A stretch of 64,000 nucleotides of DNA from Chlorokybus atmophyticus (Eukaryota > Plantae > Mesostigma and Chlorokybus algae): assembly GCA_009103225.1 (NCBI GenBank), contig RHPI01002402.1, positions 777,412 to 841,411 on the forward strand, given 5' to 3'. The position numbers were made by a program, and so were the translations under genes. Positions 1 through 64,000 of the stretch are shown here, one piece after another. Numbering within the stretch: position 1 is the first letter of the stretch; the number at the start of each line of letters is the position of its first letter. The notes under the pieces are model-generated. The model was not told the DNA's origin. It did no database searches and saw only the letters and a program-made list of their open reading frames with translations.

Positions 1-2300
1 ATTGCCAATGCAGGCAACACAGCGACTTAGTTGCTTGGTTACGTACCGTTAGCTCTGTGAGCGCTAAAACTGGTGCCGAGATGCCCACTCTCGGGCATGT
101 CACGGTGCATGTCCATGCCAAACTCCCATTGTTGTGCAGCTTGCTGTCTATTGGGAGCCGACGCTTGCGCTGTGAAAAGCTGCTTTTAACCAGCGGCATC
201 ACCTCTCGCACCCACTCGCAAACCGATGGCGCGAGGTCAATATGGACAGGCTGAATCCCGACGTGCAAGTTCGCGTGCAGTTCGGAGGGAAATGCCAAGG
301 CCTGCAAGCAATTGAACTCAGTCGGCACAATGCCTTGTTGATACAACGTTATGGCAATGCCATGAAATTACCTACCTGCAACAGCAGAGCTGTAAAGGTA
401 GGCAGTTGTGCCTTGACATGCACACCTTCCGAGTGCACAGTGGGAATGACTGTGGGCCCAAGCGACACCTGCAAGATTGGTTGAAAAACAGCAGGACTGG
501 GCAGCAACTGCGACCTGCATGTTCAACCTCTCGGCATACCTCAAGTTGGCTGTAGGACGCAGCGACAGCAGTCTGCGCCGAGGCATCAGCATGGTCCCAG
601 ACTCCAGTACTTGTAGACGTTTCACTCGTGTTTGGTTCCAGTGCAGCAGTAATATTGCTTACTGAAACGGCAGTGACACCAGCAGCGTTGCGCATGGAAA
701 ACCGCACTATGACCTTGCCCAACCACAAGTCCACCTGCATGTGCAAGATGACCTTGGTAAAACCAGCAAGCTACCGCAGAGCAAGCTCAGTTACCTGATC
801 TGGTGCCTTCGCGAACAGGTCAGCCTTTGGGTTGTGGGCATCACCTTGCCTTGGTTGGGTGATGCGAGGATGAGCCAACCTCTTTTGTTTGCGACGTTCA
901 TACCAACTGAGAAGTCCTTCGGACATGTCGACACGAACCTCTTGGCAGTTGACTGATACAAAGTTGCACAGCACACCATGCTCACCAGTCCTGCCGTAAA
1001 CAGGTTGATTAAGGCACTCAGACTCGTGCTTAACATCATCATGACGCAACAGCTGGGTTGTAGAAAAGACTTGTGCAACACTACTAAGTTTCACCTGCAC
1101 ACTCCACGTTGAAACTTCCCATCCAATTGCAGCTCTTTCAAGTGCAGGCCATCTGCACCGCCAAGGTTTGCCTCGTGTGCGCTGTCTGTTTGGTCAGTAT
1201 GCACCGCAAGCTTATGTACGGCGACTTTGATCCCCAACATGTCTCCGGCTTCGTGCTTGTGTGCGGAGGCACTGAAGCTGAGTTTATGGATAACCAACTG
1301 GACGCCAGCAACCTGTTACGAACAGGATGTGAGCTGCCTGAACCCCGTGATGCCTTCACCTCATGCTGGGTGCCGAACTCTAGTTCCTGCTGTGACTTGG
1401 CGAGAGCATTTGAAAACAGGCCTTACAAAATAACTGAACAAGCAACCACAAACTACAACAAGCACTTCAGCATTGCAAGAGCCATTACCTGTGTAGCATC
1501 GACATTGAGCTCTGTAAACTTGACCTCAAGCAACCTCGCGATACGACCGATCAAGTGCCATTTGGTTCGCGCCCAGCCCGAAGTGAGACGACTCTGCCTC
1601 GCGGTGTTCGGGCTGAGCACAGCAGCATCCTGGCGTGCATCTTTGGGCCGCAGCAGCACATGCAGCCGGCGCACAGTGACCGGTAGCCTGACTGGACCTT
1701 TACGGATGAGGGCCAGGAGAGCGCCATTGTACGAGACTTCGCTGGCTCGTATGTGAGCAATGGGGCCCTGTCAGCCAAACCATCAGTACACAGCCAATAT
1801 CGAACTAAAAGGAATTGGCGACCTGCTGTGCCATGATTGCTACATGTGCACGCCTAATTTTCTCATGCCACTGTGCCAATTAGGGAATGAGACGTACCTT
1901 GCGTAAAGCCAACGTGACATTTTTCAGGCTGCCAAACTGGATGGAACCAATGCGCAGCTGGAGGCCCAGAAACTTCCGAGCAGCAAAAGATGCTGCTTGT
2001 CCAAGAAGCCTGCAGATGTTGAACACATTTGCAACGGGCAACAGCATAGCAGTCGGCTGCAAAAACTATTTGCAGCACACAGAAGCAAAGTATGAAGCAA
2101 AGAAGCTGATTTCCCCATGCTACATGCGGCCTACCGACACAATGCAGGTTGACAAGCACACGCATCATCAACTGGCAAGCGTCGGCAAACGTTCATGCTG
2201 CAGTATGGTAAGTGCATGCACGCTATCCTGACCTGGCAAGCAGGCGTCCTGCTAAGAGCAGCAAGACAATGTACACCAGGACGAGGCGCAGGTCGACCAT
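1..2300 (-). CDS. SABRE/KIP/FMP27 (BLTP2) bridge-like lipid transfer protein, 5' part; gene runs off the window edge
   Basis: ATG at 2300 gives MVDLRLVLVYIVLLLLAGRLLAR, an N-terminal anchor, spliced to LLGQAASFAARKFLGLQLRIGSIQFGSLKNV. Later exons encode ARTKWHLIGRIARLLEVKFTEL and LAWTCTVTCPRVG, which resemble plant SABRE segments (GKWMLIANIARYLSV; WTCTVSAP) recalled from memory. In-phase GT-AG junctions at about 793/735, 538/469 and 374. Confidence 0.7.
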
Positions 2301-3218
2301 TGCTGCGCCGACGGCGAGCGGCCATGGTCGTGCTACTAGCCGTGCCCCACGCAAGCCCAGCTGCAGCAAGCAACCGCCCGCCTGCACCACTCTACGCCCA
2401 TCACAACTTCAAGCGCAGCTCACCCAAGCATTAGCACACCATGTGCCAGAAGCAGCGACGAGCACAGCGCGCCGCAAGGATAACACGGAGTGACGAGCAA
2501 TCAGATTTGCAAGCACAGCAGTCTAATGTGGAAGCACGATTGAGCCTCCCAGCTCCGCTTCTCCGCCTTACACCCCGCGGACAGCACCGCCGCCAACACT
2601 GCTCGCGCCAAAGTGATGGGCGTTCACTGATCCCGTTTCCTGTCCGCAAACTGTCGTTGATCATTGCGTTGACTGAGCATTGTTGAGCGCTCACCAAAGG
2701 CAGCATTATCAATACATCCATGTATCAATCGCATTGTGGCTCACAATGCGATTGACAATTTGTGAGTCACAGTTTGTAACTCACATCGTGTGAGTCCTGA
2801 GCGGGTTCAGGATCGAGGAAGATGCACGTGAGTGGTGCGGAACCCACCTTGCTCTGACGAACAGCTTGTTACTTGGCAAGATTGTTGTGTCTTGATGTTG
2901 CGAACCATCGTGCACGTCCGTTGCCATAGTAAAATAACTCCTAGTCGCAAGGGAGTGAGTAACAAGTCTTGAACTGCTACGTGAAAGCATTTGCAGCAAA
3001 TAACCCATACTGGGTTTGACAAACGTTGGATAATTATGTCACGCTATACATTGCAAAATCAACAGAAATTGCAAGGTGATCACGTAACATTGAGTAATCA
3101 CACACAACCTTGCATTTAACCATTAACCATTTAACCATTTCAATTATATAAGCTTGCAACTAGAGAGACGGCATAACCCGCCTGCGTCGCCAACATCGTT
3201 CGTGGCGACATGCAACTG

Positions 3219-4903
3219 CTACAAGCGTGAAGAGGGTGTGCTCACGGCCAACACTACAGACCCTACCAACACCATGGCTTCCCGTTCTTCGATTGAGCAA
3301 CGAAAAGCAACCCTGCCATCCAGCAATGATCAGTAAGAGTACCAGCTGCAAGCATGCAACGTCGAGATATGGATCCAAGCAGTGCATTGTGCGCAGCCAA
3401 GAGCTTACACTTGCAAGCATGTGCGCAATGCTTTTAGCACGTGGGATTGTTAAGCAGATGCCAGTACGAACCACACAAACCAAAGCCATACGCTGCAGCA
3501 GCAACACCTGTGCAGCCACTTGCAGCCTTAGCTCAAGCCCCTGCAGCATACCTGTCTTGGTCCAGATTCCAAATCGCAACAACAATGACCTCTCCTGGGT
3601 ACACATGTCCCGTAAACCGGCCTTGTATTTGCCTCAACCGTTGACAGTCGCCAGCAGCACAATGGCGGATGATCAGCCTTGCAGCAACACCAAAAGTGCA
3701 GAGCCCATGCAGGATGGGGCGCTCATAACCCACACGCTTCGCCAGCTCAGGGTCAGCATGCAAGGGGTTCATGTCGCCGCATAACCTGCAGGAACCCTGT
3801 GTTCGATACAGCCTGGACCAACAACTGTCCACCCAGCAAAATGCAACCTGTAACAACAGGTGCACACCTGTACAGTAAAGCCTGTGCTTGGGTAGTTCGA
3901 TACTTCAACACCTTATCGGGTGGTCGGTCTTGTGAGGATTGGTCTGTCTTACTTTGTGAAGCTATCTTGGGTTGGCCTGGGATGGAGAGTGAGCAGCAGA
4001 AGTGCACACGTAAGCAAGAAAGAGTGACATGGATGTTGGCAACCCGTCATCGACATTCTTAGAACTGTTGCAGCGGCAGCATTCACCTGCTTTACTGGAG
4101 GACGTCGCAAAGCCTCCAGCATCTCGCAACACGCATGTTGATCTGTTGGGTGGAAGGCACGATGAAAGCAAGGACATACCCACAACATCAACCTTGTGAG
4201 GCAGACGAGCATACCTATTGACGCAGATAAGCTCTCCTGTCTCGTCGTCCCTGCTCTCTGTTTCAAAGGTCACCAGTGCATGGCGACCCTTGTCTTGCAA
4301 GTCGGTGACTTTTAGTCTGCTGTTCACATGCCCACTTGTGCGCAGCAGGTATGGTGTGCACACAATGAGCTCCTGTTCTCCGTGCAGCAGACGCGCAGGG
4401 TCGAAGGTTAGGCCTGGTGTGCGTGCGAGGGCTTCAAGAGCCAAAGGTGCAAATAGCGTTGCCAATGTCGGAAGCACCTGCGAAGCGAGCAACAGTCCAG
4501 ATCTAATTTACAGCACTACGTGCTGTCTAGGCACCATTGTGTGCATGCTGCAGTACAAGTTTGTCTGAATTACATGTTGTCTCACATGTACAACCACATT
4601 GCATGGTACAATGGTACCATGCTTGGAAAGTCAGACTGTGCAGCAGCTGATGGCAGTATAAAGAAAGCATGCACGTAACTACCCAATGCGATAAGCTACA
4701 GTAAACGCGGTAGACGGGCGCAGAGACCATTGCTCTACCTGTTGTCCTCCAGCAGCACGCTCGTAGCCCAGCCTCAGATCCTGCTCGTCGGTGGCGTCCT
4801 CGGCCGCCGCCCCCACAGCGAGCGCGTACAGCGTGACGTCCCTCTCCGTCCACTCGTACGCCACAGCAGGAAACTCGTGCGCCTTCGCCCGGGCCGGGTC
4901 CAT
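3219..4903 (-). CDS. ECH2: Peroxisomal enoyl-CoA hydratase 2 (MaoC double hot-dog fold)
   Basis: Six in-phase exons: 4903-4739, 4477-4215, 4142-4087, 3976-3868, 3785-3552, 3312-3219. Motifs YTERDVTLYAL-like, LLHGEQ, LQDKG and GDMNPLHADPELAKRVGYERPILHGLCTFG. Ends in SRL*, a PTS1 signal. Confidence 0.95.
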
Positions 4904-5430
4904 GAGCCCCTCCCTCTGGCCTGACCAATCCACCCGGCCCAGCGCTGTCCTGCTGGCCTGGTCTGGTCTGGTCTAGTCCGGCTTGGCTGCTTGGCTTGGT
5001 GGGACAAACTAGCCTGGCGCGGATCAGCACGAGCCGCCGCATACAACGACCGGGATGAGCATCTGACGTGGCAGTCAGCTTGGAATGCGGCGAGTCGGGG
5101 CTGTGTGTCCGTGATACCCCTTCGCTGCGAGCCGCGGCCACGCTGGCTGATTGGCGCACTTTTTGTGCGTTTTGTGTGCTGAGCTGCCGAGACACAGAAG
5201 CGGAGAGCGGAGAGCGGAGAGCGGAAAGGACACTGAGGACTCCTCAGTGAGGAGACCCTTTAAGCGCCCAAACGCCGTGGCTGCCTGTGCTCGTTACACT
5301 GTTTAACTCGCACATTAGAGCAGTTGATACATCTTTAGTTGGTGCAGTAGGCAGTGGAGTTGAGCTTGAAGCTTAGGTTACAGGCCAGTTGCTGGTATTG
5401 GTGGTGGCACTGCTGCTTCCTGCGTAAAGC

Positions 5431-7116
5431 ATGGCGTCGCAGGCGGCTTTGTCGTCGTTGCCATACTCGACCTCGTCGGTGTCTGGTGCACGCATTCATG
5501 CTGCTTCCGAAGCGTTGCAGCATGCAGCAGGACACCCTGTTGGTGGTCGCCAAGCGCGCAGCAGTGTTTGGAAGGTGGGCGGCGGGAACAGGCAGAGGAG
5601 TGGGCTGGCATGCGGGAGGGGGAACGGCAGGAGAGTGTGCGTCTGTGAGGCGGTACAGCGTCCCCCAGTTGCTGTCGCAGACTCTTTGCGGGCGCGATAC
5701 GAGGAGAGGCTGAAGGACGTCGTCGAATCCCATCAACTGGCATATGGTGAGCTAACAGGTTGTTTTCAACAGCTGCAATTATTATGGCGACAGTTTGTTT
5801 GAATATCAGCTCCAAACCTTCAAACCAGTTCGTTGTGCGTGAGTTACTTTGTGGAACTGAAAGAAGCACTGGCATGACCGGGGTATGCTGGCAGCACTTC
5901 TGAGGGCGTGGTATTTGGGTACCAGTTAGTGCTAGAGAAACATGCAAGCATGCACAGAGCCCTCCCACGTGGTGGGTGGGTGGGGGGGGGGGGGGCACAC
6001 TAGAATGAAGAATGAAGTGCATATTTACACGTGGCCTGCTTTGTGTGTCATGTGTTTTTGCGTTTGCCTTTGTTTGTGTGTGCGTTGATTGGTTGGTTAG
6101 TTTGGCTGTGTATGTGTGGGGAGAGCATGGGCACTGCTGGGTGGACAAAGAGTTGTGCTGGTATGAAGCATGATGTTGGCGTTCTGGTTGGACAGGCATC
6201 TTCTGGGAGGAGAAGAAGAAGTCGGCCTCGAAGGGGGTGTTAAAGTGGGAAGGCTGTTACAACAGCCCGACAAATGGCAAGAGTGCCCCTTACGTAAGCT
6301 GAGCTAAGTTTTACACGCATTTGCTGTACAGGCCCATTCTCGTGGGCAGCACGCTAGGGCAGTGAAGTGTTCAATTTGCAGTCAGTTAAATTCTGCGTAT
6401 TGCACCTGTTAGGTGAACACGTACATCAAGTACGCCTCCAAGGACCCTGGTGCATCAAACAGTGGAGTCACTTTTGAGCCGGGTGAAGGGTAAGTCCATC
6501 CGTTCGATTTGTGTATATTGCATTATCCGTTAGTAATAACCGTCAGTAGCAACCTGTGCTATTGTTTAAGCTACATCAACCCTTGGTTGTTTGCAGTGTC
6601 CCAGGTAGAGCATACCAGCTTGGAGAAGAGTGGTACGTACGAGTGTTGCTGCTACTGAAGGAAACTGGGCATTGCTAACAATGCCTGTGCCGTACTTTTC
6701 GTGCACCATCCGAGAGCATTGCCAGCCCATGGGCCACAAGTAATGCACGTACATTTCTGGCAGGGTCACGGACGTGCTCACAGAGCTAAGTGTTGACGAC
6801 TTCCCCCGGAAGGCCCTTGCGCGTGCTGCCGGCATTCGCACCGTGTTTGCTGTGCGAGTGCCAGGAGGTGTTGCTGAGTGTGGTAGCCTCAGCCAGGCAA
6901 GTGCATGCGTTCATGTCTGCTTCTCCACTTGCGCATGGTACTGATGCATGACATTGCAGACACGTCATGTGTACAATATATGCCGTGCTGTGTATACGCC
7001 ATGCACAGCACTTCACACATCCTATGCACTGTCTGACCTTATTGTGTCCACAGTTGCCGCGACAAGATAATCTGCTCGCAAGCTTGAAGTCGGCATTTGC
7101 AACAAGCGTTGTGTAA
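5431..7116 (+). CDS. Stand-alone bHLH-MYC N-terminal/GAF-like domain protein with a putative plastid transit peptide (~240 aa)
   Basis: Six in-phase exons: 5431-5746, 6196-6293, 6413-6489, 6597-6632, 6764-6896 (GC donor), 7054-7116. They encode LAYGIFW..GVLKWEGCYN..FEPGEGVPGRAYQLGEEWVTD..AGIRTVFAVRVPGGVAECGS, the MYC_N/LHW-type GAF-like pattern. No bHLH domain follows before the stop. Confidence 0.8.
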
Positions 7117-7296
7117 GGTCAAGGCTGCAAGGCGTGACATGGACAGTATTCCAACTTGTGTACAGTTATTGTAGATTGTTATTGATTGTTGTAGTGCGAG
7201 CTGCTAAGGAGATAATTGAGGTTGCTGGCTGAGTTCAGCTCAAACACATGGACTACTGCAGTACACGATTGTTAGTCGCCTCCAGATCATCTGCTG

Positions 7297-8667
7297 TCAG
7301 CTTGTGCTCTTTGCAACGAAGAGTCCAGAACCACCCGGTTGCAGCACAACGATTGGCGGCGCGGGTGTGTCCCTGGCCTCTGCACTCTCAACTGGCTGTG
7401 CAGGTTTGCCATCGCCATCAACATCACCTCCATTCATGGCAGAGATGTCAACGGTGTACACAGTGACTGGCAACGCTGTGCCATCATTCGTGTGACCGCC
7501 CGCATCGCCAGTTGGGTTCTCCACATCACCATTGGCCTGAGCACCATTGTTCCCTGCTGTAACGTGAGAGCCGCGCCGCAGCTGTCGCCTTTGTCGCAAG
7601 CAGCTGCACAGGTTCCATGCAAATGTAGCTAGTGCCACCGCGACCACCGCAATCTTGCGACACACGGGTGTGAGCATACATGTTGATGCTTGCACATGTA
7701 TAACCTTTGGCCAGCTATGCAATATGCATCAAGTGCATCTTGATGGACAACTACTGAGCTGCTAGAAACCGCAGCAACTTGCTGTTGAGAAGAAGATGCT
7801 GAATGCCCTCGCAGTAACAGACATGTGCAGCACCAACCGATTGTAGAAAACTGCCCAGGTGGCTGTGCATCATGCAACACCGAATGAGATGAAGATCCGT
7901 GCACAATACCGTGAAGATGACGACGGAGGTGGTGAGCATGGTGGAGCTGCCATTCCCCGTGGTGGGCGGCAAGGTTGGAGACGGCGCCTGCGCTATGAAT
8001 GGGTAGGGAGGCGGAGCGAGAGGGGTGCCTGGCCAAGCGCACACAGGTGTGCTAAGAATGAGCGGCCGTTGCAAACGTTGTGCATAAGAGCAGGTAAGCT
8101 CTCGGCTCTGGGCCCTGCAAACTATCCGCAAAACTCAGCAAGCAGTTTGGCAGACTCCTCCTAGCCATCACCAATTAAGCTATCTGCTGAGCGTCAAGCA
8201 GATGAAATGACAAGAGCCCTTCAGTAATTGTTGAACATTGCATGCATGCAGACTTTTCACAAGCACAGCACTGCACCACAATTTGTACGCACGCGAGGTC
8301 GCTCCTCCGTTGACTCTGCTGCATGCAAAACGCAAGCAGCAGAGTCAACGGAGTCTGCGTTTTGCATGCAGCGGTTGCTTCACAACAGCATAGAGCCATA
8401 GGTTGCATGCATGTTTGCGTCAAGCATGCATGACGCAAGCATACTCACTTTCAACCATCTCCGCTGGCTTACCTTCAAGTTGTTGAGCTGAACGTGCACG
8501 AAGCAGCTGCGAATGTAACATCCCTGCTGCAGACCACAAGCCTTAGGCAGAGCACGGGGCGGACGGCGGCGGCTTGCCAACCCAGCCATGGTGAGTAGTC
8601 TGCTGTGACGCAGCAACCGCCCGCCCATCCCAGCCTGCGCTTGTGGCAGAACGTCAAACGCCGTCAT
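7297..8667 (-). CDS. Small single-pass membrane protein (gene A); 5' end uncertain
   Basis: The exon ending TSVVIFT (GT donor) joins in phase 0 to IAVVAVALATFAWNLC, forming a TM helix, then a cytosolic tail ending PIVVLQPGGSGLFVAKSTS*. A Pro/Thr-rich stalk precedes the TM. First-exon frame not resolved. Confidence 0.55.
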
Positions 8668-9163
8668 GGTACGGCGACCAGCCAACAACGCCACCACTAC
8701 CGCCGCTGCCATCGCCAGAAGCCAACTCCTGACTGCCCATCAGAAAAAGACTGTGGTGACAAGCCAAGCACAGCGCTGCCCTAGCGCCATGCCAACTACA
8801 TCAACACAGGGGAGACACCTGCACTGCTGGTGTGATGAAGCACACTACCAGTAGTCAGCCTTCAATCTCACGTCTCTCTTGCGACTGCGCCACTTGCCTA
8901 CAGAGCCGTTGTTTCTGTGCCAGTTGCAAGAGACAGTTTAGCGTCAATTGGCCACTTGGGCAAGGCTCTCCCGGGGATAGTGGCATGGTGTGCACCTATT
9001 TCACAAACAATCCATGCAAACCGCATATGTTGTGCATTGCATGTGCTCAGTGTCATTGCACTACACCAGTGACAAAAACAATGACCTCACCGTGAGAGGT
9101 AACCGTATACAGAGCAATGAGTGGGTACATAATACCATGCGCGTGCACAATACAACCTATCTC

Positions 9164-11200
9164 CTAAACTATATCTATGCGGTGCTCACCACCACCTTGA
9201 CTAGAACTACTTCTACCAACACCACCACTACTACTACTGCTTGGCTGCTCCTCCCTTAACACCGGCAACTCATCACTGGCCCTCGCATGCATGACCAGTA
9301 TCTGCGGCGCATCCACGGATACCATATTGTGACAAGAAGAAGAGCTTCTTGAAACCGACCGAGAACACTCATCCGCCAACGCCGGATCCACACACGAGTC
9401 TTTGGCGGGAACAGCGATCATCTCCGTAAAGGTGCCATCGGGGAGGATGACCACTAAGGGAGCAGTGCCATTGGCAGCTTTGAGCTCAGATGTAGCGTCA
9501 TTCACTGTATCTCCGTGATGCTTTTCTGCACCCGAGTCAGCATCTTCAGGGTCGAAGTAGAACATCGGTACGTGTTGAGGGGCCCCACCGTTGGTGCTGT
9601 TGTGCGTGGCTTGAAGTGAGGGGCGCTGCGCCTGCCGCCGCTGCTGCGCCAGCCTCGGCATGCAGCGCCGAGAGCCGCATATGAACAGGCAAGTGATGAG
9701 GACAATGGATGCCAGCTGCACATGACCAACAATGTCCGTGAGTTGCACCGCCAGGGGAAAGACGAATGCAACGTATGTGGTTACGCGTTGCTCTTGGCAG
9801 ATGTTGTTACATAACATTGCCCAACATGTAAGAGCGAGGCGCGTATGCCACACAGTATAATGGCAAACGTTTTGCATCGTCATTCAACCAATCAGCAAGC
9901 ACAACAAGCAATACTCCGCAAGCAAACACCAAGGCTGAATATGGCAGAGAAGTGATTGCTACACAAGCCGCCGTGCATGTCCCACACTGATTAGAACAGC
10001 TACACATGAGCACATGAGCTTACCGAAATGCCTGTCAACCATAAGAATGCCCCAAACGTCAGAGACTGCTGACGACCTGAAGGACAGGATTACAAGGCGT
10101 CAGCTTCTGCCACGGCATATGACAAGAATGCAAGTCAACTCTGCTTCTTGTGTGCTCAAGATATATACGCCTATAAGCGCCATGAGACTGTTCAAACGCA
10201 GGAAACCCTCAACACCAACACGTGCTGAAAATAGCGACACAAAACGTGACACACAACCTTTGAAACGCACACACATGCTTAGCCTGACCTAACCCATCCT
10301 GGCTGTGTGTGGTGTGGGCATGGTGTGCGCAATCACAGAAATTTCCATGCACACGCGCGCACACTGCACACTTAAGAAACTGGTCTGGCTCTGGATGCTT
10401 CATCCAAATTACCTCATTACGTACAACTGGGTGAAGCATCCATACGCGTGCTGTCTGCATGATGCCGACAGCACGCATTGATGCAGCGCACAGGCAGTGG
10501 TTGTGACTCAACTCATGCAACCGCAAACGTGTACCCTACCTCATGTGAGGACACCAGAAAAGCTAAGCTCTTGCACAACCGCCTTAACGTCACCAACTTC
10601 CATACTAACGGTTCATGACAGCACATAGAGCCCAGACTGAATAAACGCTGATACACAGAGCGCATCCACCCCTGCACTCTCCGCCTGAGACTGGGCTGCA
10701 AGCTGAGCAGTTAGGATACAGGCCGCTATGCACAAGATGTGTTTCTTGCTGGGGACAACACCGTTGTTCATGCACTGACAAGCCGTCAGCCAACCAACTA
10801 CCACTCAGCTAGTATGGGGGCGTACTGGATGGCAGCTTTGAAACCAACTCACAACATCGTGGAAAGAGCGATTGCACCCGCAAACGCAGGAAATGAAAGA
10901 CTGTAACAGATGTAAAAGGTACGACATGGTTGCAGAAGTGGAAGCGAAAGGTGGGTGATATTAGCTGATGAGAACCAACAACTTGATGAAAAACTAAGAA
11001 GGCGAGAGGGAAGGGCACGTATATTTTGCAAGCAGAACAAACACATCAAGCCAGGCACGAAGTCACTCACTGTAGCTTCCGTAAACGCCAGTTTGCGACT
11101 GCGCGGCGGCTCTCCGCAGCAACGCCGACACCAGCAGCACCTCAAACACCGCCCGGCGAAGAGACCGCCCCTCCCGCCGCCTCCATCCCAGCCACTCCAT
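9164..11200 (-). CDS. Small single-pass membrane protein (gene B), probable paralog of gene A; internal exons uncertain
   Basis: ATG at 11200 gives a signal-peptide-like MEWLGW..AVFEVLLVSALLRRAAAQ with a GTGAGT donor at 11070. An exon at about 10082-10030 (LTFGAFLWLTGIS) joins in phase to LASIVLITCLFIC (TM). The tail contains PLVVILPDGTFTEMIAVPAK. Confidence 0.5.
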
Positions 11201-11311
11201 TATGCTACCCTACAGCCGTAAGCACACCTCCTCTACGGCCGTCCGCCTGTGCACCCACATGCAGTGGGCAGGCGGTCTCAACTTGTGTTGGATGAGTTTC
11301 TTGCCGCCTAA

Positions 11312-11931
11312 TCGAGCTTAGCAGCCTGCTGGTTGAAGTCGAAGGTAATCAAGCTGCTGTTGGTTCCGTCGCTGCTGCCTGCGCTACCACCGCCGCCGCC
11401 GCCAACGACCAAACCAATCAGCTCCTCCCCAACAGTGTCAATGTGGCTGACGGCACACACATGTTCTGTGCTCCTCTCTGAGTGTACGGGTGCTACGGTA
11501 TACCCTGGTCCGTTTTCGTACAAGCGTACACCCAATCAACGGACCAGTAAGTACCCTTTCTTGTGTGCCAGTTTAGCTTTTGGCACTCTACGGTGCTGGT
11601 GCTGCAGCATACCAGAAGCCGTTCCCTGGTCGAGCGCTCCATTCGCATTGTGCGATCAGCGCCAGTAGTACTGGCACCGGTCACGGTCACCAATCGTGAC
11701 ACGCTGTACTGCGCACTGCCAGAGCGTGTTCTGGCTGTCTTGTCGAGCAACTCGTGCACAATCGTACGCCACGCCGGCCTCTGCGAGAACGCGCGCCGAC
11801 TTATCATGCCAGAAGGCACGGTGTACTGTGATGATGACGTCGTCGCTGAGGAGATCTGCCCATCAGGACAGTGCTTTGTGGTAAGTTTGATTAAGAGGAC
11901 GACCTTGATGAGGACGCATTGCCTTGACTAG
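11312..11931 (+). pseudogene. Degenerate reading frame of unknown origin
   Basis: One frame reads ELSSLLVEVEGNQ..THMFCAPL*VYGC..STDQ*VPF..RDTLYCALPERV..GTVYCDDD..CFV with two internal stops and coding-like codon usage. Family not recognised. Confidence 0.3.
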
Positions 11932-13392
11932 CAGAACCGGTTTATAATGTACCATTCTCATCTCTCCTGGGACCACAGATTGACATGCACATCATTACAA
12001 CCCATGCGTCCCAGACTTGAATGTGTGTGGAGTGTTGACCATTAGGAAAGTTGAACAACAAACAACGCATCACGTCACCAGCACCTCTACTATTATAATA
12101 GGCCATGCGCGTTGCCTTGCTCCGTGCATGCAAATGCATGCTGATATCTGCAGCTGTAAAAGCAGGAAACAATACAAATAGCTAACATCGGGTAACTTGC
12201 CTCGCGTGCAAGTGAAAGCCATTAGAACAATGGCGCGCTATTGGTTCAACTCACATCATCATTAAGTATGTAGTCGTACGAATGTATGCATTGTACTCAA
12301 GTGTGAATTCATAATGAGACGCTCACAATTTTTTAACACTACATATGGACAATGAAAACTATTTCAGCATGCGTGCACGACTCATCATTGTTGGCAAAGT
12401 TTTCGGTGTAATGAGTGGTTGCAATATGATGGTGGTAGCAAAATAATTTGCTCAACGATCTATATTTATAATGCAATTGAACAACAATAAAAATACAACG
12501 TGAATGAAATATCGTAGAAAAAGCTTGCCGCCATTGGTATTGCTTGTTGTGTGCAGGTGCACATTAAGACATGCCACTTGCATGTTGCCCCTACTAACCC
12601 TGCTTTCCCGCATAATCTTGGGAAGCACTTGCATCACAAACACAACACGCACAAGAAAACATAAATGCGTGGCAATAAGATGTTTATAACCGTACGCATA
12701 AGCATACCCACACACATCCCACAGCATATGTAGCATGGCACATGGTACACAGTCATGTACATTTGTAAACCATTTGTAGAACAATCAGCAGTGCTTCGTG
12801 TAATATAATAGCCCACCACATGTTATTACTACTAGCCATTACCTTTGTGTGCCTACGCTTTTGATGTACAAAAAGGGTGTGCTGGTATGCCAACATGCAT
12901 GGTGTGCTCACGCATGTTAGTGTGTTGATTGCAATAGGACATGTAATGCTTGCCATAAACAACTCATATATTAAGGCATGTCGCAACAGCTGTAGACAGC
13001 ATTGCTTAGTGCTTGTTGCGGTTGTGCACATTGTGAACACCAACAACTGACAACCACAAAGAGACCTGCTCAAATAGGGGATACAACAATTACCGTTAAC
13101 TGCGTACTTGGCGTGGCATGCAAATACTAGAGCATTGATTTGTGTAAGTAAGCATGCCAAGACCATTTCAAACAAAGTCTACAATTGCAGACATAACTTG
13201 GACGTTCTAGGACGCTAGCCAGAATGCCCAATATTAATTGGTATGTTTCTGTCTTGTTCGTTCGACTGGCAGCCAATGCGAGCATTCTACTTGCAAGTCT
13301 TTGAAGGCAGCAGTATTTGCTGAGGCACTCATCCGCAGAGACCATAAGTCACTCAAGGGAACACAGTGGTCAATAGTATAACTTAGTAGTGG

Positions 13393-16300
13393 TCAACCCA
13401 TGTTAATTTTTGTCAACATGGATGTCACGGTATCTGACCGCAACAGGAAGTATCGATGTCGCAGCGCTTGTGACGCGGACAGTCGGCCCCGACGAAGCGG
13501 CCCGCGCCGGCACACCAGCTTGCACGCCAAGTCCCATCCAGCACCAAAGTCCATGTCCAGCACATCAAAGTTGTACCTATGCGCGCACCGCGCGCGCCAC
13601 TCCTTGAGGTTCCAGTTGTAGCGCGCAATATCGCGGTTGAACATCTTCAAGCCATTCATGCTGCGCAGCTGAGGCAAAGCCATCTGCAGCAGCATGATGC
13701 CCGCAGAATAGGTGTCGAAACGGTCTGGATGATTCAACTGCAAGCGCAGCCCCCCAAAATCAACAATCTGGTTGCAAACGCTGCTGCATGTCACTACTCA
13801 GGTAAGCCACGTTACCTGCCAAATGAATGGCGACAACAATGCGGTCAAGAACTCGGAGGGTGGGCTGGGAGTTTCTTGTGGCATGATCAGTTGCTCGGGT
13901 GGACAGTAGTCGGGATCCAGCACGCCACGGTCTGGAACGTAGTTCTTGCCAACTCGCAAGTCCGCTGCCGCTCCAAAGTCTATCAGCTTCAACTTGCCAT
14001 TTGAGGTGACAACGAAATGCAGCGGTTTAACATCTCGGTGCACTATGCCGGTTCGATGCATGTCGGCAAGTGCACGAAACACCTGTGGCAAAGCAAGCAG
14101 AGCTGACTTGGTGCTATGCGCAAGCCATTTGCTTGGTTTACAAGCCCAGGCAACAGCGGTAAGACAATAGCGATGTGGCCACTTGTATTACCTGACGCAT
14201 GGCTTTCTTAGTGACCAGAGCCAACCTTGTGGTCTCGTCGCCGCTAAGCTGTTTGCCAAAAAGCAGCATCTCCAGATTGTCAGGGAAATAAGGGTCCTTC
14301 ATATAATCAGCTAATGTGCCCTTGCCCTGCATAAAAGACAAGGGTCACCTGGAAAGGTATGGTTGGGACATTCATGCTGCACCCCTCGGCTGCAACGGCT
14401 CAAAACTCACCTCGAAGCTCCACACCAGCCAGCGACCACCTTGAGCTGCAAAGCAGTGTTGCTTGTCAGTGTGCTCACTATGAAGTCTCGGTCCGTTAGC
14501 GGTACTCTAAGACATGACAACACTTTGTGGAGATCGCAAGCAGTGCGTTCTCTTACCAAATGCGCCAATTGTGGCATCAGCGAAAAACGTTCCTAGATAC
14601 TGCGCAGCTGCATTGGGACAGGACCTTCTCATTCGCCTGCAGATGTAGTCTTCGACATCACCATGCTCGGCTGAATCTTCCCCCACCTTCATCTGCGCGC
14701 AGAAGCTTCAGAAACTGTCACCAACTTTGACCAGAAGCACGTGGAAGTGCGACAGAACTCTGCCAAGCTTTCAAGTACTGCCTGGGGACCTTTTTCAAAA
14801 TGACTCTTTGGTACTGACTTAGGTCTTCAACATCTCGTAGCTGCGGCTGCCGCTTGCCATAACCTGCAGCCACAGTGGCATTCAGCTCCGCCAACTCAGT
14901 CTTCTTTTTGGGTTTTGCTCCCTCGTACACAATGCCGAATGAGCCCTCCCCAAGCCGTGACCCCAACAGGAAGTCAGTCCTCTTGTATCTGCAAAGCATA
15001 CACAGCTGTTGATATGAGTAGTTGTACAACATCCACACATAGTCCGCCGCAAGCAGGCATATGTGTGAGCAAAGGCGCTCCCATTCATAATCTATACCGT
15101 CGATTGAGGATGACATCGAGTGCATAATCAATGGGGGTGAGAACATAACAGTCCAATGCTCCAGCCAGAATGCCTGGCCTCATTGTCAAATAGAAAGCGG
15201 TGAGCAGAGTTACAATGGCGGCTGTCGCCTGCTGCCAATCAGGCATATCAATAAATATCTGCACGGGGAACCGATGCGCGAGTCAGTCGTGCCTGCAGTG
15301 GGCAATAATGTGCGCATACCACTCTCTTGACAGCTACCATGTGACGGACAGCGTAAATGGTGCAATCCGCAAGTAACGGCCACAGACGACTACATCACTG
15401 CTGACCAGTGACATGCTGCGATGCGCCCATTGCTCCAACGAAATTAGGCTTACCAACACACACCCATAACATGCAAACGCAACGCAAAGTGCTATTGCTA
15501 TTCGCACCTAATCAAGAACTACAAGTTGCCATGTGATTGCAACAACTGGCTTGCAAGCCGTACAGTGGTGAAACATTGGTAAGTTTCATTTCACTGCAAA
15601 CTACTAATTCTTGCCATCGACAAATCACGCACAGTGCTGCGCCAACATGCGATGCACTGTGGTGCACCACCAGCTATTGTTCAGCAGAATCGACACAATG
15701 CAAGAAGCAACAATACCAGAGTTTCTTCGACTAAGTCAAGCTGCAACACGGGCTGTTTCGAAGGCGTGTGTATGCGCAACACTGTTGACTATGCAACTTT
15801 ACACTTAGTGGCATGCCGCCATACAAAGCAGCTTGCAATGCACGGTGACAGCATACTGTGCACCAGTAGACACCGTACTCCAAGACATGCATGCGTTGCA
15901 GAATACTTGTGCTATACAGCGTGTGCTATACAGCGTACTTGAAGCCTGCCATCCAATAAATCTATAACAAATCAATTCATTTGCAACAAAATTATATGTG
16001 CTATGGCAACCGCGGGAATGAGTGTTGGCCAACTAGTTTATAACGCACCTGGAGTGCCGCCGAAGCTTGCTGCGCGAGCTCCGGCGGAAGCAACGGGAAA
16101 GGCGAGTAGCTCTGCGCAGTGGAAGCAACGGATTGAGCAGTGGAGGCCACGCCAGACATCGTGTCCCGCAGCTGCTGCGGCAGCAGTTTGGTAGTGGCGT
16201 CGGCAGCTTGCGCAATGCTCGAGACATCCGCCAGCTGCCCGAACAGCGATGAACAAGAAGCTGGCGCAGCTGCAGAAGAAGAGGCGGAAGTGGACACAGC

Positions 16301-16483
16301 CCTTGCCTGAAGAAAGGAAGCTCCTCCTCCCAGCCACGACGATCGTCTAGCAGTAGGCAGCCTGCTGCTCCTTGGCGTCCACGTACGCCTCGCCGCCGCC
16401 AGCCTGGCATGCACCACGGCGTCGCCGCATGCCGCGGAGGGTTGCGCGAAGGCTGTTGCCAGCTGGCAGCATGCCGTCTCCAT
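13393..16483 (-). CDS. STN8: Thylakoid Ser/Thr kinase STN8 (Stl1-like)
   Basis: Transit-peptide-like N-terminus, TM segment (AFYLTMRPGILAGALD), LGEGSFGIVY, HRDVKP, DFGAAADLRVGKNYVPDRGVLDPDYCPPE and GWDLACKLV..RGRLSASQALRHRYF. The KNY.P...LDPDYCPPE and C-terminal segments fit STN8 better than STN7. Confidence 0.9.
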
Positions 16484-16859
16484 GCTGCTACAGCTGCCTG
16501 CTCAATACCTCAACACGCCTTACCCGAGCAGCACTCCAGCATGCATCCACCAACTTGCCTCCTCTCCCGGCTTAGCCAAGAGGCGCTTCAATCCTGCTTG
16601 TCGGCGTGGCTGATTGATGGCAACCCACGTTTCTAATGGGTACTCCTAGCTGAAGGCGGCGGCGTAAGCGTCGTCGTGGGCGTCGTGGGCGTCGTGGTGC
16701 GAGTGCGGTGGTGGTGTGGAGTGCTTATGCGGTGAAGAGGGGATTGTCGCCTGCTTGAGGGCGGCCCACGTCAAGAACGCGCGCGTTCAAACTAGAAATC
16801 AAAAATTTGTGTTTCGGCGCCACGATCTGGCGGGGCCAGCCAATGCACCCCTGCTAACA

Positions 16860-18170
16860 GGTGTCATGACAAGACTCATGTGGATTGAATGGCGTTGTGA
16901 CTCATGATCTATGAGCTTACCCCATGCTAGTGGACACCTGAGCATATTGTATATATGTAATAAGCTATGCCACACACACATGCGCAAACATGCTGATGCA
17001 TTTCACACCCAAACCAAGCCAGCCAACAAGCCATAAAGTATACCATTAAATACACTTGCGAGATGGCTAATGCAAAATAAGTGCAAGCAGCAGTTGTATA
17101 TCAATCCGTTTACTACGCAAGTGAGTCCAACATGACCATGATGTACTTGTAATATTGTATTTAAATGTTGTGTGCATTGTACATTAACATGACATCCGTG
17201 GCAAGGGCAAGATTGGTGTTATCATATTAATTATGCAACATGACAAAATTTATAATCATTAGCTACAAGTTTTGTTCATTCCAAGTTGCTATTTACATTG
17301 TGTGTGCAGTGTGCAAATTGTGCACGTTAGATTTTTCATAATACGACAATAGCTTGCATTATGAGCCAATCAGCTTGTTAATTTCAATAACATGGGCCAC
17401 ATGTTAATTGAGCATAAATAACATATGTTGCACGAAGTTGTCGTATGTACAATGCCGCGTTATTGATGCGCAAAATTATAAAAGCGATTAAGACAATGTG
17501 ATGCACAGCATTATCTAATATTTAATTACGTGAAGTCACGAATGTCAACTTTAATGAAAAACAGCTTAAGTTTAACACAATTTGCCGCAGGTATATTATC
17601 ATACACTTGCAACAGCAATAGCATTGGGTTGCTATTTTAAAAACGTATAATAGTGTAAATTGAAAGTTTTGCACATATAGAGCAGTTATTATAAGCATTG
17701 ATTGCACTGGTCGTTAAAGCACACAACAAAGACAATTGCACGCATACAAATTCGATATACAATCAAATTACAGTTTGATGTAATTAAATCAACAACTTGA
17801 CCCAACCTCACAATCATTCGTACAGCGGACAACACCACCTCTTTCACCACCACCATTCATATGCACTGCAAATGCGTATAAACATTTGTTATTGATAGCA
17901 CACTCATCCCCACGCATGATACATGCAGCGGGTTTAAAACATCACATAATTGTTAATATATGAAGAAAATCTTAATATATGTCGACATGCTTGATATTAA
18001 TAGAAACTTTGATGTAACATATCATCATAATTCTGATTGCTTGCCCAAACGTCCAACCATGAGATATCATATATGTGCAGTGACAAATATGTGACTAAGT
18101 CACATGATTACGGCACGGGTACCTGATAGGCCAGTTATGTCATGTTGTTGCACGAGTTTAATTGTAATTG
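16860..18170. other. AT-rich non-coding block, possible decayed non-autonomous element
   Basis: Sharp drop in GC compared with the flanking genes. TCATGA/GACTCATG clusters at the left edge. A 16-mer at 18154-18169 recurs at 29431-29446. Confidence 0.3.
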
Positions 18171-18506
18171 CAGACGATAGAGTCTTGTGTGAAGAAGTTT
18201 GCGAACCGCAACGACAACCCTTGCCATTTTAGCCGTTTCATACAATGCTAACATAATAGCATCGTTGTTGGACACTTACACATATCAATGGGACCATGGA
18301 ATACATGAAAGTTACAACAATCCAATTGCCACCAATATAACATTGTCATATATGATGACAAGTTCAAAGGTTATCAATGAGTTACAGTTGGGTATGCTAC
18401 GCACCCGTCTTAATGACTACCATTTCTGCAGTCTGTCAGTGTCAGTTGTTTGCCAGCACAGAGATCAAGTTTTGAGGCCACATGTGCTCATATGGTAAGC
18501 CAAACC

Positions 18507-20702
18507 TCATACAACAAAGATATCAAGCTCAATACTTTTATGTACATTGTCACTTTGGTCATACCCTAACTTAGCATACGGATTGCCATGGATGTGCCCC
18601 TTGCTCTGACAGCCATCTGAAAGACCAAAGCCGTCAAACAGCACCACCTGCAAACAGCTGCCACATAACACAATCAGACAACTCAACGGGAATTGCAAGC
18701 AACAACCATGATAGTGCAGCATTCTGCACCATGCAAAGTGCAGCTTACATTTGCAATGAATGAATCAAGCTGAGGCTTGGTGACTTCGTCAACTGCATTC
18801 TCTCCCAGCCTGTAGAGGTGTACAGGCCCTTCAGGAGTGTTCTCCCTTTCTTTCAGTAGGTACCTACACCCAGCACATGGTCAGCCAAAGACGACATGCA
18901 GTAACGTGGGGTCAACGAGTCAGGTGGACAGCACATGTGCAGCCATCAGCGCACTGCCAGTACTATTACGCTTGACCACCCACAGAAAGTCCGTCGCTGT
19001 AAATTGCCGGAGGCTGGCAATTGTGCGTGCGCGAAATGGAGCGAAGAGAAGGGGGGGGGGGGGGGGGGAAAAGTGCAGGNTACTTTGCAAAACGTCATCA
19101 ATGTTTCCAAGGTTGGCATGCTGTTCGCCCTTCTGAACACCCATCTGTTCAAGCAGCGCCCACAACTTGGCTGCATAAACAGGAGACTGCTCAGAATCTG
19201 ACATACTTGCATGCTTGATTTCTGAGAACGCCAAGTGGACTTGGCGATTAACGCACAACCCTTGAAAAAACTGCTCTGTTTATGCTCTTGTCTACTGGAC
19301 AGTCAATCAACCACGAATGGCAACCGACACAGCATGACTGCTTATGTTGACTTCAGCACCCCCACCCCCACCCACCCCACCCCCCTGTCACTAATGCTGC
19401 GCATGAGCCTAGCAACCCGGTTGGGTTGTGAACGACCAATGCACCTTCTTGTATATTCGGGGAGAGATGCACCAGCGCCAAGATGAGCAAGTTAAAACCT
19501 CGAACAGGAATGTCCGCTGGTTTGTCAATAATGTCGCGGCGTATGGCGGGAGGTAGCGTACTACGTAGCGCATAGAGCTTCACAGCTGCCTGGTCTGCAT
19601 TGGCTGATAAGGCACAGCTATCAATGAGCTGACATAAGCGGTCCAACAAACTTCCACCGTAACAACAAGTGCACTCCAAACGGGTCGTATGGGCTTACCA
19701 TGCAAGCCTCCAGCCGGTTTACGCGCTCTGACCTCTTTGCTGAATTCCCGTAGCTCCAACCCAAAGTGCTCGATAAACCTGGCTTGCGCCATTGGGATGA
19801 TAAAAGAAGCCAATGCACGCCCTGGACTCTGTTTGGTCAATACCTGCACCAAGCAATGGACTCTGTTGCAGCGCAGGAGCAAGCAAGAGTGAGAAGACCG
19901 TTTTGTGCAAGTTGCAGGATTATTCACCGCAGCTAGCTCATCACGCGTGAATGGAGCCCCTGATTGTTGACAGTGCCTAAACAAGATATGCCGCATCAGG
20001 CTGGAAATAGCGCTCTCTTTGTCCTGAAGGACAAGACACTATCAACGCATGAAATATGCAAGACAGGTGCGTTGCGATGGTGAAACCAAGAAGACCATAC
20101 GTCATCGCTCAGGGCGTTGGCTGCCTGTGTCTCGTTTGCAGCTTCGGCAGCTTGTGTGTACCTTAAAGTCTGCAAAGCAAAGATTTTGGTCTAACCTGGC
20201 TTGTGACTCAGTAAAGCAATACGTCGCTACCGCTCTGTGCTTCTCACCAATTGCTCCAGGTCCTCCCCAACTGCTTCGTCCGCCTCAGCTGCCTCTTGCG
20301 AACCTGCTAATCAACGCACGCGCGCAATGATGTTCTGCTGCTTACGACGAGGCCAACTAGCTCTCCGTAAATGCCAGTGCATGTAGTTTACCAGGAACGC
20401 AAGTCTACGGCAGTGTTGCGCAAAATAACACCTGTAATGCTTAATTTTGCATTGCAGGTGTTATCGCATGCTTTCGTTTACGTAGAAATGTCTTGGTTGG
20501 GACGTACGCACCGTTGCGATCTTCGGAGGCTTCGGGTTGCGACTCTTCCTGATGGCATCATGAAACACTGATCACACAACCGTTTGCACCACGAAAGCCG
20601 CAAGCAAAGAGAACTGGAACACACGTTGACAGCCACGCAATGCTTAGATACACTTACCACTGCTGCAGCTCCCCTGCGCCCACTTCTTCCAACCCGCGCC
20701 AT
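18507..20702 (-). CDS. NSE3: MAGE-domain protein, SMC5/6 complex subunit NSE3; last exon uncertain
   Basis: Spliced frame MARVGRSGRR..SLMRHILFR..FTRDEL..AQARFIEHFGLELREF..YALRSTLPP..RGFNLLILALVHL..LWALLEQMGV..YLLKERENTPEGPVHLYRLGENA follows the MAGE winged-helix pattern. Confidence 0.8.
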
Positions 20703-21068
20703 GCCTGCAACACTACAGAGGCCACCGCCACCGCCACCGCTGCTTGCCCGCTAGCATGCTTGAATGGGAGGGCGGGAAAAGTAATGCATGAGATCACATC
20801 CAGTACCACGCTGCTGCTAGGGTTTGGAGCAAGCAGCCCTGTACGTTGTGCTTTGGTTTAGCGACTGTCTGTCGGGGTGGTTTTGTATTGGCAAACCCTA
20901 ATGCTAAAATTCACTGCGTTGGAATTGCCGCCGCCCTGTGGCTGTGGCTTTGGGGTTGGAGGCTGCTTGAGCGTGGAGACATAGATCTAGCTGCTTGGTG
21001 GTTTTTGTGTTGTGTTTGCCTTGTGCTGGTGTCCGAGTGCGTGCTGTGTTCTGCGTGCGGTTGCGGCA

Positions 21069-22491
21069 ATGGCAGACCCCGAGGGCTCTTCCGCAGCCGC
21101 CGCCAGTGCAGAGGAGCACGAGCAGGAGCACGATGAGAAGCACAAGGAGGGCGATGAGGAGGACACTGGGGGCCACTTTGCGCCCATCGTTCAGCTTGCG
21201 GAGGTCGCCGTTACGTCGGGTGAAGAGGACGAGGACGTCGTGTTTAAGATGTACGTACGCCTGCTAACGCTAACGCGGCTTCAGATCTCGAGCATAGCTA
21301 CACTTTTAAATCCTGCCATGCTTGTGTGACAAATCGGCTCGTGATCAAATCAGTAACAAAATCTGCATGCCTTGGCAATTGCGCCTGACACCGATTTGCT
21401 AACCGCGATCAGGGCCACACGCACACATGCACACATGCAGCCGTGCGCTGCATGTGTGCATGTGGGTTCAGCCAGGTGCATTTGTTGTGGCCTGCGATGT
21501 TGACTCTGTGGGTATTGTTCACAACTGCATGGTTTCATGCGCAACTGGTCAACCAGGGGTTTGCAGCTAGCCAGCAAAATGAAGGCACTCGCCCCTTACC
21601 TGTGTGTGTACATCGCCGCGCATGCATGGCTTGCACATGCGTGTTCTCAGCACATCGTGTACGTCTGTTCTGTTCTGGTTGGTTAGTTAGGAACGTGAAT
21701 TGTATGCTCTTGCAGTGAGGCAAAGCTGTTCCGTTCTGGTTGGTTTATCAGGAACGTGAATTGTATGCTGTTGCAGAAAGGCAAAGCTGTATCGCTTTGA
21801 CCGCGAGAAGAATGAGTGGAAGGAAAGGGGCGTGGGGGATGTGAAGTTGCTGCAACACAAGGACACGAAGAAAATACGGCTGCTGATGCGACGAGAGCGC
21901 ACACTGAAGATCTGTGCCAATCATGCAGGTAAAAGCTGGTGACAGGAGCAGTTGCATGAGGTGGCAACAGAAGTTGTTAGGCACTTCTTCCTATTCAATG
22001 TTGCGCTAACATTGTGGTGCGTTCGTCTGCAGTGGTTCCCGGCATCAAATTGCAAGAACATGCAGGCAGTGAAAAATCGTGGGTGTGGAGCGCTGTGGAT
22101 TTTGCTGAGGGCGAACGGACTGATGAGCTGTTTGCCATGCGCTTTGGCAGCATTGACTGTAAGCGCCGTTATGCTGAGGACTGACATTGGTGCATGTTTT
22201 GGCTGATGTATGTCTTCTTTGAGCTTGCAATCTGAAGCATTGCATGTTGTTGCAGCTGCTCAAAAGTTCAAGAAAGCATTTGAGGATGCACAGGAAAGCA
22301 ACCAGAAGTTAGGTGGCGAGGATGCCTCCGAAGACAAGGAGAAGGAGGAGGCAGCTGCAGACGATGAGGAGGATGAGGAGGAGGAGGACGACAAGGATGA
22401 GAAACCCAGCGAGGATGCAGATGCGGCTGCCTCTGCCTTGAGCGGTTTGTCTGTCAAGGAGCAGGCAGAAAACGCTGCAGCTTCGTCATAG
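21069..22491 (+). CDS. RANBP1: Ran-binding protein 1
   Basis: Exons 21069-21250, 21777-21928, 22033-22158, 22256-22491. Motifs [50 protein letters not shown] and FAMRF, followed by an acidic tail. Confidence 0.95.
21672..21790. repeat. 61-bp tandem duplication spanning the RanBP1 intron 1 acceptor
   Basis: gttctggttggtt..aggaacgtgaattgtatgct.ttgcag..aggcaaagctgt occurs at 21672 and again at 21733. Confidence 0.9.
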
Positions 22492-23313
22492 ACATACAGC
22501 AAAGCTCAACGTTGTGCTGCGTGTTCATATCTGATGGCTGCCATCAAATCAATGGGGTCGGGTTGAGTTGGTGTTGGTTATGCTTATTCACCCCAGACAA
22601 TGCATGCATAGGGCACTTGAGTAGAGCACAACAGCACGTCATATATCCTGTGCACACTCACATGCCACTAGCAGCAAGCACAGCTTGGAGGGTTAGGATC
22701 AGGGCAGACCATATTCCTTTCTATCAGATTACACCCCTCTAGGTGCAAGTGTCGTGGGGAGCACACTACTGGATAGGGTAACCCACTTGCATGAGAGGTA
22801 GCACAGAAACCAACATAACACAAGGCATTGAAGCTGACCAGTAGACCAGCAGAGTTCACGGCATAGTGGCCGAGCAGACTGCACTGTGCAGTGCCATCCA
22901 ATGCCATGCTCTTTGTGGATTGTGGATGCCTGTAGAACAGATAGTCAGCGTCGGTGCTAGTACTAAGATAATGTTATTCACTTGCGGCTCGTAATGTTCT
23001 TGTACCTGTACTGCAGCTAAACTGTCATCAAACAAATAATATGTTGGGTTCTATGCATATTTGAGCTCATGAGATGTGCTGCCTACGCTCTTGTTGCTGC
23101 TTGAGGGCCTGAGCTTAAGATCCTAGCAATGTCTTTGTTGCTTGTAAGTATATACCCGCATACAGCAGCACACCAGTGCCACGCTACGTACTGAGCGACC
23201 ATGCCTACCACACAGCTCACACACCACGACCAATTTTAAGCCAGAAGGTGCAAAGTGGTGTGCTAGCAGGCCACACGCAGAAAGTGTTTTAGCAACACAG
23301 ATTTTGTGGGTGT

Positions 23314-23397
<84 letters not shown>
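23314..23397. repeat. Poly-G tract (84 nt)
   Basis: Uninterrupted G run seen directly. Confidence 0.9.
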
Positions 23398-23400
<3 letters not shown>

Positions 23401-23899
23401 AGCAGCGCTCAGCCCCACCTACCTATACACAGCATACAACAACCACGCTCTCTAAAACAGTGACCTAGACATGCATTGCAGCAGCAGGCAGGCAGGAGAC
23501 ATAGCAAGGGAGAGGGTAGGGAGTCACCACCTGCACAGCAGGCGCTCGAAGTCAAACTGGTGCTCAGCAGCAGGTTGCAGACATCAATGACGACGACAAC
23601 GACGACGACAACCAGACTGGACCCCATCGCCACAATTTGGAGAGGTCCCTTGTGTGCCTGCCAAGCACCACACACACAATGGCTGCAGGCCATTCACTGC
23701 AAGCTGTTAGTGAGCCAGTGCATAGGATAGAACTCTAGACCAATCACAGTGAGCGAACGGTAATTGAGTGCATTGCATAGAGCACTCCACAACAACGCAC
23801 AAGTTACACATCGGCACAATCAGTAGTAATAGCAGCACAGGCAGTGACAGTTAACATGAACTCAAATGCGGGCAGGAGTCCTGCTCCCCGCATCCCACT

Positions 23900-24512
23900 C
23901 ACCTGAAACTCACTTGAACTTACCTACCACTCCTCCATGCGTCGGTGCAGCACATGGTAGAGGTGTCCGTAGGTCACGCCGTACACCATGCCCTGCTGCC
24001 TTCCCATCCACCAGCACCGCTAGCAAAGGCCGTTTGTCATATCCTTCAGCAATCATGTCCCTCAAAAGCTTCCAAACCGTTTCGTGTGTTACACTTTATA
24101 TGCGATATTATGCGGCCCGATAAGTGGACAAGCGTAAGAAACGTATGCATAATGTACTGACCACGCCATGCTTTGCGGACTTGGCAATGTCACTGTGCGG
24201 GTGAGGAGCACGCCAGCGGGTATGCCTGCAAACTGGGCAGAGTTGGTTGCTGTAGACGCGGGTACACAAGTCCACATCTTATGACTGAAAAAGTGTCATG
24301 TGCAAAAATGGCACTGATGTACCAGCAGCAGACTCTGGCAGTTTTGGTATATGTTGTGGAAAGATACCTCCACCCAACGCATGTGGTGAATGATACATGA
24401 AAGGCTTAAAGTTGGGCAACCCAACCTCGAGCTCATCATCCACATATCTTGGAGGCTTGTGTTGGGGCACGAAGGTCAAGGCAGAGCTGTCTAGCTCTGC
24501 CTTGACTTTCAT
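23900..24512 (-). pseudogene. Degenerate coding remnant, probably TE-derived
   Basis: Frame reads MKVKAELD..FPQHIPKLPESAA..FQS*DVDLCTRVYSNQLCPVCRHTRW..ETVWKLLRDMIAEGYDKRPLL with several stops. Confidence 0.3.
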
Positions 24513-25230
24513 GTAACGTCGTGCTTGCTATATTGTCACTTGCATCTGACCCCTTTCCGACTGAACACATGCTGTATAGCAATTCTTATGCTGTTACATT
24601 GCTTCATTAAGCAACTACCTGCACAAACCTCGTGTAATGTATAGTCCACCGAGTTTTGTAGCTTCTACATTGTAGCTTACCATTGTCATATCACATGATT
24701 GCCAATGTTTGCTGGAATTTTCCGAATAGCGTAAACTTGAATTTAATGTTAATTTGTTGAACAGTTTGATGCGCGTGAGTGCGTGGAAGCATGCACGAGC
24801 CTATTATAAGTTTATGCATACACGCGTGTATTGTTTATGTTGTGTTCATGCGCGTGCATTGGGTGCCATGTTGCAGATGTATTGCGTGATGCTCTGCTTG
24901 TGTTCGTTCGTGCATGCATGCGTGCGTGCTTGTACTAGGTAGCACAGCTATATATGCTAACATTGTGTGTTCATTGTTTGATGCTTTAACGTCATTTTGT
25001 AATGCATAGTTGCGCGCGCGTGTGGCATAATCTGCAACAAGTAGTACACAATCGTATCATATGCGTTGTGCATATGGCGACGTGAGTGTGTATAGCATCG
25101 CGTGTAACGTTGCACTTGAGGTGGGCCTTTACTCGCAACGTGCATTGCATTCTTCACAAGGGCGACCCCGTAGGTAATACCAGTATTGTACCTACCGTAT
25201 TTATTCCAATAGAATCCGGTTTTATTACAG

Positions 25231-25320
<90 letters not shown>
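25231..25320. repeat. Poly-C tract (90 nt) ending at an N
   Basis: Uninterrupted C run; N at 25321. Confidence 0.9.
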
Positions 25321-25840
25321 NCCAGATACGTCATCAGCGTTGGATGTTGTACCTATGTTGATAATTGACCCGCTCCGGTTACTTTATCAACCGTAACCCA
25401 ACGGCGGCAGGTTGCTGCCGACGACTGGCTGTTAAACCGCCTACATGCCCATATACTGTAAAAGTTTTACATGGTGTGATGATGTTTCATCAATGTGATA
25501 TCCTTCGTAACATGTACATGACATTTATTACACACTTTTGATTACAATTCATGATTCCTTTGATGTAAACTATATTATATTAACTCGTACACTGAATGTA
25601 TTGACCACATATGTGTAGTACGATATCATAAAGCAAGGGTCATGTTGTGTATGTCATAACATTGATACTTGGATAATATCTATTAATGTTGGTGTACAAA
25701 TACTTCTTATTACCACATACATACATAATAGATTATGATGTTGACATATGTACGTGTAAATAGCACTTTATCCTATATTATTAGTACAGTCTCTCGTAGG
25801 GGGGACATAACAATGGAGGGGGGACAATAATGTGAAAACA

Positions 25841-25959
25841 CAGTCCCCCCGGTGATTTTGCTGGGGGGGACTGTAGATGGGGGGGGATTGTATTGGGGTC
25901 AATAGAGCTTACCCAGGCCAGCCCCTCGAGACGGGGGGCCGCGCGTCGTCTCGAGGGGC
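25841..25959. repeat. Two GC-rich perfect inverted repeats
   Basis: cagtcccccc (25841-25850) pairs with ggggggactg (25864-25873); gcccctcgagacg (25921-25933) pairs with cgtctcgaggggc (25947-25959). Confidence 0.85.
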
Positions 25960-26477
25960 GAGGGTATGGCAGAATCCCCCCCGCCCCCCCCCCCCCTAGC
26001 AAGACGGCAGCAAGCAGTGCGCGTCTCCGTGCGGCGCCCCGCTGCTGCGCAGCGCCGACCGCCAACAGCAGGCTGCGTCGGCGGTCACATAAGAGAATAG
26101 GATAAGCGGTTATGAATTGCTGATCCCTTCTCCTGGCTTAGTCTAGATCAGTGATCTCCAGCTTCCTGGCCCTGGGCATCAGCAGGGGCGTCGGCGCTGC
26201 TCACACGTCGGGGTAGTTGGCGTGAGCACGGGCGCCGGCGTGGGTGTGGGCGTCACAATCCACTTGGGCGAGGACTTAGAAAAGTCTGACGTTTCTCAGA
26301 CAGCTTTTATACTAAATTTGCACTCATGCGCTATTGAGCTTGACTTTGAGGCGCTGCGTGATTGTAGATTGGTGCTTGTACACATGTGATAATGCAGACT
26401 TCGTCTGTTGCAGAACTTGCATGCAGTGTTTGGCCACGTCAATGCACAATTGCGCGTAATTTCAGCACTGTAGATCT

Positions 26478-26911
26478 ATGTAATGTAGTTAAATCCACAT
26501 AAGCGACATTAGTACAACTTAATTACAGCGCCCCTCCCACCCACACCCACCCACACACCCCAATCACAAAGTCTTAATTACAAGGTCTTGATGTAATGTA
26601 GTTAAATCCACATAAACGACATTAGTACAATTTAATTACAGTGCCCCTCCCACCCACCCCCACNTCTTCGGTGTCACTCATATAAAAGAGTAAGTCTTAT
26701 AAATCTGATTTAAAAATAAAGAATTTATTATGATAGAATATTTATCTATATTAATATATCTAATAGTTAGTTTGATTCTCTCCTTAGTAATTTTAGGCCT
26801 TTCTTTCTTTTTAGGCTCGTCGTATAAAGCGGATCCAGAAAAAATATCAGCGTACGAATGTGGTTTTGCCCACCCCCCAATCACGAGGTCTTAATCACAA
26901 GGTTTTGATTA
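26478..26911. repeat. 113-bp tandem repeat whose second copy is interrupted by the nad3 fragment
   Basis: atgtaatgtagttaaatccacataa.. starts at 26478 and 26591. Copy 2 breaks at the N at 26664 and resumes (cccaccccccaatcac..gtcttaat.acaagg) at 26869. Confidence 0.85.
26665..26868 (+). pseudogene. nad3: Mitochondrial DNA fragment (NUMT or assembly fill) with the first 46 codons of nad3
   Basis: ATG at 26730 gives MIEYLSILIYLIVSLILSLVILGLSFFLGSSYKADPEKISAYECGF, containing the ND3 signature PEKxSAYECGF. Very AT-rich and truncated right after the motif. Confidence 0.9.
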
Positions 26912-26940
26912 CAAGTTAGTCACAGCGCACACACAAACAC

Positions 26941-27114
26941 GATTGTTACAAGTTAGTAACACACACATGCTCACGCATGCGCATGCACGCACGCACGCAC
27001 ATGCACACACACACACACACACACACGTCACACATTTTGGAAACAGCAATAGCCACACATACGGTTGTTATAAGCTAGTAACACACACGCACGCGCACGC
27101 ATGCGCATGCGCAT

Positions 27115-27158
<44 letters not shown>

Positions 27159-27186
27159 TTTGGTAACAGCAACAGCCACCTATACG
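26941..27186. repeat. ~122-bp tandem duplication containing (CA)n/(CG-CA) microsatellite
   Basis: gtta.aag.tagtaacacacac...cacattttgg.aacagcaa.agccac occurs twice. Confidence 0.8.
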
Positions 27187-27739
27187 CCAGAAGTCAGCAA
27201 AAACGCACACGCATGCACACGTTAATGACCTTAGCCCTCACCCCACCCCACCCCATCTACACGAGTGTGGGTGACAACATCATCATTCGTAGCTGCACAC
27301 ACGAGTCAGCACACACGCTATCAAAACCCCCCCACACGTTAGCAACAGCAACAGACAAGTCAATAACACAGGCAAACAACGTGTTAAGACATAAGCATTG
27401 ACTTGGGCAAACACATCTTGCAACAAGCGCATTCACAGCACACTACAATATTATAGGAATATTAGTCACCCATGCACTCAAGGTTATATATATCAGCAAC
27501 ACACGCGCACAAGTCAGCCACATCATCAACCTTAACCCAAAGCAGCAACACACAGTAGTCAGTAATAGCAGTCACATGCACATACAGCAAGTCAGTAAAC
27601 ACAAGACTCTTTAATTGAAACAGCAGCACACAAGTCAATTGTAGCAGCAACACATGAGTGTCAATGCGCGGTGTCGCTGAGGTAGCAAGTGTGCTGCCTG
27701 TGTTAGTGTCCGAGGTTAGACAAGGTTGACCTGTGCTGA

Positions 27740-28200
27740 CAGGTCAGCGCATGGGTGGCAAGGTCTTGTTGCCCTTGGACATCCTATGTGCAAGGCCTGG
27801 GTCGGAGAGCAGCTCGTAGTATAAATGCATGACTACCACCGTAGTAGGTGATCATCTGGTGAAATGAGTTGCTGGCCTTGCAAAAACTACTTGTGTGTGG
27901 GGTGCATGTCTAAAGGTGTTGAAGGAGCTATTCCCCCTATTCTCTTGTGGGTGTGGTGATAACTTAAGACTGTTGCAAGGTGTGTGGTAAAGCTCATGTG
28001 CTTGTGCAGAAGCTTGTGACCCTCACGAGCAGGTAAATGAGGGGCAAATGTGGCGCAATTGTTGCACACTGGTGCACACACGGCTCTACTTTCAAGGTCC
28101 ATGCATGGTCCTTCCACTGACCCCGCGCGCCATACATGGTCCGTTCCTCGAGGACCACCTGTGCCTGGTCCCCGGGGGACGGACTGTCCATGGTCATTTC
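27740..28200 (-). pseudogene. Frameshifted coding remnant, probably TE-derived
   Basis: Frames EERTMYGARGQWKDHAWTLK / VCAPVCNNCATFAPHLPAREGHK..HPTHK*FLQGQQLISPDDHLL / MHLYYELLSDPGLAHRM are linked by frameshifts. Confidence 0.3.
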
Positions 28201-28329
28201 GGGGCGCCGTTACCTACCCTCCAACATACGCTCAGTACCGGGCCACTTAGCTGAAAGAGAGGTAACTCTTGTGCTGTCGGCTGTCAATAAAATCCACAAT
28301 TCTCACTGGTTTGCTTAGCGATTGCCTCC

Positions 28330-28868
28330 CTAGCTGTGTACTGGCTTCACACATGCTACCTGCTAACTCTAAATTTTTTGACAGGGGTGCGGACGGGTTT
28401 GCTGAGGATCAAGTTATTGACATTTTCAACAATGCAGGCGTCGCCACCATCATGTCCATATGCCAGTTAGAACAACCAATATGGACGTACAATGTCTGTG
28501 TTAACCACGGGATGCTAGTGAGAAGCGAGGATGGCAACCTTGGCATTCGCCAACCTATGCAAGAAAGGACACTGCGCTATGATTTGCTGGCCAGCAGCTG
28601 CCACAATGGGCATTCTCTGAAGGTACGTTGCATGCTGTAGCTATGCACATGCTCCTGCTGTTACAATATGGTGGAGCATAAGCAATCCTTGTGTGTTGAA
28701 CAATTTAACATGCAGGACAAGGAGATGGAGTGGCCTATGATGTTCTTGGCCGGCTATTTATGCGAGGCCTGCGGCAACAATGATCGCATCATGATGCCCA
28801 GTTGCATCAAGGACATACTGCCTACAACCGCAGCTCGGCGCAGCACAGACACAGACAGAGGTCCGTAA
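28330..28868 (+). CDS. Spliced ORF fragment of unknown function inside the TE-rich block
   Basis: Exon ending RYDLLASSCHNGHSLK (donor gtacgt at 28623) joins in phase 0 to DKEMEWPMMFLAGYLCEACGNND (acceptor at 28715). No clear start codon. Confidence 0.35.
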
Positions 28869-30120
28869 GAGCTGTTGTTAGCGCACGGCATAACTTATTG
28901 GCACACGTTTATGCACACATTCACAACAGCACACATACCATCTCTTACAACAATACGCACTGTCTCCAACAATATGTTGCTCTCTTGCAGACACGGTCAG
29001 TTACACACACACGTTCACACTATGCTTGTATGGCGTTGCGTTACACCGCGCGCTTGTGGTCCCCCTCACAGTTACTTGACAGTCGCAGGCTGTCACCATA
29101 TTGACGAGTATATGTCATGTGTCCCTTTCGCAGTCACTTTACAGTTGCAAGGTGTCCCATACACACGATCGCCAATGCACTTTGTTTACAAATGTATGAC
29201 ATGTGCAGGCTGCTGGAGCCATTTCCAACTGTGAAGATCAAACAGTTGCAATGAACTTGGATTTTGCAGCTGCGATCGTTTGCGACACCAAACAAAACGC
29301 CCCCAGAGAGCAGGTGATGGACGTGTATCAATACTATCATCACATTATTTTCGTGATATATAAGAATAACAATCATAATCATATGCGCATGTAAGCAAGC
29401 AACATGCAGTCCGAATTTGATTGTTTTTGGGAGTTTAATTGTAATTAGTATACATGATCAGTAAGTCGCACATGCAGCCATTTGATACCGATGCAAAGAC
29501 TACAGGTAGGTTGCACATAAGCAGGAATCAAACATAAGCCAATTAGATAAAGATGCAAGGAATGGCGGGTGCGCGCCCGCACACCGGCGAGCGTTGCGGT
29601 CCCGCGCGACGCTCGTCTCGGTGTGCGCAGCGCGCGACTCCGGACGGGCTCGGGTGCAGCGTCTCGGAGGTTAGGGTAAATACGGTAACACTCCCCACTG
29701 AGGGGCTCCTGGCTGTGATCGACGATGCATTATGCATTATGCACCGTAATAATTATCTGCGGACGTGTCATTGTCAATAACGGTGCAGGCTGATTCGCAG
29801 ACTTTGCAGACTTTCCGCGTCGTTGCCCCGCAGCACATAGCCCTGCAAAAGTTCGCGTGGGCGTGCCGTGATGCATCGACGGACCGTAGCAGCACCGTGC
29901 TGCACGGTCCGTGCTGCTGGCCTACTGCCTAGGGTTCCAGCATGCACGCAGTCTGTTGCTGTCATTGACTGTGCATTGCCGTGTTGGTCACATTGGCGAG
30001 AGCGGCGGCGGCGGCGACGGCGGCGGGCGCAGGGGACGAGGAGGAGAAGGAGGAGGAGGAGGACGAGTATGAGTGAAAGGCGAACTTGAAGAACGCTTGT
30101 TCTGATGGGCCGCGGCTGCT

Positions 30121-32596
30121 ATGGCTGCGAAGCGAGGCCTCGTTAGCTCTGCGTTCCCCAGCCCGCATGGGAACGCTGCTGCCGCAGCAGCTGGTGAACC
30201 CAGCGGAGGCGTCGTGAACAGGCAAGCCTCTTAATTGTATCATAGTAGCGCAAGGGACTTTTGATTGGGCAACCATGTGCTAGCAGGCTGGCAAGGCGTA
30301 CCAGACATGCGTGAATGTGAACGCTTTGCACATTGTTGGTCTTAAAGCCAGCCGCTCAGTTGCTGGTGACGAAACAAGTGAACATTTGGAGGCGTGCATT
30401 GGCTTGTCGTGTGCATGCGTTGCTTGAGTTTGCCACAATAGTTGTATCCGTTAAAGTCAGCATTGGCACTATTACTATTAACTCGTTGTTGTTGAGAGGA
30501 TTAGAGTGCGTGTTGCTGGTTACCCCTTGCTGCAGTCAGCTAAGTTAGCGACTGTCAATCACAGCTTTCTCACGTACCGCCTTGAGTAACAGTAACATGC
30601 TGTAACAACCTCCCACTGCGGCGGCAGCATCGGCAACAACAGCAAGCGCAAGGCTGAGGATGAGTTTGCAGCAGGAGCCAGCAGTTCGCGCGCAAAGCAA
30701 CAGCGCCCAAGCAGCAACAGCAACTCCGACAATATCAACAACAGCAATAACAACAACACCGCTGCAAACAATGACGACAATGATGGCGACTCCGAGGACA
30801 GCGGCAGTAACAACAGCGAGGTGCCGGCAAGCCGCGCTGGCAGTGGAGACGGCCGCAACAGTGATTCGATGGAGAGTGACGATGAGACGGCCGGCGTGGA
30901 CGTGCTCACGCGCAAGCAGCTGCTCCAGCGGAGGCTGGGGCGTCTCAACCAGCTGATGGGACTGTACAAAATCTCCTACTGGGCACTGCTGGAAGAGATG
31001 AAGTCAAAGTACCGTAGGTTCTACATGCGGCACGGGCGCGGCGGATGGAAGCAACAGCAGGAGGAGTCTACGGATTTGATTACTTCGGGTAACGTTGCAA
31101 TTGAGTCAAGTAGTGGTAAACTCACTGAATGCGCGGCACCGGACTGCACAGCCAAGCCCATGGCGCTTACTTCCCACTGCTTTGCACACATTCTGCTCGA
31201 CACTAAACAGCACCTGTACAAGCCTTGCAACTTCCTGGTGCGCACCAACGCAGTTGTGGCACCTTGCGGTCGTCCGGCGCTGTGTGCAGCGATGCCTGTG
31301 CTGTGCTCCGTGCACGCGCCAGTGCCGCGTCATGTACCACGTGTGACCAAACGAGCCGCACTGTCTGGCGCCATGACTGTCAGTGGCCAGAGGCCTATGC
31401 CGAGACTGCCGCTGGTGATTGGCGAGTACGTAAGGCTCATACAAGAGCGACGGAAGCAGCTCAAAGCGATTGAGGCGCAGAGTAGAGCTGGACCAGGCGG
31501 CACTGCTCCCGGTGGCGGCTCCATTGCCAGCACAGGGGTGTACTTACAGCCAACAGCAAAGCAGCTGCAGCAGCAACAGCAGCAAAGACTGCAGCAGCAA
31601 CTGAATGCGAAGCCTGAGGCAGGGACTGTACAGCAGCGGCAAATGGTGCAGCAGCGTCCTCAGCTGGTGCCTCAAAGACAGACACAGCAGCCTCTTCAGC
31701 CGCCTCAGCGTCCCATGGGGCAAGCATCACCCCAGAACTTCCCTACTCCACCCCTTCCGCGCGCCGTGCCCGTTTCTCCTCCCCTCCCCCGTGCCATGCC
31801 CGTGCGCCCACAGCCACCCGGTGCAGGCGCCGGCCGCGGCGCTCCACTGCAAAGGCCGGCAGGGCAAGTCCCTCGTCAGGGCGGAGGCCCGCCAGTGGTG
31901 CAGAAGCAGATGCCGCTGCCACCTCCTCAAGCGCGCGCCGCAGGAGCTGGGGCAGCACCGCGCATGCCAGCTGGAGCAGCACCGCGGCCTGCCGCCACCA
32001 TACCTGGCCGACAGCAAACTGCGAGTGCGATGGTGCCTCCGCGCCCGGCAATTAGGCCAGGGGGCTTGCCAGCGAAGCCCGTCACGCAGGCTCAAACAGC
32101 TGCCAACACTGGTACAGCTGGCTCAAAGCCTGCCCCAAAGCCGCTTGCAGCAACCATCAGGCCGGCGCAGCCGGTGCAGATGCGCCAAGGGATGCCGGTG
32201 TCTCCTGTGGGTGCCTCGCAGCCTGCTCACAAGCCGCAATCTAGTGCACAAGCAACAGCAACGTCACCTGTTGCGACAACTTCAGCCGCAACTCCACCAG
32301 CCGCAACAGCAGGTAATGGAACCAGCACTTCATCACCAGCATCGGAACGAGTTGCTTCACATGCTGCTGCGGCTCCCGCAACAGCCGCAGCAGCAACTTC
32401 AGCACAGGTCTCAGCTGTGGCTCCTTCTGCTGCTAAACCAAGTCAAGTAGCAACCACAGTAGCCTCCTCCTCCTCACCACCAGCAGCATCTGCTCCATCA
32501 GGACCAGCCGCTTCAACACCAGCCAAAGCGGCCTCCGAGGCAATGGCCTCAGCCGATGGAACTGAACCGTCCACATCGTCTGGCCAAGATTCGTAG
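30121..32596 (+). CDS. KANSL2/INO80D-like protein (C3H-C3H zinc finger) with a long Gln/Pro/Ala-rich tail
   Basis: VLTRKQLLQRR..YWALLEEMKSKY..CAAPDCTAKPMALTSHCFAHILLDTKQHLYKPC..PCGRP..PVLCSVH matches the plant KANSL2/INO80D pattern. The first exon (ATG 30121, GC donor at about 30222) and its acceptor are tentative. Confidence 0.85.
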
Positions 32597-33221
32597 CACT
32601 TGTTACAGGCAGCGGGTGTCTGTAGGTGGTTGGCTTTAGTTATTGGTAAGGGATGTTTGTAATCATATTTTTTTTCCCTTTCATTGTGATCAGATGCATG
32701 CAATAATGTGCCTGTGTGCTCAGGTTGGTTGCTGGTTTGCTTCTCGCTGCTTACTACTGCATCCTACTGCCCCGCCCCGCCTAGAGCACATAGTTGGCAA
32801 GCCCCTGCCATAATTGAACTGCTGCTTGTCTCTGTTTCTGGTCTGCTTGCTACTTGCGGTGCTGTTTGTTTTGTTTTGGTTAACTGCGTTGCTCTATGAC
32901 TTATGCCTTATGCGAGCGAGGCGCCAGTAACCATGCAAAATGAGTGGCTTGGGGCACAGGGCGTGAGCGCCCAACCCCACCACCCAACCCCACCACCAGC
33001 ACCACCGAATTGCCAATCACACCAATCTACCAGCAGAACAGCTCCCACCCGAACGGCCCTGCGCGTATAGTGCTGACGTAGTCAGCACACAACGAGGGTT
33101 AGGGTAGAACGGCAGCCAGGGCCGCAGCATGAGCGGCGAGATGCAGAGAGTGGCGGGTAAGAGGGAGAGAGGGAAGGAGTCGTCGTCACTGTGATTGCCA
33201 TGCTGCCCGTTGACACCAGCG

Positions 33222-33624
33222 ACTAACACCAGCCCGTGTGGGCAGGTAATGATAAACGTGTGCATGTACATGCATGTCTAACGGGGAAGGCTAGTAGCTA
33301 GTAGTTTAGTGCAGTAGATTAGCCCGGTGGTGACAACGGTGACATGTATACTAGTGTGCATGTAATGCTTGAGTGATTGTGATGCATTGCATGCGTGTGC
33401 CTACTGACACGTCATATATCCTGTACACTAACAGCAGCCCGCATGGGCAGGTAATGACAAACGTGTGCATGACGGGGAAGGCTAGTAGCTGGTAGTTGAG
33501 GGTTGAGGGCAGTAGATTAGCCCAGTGGTGACAACGGTGAATTGTATACTAGTGTGCATGTAATGCTGGAGTGGTTGTGGTGCATTGCATGCGCGTGCCT
33601 AATAGCACGTCATATATCCTGTAC
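33222..33624. repeat. ~200-bp diverged tandem duplication
   Basis: actaaca.cagcccg..gggcaggtaatga.aaacgtgtgcatg...cacgtcatatatcctgtac starts at 33222 and 33427. Confidence 0.9.
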
Positions 33625-34360
33625 ACCTGTACATGCAACAGCGTCTGTTGGACAAGTTGTGGTAAGTTTACTGCGAGTGACTGCGGCGGCTGTGCTAGCG
33701 GGTATGGGCCGCATGCGCAGTCTAAGCACCTAAGGTAATGTCGGCAGGGCATTGTCACAACAGGCGAATGGTGAAGCACATTGCCACCGAATGAGGCCAC
33801 TCAAGATTCAATTCAGTTGCATGGCCCTGCAAAACATTTGCTGCAAGGTCGTTTGTGGCATATGTTTAGTGGATACCTGCATCAAGGTGGCATGAAAATG
33901 GCTGAATGCATTCAAAGCAGGTTAATGCAGACCAGTATTTCCTTCTCATCGTTATTCAAATGCATCTGATAGGCTTTGCTGGAAACTACTGATGTACTTG
34001 CTGTAGCCCCAGGCTGGCAGTATTCGGATGCGTTCACTCCGCTGGCTGTGGTATAATACCGCATGCGTATACAACCTCATGGTGGTCAGGAGCATACCAT
34101 ACATCATTACCTCATGCTACGTGCAGTGTACGACTTATTATTAACATCTGGACTGCGAGTGTCGCTAGACAGATAGGTACACAAGCGTGACCAGCAGTGA
34201 CGGTGCACCAATTACAACAACTGCTCAGATGTCCTTCAACATTGAGCTGTACGGAACATCTCTGGAAGACAGCATCCCCACTCCAAGCAACCTGGATGAG
34301 GGCACACTGGCAGATTATTGTCATGCTGCATGGGGACAATAGTCGTCGCAATAATGGTGG

Positions 34361-36571
34361 TCAACGATCGTTGGCCGTGCGACCGCCCTCCAGCGTGCGC
34401 TTCAGGTCATGCAGCTGCAGTGCGGTGTCCTGGTCCAGACTGTCTTGCACGCGCAAACCCTTCTTGGACCATCTCCTGCAAACCCAAACTTGCATGTCTT
34501 ACATGCAAATGTACATGAACTGCAACCACTCAACCAAACAACAAGGTCGCATGCATACCCAGGCCCCTGTAGCTTCTCCTCCGCTTCTCTCTTTGCTCTG
34601 TTGATCTGCGGCATGCTTGAGTAAGCTTCAAAAGCAAACCAGCTGCAGTGGCAAAGAACAGACCAATTAATGACAACTGACCTCTTGAACCAACAAGCGA
34701 CAAGGCCAGATGTTTGCACCCTGCAGGCAGACAAGTATTGCGGTAAACGAGTGGCCAGATGGTGTTAGCATGGTTGGCACAGAGGCACGCAAACTATTAC
34801 AAGAGATACGCAAGCAACGACGCACCCTAGCCTCAGCCGTCTTTTGAAGGGTGCCATCAGACGTTGCGACTGTGAACCTGTTAAAGCCTTTGTCCCGGAG
34901 CTTCAATGTCTATATAAACGGTAACAAGAAATGAACCACATGGGCAACAACCAGGCTTAGCACTGATAGAATTTGAGACATGGTGAGTTGGATGCATTTG
35001 CAGCATCTCTTACAGGCTGCTGAGTTGTACATTGCCGACCATCAACTAACCTCAGCTTCTATCCAGGTGTCTGCGCATTCCGCTGACGAGTACACAATGT
35101 CAACCCTGCATTATGCCACAAGGACAGAAAACTTCAGCAACTTCATGATCAACCGACCACCGCAATGTGTGTCCATGTGCGCATGCATGCGCATGCATGT
35201 GTGCGAGCGCGAATGCGTGCATGCCCGTGCATGTGATCGCATGTATGCGCATGTTCAGCAGCAGCAGCAAGGATTACCCATGAGGTGAAACCTCTAGGTT
35301 ATCTCCAACTGGCGAATTTCCAGCATCGAAAACTACTACTACCTGCATTCCTGCAAGATAAAGAAGACACGTCTACAACTCGACATTTGAAGTACCTGAC
35401 AAATACCTGTAACTAAAACTGCTGTGTGCTTGCACAACCGCATCACTTTTCATACCATTCGAGTTAACAATGACAACTGAGGCCTGCTACCGCACCTCGT
35501 AAACTGGCATACTCGCCGAGGTCATGCACGAGCAGGGTGCGCGCTCCGTCCAGATCGCCGCGCTCCATCCTTTTTTTCAGCCTTGGCCAAAACATGCACA
35601 CGTTGTACCCATCCACCAGCAAGACATGATACCATTGCAGCTTGCCAGTGCTCAAAGCCTCCTCCTCAAGCGTGCCGTTGCTGCACGCATCCAGTGCATG
35701 TTGGGTCCAATTGCCATGGAAAATCTAACTTGATTTCTGTTTGCGTTATGGGCTCACCTGTCTTCGTCCGTGTTGTCGGCTTTCTTTTTGCGCCTGTAAG
35801 AAGTCGCTGCCTTCGGGCCCGCTCGCGCTGCTGCTTTGGCAGTTTCAATCTCCTGAACATTGCGATGCAAGCACATTCATCTTGACCATTTGCCATGGGT
35901 GGCATGAGCAAGTGCGACGCATGGCGGGCAGATGATCGCTGCGGTAGCTCAGAAAATAGCAAACACTGGAGCAGCCAACACTAGCTTACCTTTATTAACT
36001 TGATGTAACGCAGCTGGTGCTTCAGAGGCAGATGCGTTACTACGCGGGGAGGGGCGCCATTCTCGTCCTGTTATTGACAAGCGACTAATTTCGTAAAGGG
36101 TGGCGCGGCATTGGCAACTGCAATGTACATGCATCATTGTAGAATGTGCATTGCATGCGTGCATGTGAGAGTCCATAGCGCTACACTGTTGCTGCTTGCA
36201 CCACCAGCACAGTGATGTTGTTGTCGTGGATAACTGCTTACACACTCAGGATGTTGTGCACGTAGACACACGTCCACACACCAGGTTAACGGACATGGAA
36301 AGCACTCTAAGGGAAATCCATTCTAGAAACAGTGAACCAAAACTGCTCGCGTTAACAAACAACCTCGCTGCTTCACCTTTGCGCCACTGTCACCGCCGCT
36401 TTTCTTGGCCATACATCGCGCATGCGAGCGCTGCTCTCGCCTAACCCTCCCAAGCTGCTGCTGCTGCTGCTTCCGGCTGCTCCGCCCACAGCTTTGGTCC
36501 AGACCCTCCCTGCCGCACTTCCAGCTCCCTCCAGCGGCAGCGGCGGCGAGGTCACCGCCCAGCAGCTGCAT
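34361..36571 (-). CDS. YacP/Rae1-like NYN-domain RNase, probably organelle-targeted; start uncertain
   Basis: In-phase exons give ATSYRRKKK, VLLVDGYNV, GDLDGARTLLVHDL, QVVVVFDA, VDIVYSSAECADTWIE, TVATSD and GANIW; ends TANDR* at 34361. Confidence 0.85.
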
Positions 36572-36969
36572 GCAGGGGAGAGCGGGGAAGGGAGAGTCCA
36601 CTGCCCCTCACCCGCCTCGTACCCTTACAGACAAGGACGCAACCATTACCCCATGCTCGCAAAGTCAAGCTACAACAGGAAAGGACGCTGACATCTGATC
36701 CTCCCTGCCACCACCACCACCGCCTCGGTCGCCGCCGCCGCCACCACCACCGCCTCCTTCGCCGCTTCAATTGCAATGCGGAACACAGCTGAGATCTGGC
36801 ATGTGAGGTGGATGGGTGGTAACGTTCGTTGTGACGTGTAGCCTCCTCGTAACAGACGTCGCGAGATGCCCTGTGGCACGCTCACGTGGCTGATAGGTTC
36901 AAGCTAACGTAACTTAGGATTGGGTACTCAACTCACTCAAGGGGTTGTCTCTGCTTCCGACAGTGTGTG

Positions 36970-37007
<38 letters not shown>

Positions 37008-38139
37008 ATGGACGGCGTGCGCGGGCTCTTTTCAGCTGAGGTTGGCTTTGACTGGCTGCCTGACGGTACAATGCACGTGTGGAAGTCACCAAGGGTAGCT
37101 GACCACGGCTGAGCAGGGCGACGATTGCGACGACGGTGATGACGCGGTTGCATTCAGCGTGAGGGAGTTTTACTTCCCGTCTCTCAACCGCACTCTCCGC
37201 GCCCGCTGCACGGTTCGGCAAGCATCAGACCATATTCTCAACGTGTTGCAAAGAATGCACGCAATCCACATGCACAGTCCTGCATGCAAGAGCGCAACCG
37301 TAGCACTGCATTGCCGTGCAGTTTGCGTGCAAGTGACTGTGGAGTGGAGCACTGTTTGACTGCTGCTTGATTACTTGCTTGCACACACCCTTGCTGCAAT
37401 GCTCCGCAATGCATTGCGGACGACAACAAGCACAGCAGTCGTGGCAATGTCTCAGCAGCAGCACAGTGCTTGGGTGTAAGGCTTGCTGGCATGTTGATGC
37501 AGCGCGCGCGCACACACAACCACCACACAGGGCATGCACATGGGGAGCACGACAGCGGGAGACGTGTGGGGCGGTGGCAGGGCTCTGGCGGAGCACATCG
37601 CTGCAGAGGTGCCCTGCGACGGGAAGGTCGTGCTCGAGCTCGGCGCGGGCGTGGGCCTTCCCAGCCTCGCGGCCGCGGCCAAGGGCGCCGCCAAGCTCTT
37701 CCTCACAGACTACCCCGACGCCACCACTCTGGCGGCTCTGCGCACAAACGTGGGCTTGAATTTTGGCCATGACGACAACAGGTTTGTTGTGGCCGCGCAC
37801 GAGTGGGGGAGCGAGCTCACTGGCACGGCGGAGCTTGATGAAGCTGCTGGCAGCTGTGATGTTGTGCTCATGGCGGACATAGTGTATGATGAGAGGGCGC
37901 ATGGAGCCGTGCTGGCCAGCTGCTGCAAAGCGCTGGCTCCCGCTGGCACGGCTTTCTGCGCCGTGTCTCTGGAGTGTCAACCAGCAGAGTACGTCACTCG
38001 CTTCGTCCGCATGGCAGAGCAGGCATTTGGACTCGTCTCTTGTAGCCAACAACAACAGCAACAACGCCAACAACGAGAACAATGTCAAGAGTTCCAATAC
38101 CAAACAGCATTGTATAACTTTCGTTGGCAGATGTCATGA
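37008..38139 (+). CDS. Family-16 (METTL21/EFM7-like) protein N-methyltransferase
   Basis: Exons MDGVRGLFSAE / LTTAEQG..RTLRARCT / 37531-38139. Motifs VWGGGRALAEH, VLELGAGVGLPS, LTDYPD, HEWG and MADIVY. Confidence 0.85.
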
Positions 38140-38920
38140 TCTAATTAAACAAGCGGTGGCTGTCTGTATTGCAAGGCACTCACCGCACAAGGCTGCACGC
38201 TGGTGCAAGTGCGCACACAGTCTGGTGCGATGACTGCAATGCATGTATTCTTGAGCATTGTGTACATAGCCAGAACCTGATTTGGTTGCCGTAGGTTGTG
38301 TGCCACCAGTGTTACTGAATATGTCAACCAAACAGCAAGCATCAGCTGTCCCTGAGAAAAGCGTGCGCAATGGATGCTTGTGTCATAGGTGTTTGCTTGT
38401 ACAGGTCAGGGGCCAGCACCTTTTGTTTCACGAATTGCTAATCAAGTAACTTGTAAAGTAAGGTCAACAATCTGCATCCCCGCAACATGCCATACTACAG
38501 CTTGTCCGTTGCCGAACCTAGCCACACCACTCATACAAGCTTCCATGCCAAATGGTTGCGCTTCTATGCAAGCACAGTAGAGCATAGAGCATGTCATGAC
38601 ATTGACCACTTGACAACGTATGCCAAGCTAGGCTTTCTGGCCAGGTAGCCTGGAAAGCGCATACACAGGCAAGGGCTATAGACAGCAGCACCAAGCAGCT
38701 AAACAAGTGGAGCAGGCTACCACACAACTATTCACAAATAATGTTACAAGCGCACCAAGGTGCGGTGCGCAACGCCCGGATGGGCTGTGTGCTCCTAAAA
38801 CTACACTGCGCGCAACTCTTAAAAACTCTGCACGACACCTCATGCAACTCCAGTACCAGCGGAACCGCTGCCTCCAGAAAACTTGTGTCTCATAAGCAAA
38901 GTCACAAGGGGAGTTGAAAA

Positions 38921-41900
38921 TCAAGCAACCAGAAACTCGATGTCGTGTAGCCTACTAAGCATGTCCTGCCAGCCGGGTCGTTTTGATGGCTCGTCCTCCC
39001 AACAGTCCCTAATCAACTCCTGAAGAGGCCCTTCCGGAATTTCCAGTCGCCTGCGCTGACAGCTGACTGCAAAGACAACCTGCATGGGCGTTTGTCCATG
39101 CCAGGGCTTCTTCAATGTGCTCATCTCCCACATGATGACTCCCATGGAGAATACATCAGCCTTGGTGTCGTATCGCTCACTGCGCAGCAGCTCGGGGGCC
39201 ATCCACTCAGGCGTGCCGGCTGCAGTGCTATTTTGTTGCGTGTCCTGTTTCATGATCTTGGAGAGACCAAAATCGCACACCTTGACTGCCCAGTGCTTGT
39301 CCACCAGGCAATTGGCGCTCTTGAGGTCTCTGTGCACAATGTTCATAGACTCCAGGTACATCATGCCCCTGCATATGTCCCTGAGCATCTTGAGCTTGCG
39401 CCGCCATGAGAGCTTGTGACCCTGACCACTGCTGTGCAAAATGCGGTGCAGACTGCCCATGTGCATGTACTCGCACACTATGGACAGGTGTGGCGGCCGA
39501 ACGCACGCGCCCAAGAACAAGATGACGTTCGGGTGGCGTAACCTGCTAAGCATGGTAATCTCTTGTCGAAAGTCTTCCAGCACTTCTTGTGTGATGTTTT
39601 GCTCCAGCAGCAGCTTGACAGCAACCTCTGTCCCGCGCCACACACCACGATACACCTCCCCAAAACTTCCCGTGCCTACCCTGGCTCCAAGTTGTATGTC
39701 TGCATATTCGATCTCCCACCCTGAAAAGGGCATGAGTGGCTCCACAGAGAGCTCACCAAACGTCCTTCCTGAGGCTGATGCAACAGCATCCATATCGTGC
39801 ACTGGTGAACGCAGCGGGGAGGGACCAAGTGGTGATGATGCAAGTGGCGGTGTGCCTGGTTCTGCGCCGCGCTCAACGACCTCCAGATCAAAAGAAGGCC
39901 TCGGTTGAAAAAAACTCACACTGCGATTAACTGCTTTTGGCCTGGGCTGGCCTGAGGTTGCAGCCATCATGGCAGCAACCGCGCGAGCAGTTGCTGCCAC
40001 TCGAGTTGAGTCGTCATCTGCAGCATCTCCTTTCTTGGCGCTCTTCTGTTCATCACTAGACGATGTGCCCTCTTGCCTGCGGGCAAGTGCAGAGTGAAGC
40101 TCGGGCTCAAGCGGACGCAGACGGCTTAGCCGGAGACCAGTCCCATCAACAGACCCTCGAGGCGTCACACCCCATAGGCTATCAGAAGAGCCAGACGGTG
40201 ACTCGTCCGGAGAAGACAAACGTCTGCCAGAGAGTGGAGACGATACTGACAGCCCGTTGGACAGGTTGCTGCGTCTGGAGACAGGCTGCTCCCTGAACGA
40301 GCGGGTCCGCAGAGGTGGTCTCTGTTGCAGCTCTTGAGGAGGAACCAACTTTTCTGCGGCAGCCTGCTGTGTCTGCTGCACCCTCACAGACGTGTCAGAG
40401 TGCGTAGGGCTCCCAGCCACGGGTGATGAATCAGGAGAGCTGCTGAAACTGCGTCGCCTGTACCGCCGTAGCTGATGCTGGCTGCTTCGCCGGCTTTGAG
40501 CTAAAGATCGGCTAAACACAACTGGACTGTTTGGAGAACGCGGGCTGTCATAACCAGCATCTGGCCACTCCGGCTGAAGGCTGGGAGAGCCACCGCTGGC
40601 GGTGCTGCCAGCCACTGAAGGGCTGCTGACAGGAGTACCAGCGGCTGTTGTGAAGGCGCAGGCCTGTGCCTCTTGTGCATAATACAGAGTAAGGGATTCG
40701 GGGCTGAAGAGGATCAACTGGCCAGGAGTACGCATCAAGTCTATGATGCACTCTTGGTTGTCAGCATTGCCGACAACTACGCACATGTGGAGTGCAGCTG
40801 GTGCGCTAGCGCCTCCAGCGACTCGATGGACACCACGAAACAGGCGAGCTGGTATCCGCAAAGAGTCAGCAAGGAACTTGAAAAGAAGGGCTCTGGGCCG
40901 ACAAAGGCCATACTGAAGCTGTCCAATCGGCACCGCACATGATGTGATACTTAAGCGGGAAGCTTCCTGCAATGCATACTGAGCATGAACTCTATGCTCA
41001 ACGTTCATACAACAAGCTACAGCCACATAACAGTCATCTGCGACCATTACAAAGCAACAAGAGCAAATGCAAATGCTTCAAAACTCACATTTGATACATT
41101 TTTGGCGACATTGCGTGTATGTGTGCCTCCAAAGAAGTCCGCAACCACCTCAGCCAAGCGTCGCAGCTGCAAATCTTGCGGAGCGTCCTCAAGCATACTC
41201 CGTGCTAGCTTCCTAACTCGGGCCAGTGCAACATCTGTTCTGGGATCAACAACTAGCACCTGATGATAGACGATAACAGTCAGTGATGTCCTCACACCTC
41301 AAAGCTTGGATACACCAGCAATCACGCCGCACATACGCACAGCGCGTGCCAGCCCTTACTCCAGTGCTACTACATTGCAACAATGCACAACATCAATGCG
41401 CAGCAACCTTGCATAGCTTTGCAAATGTGCAAACACTGACTAAAGAACTCTGGAGGCAGCGCTTCCACCGTTCAGTGCAGTCCCAGTCTTCCCCCAGACA
41501 AACAGTGCTCAGATTTGTTATGCCGTGCAATACCTCTTCTCCTGGAGGGGCGGGACTGAACCGCTGCAGCACATCCAGCGGTGGAAGCCTGCGGTAGTTC
41601 TTGTTGGTAAGCGAAAGTGGCACATCGTAGAACCCCTCCGGCATGGACGCATCCAGCGTGCCAAGCTCGTAGAAGTACCGCACGACCGCCTTAACGCCCG
41701 CACTGCCCTCGTCGCCCGCCTCGTACCCGTCCTCCGGATCAGCCTCGGCATCAGCGTCGGCCTCGAAGCTGTGCTCCTCGCGTATCCGCTCAAGGGCAGG
41801 CTCAAATCCGACGGAACCGGCATTGGCCACAGCTTCTTGCGGGGCGTATAACTCATTGGCGACGGTGTCGCCACCGTCGTCGTCGTCCTCCTCCATGTGA

Positions 41901-42082
41901 GGAAGGGCGGCAGCCTGGAACCCTACCCGCGGCGCCTCTGCCGGCGGCGCCTCATGGCCACCGCCTGCGACCAGCCCTGCTCTCAGCGACTTGCTGGACA
42001 ACAACGCAAGCACGCCGAGCCTCAACCCGTCTATGCCGGAGTCCGCCGCCGCCCTGAGCCCGTCCCTCGGCTCCAGCCCCAT
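38921..42082 (-). CDS. EDR1/CTR1-like Raf-type MAPKKK (EDR1 domain plus kinase domain)
   Basis: EGFYDV, LARVRK..RRLAEVVADFFGG and GQLQYGLCRPRALLFKFLAD (EDR1 domain). Kinase motifs GTGSFGEV, VAVK, HRDLKSAN, DFGLS and GTPEWMAPE; LSWRRKLKMLRDICRG points to the B1-type subgroup. Confidence 0.92.
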
Positions 42083-42544
42083 CCATGCCCCAGCGGACAG
42101 CACCCCTCCTATCTCTGGCCTAGCTCGTCAATGCCAGTAGGCCTACGTCGCACGTACAACCTGCGCGGAAAGTACTTCGCATCAACAGATCAGAAAACAC
42201 CACGCAGTAAAAGCCACCGTTGCTGAGCCCTCCTTTGATAATTGTGTGCCCGCCTGCCTGCCCGCCCGCCGCCCACCTCGCCAGCGACACCGACAGCAAC
42301 GCTGACAGCGACGCCCGTCGCAACGGTGCAGCGGAAAGCGACAGAAAATGACGTTGTCACGGGCAAAATCCTGCCGATATCGCTTATAGCCGCAGGCAGC
42401 GAAGCGGATGTCGCCTGTTGCGGGCGCCGAGACGCATTTGGTACCATCCGCCGCCTGTGCCCCTCGACATAACGATCGCTGTCACGTGAACGGTTTCGTA
42501 GGGATGTCCATAAAGCTCAAATGAGGGTTTGGGTCCACTGCTGG

Positions 42545-43650
42545 GCCTCATGACTGCAAGTCATGACTCATGTGACCTGCATACCTGGTACCTGGTAGTT
42601 GCGAGTCATGAGTTACCGGTAGGCTACAAGTTGCCTGACTGTAAGAGATGCAGGTAACAACAAGCACAAATAACTTTCACATCTTGTAATGCTTTGTGCA
42701 ATGTTGTTGAATCTGTGTATATGTGCATACGTGTGTCGGTCATGATCCACAAAGCCTTATACATGCATCATAATCATTGAATTCTGATTTGATATATGTT
42801 GACAATCGTAATGGACGCGCTTTGCACATACCATGCATTAACGTCGTTGCTACCAATAAATACATACAGACAAAGCGAGAACAAGTTCTGAATCAGTTCA
42901 ATATACATTACATTATCTAACTTGCAACAACGTGAAATTAGATAGCATCATTCACGTGTAGATTAAACTTTGTTTCGGGACATATAAGATTTCAAGTAAT
43001 GAAGAAATTGTCGTTTGGCGTTTAACATGTTAAACCTCGTTGCAATTATTACAGCCGTGTTGTGGTCCAAATCATAATGTAAGAACTTTAATAATGCATG
43101 CAAACCTTAACATCAGTGAATTAACTATGTTACCCACATGCTTATACACCACATCCGCATGTTACCCTCAACTTCTCGTGTAAACTGCCTGCAATTGAAG
43201 AGGTATCTGTCCGCTATCGGTTACTTAGATTTTATGTGCAACGTAACATGATAATACCTGCAAGAAAAAGTTACAAAGTTGACAACACTGCACCTGACAT
43301 CAATCATCTCATACTTTGTTGAGGTAAATCGATTCATCTTTGGTGCATGGCAGATACTCAAATGTATAATTTCTTCAACAATATTGATCTGACAAACAAG
43401 TATAATGTTCAATCGCAAACATAAGGGGAAAGTACAGCAGCGAGTGCAAAGAATATTACATTGTATGGAATTCTATGTTATTGTATTGTATACTTCACAC
43501 TTGGCACGAGTAATATTTTATGATCAAACATTACTTTCACTGACACTTTAATAAGTGAAGGATTGCGCATATTGAAGTGACGCGCATTCATAAGAAAAAT
43601 GTGAATGACGTCACATTAATGACAAGTAATCATGCAAGGCAACAATTTCC
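42545..43650. other. AT-rich non-coding block, possible decayed element
   Basis: Low GC, with TCATGA/TGACTCA/GAGTCATGA clusters at 42548-42611. Confidence 0.3.
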
Positions 43651-43791
43651 ACACTTATCAAGTTGTGCAACATGGCAAGCTGCGTGCATAAGCATATACT
43701 CTAGCCTGACTGCTTGCATGGAAAAAACAAAACAACAACCAGCAATGGCAGAACAAGTCTCAGCAAGTTGACTACACAAGCTCTACCCTGC

Positions 43792-45634
43792 TTATGCCTG
43801 ATTGCTGTGACCATTGCGCACTCGCTGTCGCTTGCGGGACTTCGTACTGTTCTGCAAAAACTCAAGAGTTGGCAGCAACACAACAAGAACGCTGTTGACC
43901 CCTTTGTCGACCCCTCCCCCCCATCACAAGAAAACAAACAGAAAAAACGGACGTGCTTGAGGCCCTAGACACTATAACAAGCAGACCTACTCAAAAACTG
44001 TGCAGAACCCAAACCTGGTGCTCTGTTGATGGTTGCACCGGTCCTTTCTTTTTCTTGACTGACAGCGGATTTGGGCCCTGCAACATCACATGGGGATGAG
44101 CCAACCAGATGCAGCTCATGTCGGGAAGACCAGTCGCCCACCTTTGGTCCTTTCCGCTTGCGCTTGTTTATGATTGCTGGAGCGCCAGTCAAGGCTTCAA
44201 CTGGCTGCTGCACGAGCTCTGCAACTTTCAAAGCGGCTCGCTTCAACTCTGCCTCAGATGCTCGCACCTTCTCAGCCTCACTCTGGCAAAGGCAATCTCA
44301 CACACATAAGCACGAGTAACATCTCGGTAGATGCGAAGCTCCACACGCACTTCATTATGCAAAGACTTACACATGCCAAAGTACACAGGCATGCAAACCA
44401 ACCGCGTTGGTCGTAGCAGCATATGAACAAGCATGCGCACCATGTTTGCAAGTTTTCGCTGCGTCTCTGAAGGCGCCTCAAGATGTAACTGTCCATTCTG
44501 AATGGACACAATAGCCACCCCAGGAACCTGCATGGGCGGTTGCTTTCACAGCTGCGCGTACAAGCTCACAACATGTCTACTGATACTGGCTAACGCCAGA
44601 CAACCTTATGGAGCTGTTGCTTGAGCGCTGCGTCTTGCGAAGCAATGAAGAAATGCTCAGGGTTGCCGTTGGCTGCATGCCAGCAGTACAAATTGATTAT
44701 TAACAACTTGCGCACGCATGCTTGAGAACATACAGCCTAACTGCTGCTGGTGTATTCACTTACCGACTAGGGATTGGATGCATGCAGCGGCTGGCACGGG
44801 CGTGTCGTGCGAGCATTTAGCTCCCTCAAACACTCTGGCCGCTTTTGCAGTGCCTAAAAGATGGACAAGATCAATTCTTCGATGTGCAAAGCATGGGTGA
44901 CGCTAAATCATTTCACGTGCACGTTTTGTGCGAGCAAGACGAGATCAAGAAGCAACCCATAAACCTCTATACCTGCGTAGTCAGTGCCAAGGGCTTTGAG
45001 TTCAGCAGTCACACAGCGCGTCACAAACACTTTAGTCGTTGCACCCAGGAACTTGGGAAGAGACTCGCGCAATGCTGCTACTCTGCACAACCAGCCGAGC
45101 AAGCGTCAATCGCCGCTGGGTCTGCAGCCTGAACACGCTGAGGTGCGCTATTCGGCATGATACGAGCTTGGCTTGGCTTGGCTTTCCTAATGCTTGCGCT
45201 GCATGCACACGTGCGGCACTCTCAGGGATGTTGCGTCCTCCCATGAGCCTGTCCTTCTAAACAGTATCAATCGGGACCAAGCTTGCCATTGAACAACTGT
45301 CACGCCATCGGCCGTACACTGAACAATTACAGAAACAGTACAAAAGACGCTGCTTTCTTCCACCCATATCAATGCAACATACCGGCCAACATACTGCACT
45401 GCCTATTTTACGAATTGTCGGAATTGTGTAAGCCGCGTGTATGTGCATGGGACACACTACTTTTAAGGGTGCACACGCAGGTGCACAAGCTTGGTTGCGT
45501 GCTTACTTTGGCAGCGAGAGCGCGTGGTGCAGGAAAGTGCCGTCCACCAGCGCCTTGTAGGGCTCCCTGAAGCCGAAGCAGACGCGGAAGAAACGCACGC
45601 CGCGCCGCACAGCCTTCGCGCGCCCCACGCGCAT
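43792..45634 (-). CDS. UTP23: rRNA-processing protein UTP23 (Fcf1/PIN-like)
   Basis: MRVGRAKAVRRGVRFFRVCFGFREPYKALVDGTFLHHAL, FVTRCVTAELKALG, FFIASQD-like exon, PGVAIVSI..LEAPS, and KRKGPK|GPNPLSVKKKK; ends NGHSNQA*. Confidence 0.9.
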
Positions 45635-46292
45635 GGCCTGCACCACCACGCCGCCGCCGCCGCCGCCACCACGCCGCCAGGTCGGGTAGTTCCACCTCTT
45701 TGTTTTGTGCAAGCGGGGCGTTGTACGCACCGACTTTCACGACTCAGGCTTGTCTGATTTTCGGCAACAGTAGCTCATTGCTCTCTGCCCGACTGTCGGC
45801 TTGTAAACTATCCGCGAGCACACTGTAGCCGGCGGAACGTATCCAGCCGTGGTTTGACACAGAGCGCTTTGGTGTTTTGTTTGTGCACTTGAGATCATAA
45901 TCCCTTTGCTGGACGGCGTTGCTCAAATGTTTCAAAAACATCTGGTCCTGTAGCATCTCACTGCAGCATTGCGGCATGAGAGAAAGCCCTGCACTAAGCT
46001 GTAGCGCGCATGTTGACAGCCACCCCAGAATCCCGATTGCATACATACACACGGCAGCAGTAATTTGCTTGTCAAGCATACATCACATCTATGTTGTCAA
46101 CATGTACATGAAGTACATACTTGATTACCAAGGCAATGAACGAACCACTCTTGCGTCGAGCAAGAACTGAAGGTAACCAAACACATATGACAACACTACA
46201 ACGACACAGCTACAACATCCCTGGCGACATGTGCGAACCCGAGTTCATTGTTAACCCAGTGCACCAACACCATCTGTGCAAAACTGGCTGCA

Positions 46293-46371
46293 TTGCGAAC
46301 TACTGAATAGATCTCAGCCCCACCACACGCACAGGCTTTCGTGGTAGATGCTTCACAGCAGCAGCGCGCAA
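46293..46371 (-). promoter_or_regulatory. Eukaryotic SECIS element, type II, in the 3' UTR
   Basis: Sense RNA: UUGCGCGCUGCUG-CU-GUGA-AGCAUCUACCACG-AAA-GCCUGUGC-G-UGUGGUGGGGCU-GA-G-AUCUAUU-CAGUAGUUCGCAA. Helix I: CUGCUG/CAGUAG plus UUGCG/CGCAA. Core GUGA...GA. Helix II: 12 pairs with one bulged A. AAA lies 13 nt after UGA, followed by a GC/GC mini-stem. Confidence 0.85.
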
Positions 46372-46395
46372 CCCAGCACTTGTCAGACATCGAGC

Positions 46396-47628
46396 CTATC
46401 GCACACGCCTGCTGCGAACTGCTCTCCATTGCGCGAGGACCTTCTTGTGCAAGTCAAGGCTCCAGATGATAGCCACCATTAGCAAGGTGAAACCGGCGTA
46501 TGTGCAGACAATGGTGAACCCGAAGCCGATTGGTGTCAAGCATCCAATGCCATGGCCACAGAAACAAACATGACTGTCTTGATCGCAAGTCCAGCCTTTG
46601 TGGTTGTAACCATCTGGGCTTTGGCATACAGAAGTTCCAGCAGCACCAGCATCCGCAGAACAAGAAGCACCTGGCGAAACTGGCATGCAGCACTGCGCAT
46701 TGTAGTCACTCTTGTACATTGAGGACGACCAGCGGCTGGGCCCGCCTGCCCAGAGCCCTGCATCTTGTAGGACATGCCTACGGCAAAGCATAGACTTGTT
46801 ACAAAAGAACGGAGGATGCATGGATTTTCAAAGTAGTGCACAATAGCGGTAAGCTTGCTTTACCTTGTGAGATCGGCCATGACGAGAGGGATGGCCAATA
46901 GAGTGACATACACAGGGCCGTAGCGCTGCCAGTGGCTGCCTTTACGTTGTGCAGACTTGTGATACAGGTACTGAGCGATGTTAGTGAAGATTGCCAAAGT
47001 GATGCCGAATGTTATAGTGTGCGCAAATGACTTTGACGCTTCCGAAGCTGCAATACCAACCAGGCCTGTGGAAGCAGAGCAACAGAACAAATTGTAGGTG
47101 TGTCAGTGTCCTTGGTTGTGACAGGAGACTGCACTCATTGTGTAGAGCGCACACATGCATGCGCTCGCACACATGCACACGAAGGCATACACATACATGC
47201 ACACGCGCCAACCACACAAACTCAGAGCGTGCATGGAGATTGCCATACCATGTTAGACTAACCTGCAACTAGAAGAGGCCAGCATCAGGAACCCACAAGC
47301 GCAGGTACGGACACTGCCAACGCCAGGATTGCCATGCCAAGAGATGTGCGGTCTTCATCGCTCTGCACGCAACCAGAAATCTACACAACACCTTCATGCA
47401 AGCATTCTGTCATGTGGGGCGTGCAGAGCGGCGTGCACAGGTAATTGTGAGACGTAACATAAGAGCAGGCAAACACGCAACTCCTACCTTGATGTCGGTT
47501 TCAACACCCGCCCTTCCATCATCATTGACGGCCCGGACGGGTGGCCGCACTCATGTGACACATTCTTCCTCTCCCTGTTCCGGATCAACCTCCGATGACG
47601 CTGGAGGAAGCAGCGCCTCGCTACTCAT
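46396..47628 (-). CDS. Candidate membrane selenoprotein (MSP-like), 274 aa, two in-frame UGA codons (U26, U73), about 4 TM segments
   Basis: Exons 47628-47488 (141 nt), 47362-47263 (100), 47065-46864 (202) and 46777-46396 (382) total 825 nt, all GT-AG and in phase. The only internal stops are TGA at 47553-47551 and 47287-47285. A SECIS lies downstream. Core motif HWQRYGPVYVTLLAIPLVMADLTRHVLQD. Confidence 0.8.
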
Positions 47629-48836
47629 CGCGCCCGACAAGCAGCTGCAAGCACAAGGCAAACTCGTCAGCAGCTTACCACACCCAAAATGAGACCAGCC
47701 AGACTGCATGCACGTTAGGCAGGCAGCATCGTGCGGCCGTTTTTGAGCAACAAGTACGCCAAAACTGACTGCTAACCTCGCTGACTCTACTCACAATGCT
47801 CACGTCTCCCACGCCTCTAGCCCAACACAAGCACTCGCCCCCGCCCCCGCCGCCGCCGCTGCTCACGGCCAAACCCCAATAGCCGTCAGGCTACAATCAA
47901 CAGCCATTGATGGCAACAGGTCAAAAAAGCTCAAAAAGCGACAGTACGCATTCAAAAAGAAGGCCTCAATGTCCAGGTGTTTTAGGCCCCAGCCTGCGCA
48001 GGAATACAACTTTAATGAAGTTGAAGACGAAACTTTGTTCACGCACGAGGTTGGCTGATAGACTGCCAGTGACAGTGTGATAATGACCGCGAGCTGCGTG
48101 ACAGGTGAGAACAGGTGATAAGCTCGACCGCCGACGTGGACCTCACCGCGCGCGCGCGCGCGCGTTTCACCGCTACTATGTTGCAATGATTCATTCCCAA
48201 AGCGAAAGTCCCGACACTTTACTAACTTTTCCGTCACTGCTATCCGTCTGCACAAAGTCCGCTGCTCAGCTAAGGGGTCGAAAGTGTCTATCCCGCGATG
48301 TGCTTTTCGTGCTCATCCGTTTCTGGCTGACGCCAGCAGCGGTGAAGTGTTCCTGCTCGGGACGCTGTGTAGGGAGCGGCGGCGGTGGTGGCGGCGGCGG
48401 AAGAGCGCAGGAGCTGTGGGCCGAGGGAGTTTAAGCTCAGGTTCAACCGGAATTTGGTGTGTGGGATTGTTTGTCTGTGGTTGGTGACAAAAAGGAAGCG
48501 AGGGGCTTGTTGGCAAGTGGTTGGTTAGGTGGATCGTCGCATTGAAGGTCGAGCTGGTCGGGAGAAAGGTCATACGCTGCTGTGAATTTTTACGCTTTGG
48601 AGAAGCATAGTGGAGCGAGCGCCTTTGGCTTGGTTGGTACTGGAGCACCGCAACCTGTGTATTGTTGGTAGCTCTGTAGCTTTGGCGCTTCAAGTGCCAA
48701 CAAGGTCCACTGTGTCCTCAGTTGGAGGCGTGCAGCTGCCTTTGTTTCAGCGGAGAGTAGTCAGCTCTGCGCAGTTGGGCATTCCTTGTGAGAATGGGCA
48801 CATGTTGACAGCGGAGGCCTTGCCGCCTCCGCGCGG

Positions 48837-51800
48837 ATGGAGCGTGAGGGTGAGGCGGCGGTTGGGAGGTTTCCCATCGGGCCCAGCAGCGTGTATGGCC
48901 GCCTACTGGCAGTACGGATCTTGTGCAGTACTCGGCTGAGGCTATGGACGGACCTGTTCCTGGCGATCGTGCAGAGGCGGTTCAAGAAGGTGACCACGGC
49001 TTTGAGCTACGTTGGGAGGAGTTTGGCGCAGAGGTTGGATCCGCGCAATCCTCTGAGCTTGGTGGCAGCTGCGGCGCTTGTGCTATGGCTGTCCCATCGT
49101 GCTCGCCTTGGCCAGGCGCAGCGCCAGCTCAAGCGTGCTCGTGTAAAGTACTACACTCAGCAGATGGCACGCGCAAATTGCTATGATGAGTGGTACCAGG
49201 CTGCGCGAGCACTTGATAACTTGCAAGTGAGTGCTAATGATGCCACAATGTTCGTTCAGTCATGTCGCTCCCATCAAGTGTCGTGGCAATGTAGCAGTTG
49301 GGACACATCAAGCCAAATGCCAATTCACCAGTGTCAGTTGCAAAAGGTCTCCATCTTGTAGTCTCTTTAAACTCAGGCATTAGTGCTGCAGCTTTGTACA
49401 TGGTTGTTTCATTATACACGTTATTGCAAGGTCAAACCTGCTGTCAGGCTGAGGCTGTTCACAGTATGCATGCTGTAGCATACGTGTTGTTGGTTTCATC
49501 TTATGTACCAACATCGTCAGCTGTTGCTGCGCTTCTTGTAGGCACACTCATTTGTTGTCGAACAATGAACACTTGCATAGGTGTCTGTTTGAGGGTCATC
49601 ATGCACATGTTGCAAACTTTTGATTGAGTGCAGTATGAGGGTGAAGACGAAAGAAAAGTGGATATGCGGTTTTATGATGTTGAGCTGGTTGAGGACCGTT
49701 TGCAAAAGATGGTGAAGCTGCGAGAGGAAGGCAACATTGGTGAAATGGTTTTCTGCCTGCGAGCTGACCTTCTGCGCAACCTTGGAGGCTTATGCAACCC
49801 GCAGTTACACAAATCGCGCCTTACCACTCCTCACACGATACAAGAATACATACACGAGGTCCTAGCACAGCATGCTTTTTAGCAGCCACAAGTGGTTGCT
49901 TGTTTAGCTTGCATCACATCATCCAGCTTGCCATTAATCTCATTGTAGCATTATGCCACTACACATGTGGAGCACTTTTGTGAGTTAACAGGGGCGTACA
50001 ATGGCAAGTTAAGCTATTTGTTGACAGGTTACTCTACAGCTGAAGTACGTCTGCAACTACGACTTTCCAGACTTCCCCCTGGAGGAGAAGCTGGCATTCT
50101 TCCATGAGACACGCCACGCTTTCGGGCGCACAGCGCTGCTATTCAGTGGAGGTGCTGCTCTTGGCTCCTTTCACCTCGGGGTGATGAAAGCACTTGTGGA
50201 GCACAAGCTCCTGCCGCGCGTCATTGCAGGCTCAAGTGTAGGGTCCATTGTTTGTTCCTTCACTGCAACCCGCACGCAAGAGGAGCTTGAAGCATTCTTC
50301 AAAGGCCCGCTTCCTGACATGATATTCTTTGCTGAGGTGCGAGTTCAAGTTATCCCATGCCAATCCCAGCAATCTGACACTAAGTCAGGACGCTGACTGC
50401 AAGAATTGTTGTTGCACTGTTGGACATTGCAGTGCAATCTGTCGTGTGTTGCGTATTGGGNNNNNNNNNNNNNNNNNNNNNNNNNNNNNNNNNNNNNNNN
50501 NNNNNNNNNNNNNNNNNNNNNNNNNNNNNNNNNNNNNNNNNNNNNNNNNNNNNNNNNNNNNNNNNNNNNNNNNNNNNNNNNNNNNNNNNNNGGGGGAGGG
50601 GGCATGGCTCTTTAAATTCGTGTCTGCTGTGGTTCATACAGTTTCCTTGTTACACTACCTGACCACTGCCGTTATTGGCAGGTTGGGTCTCTCCTTAGGT
50701 TTGCACGGAGGCTTGTAACAAAAGGAGCTTTGCACGAAATAGGTACTCTGCAAAAGAGGATGCGCAGCTTGATTGGGGATTTGACATTCCAGGAGGCGTT
50801 CGACATATCTGGTCGCATACTGGGCATATCTGTGTGCTCCATGCGACAGCATGAGGCCCCCCGCCTGCTCAACTACCTCACATCACCACATGTTGTCATC
50901 TGGAGCGCTGTTGCTGCATCATGCGCCTTTCCTGGGCTATTTGAGGCTCAAGAACTGCTGGCAAAGGATCGAGAGGTGCGTGGCAGCAGTTGCGGACAGA
51001 AGGGAATGCGGTGCAGATTCATGCAAGGAGTATGTTGCTGATTCTCTTGTGCACATGGTCACAGGGACGGTTGGTTCCATTCCACATAGGGGAGCACGAC
51101 GGGGATGGTCGTGGTCTCACATCACGCAAGTGGCGCGATGGTAGCGTTGAGGAGGATCTGCCGATGACAAGCCTGAAAGAGTTGTTCAACGTCAACCATT
51201 TTGTCGTGAGCCAGGCAAACCCACACATAGCCCCTATCCTGCGGCTGAAAGAAATATTGCGCCAGTCGGGTGGTCCATATGTTGGCCACGCCATGCACAT
51301 GTTGGAGATGGAGGTGAAGCATCGTCTCAAACAGCTGATAGAGATGGGCATTGGGAGCAAGGGGATCGCCAAAATCCTTGCTCAGGTGCAGTGGCTGTTG
51401 TATCATATAATTGTTCATGAAGGCGGTTGTGTTGTGACTTCAGCAACACCAACTCACATCAACCAATTCATGCCTGCTACAGGATTGGGAGGGGGATATC
51501 ACAATTGTAATGCCTGCAACCTTGTATCAAATGTACAAAATTATTCAAAACCCCACAAAAGAAGATGTCCAGCTTGGCAGCATCATGGGAGAGCGATGCA
51601 CTTGGGCCAAGCTGTCATCCATACGCGCGAATTGTGCAATTGAGATGGCCCTTGACGAGTGCGTACAGGAGCTGAAGGCAAAGCGTAAGTTGCTGTATGG
51701 CCGCAGTCACGGGCGTGGGTTTGACGGCAGACAGCGCATTCCTTCATGGAATACCTTACTGCGCCCGCAGTCGGTTGGCTCACTGTCAGATGGCGAGGAC

Positions 51801-51848
51801 GACCACTCCACGTTTGCTAGTTTGCGGTCTTATGGAAATGGCATTTGA
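48837..51848 (+). CDS. SDP1: Patatin-like triacylglycerol lipase SDP1/TGL4
   Basis: [19 protein letters not shown]-terminus, [47 protein letters not shown] (catalytic Ser), WRDGS (Asp), [14 protein letters not shown] and RIPSWN. Confidence 0.93.
50461..50591. other. Assembly gap (N) in an SDP1 intron, flanked by G runs
   Basis: 131 N characters. Confidence 0.99.
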
Positions 51849-52993
51849 TGTGTACACCCCACAATCCAATCTGTCGCCCAATCTCACCAACCCGATGTCG
51901 TGGCATGTGTACGCCATTGTCGGTTGGATTATGAATTCTGTCGTACTGTGCACGCTAACTAGAACTGTTTGGATTGTATAGCTCCAATTGGATGTTTCAA
52001 GAGCTGCTTGAGCACAATGTGCAGGTCCGCAGTGACCACGAGCACCCACTGCGTGTTTGAACACAATATCGGCCCAATACGTTGAACTCGCATGCTGCAA
52101 CAGTAATGCAATTGGATCTGCTCCAGTGCAGTTCAACACAGCGCTTCACATACTTTGCACATTCGGCTTGCCCTGACATCATTAGCCAACTTCGCACACC
52201 TTTGGTTTATGCTGCTCATTTGTGCTTCTGTGTCAGAGAAGTGGTTTCTCTGACACAGAAGCACTTGTACAGCTAATTGGCTTCTGCAACGAGTGTCATG
52301 GTAGCTGCATCATTAAAAATACAGTAGCTAGCTGTAGCAAGTTTGACAGGTGAGTATGATGGCTTGGATAGGTATGCAACACCACGCCGCACAGCACCCG
52401 CACTACAATTGGAATGCAAATCGGAATGTAGCAGCTGTCTGCTAACAGCAACCTAGCTTGGCGGTGCTCTTGGCATGAGGCCCATGCAGCTGATGAATGC
52501 TAGCAGAGTTGTTGTGCTGTGCTGTGCACTTGCATTCTTGCTGTATTGGGCTTGTGTAGATGTTGGAGTTATGGCTTTGACACTGGGTCGCTGTAATTGG
52601 ATTGAATATGAAGAGGAGAGACCTAGCAGACTGACACATGCGCCCTGTAACGACATGCACTGTGCTAGAGTAATGGATACCACAAGATGAACCAGCGCAT
52701 ATAGATAGCAGTATCCTGTTCAGCATCCAGTGCGTGGTGGCTTCACATTACACTCGCAACCAGATGTTGCTGTCATTCAGTCAAACGGCTGACCCCTGAC
52801 CTGAAAGCATGCCTGCTGTACATAAGATAATATGCTAGTAGTGTGTGCGTTTCGCTTTGGCGTACATACCGATCTGCATCTATGTTACTGCGTCATTTAC
52901 ATCAGTGCCACACAACAAAGGCTGCACCGTTCTTCTCTGATGTTCGCCGCTCAGCAGTAGTAGTATAAGCAGGCAAGCACTGGCCTGTGACGG

Positions 52994-55900
52994 TCATCGC
53001 AAGGGGCGCCCAGGTCGTCGAGTTTGGGAGCTCAAGCTCTCAACACGCTTGGAAATGTCTGCTGCCTGCAACGAGACATGTTAGCGGTACAGTATGCAGC
53101 CGTCTCGAGAGAGAATTAACTGAAGTAGATCAACTGCAATGCAACTCTCATACCTGCTCGTCTATCCAGATGAGTGAGCTCAGCTGGTTATTCAGAATCT
53201 TCACAACAACCTCTAGCGGATTGTCCGCATCACCCACAGAAGCTGCTGTGGTCTGGAAACAACAGCAGTCATCATCGTCAATGAATATCACAACATTGCA
53301 GCCGCGTCTGCAACTGCTATCAACCGCACATGCTTCCTACAATGCGTGGAGAAAGCTGCCATCATCACCTTGCTATTGAGACGTGACACCAGGTCTTTCA
53401 ACCTGCCTCCCATGTGGTTCAATTGCGCACTCACATCCTCGGCCATCGCATACCTGACATGCAACAAGAGCATGATGGGCTGACCGTCATAAAACTGTGC
53501 TTGGCAAGCCATGATGGTGTTGGCATCAGGATGCAGGGTTGAAACTGGTCACGTGGCTTACATCATGTTTCGGTCGCTTGCAGCATCATCTTGTAGAATG
53601 GCCTGCCGCTGCTCGGCAAACAACCTCTCAGCCTCGCCTTCAACACCCTCCAGCGCATTGTGCACTTCTGTTTGATGACGGTCGAGAATGTCTAAATGCC
53701 TATCGAGAGACTCTTGCGCTGCCCCTAACCTTGATATCTCTTCCTGTATATGAAAAGCTAGTGTTAACAATCCAGATGTTGCATGATGCAGGATCACTAA
53801 TCACAAACCTCGAGGCTGAACAACTGCGATCGCTGTTTGAGAATATGCATATCCCATTGTGCCAACGCCTTGGCATGCTCTTCAAACTTTCGGACACGCT
53901 CCTCGAGCTCATTGTGCCATGATGTGATTATCTACAAATCACATGTGAGAAACAAGCAGGATGAGTCATTACACTAGCAAGTAATGTACAGGCAACGCGC
54001 GGCAAACAACACATGCAGGCTGCAACTCACATCTTCCACGGTTTTGCCAACAATCTCAGAAGGGGGTTTCGGTGCATAGGCGGCCGGTGCTGAAGCTGCT
54101 GTTGTGGTGACCAAAGCGGAACTTGTAGCGGACCCTTGTGTGCCAAACAAACTGTACAAGCATGCCCAGACGTGAGAACCGCACAGCGCAACGACTGCTG
54201 CAAACAACACCCCGCACAGCAGGACACAAACCTTGGTGCAGTTGCAGTTTGAGGGGTGGCTGCAGTCCCCGTGGCAAAACTGAATGAGGGTGTCGCTGCC
54301 GCTGTTGTTGCAGCTGAAGCGGCTCCTGTGATGCCAGGAATTGCCAATCAACATCCCCACTGCTTGTGTTTCTGCATCAGCATTTAACAGCGCGACAGTT
54401 AACTTGCCTGCTGTGCTTGAGGACTGCACAGGAACTGAGAAGCTGAGTGCCGTGGCAGCAGAGGAAGCTCCTGGTGCTGCAGTGCCGAACGCAGGGAGAG
54501 TCCCTGCCTGTTGAGTTGCATCGGCGGTGGCGCCACCAGCGGCGGCTGCAGAGCTCGTCCCTGCTGCTGCTGTCGGTGGCGTGGCAAAAGAAAACCCGGT
54601 GGCTTTACTGCCTGCTGCGGGCATAGAGAACAGGCTGGCACTTGAGCTCGCGGCGGCGGCGGGGGCACCAGAGGAAGCAGTGGCTGGAGTGGAAGGGAAT
54701 GAGAATGCTGACCGCAGCAGTAGTCAGCACCGTGTTGCACTTTTCGAGCCAACAAGTGAGGGCTGTGCTAAACGTGAGGCAAAATACAACAGATGGCTAC
54801 CTGGCATACTTGCGGCTGTGGTGGCTGCCGCTGCCGCGGACGCGCCAAAGCCCGCAAAGGAAAACACGGGCTGCGTTGCTGCGGCAGTGGAAGCAGCTGT
54901 CTGCGAAGCCGGTGTTGATGCCATGGAAGCCAAACTGAAACCAAAGCCGCCTGCACTAGACGCAGCTGCAGTTGCAGCTGGCATTGAGAAGCCACTTGTT
55001 GTTAATGCGGATGCTGGTGTAGTCACAAGCGACAGAGGTGCTGACGCAGTACCTGCCACAATTGCCATATTACAGCATGACCACATGACGTGCTACTAAA
55101 GAGAAAGCACGAAACCAACCAGGTGTGGTGGCCTTGGCAGTGGTGGTCCCAAAACTCAGGCCGGTGAATGCGGGCGCTGTGCCGAAGGAGAACGGGGAAG
55201 CTGCGGGTGTGGCTGCAGCAGCCGAAGTTGCTGCCGGTGCACTGCTTGCCGACAGGGAGAATGCTGACGGAGTGGATGCGGGCGCCGAAGCCGGCGCAAA
55301 CTGGGATGTTGTCTGTTGTCCAGGGGCGGCTCCAAACAACGGCGTTGCTCCTGCTGCAGTGGCAGGTGCGGGGGTGCCGAATGCAGGGGCAGAGGCTCCG
55401 AAGCCAGCACCAAACGCTGGCGTGGAAGCAGCGCCAAATGCTGCCACCGACGAAGCACCAAATGCTGCGCCAAATGAGGGTGTCGATGCTACAGTTGCGG
55501 GTGTGGATGCAGCACCAAAAGCAGGGGTTGCTGCACCAAAGGCAGGCGTTGATGCTGCACCAAAGGGTGTTGCTGCCCCAGATGCAGGAGCAGAAGCTGC
55601 TGTCGCTGGTGTTGATACCGAGGTACCAAAAAGAGAGCCACTAGCTGCTGCTCCAAACCCGGCTGCTGGTGTGGCAGCTGCGCCGAAAGCTGGCGCGCTC
55701 CTGGCTGTGCCAAACATAGGTGTGGAGGCGGCAGCGCCAAATGCTGGAGCAGATGAAGGCGTGGAAGCAGAGCCGAAACCGCCGAAAGAAGGGGTGGACG
55801 CTGGTGCTCCAAAAGCAGGTGTACTATTGGTCGCGCCAAAGCCTCCAGGTGTCGCGCCAAACGCAGGGGTGCTGGCTGCTCCAAAGGCTGGTGTTGATGC

Positions 55901-56585
55901 GGCTCCAAAGGCAGGAGCGGAAGCGGCACCGAACCCAGGTGTGGAGGCGGCGCCGAAAGCGGGCGTTGAGGAGGCGCCGAAGCCCGTGGTTGATGCCGCG
56001 GGTGCACCAAAACCTGGAGTCGATGCGGCTCCAAAGGGCGTGCTACCAAAAGCCGGCTGCGAAGTTGCAGCACCGAAGCCAAACCCTGATGCTGCACTTG
56101 ACGCTCCAAACGCGGGTGCGGCTGCTGACAGGAAGACAAATCAACACGCAGTGCCGCCACCAAGGCACTGGGCCTCCGACAATCAGTGAAGCAATCAGCA
56201 CTGTGACATTACAAACTGCAAGCATTCGCGGAAGACGTGACAGTCGCAATGCAAATCACGGCGATTACAAGGCGAAGCAACTAGCAGTTGCCAACGGAGA
56301 TAGTTATATACTTGCAGCAATGCATGTACGCATGCACAATGTGATGCAACAACCAACGTCACGCAGCAAGAACATCCGAAGAAAATTTTTGGAACACAAC
56401 GCGAGCAACAATCAAACGGGAATCGTACGCGTCATGCCAAACGCTGGCGTTGAGGAGGCGCCAAACGTCCCGCCAGCACCAAAGCCACCGGCGGTGGAGG
56501 CGGGCGTGGACGAGCCGAAGCTGAAGCCGCCAAAGCCAGAAGCAGCGCTACTGGCTCCAAATCCAAAGCCACCCGACCCCGCCAT
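52994..56585 (-). CDS. NUP62: Nucleoporin NUP62/Nsp1 (FG repeats plus C-terminal coiled coil)
   Basis: MAGSGGFGFG start, many xSTPAFG/FSF repeats, KPPSEIVGKTVED, LDRHQTEVHNALE..E.ERL, VSAQLNHMGGRLKDLV and VVKILNNQLSSLIWIDE; ends RPLR*. Confidence 0.92.
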
Positions 56586-57058
56586 TGCGCTCCCCTCGGC
56601 TGGCAAGACACCGCCGCCACGGCCGCCGCCGCCGCCGCCGCCGCGTACTTCCCCAGCAACCAGCTCGCCAACAACATGAACCCTAATTCTGACCACTTGG
56701 TAAGGGAAAACGACCATTTAGCCTCCGCCAAGCACAGCCAAACCGGAAGACAAAAGCTGGAGTCAGCCATTTATGCGTCCGTCGATGTTTGGGCACACCA
56801 AGCGCTCAGATATGTCCAATGCCGATCCGCAATAAACGAAAAACAAAACGTAAAGGGTTGGATAGAACTATTGGCTCACGCAAGGCGACTAACGTGCGCC
56901 ACGTTGCCTGACGCGACCTTAACGTTAGTTATTTGCTTGCAAGTGCAAGGAATGGTGAGGGAACGGTAACGTTATGGCCTGAGTGCCAGTTCTACGGCTG
57001 CCACACGCTGTGAGAAAGGCAGCCAGCGGCAGCGTAGGCGGCGGCGGCAGCAGCGACG

Positions 57059-59393
57059 ATGGCGGCGATGGAGCAGGTGGCCGCAGCGGCGAGGGTTGGG
57101 AGCAGGAATGCCGCCGTGCTGACGCCCCTGAGGCCACGGCGAGCTGCTGCGCCGGTGCAAGCAGCGGTGCGGAGGGGCGCCCCGGCAGTGGTCGCCGCCG
57201 TCACCGCCACGAAGCCGGCCCCCGGCCGCTCCCTGGTGGACGAGGTGGAGAGGAGAGTCGAGCGCGCAGAAGCAAGCCCGCTTGAGGGCGTGCCGTTCGG
57301 CTACAAAGACTTTGAAGCTGCGCTTAGCAAGTTTGACTTCAAGTTCAAGTCAGGCGACAAGGTGTTCAATTCGTCTGTCCTGTTGGTCTGCGCCAACACC
57401 GAGCTGCCCCCGCCGCAAGATCTGCTGAATTGTCTTCTAACCCGTCAACGTGGCTTGCTTTCTTACAATGTCATGCCGTCGTTGTTAAGCTGAAGTTCAG
57501 TGGAGTCGCGCTCCAGTTTGGTTGGGTAGCACGTCTATCGGCAGGTGTACAGCTATTCTGTCAGCTGGTGCTAGCAGCAAGAGGCGTTGCTAAACTGACA
57601 CATTGAAGCCATTGCACCGTTCATTTGCTGTCCTTCAAGTACCTCTGCACAATCGCACATTGGTTGTTGTGACAACCAGCGCAGCCCGCGCAGGTGTTGC
57701 AGCCTGATAAGACTTAGTTGCACACCAGTAAGCATGGTAATGCTTGTCACAATTGGTAGGCTTCTGCATGGCTGTATCGGTTTTACTCAAGTTCCAAGTT
57801 TAACAGAACACGCATTGCCGCATGCTGCAACCGTCTGCAGAGCATAGTCCGTGGGTGCCTCGCTATTCGAGATGGCCATGCAGGATTGTGCATGACAGTG
57901 CCAACTGTTGATGTCCTCTGTGTGTTCTGCGGTTACATATGTTGACCGAGTGTCTGTTCCGCGCAGGTCAAGGGCACAATATTCAAGGTCGATAACAAAG
58001 GCGCATACGCTGATGTCGGGGCCAAGGCGGCTGCCTTCTGCCCTATTCATGAGTGCTCGATTGTCACCATTGATAAGGTGGAGGAGGCCGTGAGTGTTGG
58101 GGAGACCAGGGAGTTTGAGATTACCAGGGATGATGATCCCGAGGGCGTGCTCACACTCAGCATCCGAAAGTTGGAGTACGAGACCGCATGGCAGCGTGTC
58201 AAGCAGCTGAACGCCGAGGACGTCATGGTGAAGGGAGAGGTGGGTGCAGTTGACACGCACAAGAAAAGCATTGAGCACATGTGAGCCGTAAATGCATGGC
58301 TTGGTTGTGCCTGTAATTATGCTGCTGACTTTATGTGCTAAGTGTTGATGTCCTGCGCTGTAGGTGTTGTCTGTTAACCGTGGCGGTATTCTTGTTATGG
58401 TGGAAGGCCTGCGAGGATTTGTACCCACATCCCACTTGAATGGGGTAAGCAAGATGACCATGTACCAGTTGTGACAGGTTGTGCAACGCAGACTGCTGAC
58501 TCTCTGCTTGCAGCCTCCGCGTGAAGACATGATCGGCCAGGAGCTCACACTCAAGTTCCTGGAGGTGGACGATCAGAGGACACGTATAGTGTTGAGCGCG
58601 CGCAAGGCACAGGCAGAATCGCAACTGAAGCAGTTCCAAGTGAGTGTTGGTGGCTGGTAGGTTGTGCGCAGTAGGAGATGGATGTCTGACATGTGGTTAC
58701 AAAACCTCGCTGTGCTCTGCAGGTGGGTGATGTGGTTCTTGGCAGAGTGCAAGCTGTCAAGCCATACGGCGCGTTTGTGGACATTGGTGGCATCAACGGG
58801 CTGCTGCACATTAGCCAGATCAGTCATGATCGCATCGCAAATGTTGAGAATGTCCTGAGCGAAGGTGACAAGCTTAAGGTAAGGACATCAGAGAGCTTAC
58901 CTCATCCCTGTTGCACCTTGCTGCTTCAGCAGGCTGACTTGACATGTTATGCTGCAGGTCATGATCCTGAGCCATGACAAGGAGAAGGGAAGGATCAGCT
59001 TGACGACCAAGAAGTTGGAGCCAACTCCCGGTGACATGCTGCGCGATCCTGCCCTAGTTTATGCCAAGGTGAGTGCAGTTTCCCTTCTCCACCACCCTGT
59101 GCTGTTGTATGCAAATGCTACGCAACCCGGTGGTGACATGAATTGAGGGCTCACGTCATGCACTTACAGGCCGATGAGATGGCCGCAACCTTCAAGCAGC
59201 GTGTCGCTGCTGCAGCCAAGGCTGCTGATGCTGATGCTATGCGACTGGCTGCTGATGACAGCGTTGTCACTGAAGAGGTGAGTGGTCGGGTTATGGCAGT
59301 GCTAGACGGTTGGGTGCATGTGATTTTATCGCTTAGAGAACCGCTTTGTTGCAGGTCTTGGATGTGGATGACATTCCTGCTGCTGAGACTTGA
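57059..59393 (+). CDS. PRPS1: Plastid 30S ribosomal protein S1
   Basis: Transit peptide, [17 protein letters not shown]|[55 protein letters not shown] and [24 protein letters not shown]; ends PAAET*. Confidence 0.95.
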
Positions 59394-60699
59394 GACGTCA
59401 CACTTCATGCACAGTTTGTCGCACAATTGCTCCTCTTCTAGGCAGGGATGGTTCTTGTGGGGCACACACACTGTGTGAACGAGATGTATCACAATCTGTC
59501 CGGTTTCGTGGCTGGGCAAGTGATGTACGAATGCAGAACCACCTGGCGCACTGGGGCGATCGTTCAAAGTGTGCAAAGTCTCTTTTTAGAATTAAGTAGT
59601 ACAGGATACTGGCATGTGTCTAATAGTAACTGTTGGCCGTATGCACATGTGGACATGATGGGATCACCCATTGCAACTGACTGCGCGCAAAAAGCCATGT
59701 GTATAGTCATTGCAAATGTACCCTGTTTGAGAAAGAGCCCCAGTTACCAGTATGTGCTCACCATTGGTTGCAACCAGCAACGTCATAGACTTGCAAGAGG
59801 GCCAATTGCAAACTGGCCAGTGCAAGTGATGTTGCGAACCAATGATAAAGTAAGTCCCTAACCAATCCAGTTCAAGCACAACGCAGCTCATGGTTGTGTC
59901 GAGATCCTTGGGTTTGGCTTGGTGCAACTCTCATGTGGTTATGAATAAGGCTGTGTGATGTAGCTCAGTTGTGAGTAGTTTTCTTTGCATAACTGTACTA
60001 GTGCTGGCAGCGGCGATCTTGCTCACAAGCACATTACACCAAAGACCACTCGGCCCAATTGCACAGCTACACGCAGTGGAGCTATTATGCAACATCAAGT
60101 CCATAACAATCAAATCTCATTTCTATGTATCAGCCACGTACATGCCTCATAACAGGTTACAATTGTCACAAACAAGCGAAGCCACATTATATAATACGAT
60201 TGGTGCAGCAGCAAGTGCTGCATGAAACGTTTTATCCCGCTAGGTGCCACTTTCATCACACTACATGTGCACAAAAATCAACCATTGCGGACATGCCAAC
60301 ACAATTTAGCGCAACCCATCAGCGTAAAACATCTGGTCTGAAAACATGTTGCTCGACAATGCGTTGCCCTCCACAGGATGGCTCCAATATAGGTTGACAT
60401 GATTGGCCATTTGTCTCGATGGCATTTGCTGTATCAATCATAATGTGCATTGCACGTCGTTACGACGCATACTTTCTTGGTATGGTTGACATTTTCTTAA
60501 TTGTTAACCACGGTTGGTGTTGGAGGTTGCAAGTGGTTACGACACGATTTTGAACTTCCCATGCATGACTCCACTATAAAAAGTTAACATGTGCACGCCA
60601 GTAATGTAAGATTAATACGGTAGATTGCGATCCAATACCGTTGTGTAAACGCGTAATTGTACATACAATACGAAATAGATGTATCATATGATGTGCGGG

Positions 60700-61458
60700 N
60701 NNNNNNNNNNNNNNNNNNNNNNNNNNNNNNNNNNNNNNNNNNNNNNNNNNNNNNNNNNNNNNNNNNNNNNNNNNNNNNNNNNNNNNNNNNNNNNNNNNNN
60801 NNNNNNNNNNNNNNNNNNNNNNNNNNNNNNNNNNNNNNNNNNNNNNNNNNNNNNNNNNNNNNNNNNNNNNNNNNNNNNNNNNNNNNNNNNNNNNNNNNNN
60901 NNNNNNNNNNNNNNNNNNNNNNNNNNNNNNNNNNNNNNNNNNNNNNNNNNNNNNNNNNNNNNNNNNNNNNNNNNNNNNNNNNNNNNNNNNNNNNNNNNNN
61001 NNNNNNNNNNNNNNNNNNNNNNNNNNNNNNNNNNNNNNNNNNNNNNNNNNNNNNNNNNNNNNNNNNNNNNNNNNNNNNNNNNNNNNNNNNNNNNNNNNNN
61101 NNNNNNNNNNNNNNNNNNNNNNNNNNNNNNNNNNNNNNNNNNNNNNNNNNNNNNNNNNNNNNNNNNNNNNNNNNNNNNNNNNNNNNNNNNNNNNNNNNNN
61201 NNNNNNNNNNNNNNNNNNNNNNNNNNNNNNNNNNNNNNNNNNNNNNNNNNNNNNNNNNNNNNNNNNNNNNNNNNNNNNNNNNNNNNNNNNNNNNNNNNNN
61301 NNNNNNNNNNNNNNNNNNNNNNNNNNNNNNNNNNNNNNNNNNNNNNNNNNNNNNNNNNNNNNNNNNNNNNNNNNNNNNNNNNNNNNNNNNNNNNNNNNNN
61401 NNNNNNNNNNNNNNNNNNNNNNNNNNNNNNNNNNNNNNNNNNNNNNNNNNNNNNNNNG
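60700..61458. other. Assembly gap (N)
   Basis: 759 N characters. Confidence 0.99.
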
Positions 61459-61598
61459 GAGTTATGGATTTTGATTTTATGGGGGCGTGGGCATGGGCGT
61501 GTGCGTGTATTAATCTTGAGAGTGACATGTTACAAAGGTGATTTCGTATTATCGTATGATGAAGCCATTTGATAAACATTGTTATTAGCGCTCCTTGC

Positions 61599-61735
61599 CT
61601 TACACTGTCCGACTCGGACAGCGTAAGATAATGAGCCCCATCCCATATAGGCTACAATCGGATTGTAGCCTAAATAAGATGGGGCATATATGAGACATGT
61701 GGCTCCTCCTATGGCAGCGACTTTTGCTGCCATAG
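61599..61735. repeat. Cluster of three near-perfect hairpins, one nested
   Basis: cttacactgtccg/cggacagcgtaag (61599-61627); gccccatc/gatggggc enclosing taggctacaatc/gattgtagccta (61635-61685); ctatggcagc/gctgccatag (61709-61735). Confidence 0.9.
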
Positions 61736-61899
61736 CCCAATACTTAGATTAAAATATCGTATTACACGGCCCACAGTGTCAAATCAAGTAAAATTTGGAG
61801 TGCCAACATAAAACACCCACAACATTTGTTACCAAATAAACTTGGCCACTCGCAAACTGGAAAGTTTGTTGTCGCATGAGTTGAGAGGTCTCGAAACAC

Positions 61900-62240
61900 A
61901 AATCTATGCCTGCAATCTATCTTACGTTATCATGAGCGTCCGCAATGCCACATTGCCTACTTTGATAAACTGGTTGGGAGGGCAAGCTGTGGTGGTCAGT
62001 GCTGCGCACGCGGCCGTGGTCGCCCTCTTCCTTAGTGCATTGAGCAGGCTGCAGCGCAAGAGATCCGCTACCTTTGGATAAATGTATTTCGGGCCCCTCG
62101 AGGGCTTCAGTCAGTGCTGCGCACGCGGCCGTGGTCGCCCTCTTCCTTAGTGCAATGAGCAGGCTGCAGCGCAAGAGATCCGCTACCTTTGGATAAATGT
62201 ATTTCGGGCCCCTCGAGGGCTTCATGTTCAATGTCGAAAT
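61900..62240 (+). mobile_element. Possible degenerate GIY-YIG endonuclease remnant (Penelope-like)
   Basis: Across frameshifts: CNLSYVI / ERPQCHIAYFDK and RLQRK / EIRYLWINVFRAPRGL. These resemble the NxxYxIxCxxCxxxYIG and RxxxExxWIxxxxTxxPxGLN motifs of PLE endonucleases. Confidence 0.35.
61996..62223. repeat. 115-bp-period near-identical tandem duplication
   Basis: tcagtgctgcgcacgcgg...cccctcgagggcttc starts at 61996 and 62111, with one substitution (cattg vs caatg). Confidence 0.95.
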
Positions 62241-64000
62241 TTACTTAACCCCATGAACATGCACCCAACACATGCACCGAGCATAGGCCCTTATGCTCGA
62301 CCGCGCAATCACGACATTGACTTTGAACAGATCATGAATAAGGTGCTCCAAAGGCCAAACGTCTTCGCCAACATGAAGAACTCGTCTTTTACGCATGGTC
62401 ATTGTACTTCTGGCAGTTGAGCGAGCTTCGCTGCATACTATATAAGCTCTTTTTATGTACATCCCCATGAAGCGAGGGTCACATGTAATGATCATAGAGT
62501 AGGAGGCCTACGTCGTGGCTTGGTCTAAAGGAAAGCTTGTAAAATTTGCATCTGCGTAACTCGCTTGATAACTGCCAATGAAGTCAATAGCTTCGAATTG
62601 ACACACTGCACTGCATGATGTGTGAGTGAGTGCATGTGCAAGTGCAAATGCTTACGTGTGTGCGTGGTTGTTATATGGGCTGAGCATATGCTTTATTATA
62701 CACGTTATGCCTTATGATATTTCTTCCAGCAAGTGGCGTGTGCGCTGCGAGCGCAAGAGTGGGGGATGCTTAAGAGAGGAGGGGCCATGGTGGAGGACGA
62801 TACCTGGTTAATGACTCTTGACATGGTGCTCTTATCGATAAAGACATGGCGTTGCGTGGGGTAATGTGTGTGTCGCACCGAGTGCAATGGCGGACACCTT
62901 GTGTAGGTTCTGTATGTGTACGGTTGTTGTGTCAAAGAGATGCAAAGGTTTTTTGTGCTTATTCCTTTGTGTTCGGGTCTGGTAGAAGGTAAATACTAAA
63001 ACGCTTGCATGCCAATTGTATAGAGCGGTTTTTACAGTAACCCGCCTGACAAATGATGTGATACACCTCGTCACGCACGGCGTTACTGATGATGCGTGGC
63101 GTTGTGCTGCAGAGGAGAAGAGCAACATAACAATTGCATCCCTTGTCCATCCCTTTGAGCTATACTGCATGCGCAGTGAGTGTGGCAGCATGGGATGAGC
63201 TAGCCTCACAAGCAAGCGCACCGCAGCACAAAGCACATGGTTGGATGGGCGCAAGCTAGGATATGAGGTTATGCATAGTAACACTTGCAGTTGTTAAAAT
63301 GTGTACAGTAGGCATACAAAAGGAGAGAGAGAGAGAGAGAGAGAGAGCAGCAGCAGCAGCAGCAGCATCATGACACCATGAGTCGTTCCACAACCGACTT
63401 TGAGTTTCATTGAATCACTCTTATATGTCAAACAAAATTCAGCGCTGTGTGCATACTACTAGTAGTATGCTCATGTGCACCGGATGTCCATGACACTTAC
63501 ACTCACACAATGACAATGACTCGAGAGCTCTAGTTGTATGTTGTGCGCAATAATATTGCAATTGGTGTTGCAAATTGTCTCCTGATTGTGGCCCACAATT
63601 TGTGGATATATGTACACACCATTATGACATGCATCATGCATGTGATAATGCGCAACCAATCGCCCCTTGGTCCCTAGAACAATGTCCTCCCTCTGCAGAG
63701 TATCAATGGCAGCCATGCTGTTAGACCTTAGACCGGACTTGCAGTTTTCAAAGGAGAGTCCACAGCCAACGCAGCTGCCAGCCCTGCCTCTATGCTCCGA
63801 GGCATTTGTAGGTGCATCTGCAGCGCGAGGGGTGTAGCACTATCTGAGACATCACAGAACACCTGTATTGGGTTTGAGCGAGGAGCATACAGCATGTGGC
63901 TGTTTGTGGTGGTAGCGGTGTTAAGTGTGCTAGCCTTCAAACTTTGGCTGTCAATCACCGACCGTCGCGGGTTGTCAGTGGTGCAAAGCGATGGCAATGG

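Follow-up and report, generated by a model that had tools for sequence, protein, structure and literature searches.

An expressed, spliced gene of the streptophyte alga Chlorokybus atmophyticus predicted to encode an MSP-family membrane selenoprotein with two selenocysteines

The stretch of DNA analyzed here (the window; 64,000 nucleotides of Chlorokybus atmophyticus contig RHPI01002402.1) carries a spliced gene on its minus strand, whose features are listed in Table 1. Transcript contigs from two independent transcriptome assemblies (X1, 2013; X2, 2021) define an mRNA of ~1.2 kb and show zero base differences from the window, indicating that both of the in-frame UGAs described below are present in the mRNA and unedited. 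A first-pass annotation of this DNA, made from the letters alone, had predicted three coding junctions, 47488/47362, 47263/47065, and 46864/46777; the contigs of both studies match them exactly, and all are of the GT..AG type on the minus strand. That annotation had missed the intron in the 5' UTR, which the transcripts show. A "gttcct" donor whose use would remove TGA73 is unseen in the transcript contigs, a type of data that can hide rare isoforms.

Table 1. Features of the Chlorokybus gene, listed in the direction of transcription (window coordinates)
Feature	Coordinates	Strand	Evidence or remark
5' UTR exon 1	47777..47838	-	X1 and X2 contig pieces; transcript start at or beyond 47838
5' UTR intron, 132 nt, GT..AG	47645..47776	-	Joint 47644/47777 in two runs
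Exon 2: remaining 5' UTR and codons 1-47	47488..47644	-	Transcript contigs, translation
TGA codon 26, predicted Sec, motif E-E-E-C-V-T-U-V-R-P	47551..47553	-	Sequence, translation, homologs
Intron, 125 nt	47363..47487	-	Joint 47362/47488
Exon 3: codons 48-81 (81, first base only); most of the predicted kinked first membrane segment	47263..47362	-	Contigs, translation
TGA codon 73, predicted Sec, V-P-A-L-V-G-S-U-C-W-P (MSP family signature)	47285..47287	-	Translation, homologs, published alignment
Intron, 197 nt, with TG-rich microsatellite-like stretch	47066..47262	-	Joint in X1, X2, X4
Exon 4: codons 81-148; predicted TM1 end, TM2, basic loop H-W-Q-R-Y-G-P, TM3	46864..47065	-	Contigs, translation
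Intron, 86 nt	46778..46863	-	Joint 46777/46864
Last exon, coding: codons 148-274 and TAG (46398-46396)	46396..46777	-	Translation, coordinate mapping
Last exon content: R-H-V-L-Q-D block, Cys-rich loop (8 Cys, ~46537-46770), predicted TM4, basic C-tail	46396..46777	-	
3' UTR, ~300 nt; two contigs end at 46096 and 46106	46096..46395	-	Transcript contigs
SECIS-like stem-loop	46286..46377	-	Fold; inside RNA-confirmed 3' UTR

Reading the minus strand and translating the spliced exons reproduced the four-exon frame of 274 codons that had been proposed, with its two TGAs. Starting at the first AUG, translation can run through the frame only by decoding TGA26 and TGA73, and no other stop or frameshift occurs across the 274 codons. 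In the mRNA no AUG precedes the one at 47628-47626, which has a G at -3. Both Cys23-x-x-U26 and U73-Cys74 are present in the translated frame.

The 3' UTR contains a hairpin with the features of a form 2 SECIS element: a non-Watson-Crick UGA...GA quartet, an unpaired AA(R) located 10-13 nt beyond the core, helices I and II, and a position downstream of the coding region. Helix I pairs 46377-46359 with 46305-46286 (~18 bp), and helix II pairs 46352-46340 with 46327-46316 (13-nt strand). The GUGA core lies at 46356-46353, with the 3' GA at 46315-46314, and an unpaired AAA at 46339-46337 is followed by a 2-bp mini-stem. A G preceding the quartet is the rule in Ostreococcus and usual in green algae (PMC2375036). 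The first-pass annotation had placed a SECIS element 25 nt after the TAG; the element itself holds up, whereas its start does not, since helix I begins 19 nt and the GUGA core 39 nt from the TAG.

Chance was estimated for the window with a strict SECIS descriptor, the strict version having missed all homolog elements and a relaxed version having found them. Among 11 descriptor matches in 128 kb the hairpin ranks first (-42.2 kcal/mol; runner-up, -25.9), and 0 of 25 dinucleotide-shuffled windows reached -35 kcal/mol (best, -33.0). The plain minimum free energy z-score of the hairpin is only -1.3. The second descriptor match (51618-51568, minus strand, -25.9 kcal/mol) falls within the shuffle range and is antisense to a patatin-like open reading frame; we attribute it to chance. 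Rfam SECIS covariance models gave no match in the gene region (cmscan, E<=10). The same models also missed the SECIS-like hairpins in every one of seven homolog loci, so this result is uninformative, the models having little power on these algal elements. Rfam matches to mir-297, mir-2060, and sno_ZL1 arise from the TG-rich stretch in the intron at 47066-47262 and were discarded as spurious.

Chlorokybus is reported to have complete selenocysteine machinery, with eEFSec, PSTK, SBP2, and SecS named, and among its ordinary stop codons TGA is the most frequent (PMC6627142), which indicates that TGA is not reassigned genome-wide. Within the 64-kb window there is no gene for tRNA-Sec, eEFSec, SBP2, PSTK, SecS, or SPS, and ARAGORN found no tRNA of any kind in the window. 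UGA26 and UGA73 would both be recoded by the one GUGA-type, form 2 SECIS in the 3' UTR, presumably by the standard eukaryotic route of SBP2, eEFSec, and tRNA-Sec.

A HMMER search with exon 4 alone identified 79 relatives, the best in Mesostigma viride (E 1.7e-30, 52% identity); the same exon reached Pterosperma at E 2.7e-24 and Mastigamoeba at 1.6e-9. Pfam has no family for the exon pieces or for 19 family members. A word-indexed protein search with exon 4 gave no match, its length window of 69-220 aa probably excluding most relatives.

The first-pass annotation had asked whether homologs align the two selenocysteine positions with TGA or Cys. Both TGAs are found at aligned positions in five other lineages, with no other stop between them and a frame open from an upstream ATG; the sources are a Pterosperma CCMP1384 transcript, a Tara metatranscriptome contig, metagenome contigs, and a Mamiellophyceae-like contig. 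In these relatives the first site is a CxxU within an acidic N-tail, and the second, part of the first membrane segment, reads PAL[VI]G[SA]-U-CWP. At the codon 73 column, TGA occurs in 6 independent DNA sources (L001, L002, L006, L007-9, L010/11, and L012) and Cys in two homologs, P0018 and P0087, so that Sec and Cys alternate at this site. P0018 and Chlamydomonas sp. UWO241 have Cys-Cys in place of U-C. Further, the relaxed descriptor found SECIS-like hairpins in the 3' regions of homologs L001 (two), L002, L007/L009, and L012; the 3' halves of the homologs' SECIS elements could not be aligned by MAFFT. RNA splicing, the conserved TGAs, U/Cys alternation, and a SECIS-like element beyond chance together support the selenoprotein reading that had been proposed from the DNA.

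A family assignment suggested in the first-pass annotation, to MSP ("membrane selenoprotein"), proved correct. Lobanov et al. (2007, Genome Biol 8:R198; PMC2375036) described MSP in Ostreococcus, Chlamydomonas, Volvox, and Dictyostelium, and the family, known since 2007, also has an entry in Jiang et al. 2020 (BMC Genomics 21:699). In the published alignment, five species have LVGSUCWP, and Dictyostelium, whose MSP was detected by 75Se labelling, has an N-terminal U as well (PMC2375036). The window motif V-P-A-L-V-G-S-(TGA)-C-W-P-L-L-V-A-G matches the signature L-V-G-[SA]-U-C-W-P in the first hydrophobic segment. In comparisons with the published sequences by eye, the Chlorokybus protein shares the wider signature [IVL]-P-[AS]-L-V-G-[SA]-U-C-W-P and the downstream blocks H-W-x-R-Y-G-P, R-H-V-L-Q-D, S-S-M-Y, and C-L-[ST]..G..F-T..T-Y-x-G-F; a SECIS in the 3' UTR is a further point in common. 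Alignments with the relatives contain R-H-V-L-Q-D, S-S-M-Y, C-L-[ST], and T-Y-x-G-F as well. Like the Dictyostelium protein, it has two Sec positions, one near the N terminus after a Cys and one in U-C-W-P; the first differs in spacing, being D-C-E-G-G-V-U (C-x4-U) in Dictyostelium and C-x-x-U in Chlorokybus.

Two further features set the Chlorokybus gene apart from published MSPs. Chlorokybus is a streptophyte alga, whereas MSP has been reported only from chlorophytes and Dictyostelium. In addition, an insertion of ~55 residues with 8 Cys separates S-S-M-Y from C-L-T and is found in none of the five published MSPs; it is common to Chlorokybus, Mesostigma, Pterosperma, and several environmental relatives, and defines a long-loop, Cys-rich MSP subfamily. 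As had been anticipated, the novelty lies in the streptophyte member rather than in the already published family, and the gene is an apparently unreported addition to it.

Taken as a whole, this is an expressed, spliced Chlorokybus gene for a predicted four-helix membrane protein, its two in-frame TGAs almost certainly being read as selenocysteine. The complete model, in which five exons (four coding) specify a 274-residue MSP member and both UGAs are recoded through the 3' UTR SECIS, is highly probable. The two sites are not equally secure. Outside C-x-x-U the N-tail is poorly conserved among relatives, and neither Cys form has the motif, nor do the published models of Chlamydomonas, Volvox, and Ostreococcus, making Sec26 less certain than Sec73. 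The published models also have a single U and N termini that are short or free of Cys. These observations would fit a protein with Sec73 alone, in which the 25 codons ending at UGA26 form an upstream open reading frame and the protein begins with Met57 (M-A-I-L-A-L) or from a non-AUG codon. Against this, the C-x-x-TGA of codon 26 is matched in its acidic context in L001, L007-9, L010/11, and L012, each time in the open frame described above, and an N-terminal Sec is likewise present in Dictyostelium MSP. Met57, moreover, is not conserved in relatives, and the AUG at 47628 comes first in the mRNA in the context already noted. We regard the version with a single selenocysteine as improbable.

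Weaker still is the possibility that both TGAs are real stops, yielding short peptides or a truncated 131-residue product from Met144, with the hairpin arising by chance. The silence of the Rfam SECIS models and the modest z-score would agree with it. Amino acid conservation, however, extends upstream of Met144 and to both sides of each TGA, the alternation of U and Cys at codon 73 occurs within a signature identical to that of a proven MSP, and both the elements in homologs and the shuffle control speak against a fortuitous hairpin; we give this reading very little credence. Least likely of all is a decaying pseudogene in which former Cys codons of a membrane protein mutated to TGA: TGC and TGT each differ from TGA by one base and the family includes Cys forms, but two studies show correctly spliced transcripts of the gene, which is otherwise intact over 274 codons, shares the same two TGAs with distant lineages, and has kept its SECIS-like element.

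The two-selenocysteine product is predicted to be a polytopic membrane protein with four helices. Its hydropathy and charge pattern fit such an architecture, and topology was assigned from the charge distribution. An AF2 model of a Cys-form homolog (mean pLDDT 78) has four long helices, and its CC pair falls where a helix is broken. With a net charge of -9, the encoded N-tail is acidic; it carries C-x-x-U and is predicted to be cytosolic, as are the basic loop after TM2 and the basic C-tail. The Cys-rich loop, ~78 residues with 8 Cys, would lie on the outer or lumenal side. The first membrane segment is predicted to be long and kinked at G-S-U-C-W-P, which would place the Sec-Cys pair inside the membrane.

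The main survey credits Chlorokybus with only three selenoproteins and concludes from such low counts that subaerial algae shed selenoproteins (PMC6627142). The present gene adds one to those three, and suggests that profile-based searches, together with gene callers that stop at TGA, may have made the survey count too low. The N-terminal Sec, here in C-x-x-U, had been published for Dictyostelium MSP only; it is widespread in the green lineage, which makes an old origin of the two-Sec architecture probable. MSP is among the few eukaryotic selenoprotein families that are functionally uncharacterized and have a Sec predicted inside a membrane helix. With the wider, better-aligned family and the Cys-form model, knock-out, redox, or metal tests should be easier to design in Chlamydomonas or Dictyostelium.

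We propose that the working center would be the intramembrane U-C selenolate/thiolate pair, which might either cycle through a selenenylsulfide in a redox role or bind a soft electrophile and pass it on. On the cytosolic side, the C-x-x-U of the N-tail could assist it as a mobile partner. Provided that the protein is made, a redox role is our tentative preference; some other function is rather unlikely, and a soft-metal or metalloid relay slightly more so. A bolder and quite doubtful combination would make MSP a Mer-like relay rather than a conventional oxidoreductase, with U-C-W-P in TM1 and the cytosolic C-x-x-U binding a soft metal or selenium species and handing it across or along the membrane, and would at the same time make the two-Sec form ancestral (common to Amoebozoa and several green lineages) and later reduced in chlorophytes to one Sec or to Cys-Cys.

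The comparison with Mer proteins draws on several shared features. MerT, MerF, MerC, and MerE, all small membrane proteins built of helices, have in TM1 a pair, vicinal or C-x-x-C, with a Pro after it, and MerT has a second pair on the cytosolic side. The corresponding R100 motifs are T-C-C-L-G-P-L-V-L in MerT, C-A-A-C-F-P-A-L in MerC, and C-P-C-H-L-P-I-L in MerE. The protein-language-model neighbors of a Cys-form MSP are MerT/MerF clusters (score 0.80, to be taken as a lead only), and Foldseek returned weak MerC-domain matches (E 0.3-0.5). Homology was rejected: hhalign of the MSP alignment against R100 MerT, MerC, and MerE gave a probability of <0.1%. Similarly, none of 19 MSP members matched a Mer Pfam family at E<=10. 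Mer transporters also differ in helix number and length, and MSP is eukaryotic and lies outside any mer operon context. Judged by sequence comparison, the likeness is at the level of motifs and features only. Wider structural searches, with Foldseek against the PDB and with VIA-align, returned generic helical bundles only and no relative of solved fold.

Other selenoproteins offer partial parallels. SELENOK and SELENOS are likewise small membrane selenoproteins, their Sec lying in a cytosolic tail that is flexible and probably disordered, and occur in algae almost only as Sec forms (PMC7539508). They differ from the Chlorokybus protein in having a single TM helix, a Sec near the C terminus, and no intramembrane Sec, and show no sequence similarity to it (no Pfam match). 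The U-C pair also recalls the C-terminal G-C-U-G of thioredoxin reductase, in which a selenenylsulfide can arise between the neighboring Cys and Sec and exchange electrons with a second, dithiol-type center. This is an analogy only, as the MSP order is U-C rather than C-U, within a membrane helix rather than a soluble tail, and without a flavoprotein domain. Decoding of more than one UGA per mRNA is familiar from the multi-Sec selenoproteins SELENOP and SELENOL. Those proteins are unrelated to MSP, and the Chlorokybus gene has a single SECIS-like element, whereas the Pterosperma MSP transcript resembles SELENOP in carrying two SECIS-like elements in tandem.

Spliced translation of the minus strand reproduces the gene proposed in the first-pass annotation, in which four coding exons join into 274 codons with two TGAs in frame (see table). 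The remaining two mRNA frames are closed many times. Each TGA has the neighboring Cys that had been described, as C-V-T-U at codon 26 and U-C at codon 73.

Features of the window gene, its SECIS-like element, and the encoded protein
Feature	Position	Strand	Detail
Start codon ATG	47628	-	frame runs through four coding exons
Coding exon 1	47628-47488	-	spliced translation
Coding exon 2	47362-47263	-	spliced translation
Coding exon 3	47065-46864	-	spliced translation
Coding exon 4	46777-46396	-	spliced translation
TGA codon 26	47553-47551	-	E-E-E-C-V-T-U-V-R-P
TGA codon 73	47287-47285	-	V-P-A-L-V-G-S-U-C-W-P
Terminal TAG	46398-46396	-	frame end
SECIS helix I	46377-46359 paired with 46305-46286	-	3' UTR fold; then internal loop
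SECIS core G-U-G-A	46356-46353, opposite G-A 46315-46314	-	3' UTR fold
SECIS helix II		-	12-13 bp; 3' UTR fold
SECIS unpaired AAA	46339-46337	-	then 2-bp mini-stem with 4-nt loop
Acidic N-tail	residues 1-55		net charge -9
Hydrophobic segment (32 residues)	residues 56-87		interrupted by G-S-U-C-W-P
TM2	residues 96-115		hydropathy
Basic loop	residues 116-131		net charge +4
TM3	residues 132-150		hydropathy
Loop (78 residues)	residues 151-228		8 Cys
TM4	residues 229-254		hydropathy
Basic C-tail	after TM4		net charge +6

Two of six RNA runs contain about 0.6 of the sampled words of the stretch, as expected for a spliced transcript. One contig from each of two studies (2013, 1203 nt; 2021, 1189 nt) spans the gene. 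Compared over 45500-48500, the two share splice joints at 46777/46864, 47065/47263, and 47362/47488, identical to the three junctions predicted from sequence, and an extra joint at 47644/47777 that marks a 132-nt 5' UTR intron. Every skipped segment has GT..AG ends on the minus strand, indicating that the contigs are RNA-derived, and they show no base differences from the window, indicating that both UGAs are present unedited in the mRNA. A third run contributes a short contig that spans the 47065/47263 joint, with TGA73 included. Removal of TGA73 through an alternative donor, the case raised against the selenoprotein reading, was not seen in these contigs, which drop rare isoforms. No AUG occurs in the 78-nt 5' UTR, and stops interrupt the frame upstream, making the AUG at 47628 the first start. 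With transcript ends at 46096 and 46106, the 3' UTR is about 300 nt long.

Several observations concern the surrounding sequence. The 197-nt intron holds a TG/GC-rich microsatellite-like stretch (47135-47206, -) with weak sub-threshold Rfam rows (mir-297, mir-2060, sno_ZL1) that look spurious. The downstream neighbor gene (45507-45635, -) is far more abundant than the two-TGA gene in the same transcriptomes, with a word depth of 200-720 versus 16-34; two A>G differences there in a further RNA run suggest that this run comes from a different strain or cryptic species. At about 60700-61450, GC is 0.000 over at least 500 bases, which looks like an N run marking an assembly gap, not AT-rich DNA. 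Right after it lies an exact tandem duplication (61995-62224; 115-bp unit, 2.0 copies, 99% match) that may be an assembly artifact at the gap edge.

The element noted at first pass as a type II SECIS is found as a SECIS-like hairpin inside the 3' UTR, where the AAA and mini-stem indicate a form-2 layout. SECIS elements of Ostreococcus as a rule carry a G ahead of the quartet (PMC2375036). A SECISearch-like descriptor (R-UGA, AA 9-13 nt later, 3' GA, constraints on helix II, and helix I as a duplex) matches 11 times across the whole window, both strands included, and this element is the top match by a wide margin (-42.2 kcal/mol versus -25.9 for the next). When the window is shuffled 25 times with dinucleotides preserved, the mean number of matches is similar (8) and the lowest energy never passes -33.0 kcal/mol, so a match this good is expected less than once per ~3 Mb. 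The second-best match (51568-51618, -; AUGA), antisense to a patatin-like ORF (50990-51643, +), has an energy within the shuffled range and is probably due to chance. Rfam SECIS models do not match the window element even at E<=10; the same models miss seven homolog loci with clear SECIS-like hairpins, so this miss has little weight.

Exon 4 by itself (126 aa, lacking Sec) served as query in an exhaustive HMMER search, which identified 79 related proteins at E<=1e-3. A Mesostigma viride gene model ranks first (E 1.7e-30, 52% identity); the attribution of the window to Chlorokybus is consistent with this and with the pattern of the run metadata. An ORF of a Pterosperma sp. CCMP1384 transcript and a protein from Mastigamoeba balamuthi are also among the matches. 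Most of the 79 are 130-230 aa long and start right past the Sec position. Gene callers start protein models past a TGA in this way, and ordinary gene calling would truncate the window gene too.

We translated the DNA of several relatives in frame upstream of the annotated proteins. The Pterosperma transcript reads M...E-E-D-C-T-D-(TGA) and I-P-A-L-V-G-A-(TGA)-C-W-P, and a Tara metatranscriptome contig reads E-E-D-C-A-T-(TGA) and is identical to it at the second site. Three metagenome contigs carry A-E-C-R-D-(TGA) and I-P-A-L-I-G-A-(TGA)-C-W-P, and a Mamiellophyceae-like contig carries D-E-C-A-S-(TGA)-V-R-P and A-P-S-L-I-G-A-(TGA)-C-W-P. In every one, the frame that starts at an upstream ATG continues past both TGAs without meeting a TAA or TAG. 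The second TGA is also present in L002, a locus cut before the N terminus, and in L006, genomic DNA missing the upstream exons. Cys-Cys occupies the second site in two full-length homologs, the EukProt transcript P0018 and Chlamydomonas sp. UWO241 (P0087); both lack the N-tail motif. SECIS-like hairpins lie in the 3' regions of the Pterosperma locus L001 (two in tandem, AUGA) and of the homolog loci L002, L007/L009, and Mamiellophyceae-like L012 (GUGA). A TGA kept between conserved residues, alternation with Cys, and a downstream SECIS are hallmarks of Sec, and together they form the classical Sec signature in these relatives. The two-TGA spliced gene with its SECIS-like hairpin is confirmed as an observation, and its reading as a genuine selenoprotein gene, with Sec predicted, is supported. 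Separately, L012:140-922 encodes an MSP resembling published Ostreococcus sequences, with C-A-S-(TGA)-V-R-P in frame ~60 codons upstream of the family signature.

MSP was described as a predicted membrane selenoprotein that "had two Sec residues" and occurred only in Ostreococcus, Chlamydomonas, Volvox, and Dictyostelium, with a 75Se band in Dictyostelium (Lobanov et al. 2007, PMC2375036). Its supplementary alignment has L-V-G-[SA]-U-C-W-P in 5/5 sequences and the blocks H-W-x-R-Y-G-P, R-H-V-L-Q-D, S-S-M-Y, and C-L-S..G..F-T..T-Y-x-G-F (PMC2375036). The window protein contains the signature and all four blocks, and hence every sequence feature of MSP. The MSP membership suggested at first pass was correct, as was the accompanying caveat on novelty: the gene is an MSP, a family known since 2007, and is new as a streptophyte member. 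An N-terminal Sec motif (D-C-E-G-G-V-U) appears only in Dictyostelium in the 2007 alignment (PMC2375036), whereas we find a predicted C-x-x-U Sec in several green lineages. The 2007 Ostreococcus models begin only ~13 residues before TM1 and may overlook an N-terminal Sec. Chlorokybus atmophyticus was reported to have complete Sec machinery and only three selenoproteins, and MSP is not named in that paper's main text or in its available supplement text (Liang et al. 2019, PMC6627142). A later survey, which describes MSP as an algal family that is almost exclusively Sec containing, covers neither Chlorokybus nor Mesostigma (Jiang et al. 2020, PMC7539508). Its added value is modest, and lies in the number of selenoproteins counted for streptophytes, in the two-Sec architecture, and in a long-loop subfamily.

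We derived the membrane layout from hydropathy and charge. The positive-inside rule places the N-tail, loop 116-131, and C-tail in the cytosol and the Cys-rich loop outside or in the lumen; the predicted Sec73-Cys74 would then lie within the membrane. An AF2 model of a Cys-form homolog with the family alignment (mean pLDDT 78, pTM 0.66) has four long helices, with the CC pair at the break between helix 31-58 and helix 62-69. Nearly invariant in the alignment are the Asp, His, and Asp of A-D-x-x-R-H-x-x-x-D, a Tyr, the Cys of C-L-[ST], and T-Y-x-G. The intramembrane U-C pair may be the working center of MSP, with the N-tail C-x-x-U as its accessory partner. These could run a redox cycle through a selenenylsulfide or a soft-metal/metalloid relay, and we consider the redox cycle somewhat more likely.

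Foldseek found no relative in the PDB (best E 0.43), and a wide VIA-align search gave nothing beyond generic helical bundles (Z up to 8). In AlphaFold DB clusters, unnamed family members such as C5LCF3 and C1MVT5 come first, followed by weak MerC-domain rows (E 0.3-0.5). In an ESM Atlas feature search, the Cys form falls closest to MerT and MerF clusters (score 0.80, a lead only by the tool's own rating). We reject Mer homology, since comparing the MSP alignment by hhalign with MerT, MerC, and MerE of plasmid R100 gives probabilities of <0.1% and no MSP member hits a Mer Pfam family.

Compared with the five published MSPs, which lack it, the window protein has an extra Cys-rich loop of ~55 residues, common to Mesostigma, Pterosperma, and environmental relatives; by sequence, it belongs to a long-loop MSP subfamily. 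The tandem Pterosperma hairpins (L001:1308-1357 and L001:1500-1549), clearly paralogous and in the 3' UTR, recall SELENOP, with two SECIS-like hairpins for a two-Sec mRNA, whereas the window gene has only one. The likeness to Mer transporters is at the motif level only: in TM1, a Pro follows two vicinal soft ligands, and a second pair lies on the cytosolic side.

Follow-up and report, generated by a model that had tools for sequence, protein, structure and literature searches.

The window, a 64,000-nucleotide stretch of contig RHPI01002402.1 from the streptophyte alga Chlorokybus atmophyticus, carries on its minus strand a four-exon gene whose reading frame is interrupted by two TGA codons. 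The gene is very probably an ortholog of MSP ('membrane selenoprotein'), a four-helix protein with two selenocysteine (Sec, U) residues, and the anatomy of the predicted product fits that family. The features of the locus are as follows.

46396-47628, minus strand: the gene assigned to MSP; four exons, 274 codons, two in-frame TGA codons.
47629-47646, minus strand: 5'UTR segment adjoining the start codon (RNA contigs).
47488-47628, minus strand: coding exon 1, codons 1-47, encoding an acidic soluble N-terminal tail with C23-V-T-U26 (ATG at 47628, GT donor after 47488, RNA contigs).
47551-47553, minus strand: first in-frame TGA, U26, in the context E-E-E-C-V-T-U-V-R-P-P (exon 1 translation).
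47263-47362, minus strand: coding exon 2, codons 48-80 plus one base, encoding the first half of hydrophobic segment 1 (AG acceptor, GT donor, RNA joints, hydropathy).
47282-47287, minus strand: second in-frame TGA, U73 (47285-47287), followed by the Cys74 codon (47282-47284) (exon 2 translation).
46864-47065, minus strand: coding exon 3, encoding the end of hydrophobic segment 1, a conserved His that starts helix 2, a K/R-rich loop, and helix 3 ending in A-D-L-T-R (splice sites, RNA joints, alignment with relatives).
46396-46777, minus strand: coding exon 4, encoding H-V-L-Q-D, a loop with eight Cys, helix 4 (C-L-T..G..F-T...T-Y-x-G-F) and a K/R-rich tail, with the TAG stop at 46396-46398 (translation, HMMER relatives).
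46285-46379, minus strand: SECIS-type hairpin in the 3'UTR (fold and SECIS-type pattern).

All four exons have GT..AG borders, and a reading of splice sites and phase gave a total of 825 nt with zero frame remainder. The minus-strand translation of exon 2 (47263-47362) is S-D-E-D-R-T-S-L-G-M-A-I-L-A-L-A-V-S-V-P-A-L-V-G-S-(stop)-C-W-P-L-L-V-A; the exon terminates in phase 1 at a GT donor, and exon 3 carries on with G-L-V-G-I-A-A-S. Codon numbering from the ATG (47628) makes the first TGA codon 26 and the second codon 73.

RNA contig sets from two different studies contained approximately 60% of the words of the 1.55-kb gene stretch, which is the share that the exons alone would give. One contig from each study lacked precisely the three introns of the gene model; its joints, at 46776/46863, 47064/47262 and 47362/47488, had CT..AC ends on the plus strand, and it had zero base differences to the window. 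As these contigs match both the sequence and the introns, both TGA codons are present in the mature mRNA. The MSP transcript is expressed and is spliced precisely in frame. A further intron starts in the 5'UTR at 47647: both RNA contigs depart from the genome at 47646 and resume with letters near 47780. At the other end of the gene, the 3'UTR in the RNA contigs extends past 46200. The G+C content of the window is 51%, and a value of 50.3% has been reported for Chlorokybus.

The SECIS-type hairpin sits approximately 40 nt 3' of the TAG stop. Its 5' core is G-UGA-A (46352-46356) and its 3' core is U-GA-G (46313-46316), and between the cores lie 11 base pairs with one bulge, an unpaired AAA and a mini-stem. 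A simple SECIS-type pattern devised in this analysis was run over both strands of the window (128 kb) and matched four times, once in the MSP 3'UTR and at three other positions, with approximately 0.01 matches expected per 300 nt. The other three matches (17860 and 26884 on the minus strand, and 59255 on the plus strand) were set aside, as they had neither a matching fold nor an upstream frame and look like chance occurrences. Hairpins of the same type were found 3' of the MSP genes of four relatives (L001, L002, L006 and L011), and several of these have a G before the UGA, a feature that has been remarked for Ostreococcus SECIS elements (Lobanov et al. 2007, Genome Biol 8:R198). The Rfam SECIS models gave no match in the gene region (5 kb, and then 271 nt with lax filters) and no SECIS on five related loci; across the Rfam scans only chance miRNA and snoRNA rows were returned. 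The 3'UTR hairpin is a probable SECIS. A complete Sec machinery and three selenoproteins have been reported for Chlorokybus (Liang et al. 2019).

The MSP family was predicted in Ostreococcus, Chlamydomonas, Volvox and Dictyostelium and was stated to have two Sec residues, and 75Se labelling of Dictyostelium gave a band that matched the predicted size of MSP (Lobanov et al. 2007, Genome Biol 8:R198). It is one of the families whose occurrence is nearly confined to Sec-containing forms (Jiang et al. 2020, The algal selenoproteomes). In the published alignment, P-[AS]-L-V-G-[SA]-U-C-W-P is present in all five species, and the N-terminal motif of Dictyostelium MSP is C-E-G-G-V-U (Lobanov et al. 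2007 supplement). The first hydrophobic segment of the window protein contains P-A-L-V-G-S-U-C-W-P, equivalent to the MSP hallmark P-A-L-[VI]-G-x-U-C-W-P, and the blocks S-H, Y-G-P, A-D..R-H.L-Q-D and C-L-[ST]..G-W.F-T...T-Y.G-F are common to the window protein and the published alignment. The match of both U-C-W-P and the helix 2-4 blocks to that alignment therefore identifies the window gene as the MSP ortholog, with the confidence given above.

The window protein and published MSP share the motif in the first hydrophobic segment and the conserved blocks, and the window gene has a SECIS-type hairpin in its 3'UTR. The proteins from Chlorokybus and Dictyostelium both have two Sec residues, although the N-terminal motif is C-x-x-U in the former and C-x4-U in the latter. 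In Chlorokybus the helix 3-4 loop is extended and has eight Cys, as it does in Mesostigma and Pterosperma; in the short-loop forms that were published there are two. The U-C-W-P motif and the two-Sec state were already published in 2007, and in this respect the locus is a rediscovery of a known motif; what is new is an ortholog from a streptophyte alga with transcript support and a family-wide view of the tail pair.

Homology searches were queried with single exons rather than with a joined protein. A HMMER (phmmer) search with exon 4 returned 79 relatives, of which the top match was a Mesostigma viride protein (E 1.7e-30, 52% identity); a Pterosperma transcript was also among the best. Most of the 79 were gene models that begin just past the second TGA. 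A word-based protein search with exon 4 returned nothing within its length limits because the relatives lie outside those limits. Pfam gave nothing over threshold for the exon pieces, the cut-short relatives or the full-length relatives, and rows for TrkH, AmiS and Sdh_cyt were set aside as lone weak matches of transmembrane type. A search of the literature for a function of MSP found no assignment.

The codons at the two Sec sites were checked by reading the DNA of relatives with cut-short gene models upstream in frame. An in-frame TGA was found at the U-C-W-P position in eight loci (L001, L002, L005, L006, L007, L008, L009 and L011), and in two further relatives U-C-W-P was deduced from a W at the Sec position. 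An acidic C-x2/4-U motif with a TGA near the N-terminus was found in L001, L006, L007, L008, L009 and L011. Representative loci are given below.

L001 (Pterosperma): N-terminal C-T-D-U; dyad G-A-U-C-W-P.
L002: N-terminal motif not seen; dyad G-S-U-C-W-P.
L005: N-terminal motif not seen; dyad G-S-U-C-W-P.
L008: N-terminal C-Q-E-U; dyad G-V-U-C-W-P.
L009: N-terminal C-A-G-G-T-U; dyad G-S-U-C-W-P.
L011 (Mamiellales-like contig): N-terminal C-A-S-U; dyad G-A-U-C-W-P.

Four relatives (P0025, P0079, P0080 and P0118) have W at both Sec positions, and in both of the W-bearing proteins that were checked these residues were TGA codons rendered as Trp by the gene caller. Metagenome gene calls of MSP are either cut at the UGA or read through it as Trp. 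The recurrence of U-C-W-P with an in-frame TGA across the relatives, together with the published alignment, indicates that the motif is not a product of chance. All Sec forms in which the N-terminus could be read had the acidic C-x2/4-U there, and none of them had a Cys motif in the C-terminal tail. On the sequences compared, the N-terminal tail Sec is general among Sec forms and is not peculiar to Dictyostelium.

Five natural Cys forms carry C-C-W-P in place of U-C-W-P: P0018, P0045, P0092 (from Chlamydomonas sp. UWO 241), P0100 and P0106. The N-terminal tail motif was found in none of the five; three of them end in an acidic C-terminal CxxC or CxC, and the remaining two (P0045 and P0106) have no tail dyad at all. 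The frequent appearance of CxxC or CxC on the opposite tail in Cys forms speaks for a role of the tail pair and for a location of both tails on the same side of the membrane. The numbers are small, and the comparison suggests that a tail pair may be needed and could be placed on either terminus.

Exon-by-exon hydropathy gave four hydrophobic segments in exons 2-4, as would be seen in a multi-pass membrane protein. The stretch around U73 is approximately 32 residues long and crosses from exon 2 into exon 3; averaged over 15 residues, Kyte-Doolittle hydropathy rises to 2.3 over exon 2 and never exceeds 0.03 in exon 1. An earlier sequence-only reading of this DNA had placed U73 in the middle of a hydrophobic stretch, as G-S-U-C-W, and U26 in an acidic, soluble N-terminal region. 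Both placements hold, the former from the exon 2 translation, the hydropathy and the conservation of the segment in the family, and the latter from an exon 1 without any hydrophobic window; the residue numbers and the description of the motif agree with the exon count. The same reading had depended on the segment being retained, and since the segment is internal and conserved in the family it is not a cleaved signal peptide.

Across the family, 17-18 hydrophobic residues always separate the charged boundary from the dyad, or approximately one helical crossing of the bilayer. After the U-C pair come an invariant Trp and a Pro; approximately 14 further residues of hydrophobic character and a brief polar linker then lead to helix 2. 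U73-C74 has a proline on either side and coincides with a break in the helix in the predictions. The helix 2-3 loop and the C-terminal tail are K/R-rich in all members, which by the positive-inside rule predicts both to be cytosolic. The helix 3-4 loop is variable in length, and its Cys count is even in 70 of the 79 relatives (eight in the window protein). It is also richer in N-x-S/T sequons, with 0.95 per 100 residues against 0.28 elsewhere in the protein (3.4 times). These properties fit a loop that is luminal or extracellular and contains disulfides.

Structures were taken from AlphaFold models of the natural Cys forms P0018 and P0092. In both there are four long helices, of which helix 1 stops exactly before S-C-C; a nine-residue helix and then a five-residue loop lie between this break and helix 2. 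Mean pLDDT was 81 and 82 for the two models, and only 63-76 around the dyad. Helix 1 was included in structural alignments (VIA-align) to up-down four-helix bundles. The favoured model is a four-helix protein with both tails predicted to be cytosolic and the dyad close to where helix 1 ends on the extracytoplasmic side. The depth of the dyad and its distance to other residues were estimated from DSSP, residue counts and the invariant Trp, and we infer that the dyad is level with the His of helix 2, with A-D..R-H..Q-D after helix 3 and with the Cys pair before helix 4. The charge distribution and the AlphaFold models favour a cytosolic tail site and a U-C pair near the far end of helix 1, in which case the two sites probably do not lie next to each other. 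A re-entrant hairpin that leaves the acidic N-tail outside would fit as well, and the net-negative N-flank would even favour an N-tail in that position; the displacement of the tail pair from the N- to the C-terminus speaks against it.

The reading that we tentatively prefer is one by analogy, in which U73-C74 would serve a thiol/selenol oxidoreductase as its active site at the edge of the membrane. The pair would alternate between a selenol/thiol state and a reversible vicinal selenenylsulfide, and it would work together with the conserved Cys pair of the outer loop, while the C-x-x-U of the acidic tail may be a second, mobile exchange site. The sequence-only reading had gone further and proposed a redox relay between the U26 and U73 sites, of the DsbD or VKOR type and built with selenium. 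Two of its supports are sound: U-C is conserved in orthologs, both in the TGA-checked relatives and in the published MSP alignment, and the two-site design recurs as acidic C-x2/4-U in readable Sec forms and CxxC or CxC in three of the five Cys forms. The likeness to DsbD or VKOR is another matter, as the two sites are conserved but no relation in sequence or fold to DsbD, VKOR or DsbB was found. A redox relay between the two sites is plausible by analogy. With a cytosolic tail C-x-x-U, any relay that reached the dyad would need to cross the membrane, as it does in DsbD. The more specific version, in which the mobile acidic tail would pass either electrons or a thiophilic ion to the membrane U-C pair, is in our judgement doubtful. 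Were it true, the relay would link the cytosol to the His/Asp/Cys cluster across the membrane, in a DsbD-like or Mer-like manner but built from selenocysteine, and a tail pair would be essential, as N-terminal C-x-x-U in Sec forms and as C-terminal CxxC or CxC in Cys forms.

That the two TGA codons are ordinary stops, in a pseudogene, a non-coding transcript or a gene with a product initiated downstream, is highly improbable. The lack of a SECIS match in Rfam would agree with such stops, as would the finding that protein databases, in the length ranges searched, contained no protein from this genome. Nevertheless, amino-acid conservation continues through both TGA codons in many species, natural relatives have Cys exactly at the U73 position, splicing is precise and in frame, and a SECIS-type hairpin is present; the Dictyostelium 75Se band of MSP size (Lobanov et al. 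2007) is a further argument against stops. The next in-frame Met after U73 lies in helix 3, so a downstream start would drop two conserved helices. With both codons read as Sec, the dyad might instead act alone, as a membrane-bound peroxidatic or quinone-reactive site in which Sec attacks lipid hydroperoxides or a quinone and Cys74 resolves, with the tail C-x-x-U unrelated and no relay. A Sec beside a resolving Cys is the minimal chemistry of a selenoperoxidase, and the hydrophobic flanks and interface-type Trp around U-C would suit such substrates. The published Chlamydomonas and Ostreococcus MSP models have U-C and no tail dyad (Lobanov et al. 2007), and the Cys forms P0045 and P0106 likewise do without one. 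This explanation is nonetheless improbable: a tail Sec is present in all ten Sec forms with a readable or published N-terminus, which would be costly if it were irrelevant, and nothing resembling GPx, Prx, VKOR or DsbB was found.

Another explanation is that MSP hands off a soft metal or metalloid (Hg, Cu, Cd or selenium species) in the manner of MerT, MerC and MerF, with the U-C of helix 1 binding the ion and the tail pair receiving it by ligand exchange. MSP shares the Mer layout, with U-C-W-P-L-L in helix 1 and either a tail C-x-x-U or a C-terminal CxxC or CxC, and in the Mer proteins the first-helix pair is necessary for Hg(II) transport (PMC5715351). The conserved His and Asp near the dyad could serve as ligands, and weak Pfam matches to MerC were found in two of 81 relatives. 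The parallel consists of a short motif and a layout, however, and may be convergence or chance. Homology to MerT and MerC was rejected by hhalign (0.4% probability for MerT and 2.8% for MerC, the dyad lying outside both alignments), and the full-length Cys forms gave no Pfam match to either. Selenoproteins are mostly oxidoreductases, and we know of no transporter that uses Sec. We consider a metal hand-off unlikely, and the oxidoreductase remains the reading that we tentatively prefer.

The locus adds a well-supported, expressed and correctly spliced MSP ortholog in an early-diverging streptophyte alga; to our knowledge, land plants have lost all selenoproteins. Comparison across the family yields two testable points, namely a general N-terminal tail Sec in Sec forms and, often, CxxC or CxC on the opposite tail in Cys forms.

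Comparison with known systems was made by sequence and by shape. Pfam gave no match to DsbD in the exon pieces, the full-length relatives or 81 family members, and none to VKOR/DsbB in the full-length relatives or the 81 members. A Foldseek search of the PDB gave nothing usable (E of at least 1.5), and neither did a PDB sequence profile or searches of the ESM Atlas by shape and by features. VIA-align returned generic helical bundles only, with Z of 8.5 or less, and VKOR/DsbB was absent from its top 50; a Z of 8.5 falls under the noise level that the tool quotes for helical proteins.

The likeness to DsbB/VKOR is one of layout only: four helices, a predicted N-in/C-in topology, a redox-type pair where a helix reaches the outer side, and another conserved Cys pair in the large outer loop. 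The MSP pair is a vicinal U-C, however, rather than CxxC, and MSP has the additional tail dyad. With DsbD/CcdA it shares a membrane-embedded chalcogen by a proline and, possibly, the transfer of reducing power across the membrane; those proteins have at least six helices and place a single Cys in each member of a symmetry-related helix pair, whereas MSP has four helices and a vicinal pair in one of them.

The Mer transporters offer a different likeness. In the Tn21/R100 mer operon, helix 1 of MerT reads S-T-C-C-L-G-P-L-V and another Cys pair follows later in the protein; in MerC, helix 1 contains C-A-A-C-F-P and the C-terminal tail C-x4-C; MerE has C-P-C-H-L-P. What MerT, MerC, MerE and MerF have in common with MSP is a helix 1 in which a vicinal or near-vicinal pair precedes a Pro, together with another pair in a loop or tail on the cytosolic side. 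The Mer transporters differ in being bacterial, in using Cys only, in having two to four helices and in their connectivity.

For the chemistry of an adjacent pair the closest comparison is the G-C-U-G of thioredoxin reductase, in which adjacent Cys and Sec can form an eight-membered selenenylsulfide ring and the flexible tail acts as a redox shuttle. In MSP the order is reversed (U-C) and the site is internal and hydrophobic rather than at a soluble C-terminus; a Pfam search of the exons of the window protein found no flavoprotein domain of the thioredoxin-reductase type. SELENOK, SELENOS and SELENOI are, like MSP, membrane-anchored and contain Sec, but carry it in a soluble tail at the C-terminus; we know of no selenoprotein other than MSP in which Sec is placed within a hydrophobic segment.

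MSP, the membrane selenoprotein, is systematically mis-called in public metagenome and run-assembly collections. In four database proteins (P0025, P0079, P0080 and P0118, from loci L006, L007 and L010) the MSP TGA codons were rendered as tryptophan, yielding G-x-W-C-W-P and C-x-x-W. These calls came from public metagenome and run-assembly gene calling, and the codons were verified in L006 and L007. Other MSP gene calls placed the start 3' of the second TGA.

A Mamiellales-like MSP gene (L011:~150-470) carries C-A-S-U in frame, ~60 codons 5' of A-U-C-W-P. The 2007 Ostreococcus models start much nearer the membrane segment than this motif (Lobanov et al. 2007), so they may be N-terminally truncated, and the Ostreococcus protein may have two Sec residues too.

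The 3'UTR of the Pterosperma MSP transcript (locus L001) contains a pair of SECIS-type hairpins of almost the same sequence, spaced by ~190 nt:

L001:1307-1370, SECIS-type hairpin, copy 1
L001:1499-1562, SECIS-type hairpin, copy 2

Both copies have the core A-UGA-U, 13 nt, AAG, G-GA-G. The pair might represent one hairpin per Sec codon, or else a duplication arising from assembly. In contrast, the window MSP gene has a single SECIS-type hairpin in the 396 nt covered. The loose pattern scan of the window also matched at three other places:

17860, minus strand, loose SECIS-pattern match
26884, minus strand, loose SECIS-pattern match
59255, plus strand, loose SECIS-pattern match

The expected hairpin was absent from the computed folds at all three, and no frames with an in-frame TGA were seen upstream of them; they are probably chance matches. 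One frame 5' of the last match (58350-59250, plus strand) resembles an S1-type RNA-binding domain; this stretch is probably one of the exons of a gene that encodes an S1-domain protein.

RNA contigs of the window MSP gene depart from the genome at 47646 and their next letters match near 47780; a 5'UTR intron of ~133 nt therefore separates a non-coding exon further upstream from the rest of the gene. Two non-coding features were recorded:

47647-47779, minus strand, 5'UTR intron (RNA contigs)
47100-47215, CA/TG-rich stretch of imperfect, CACACATGCA-like repeats in intron 2

The latter was the source of weak Rfam rows for mir-297 and mir-2060, which scored far under the gathering scores and look like chance matches.

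Pfam DUF1218, whose members are land-plant membrane proteins with four helices and Cys residues, was the most frequently recurring weak match in alignment A2 (10 of 81 MSP family members; best E 0.0099). In both cases looked at, the match covered the Cys-plus-helix-4 region. Either transmembrane composition or a distant relationship to plant relatives with Cys only could account for such matches.
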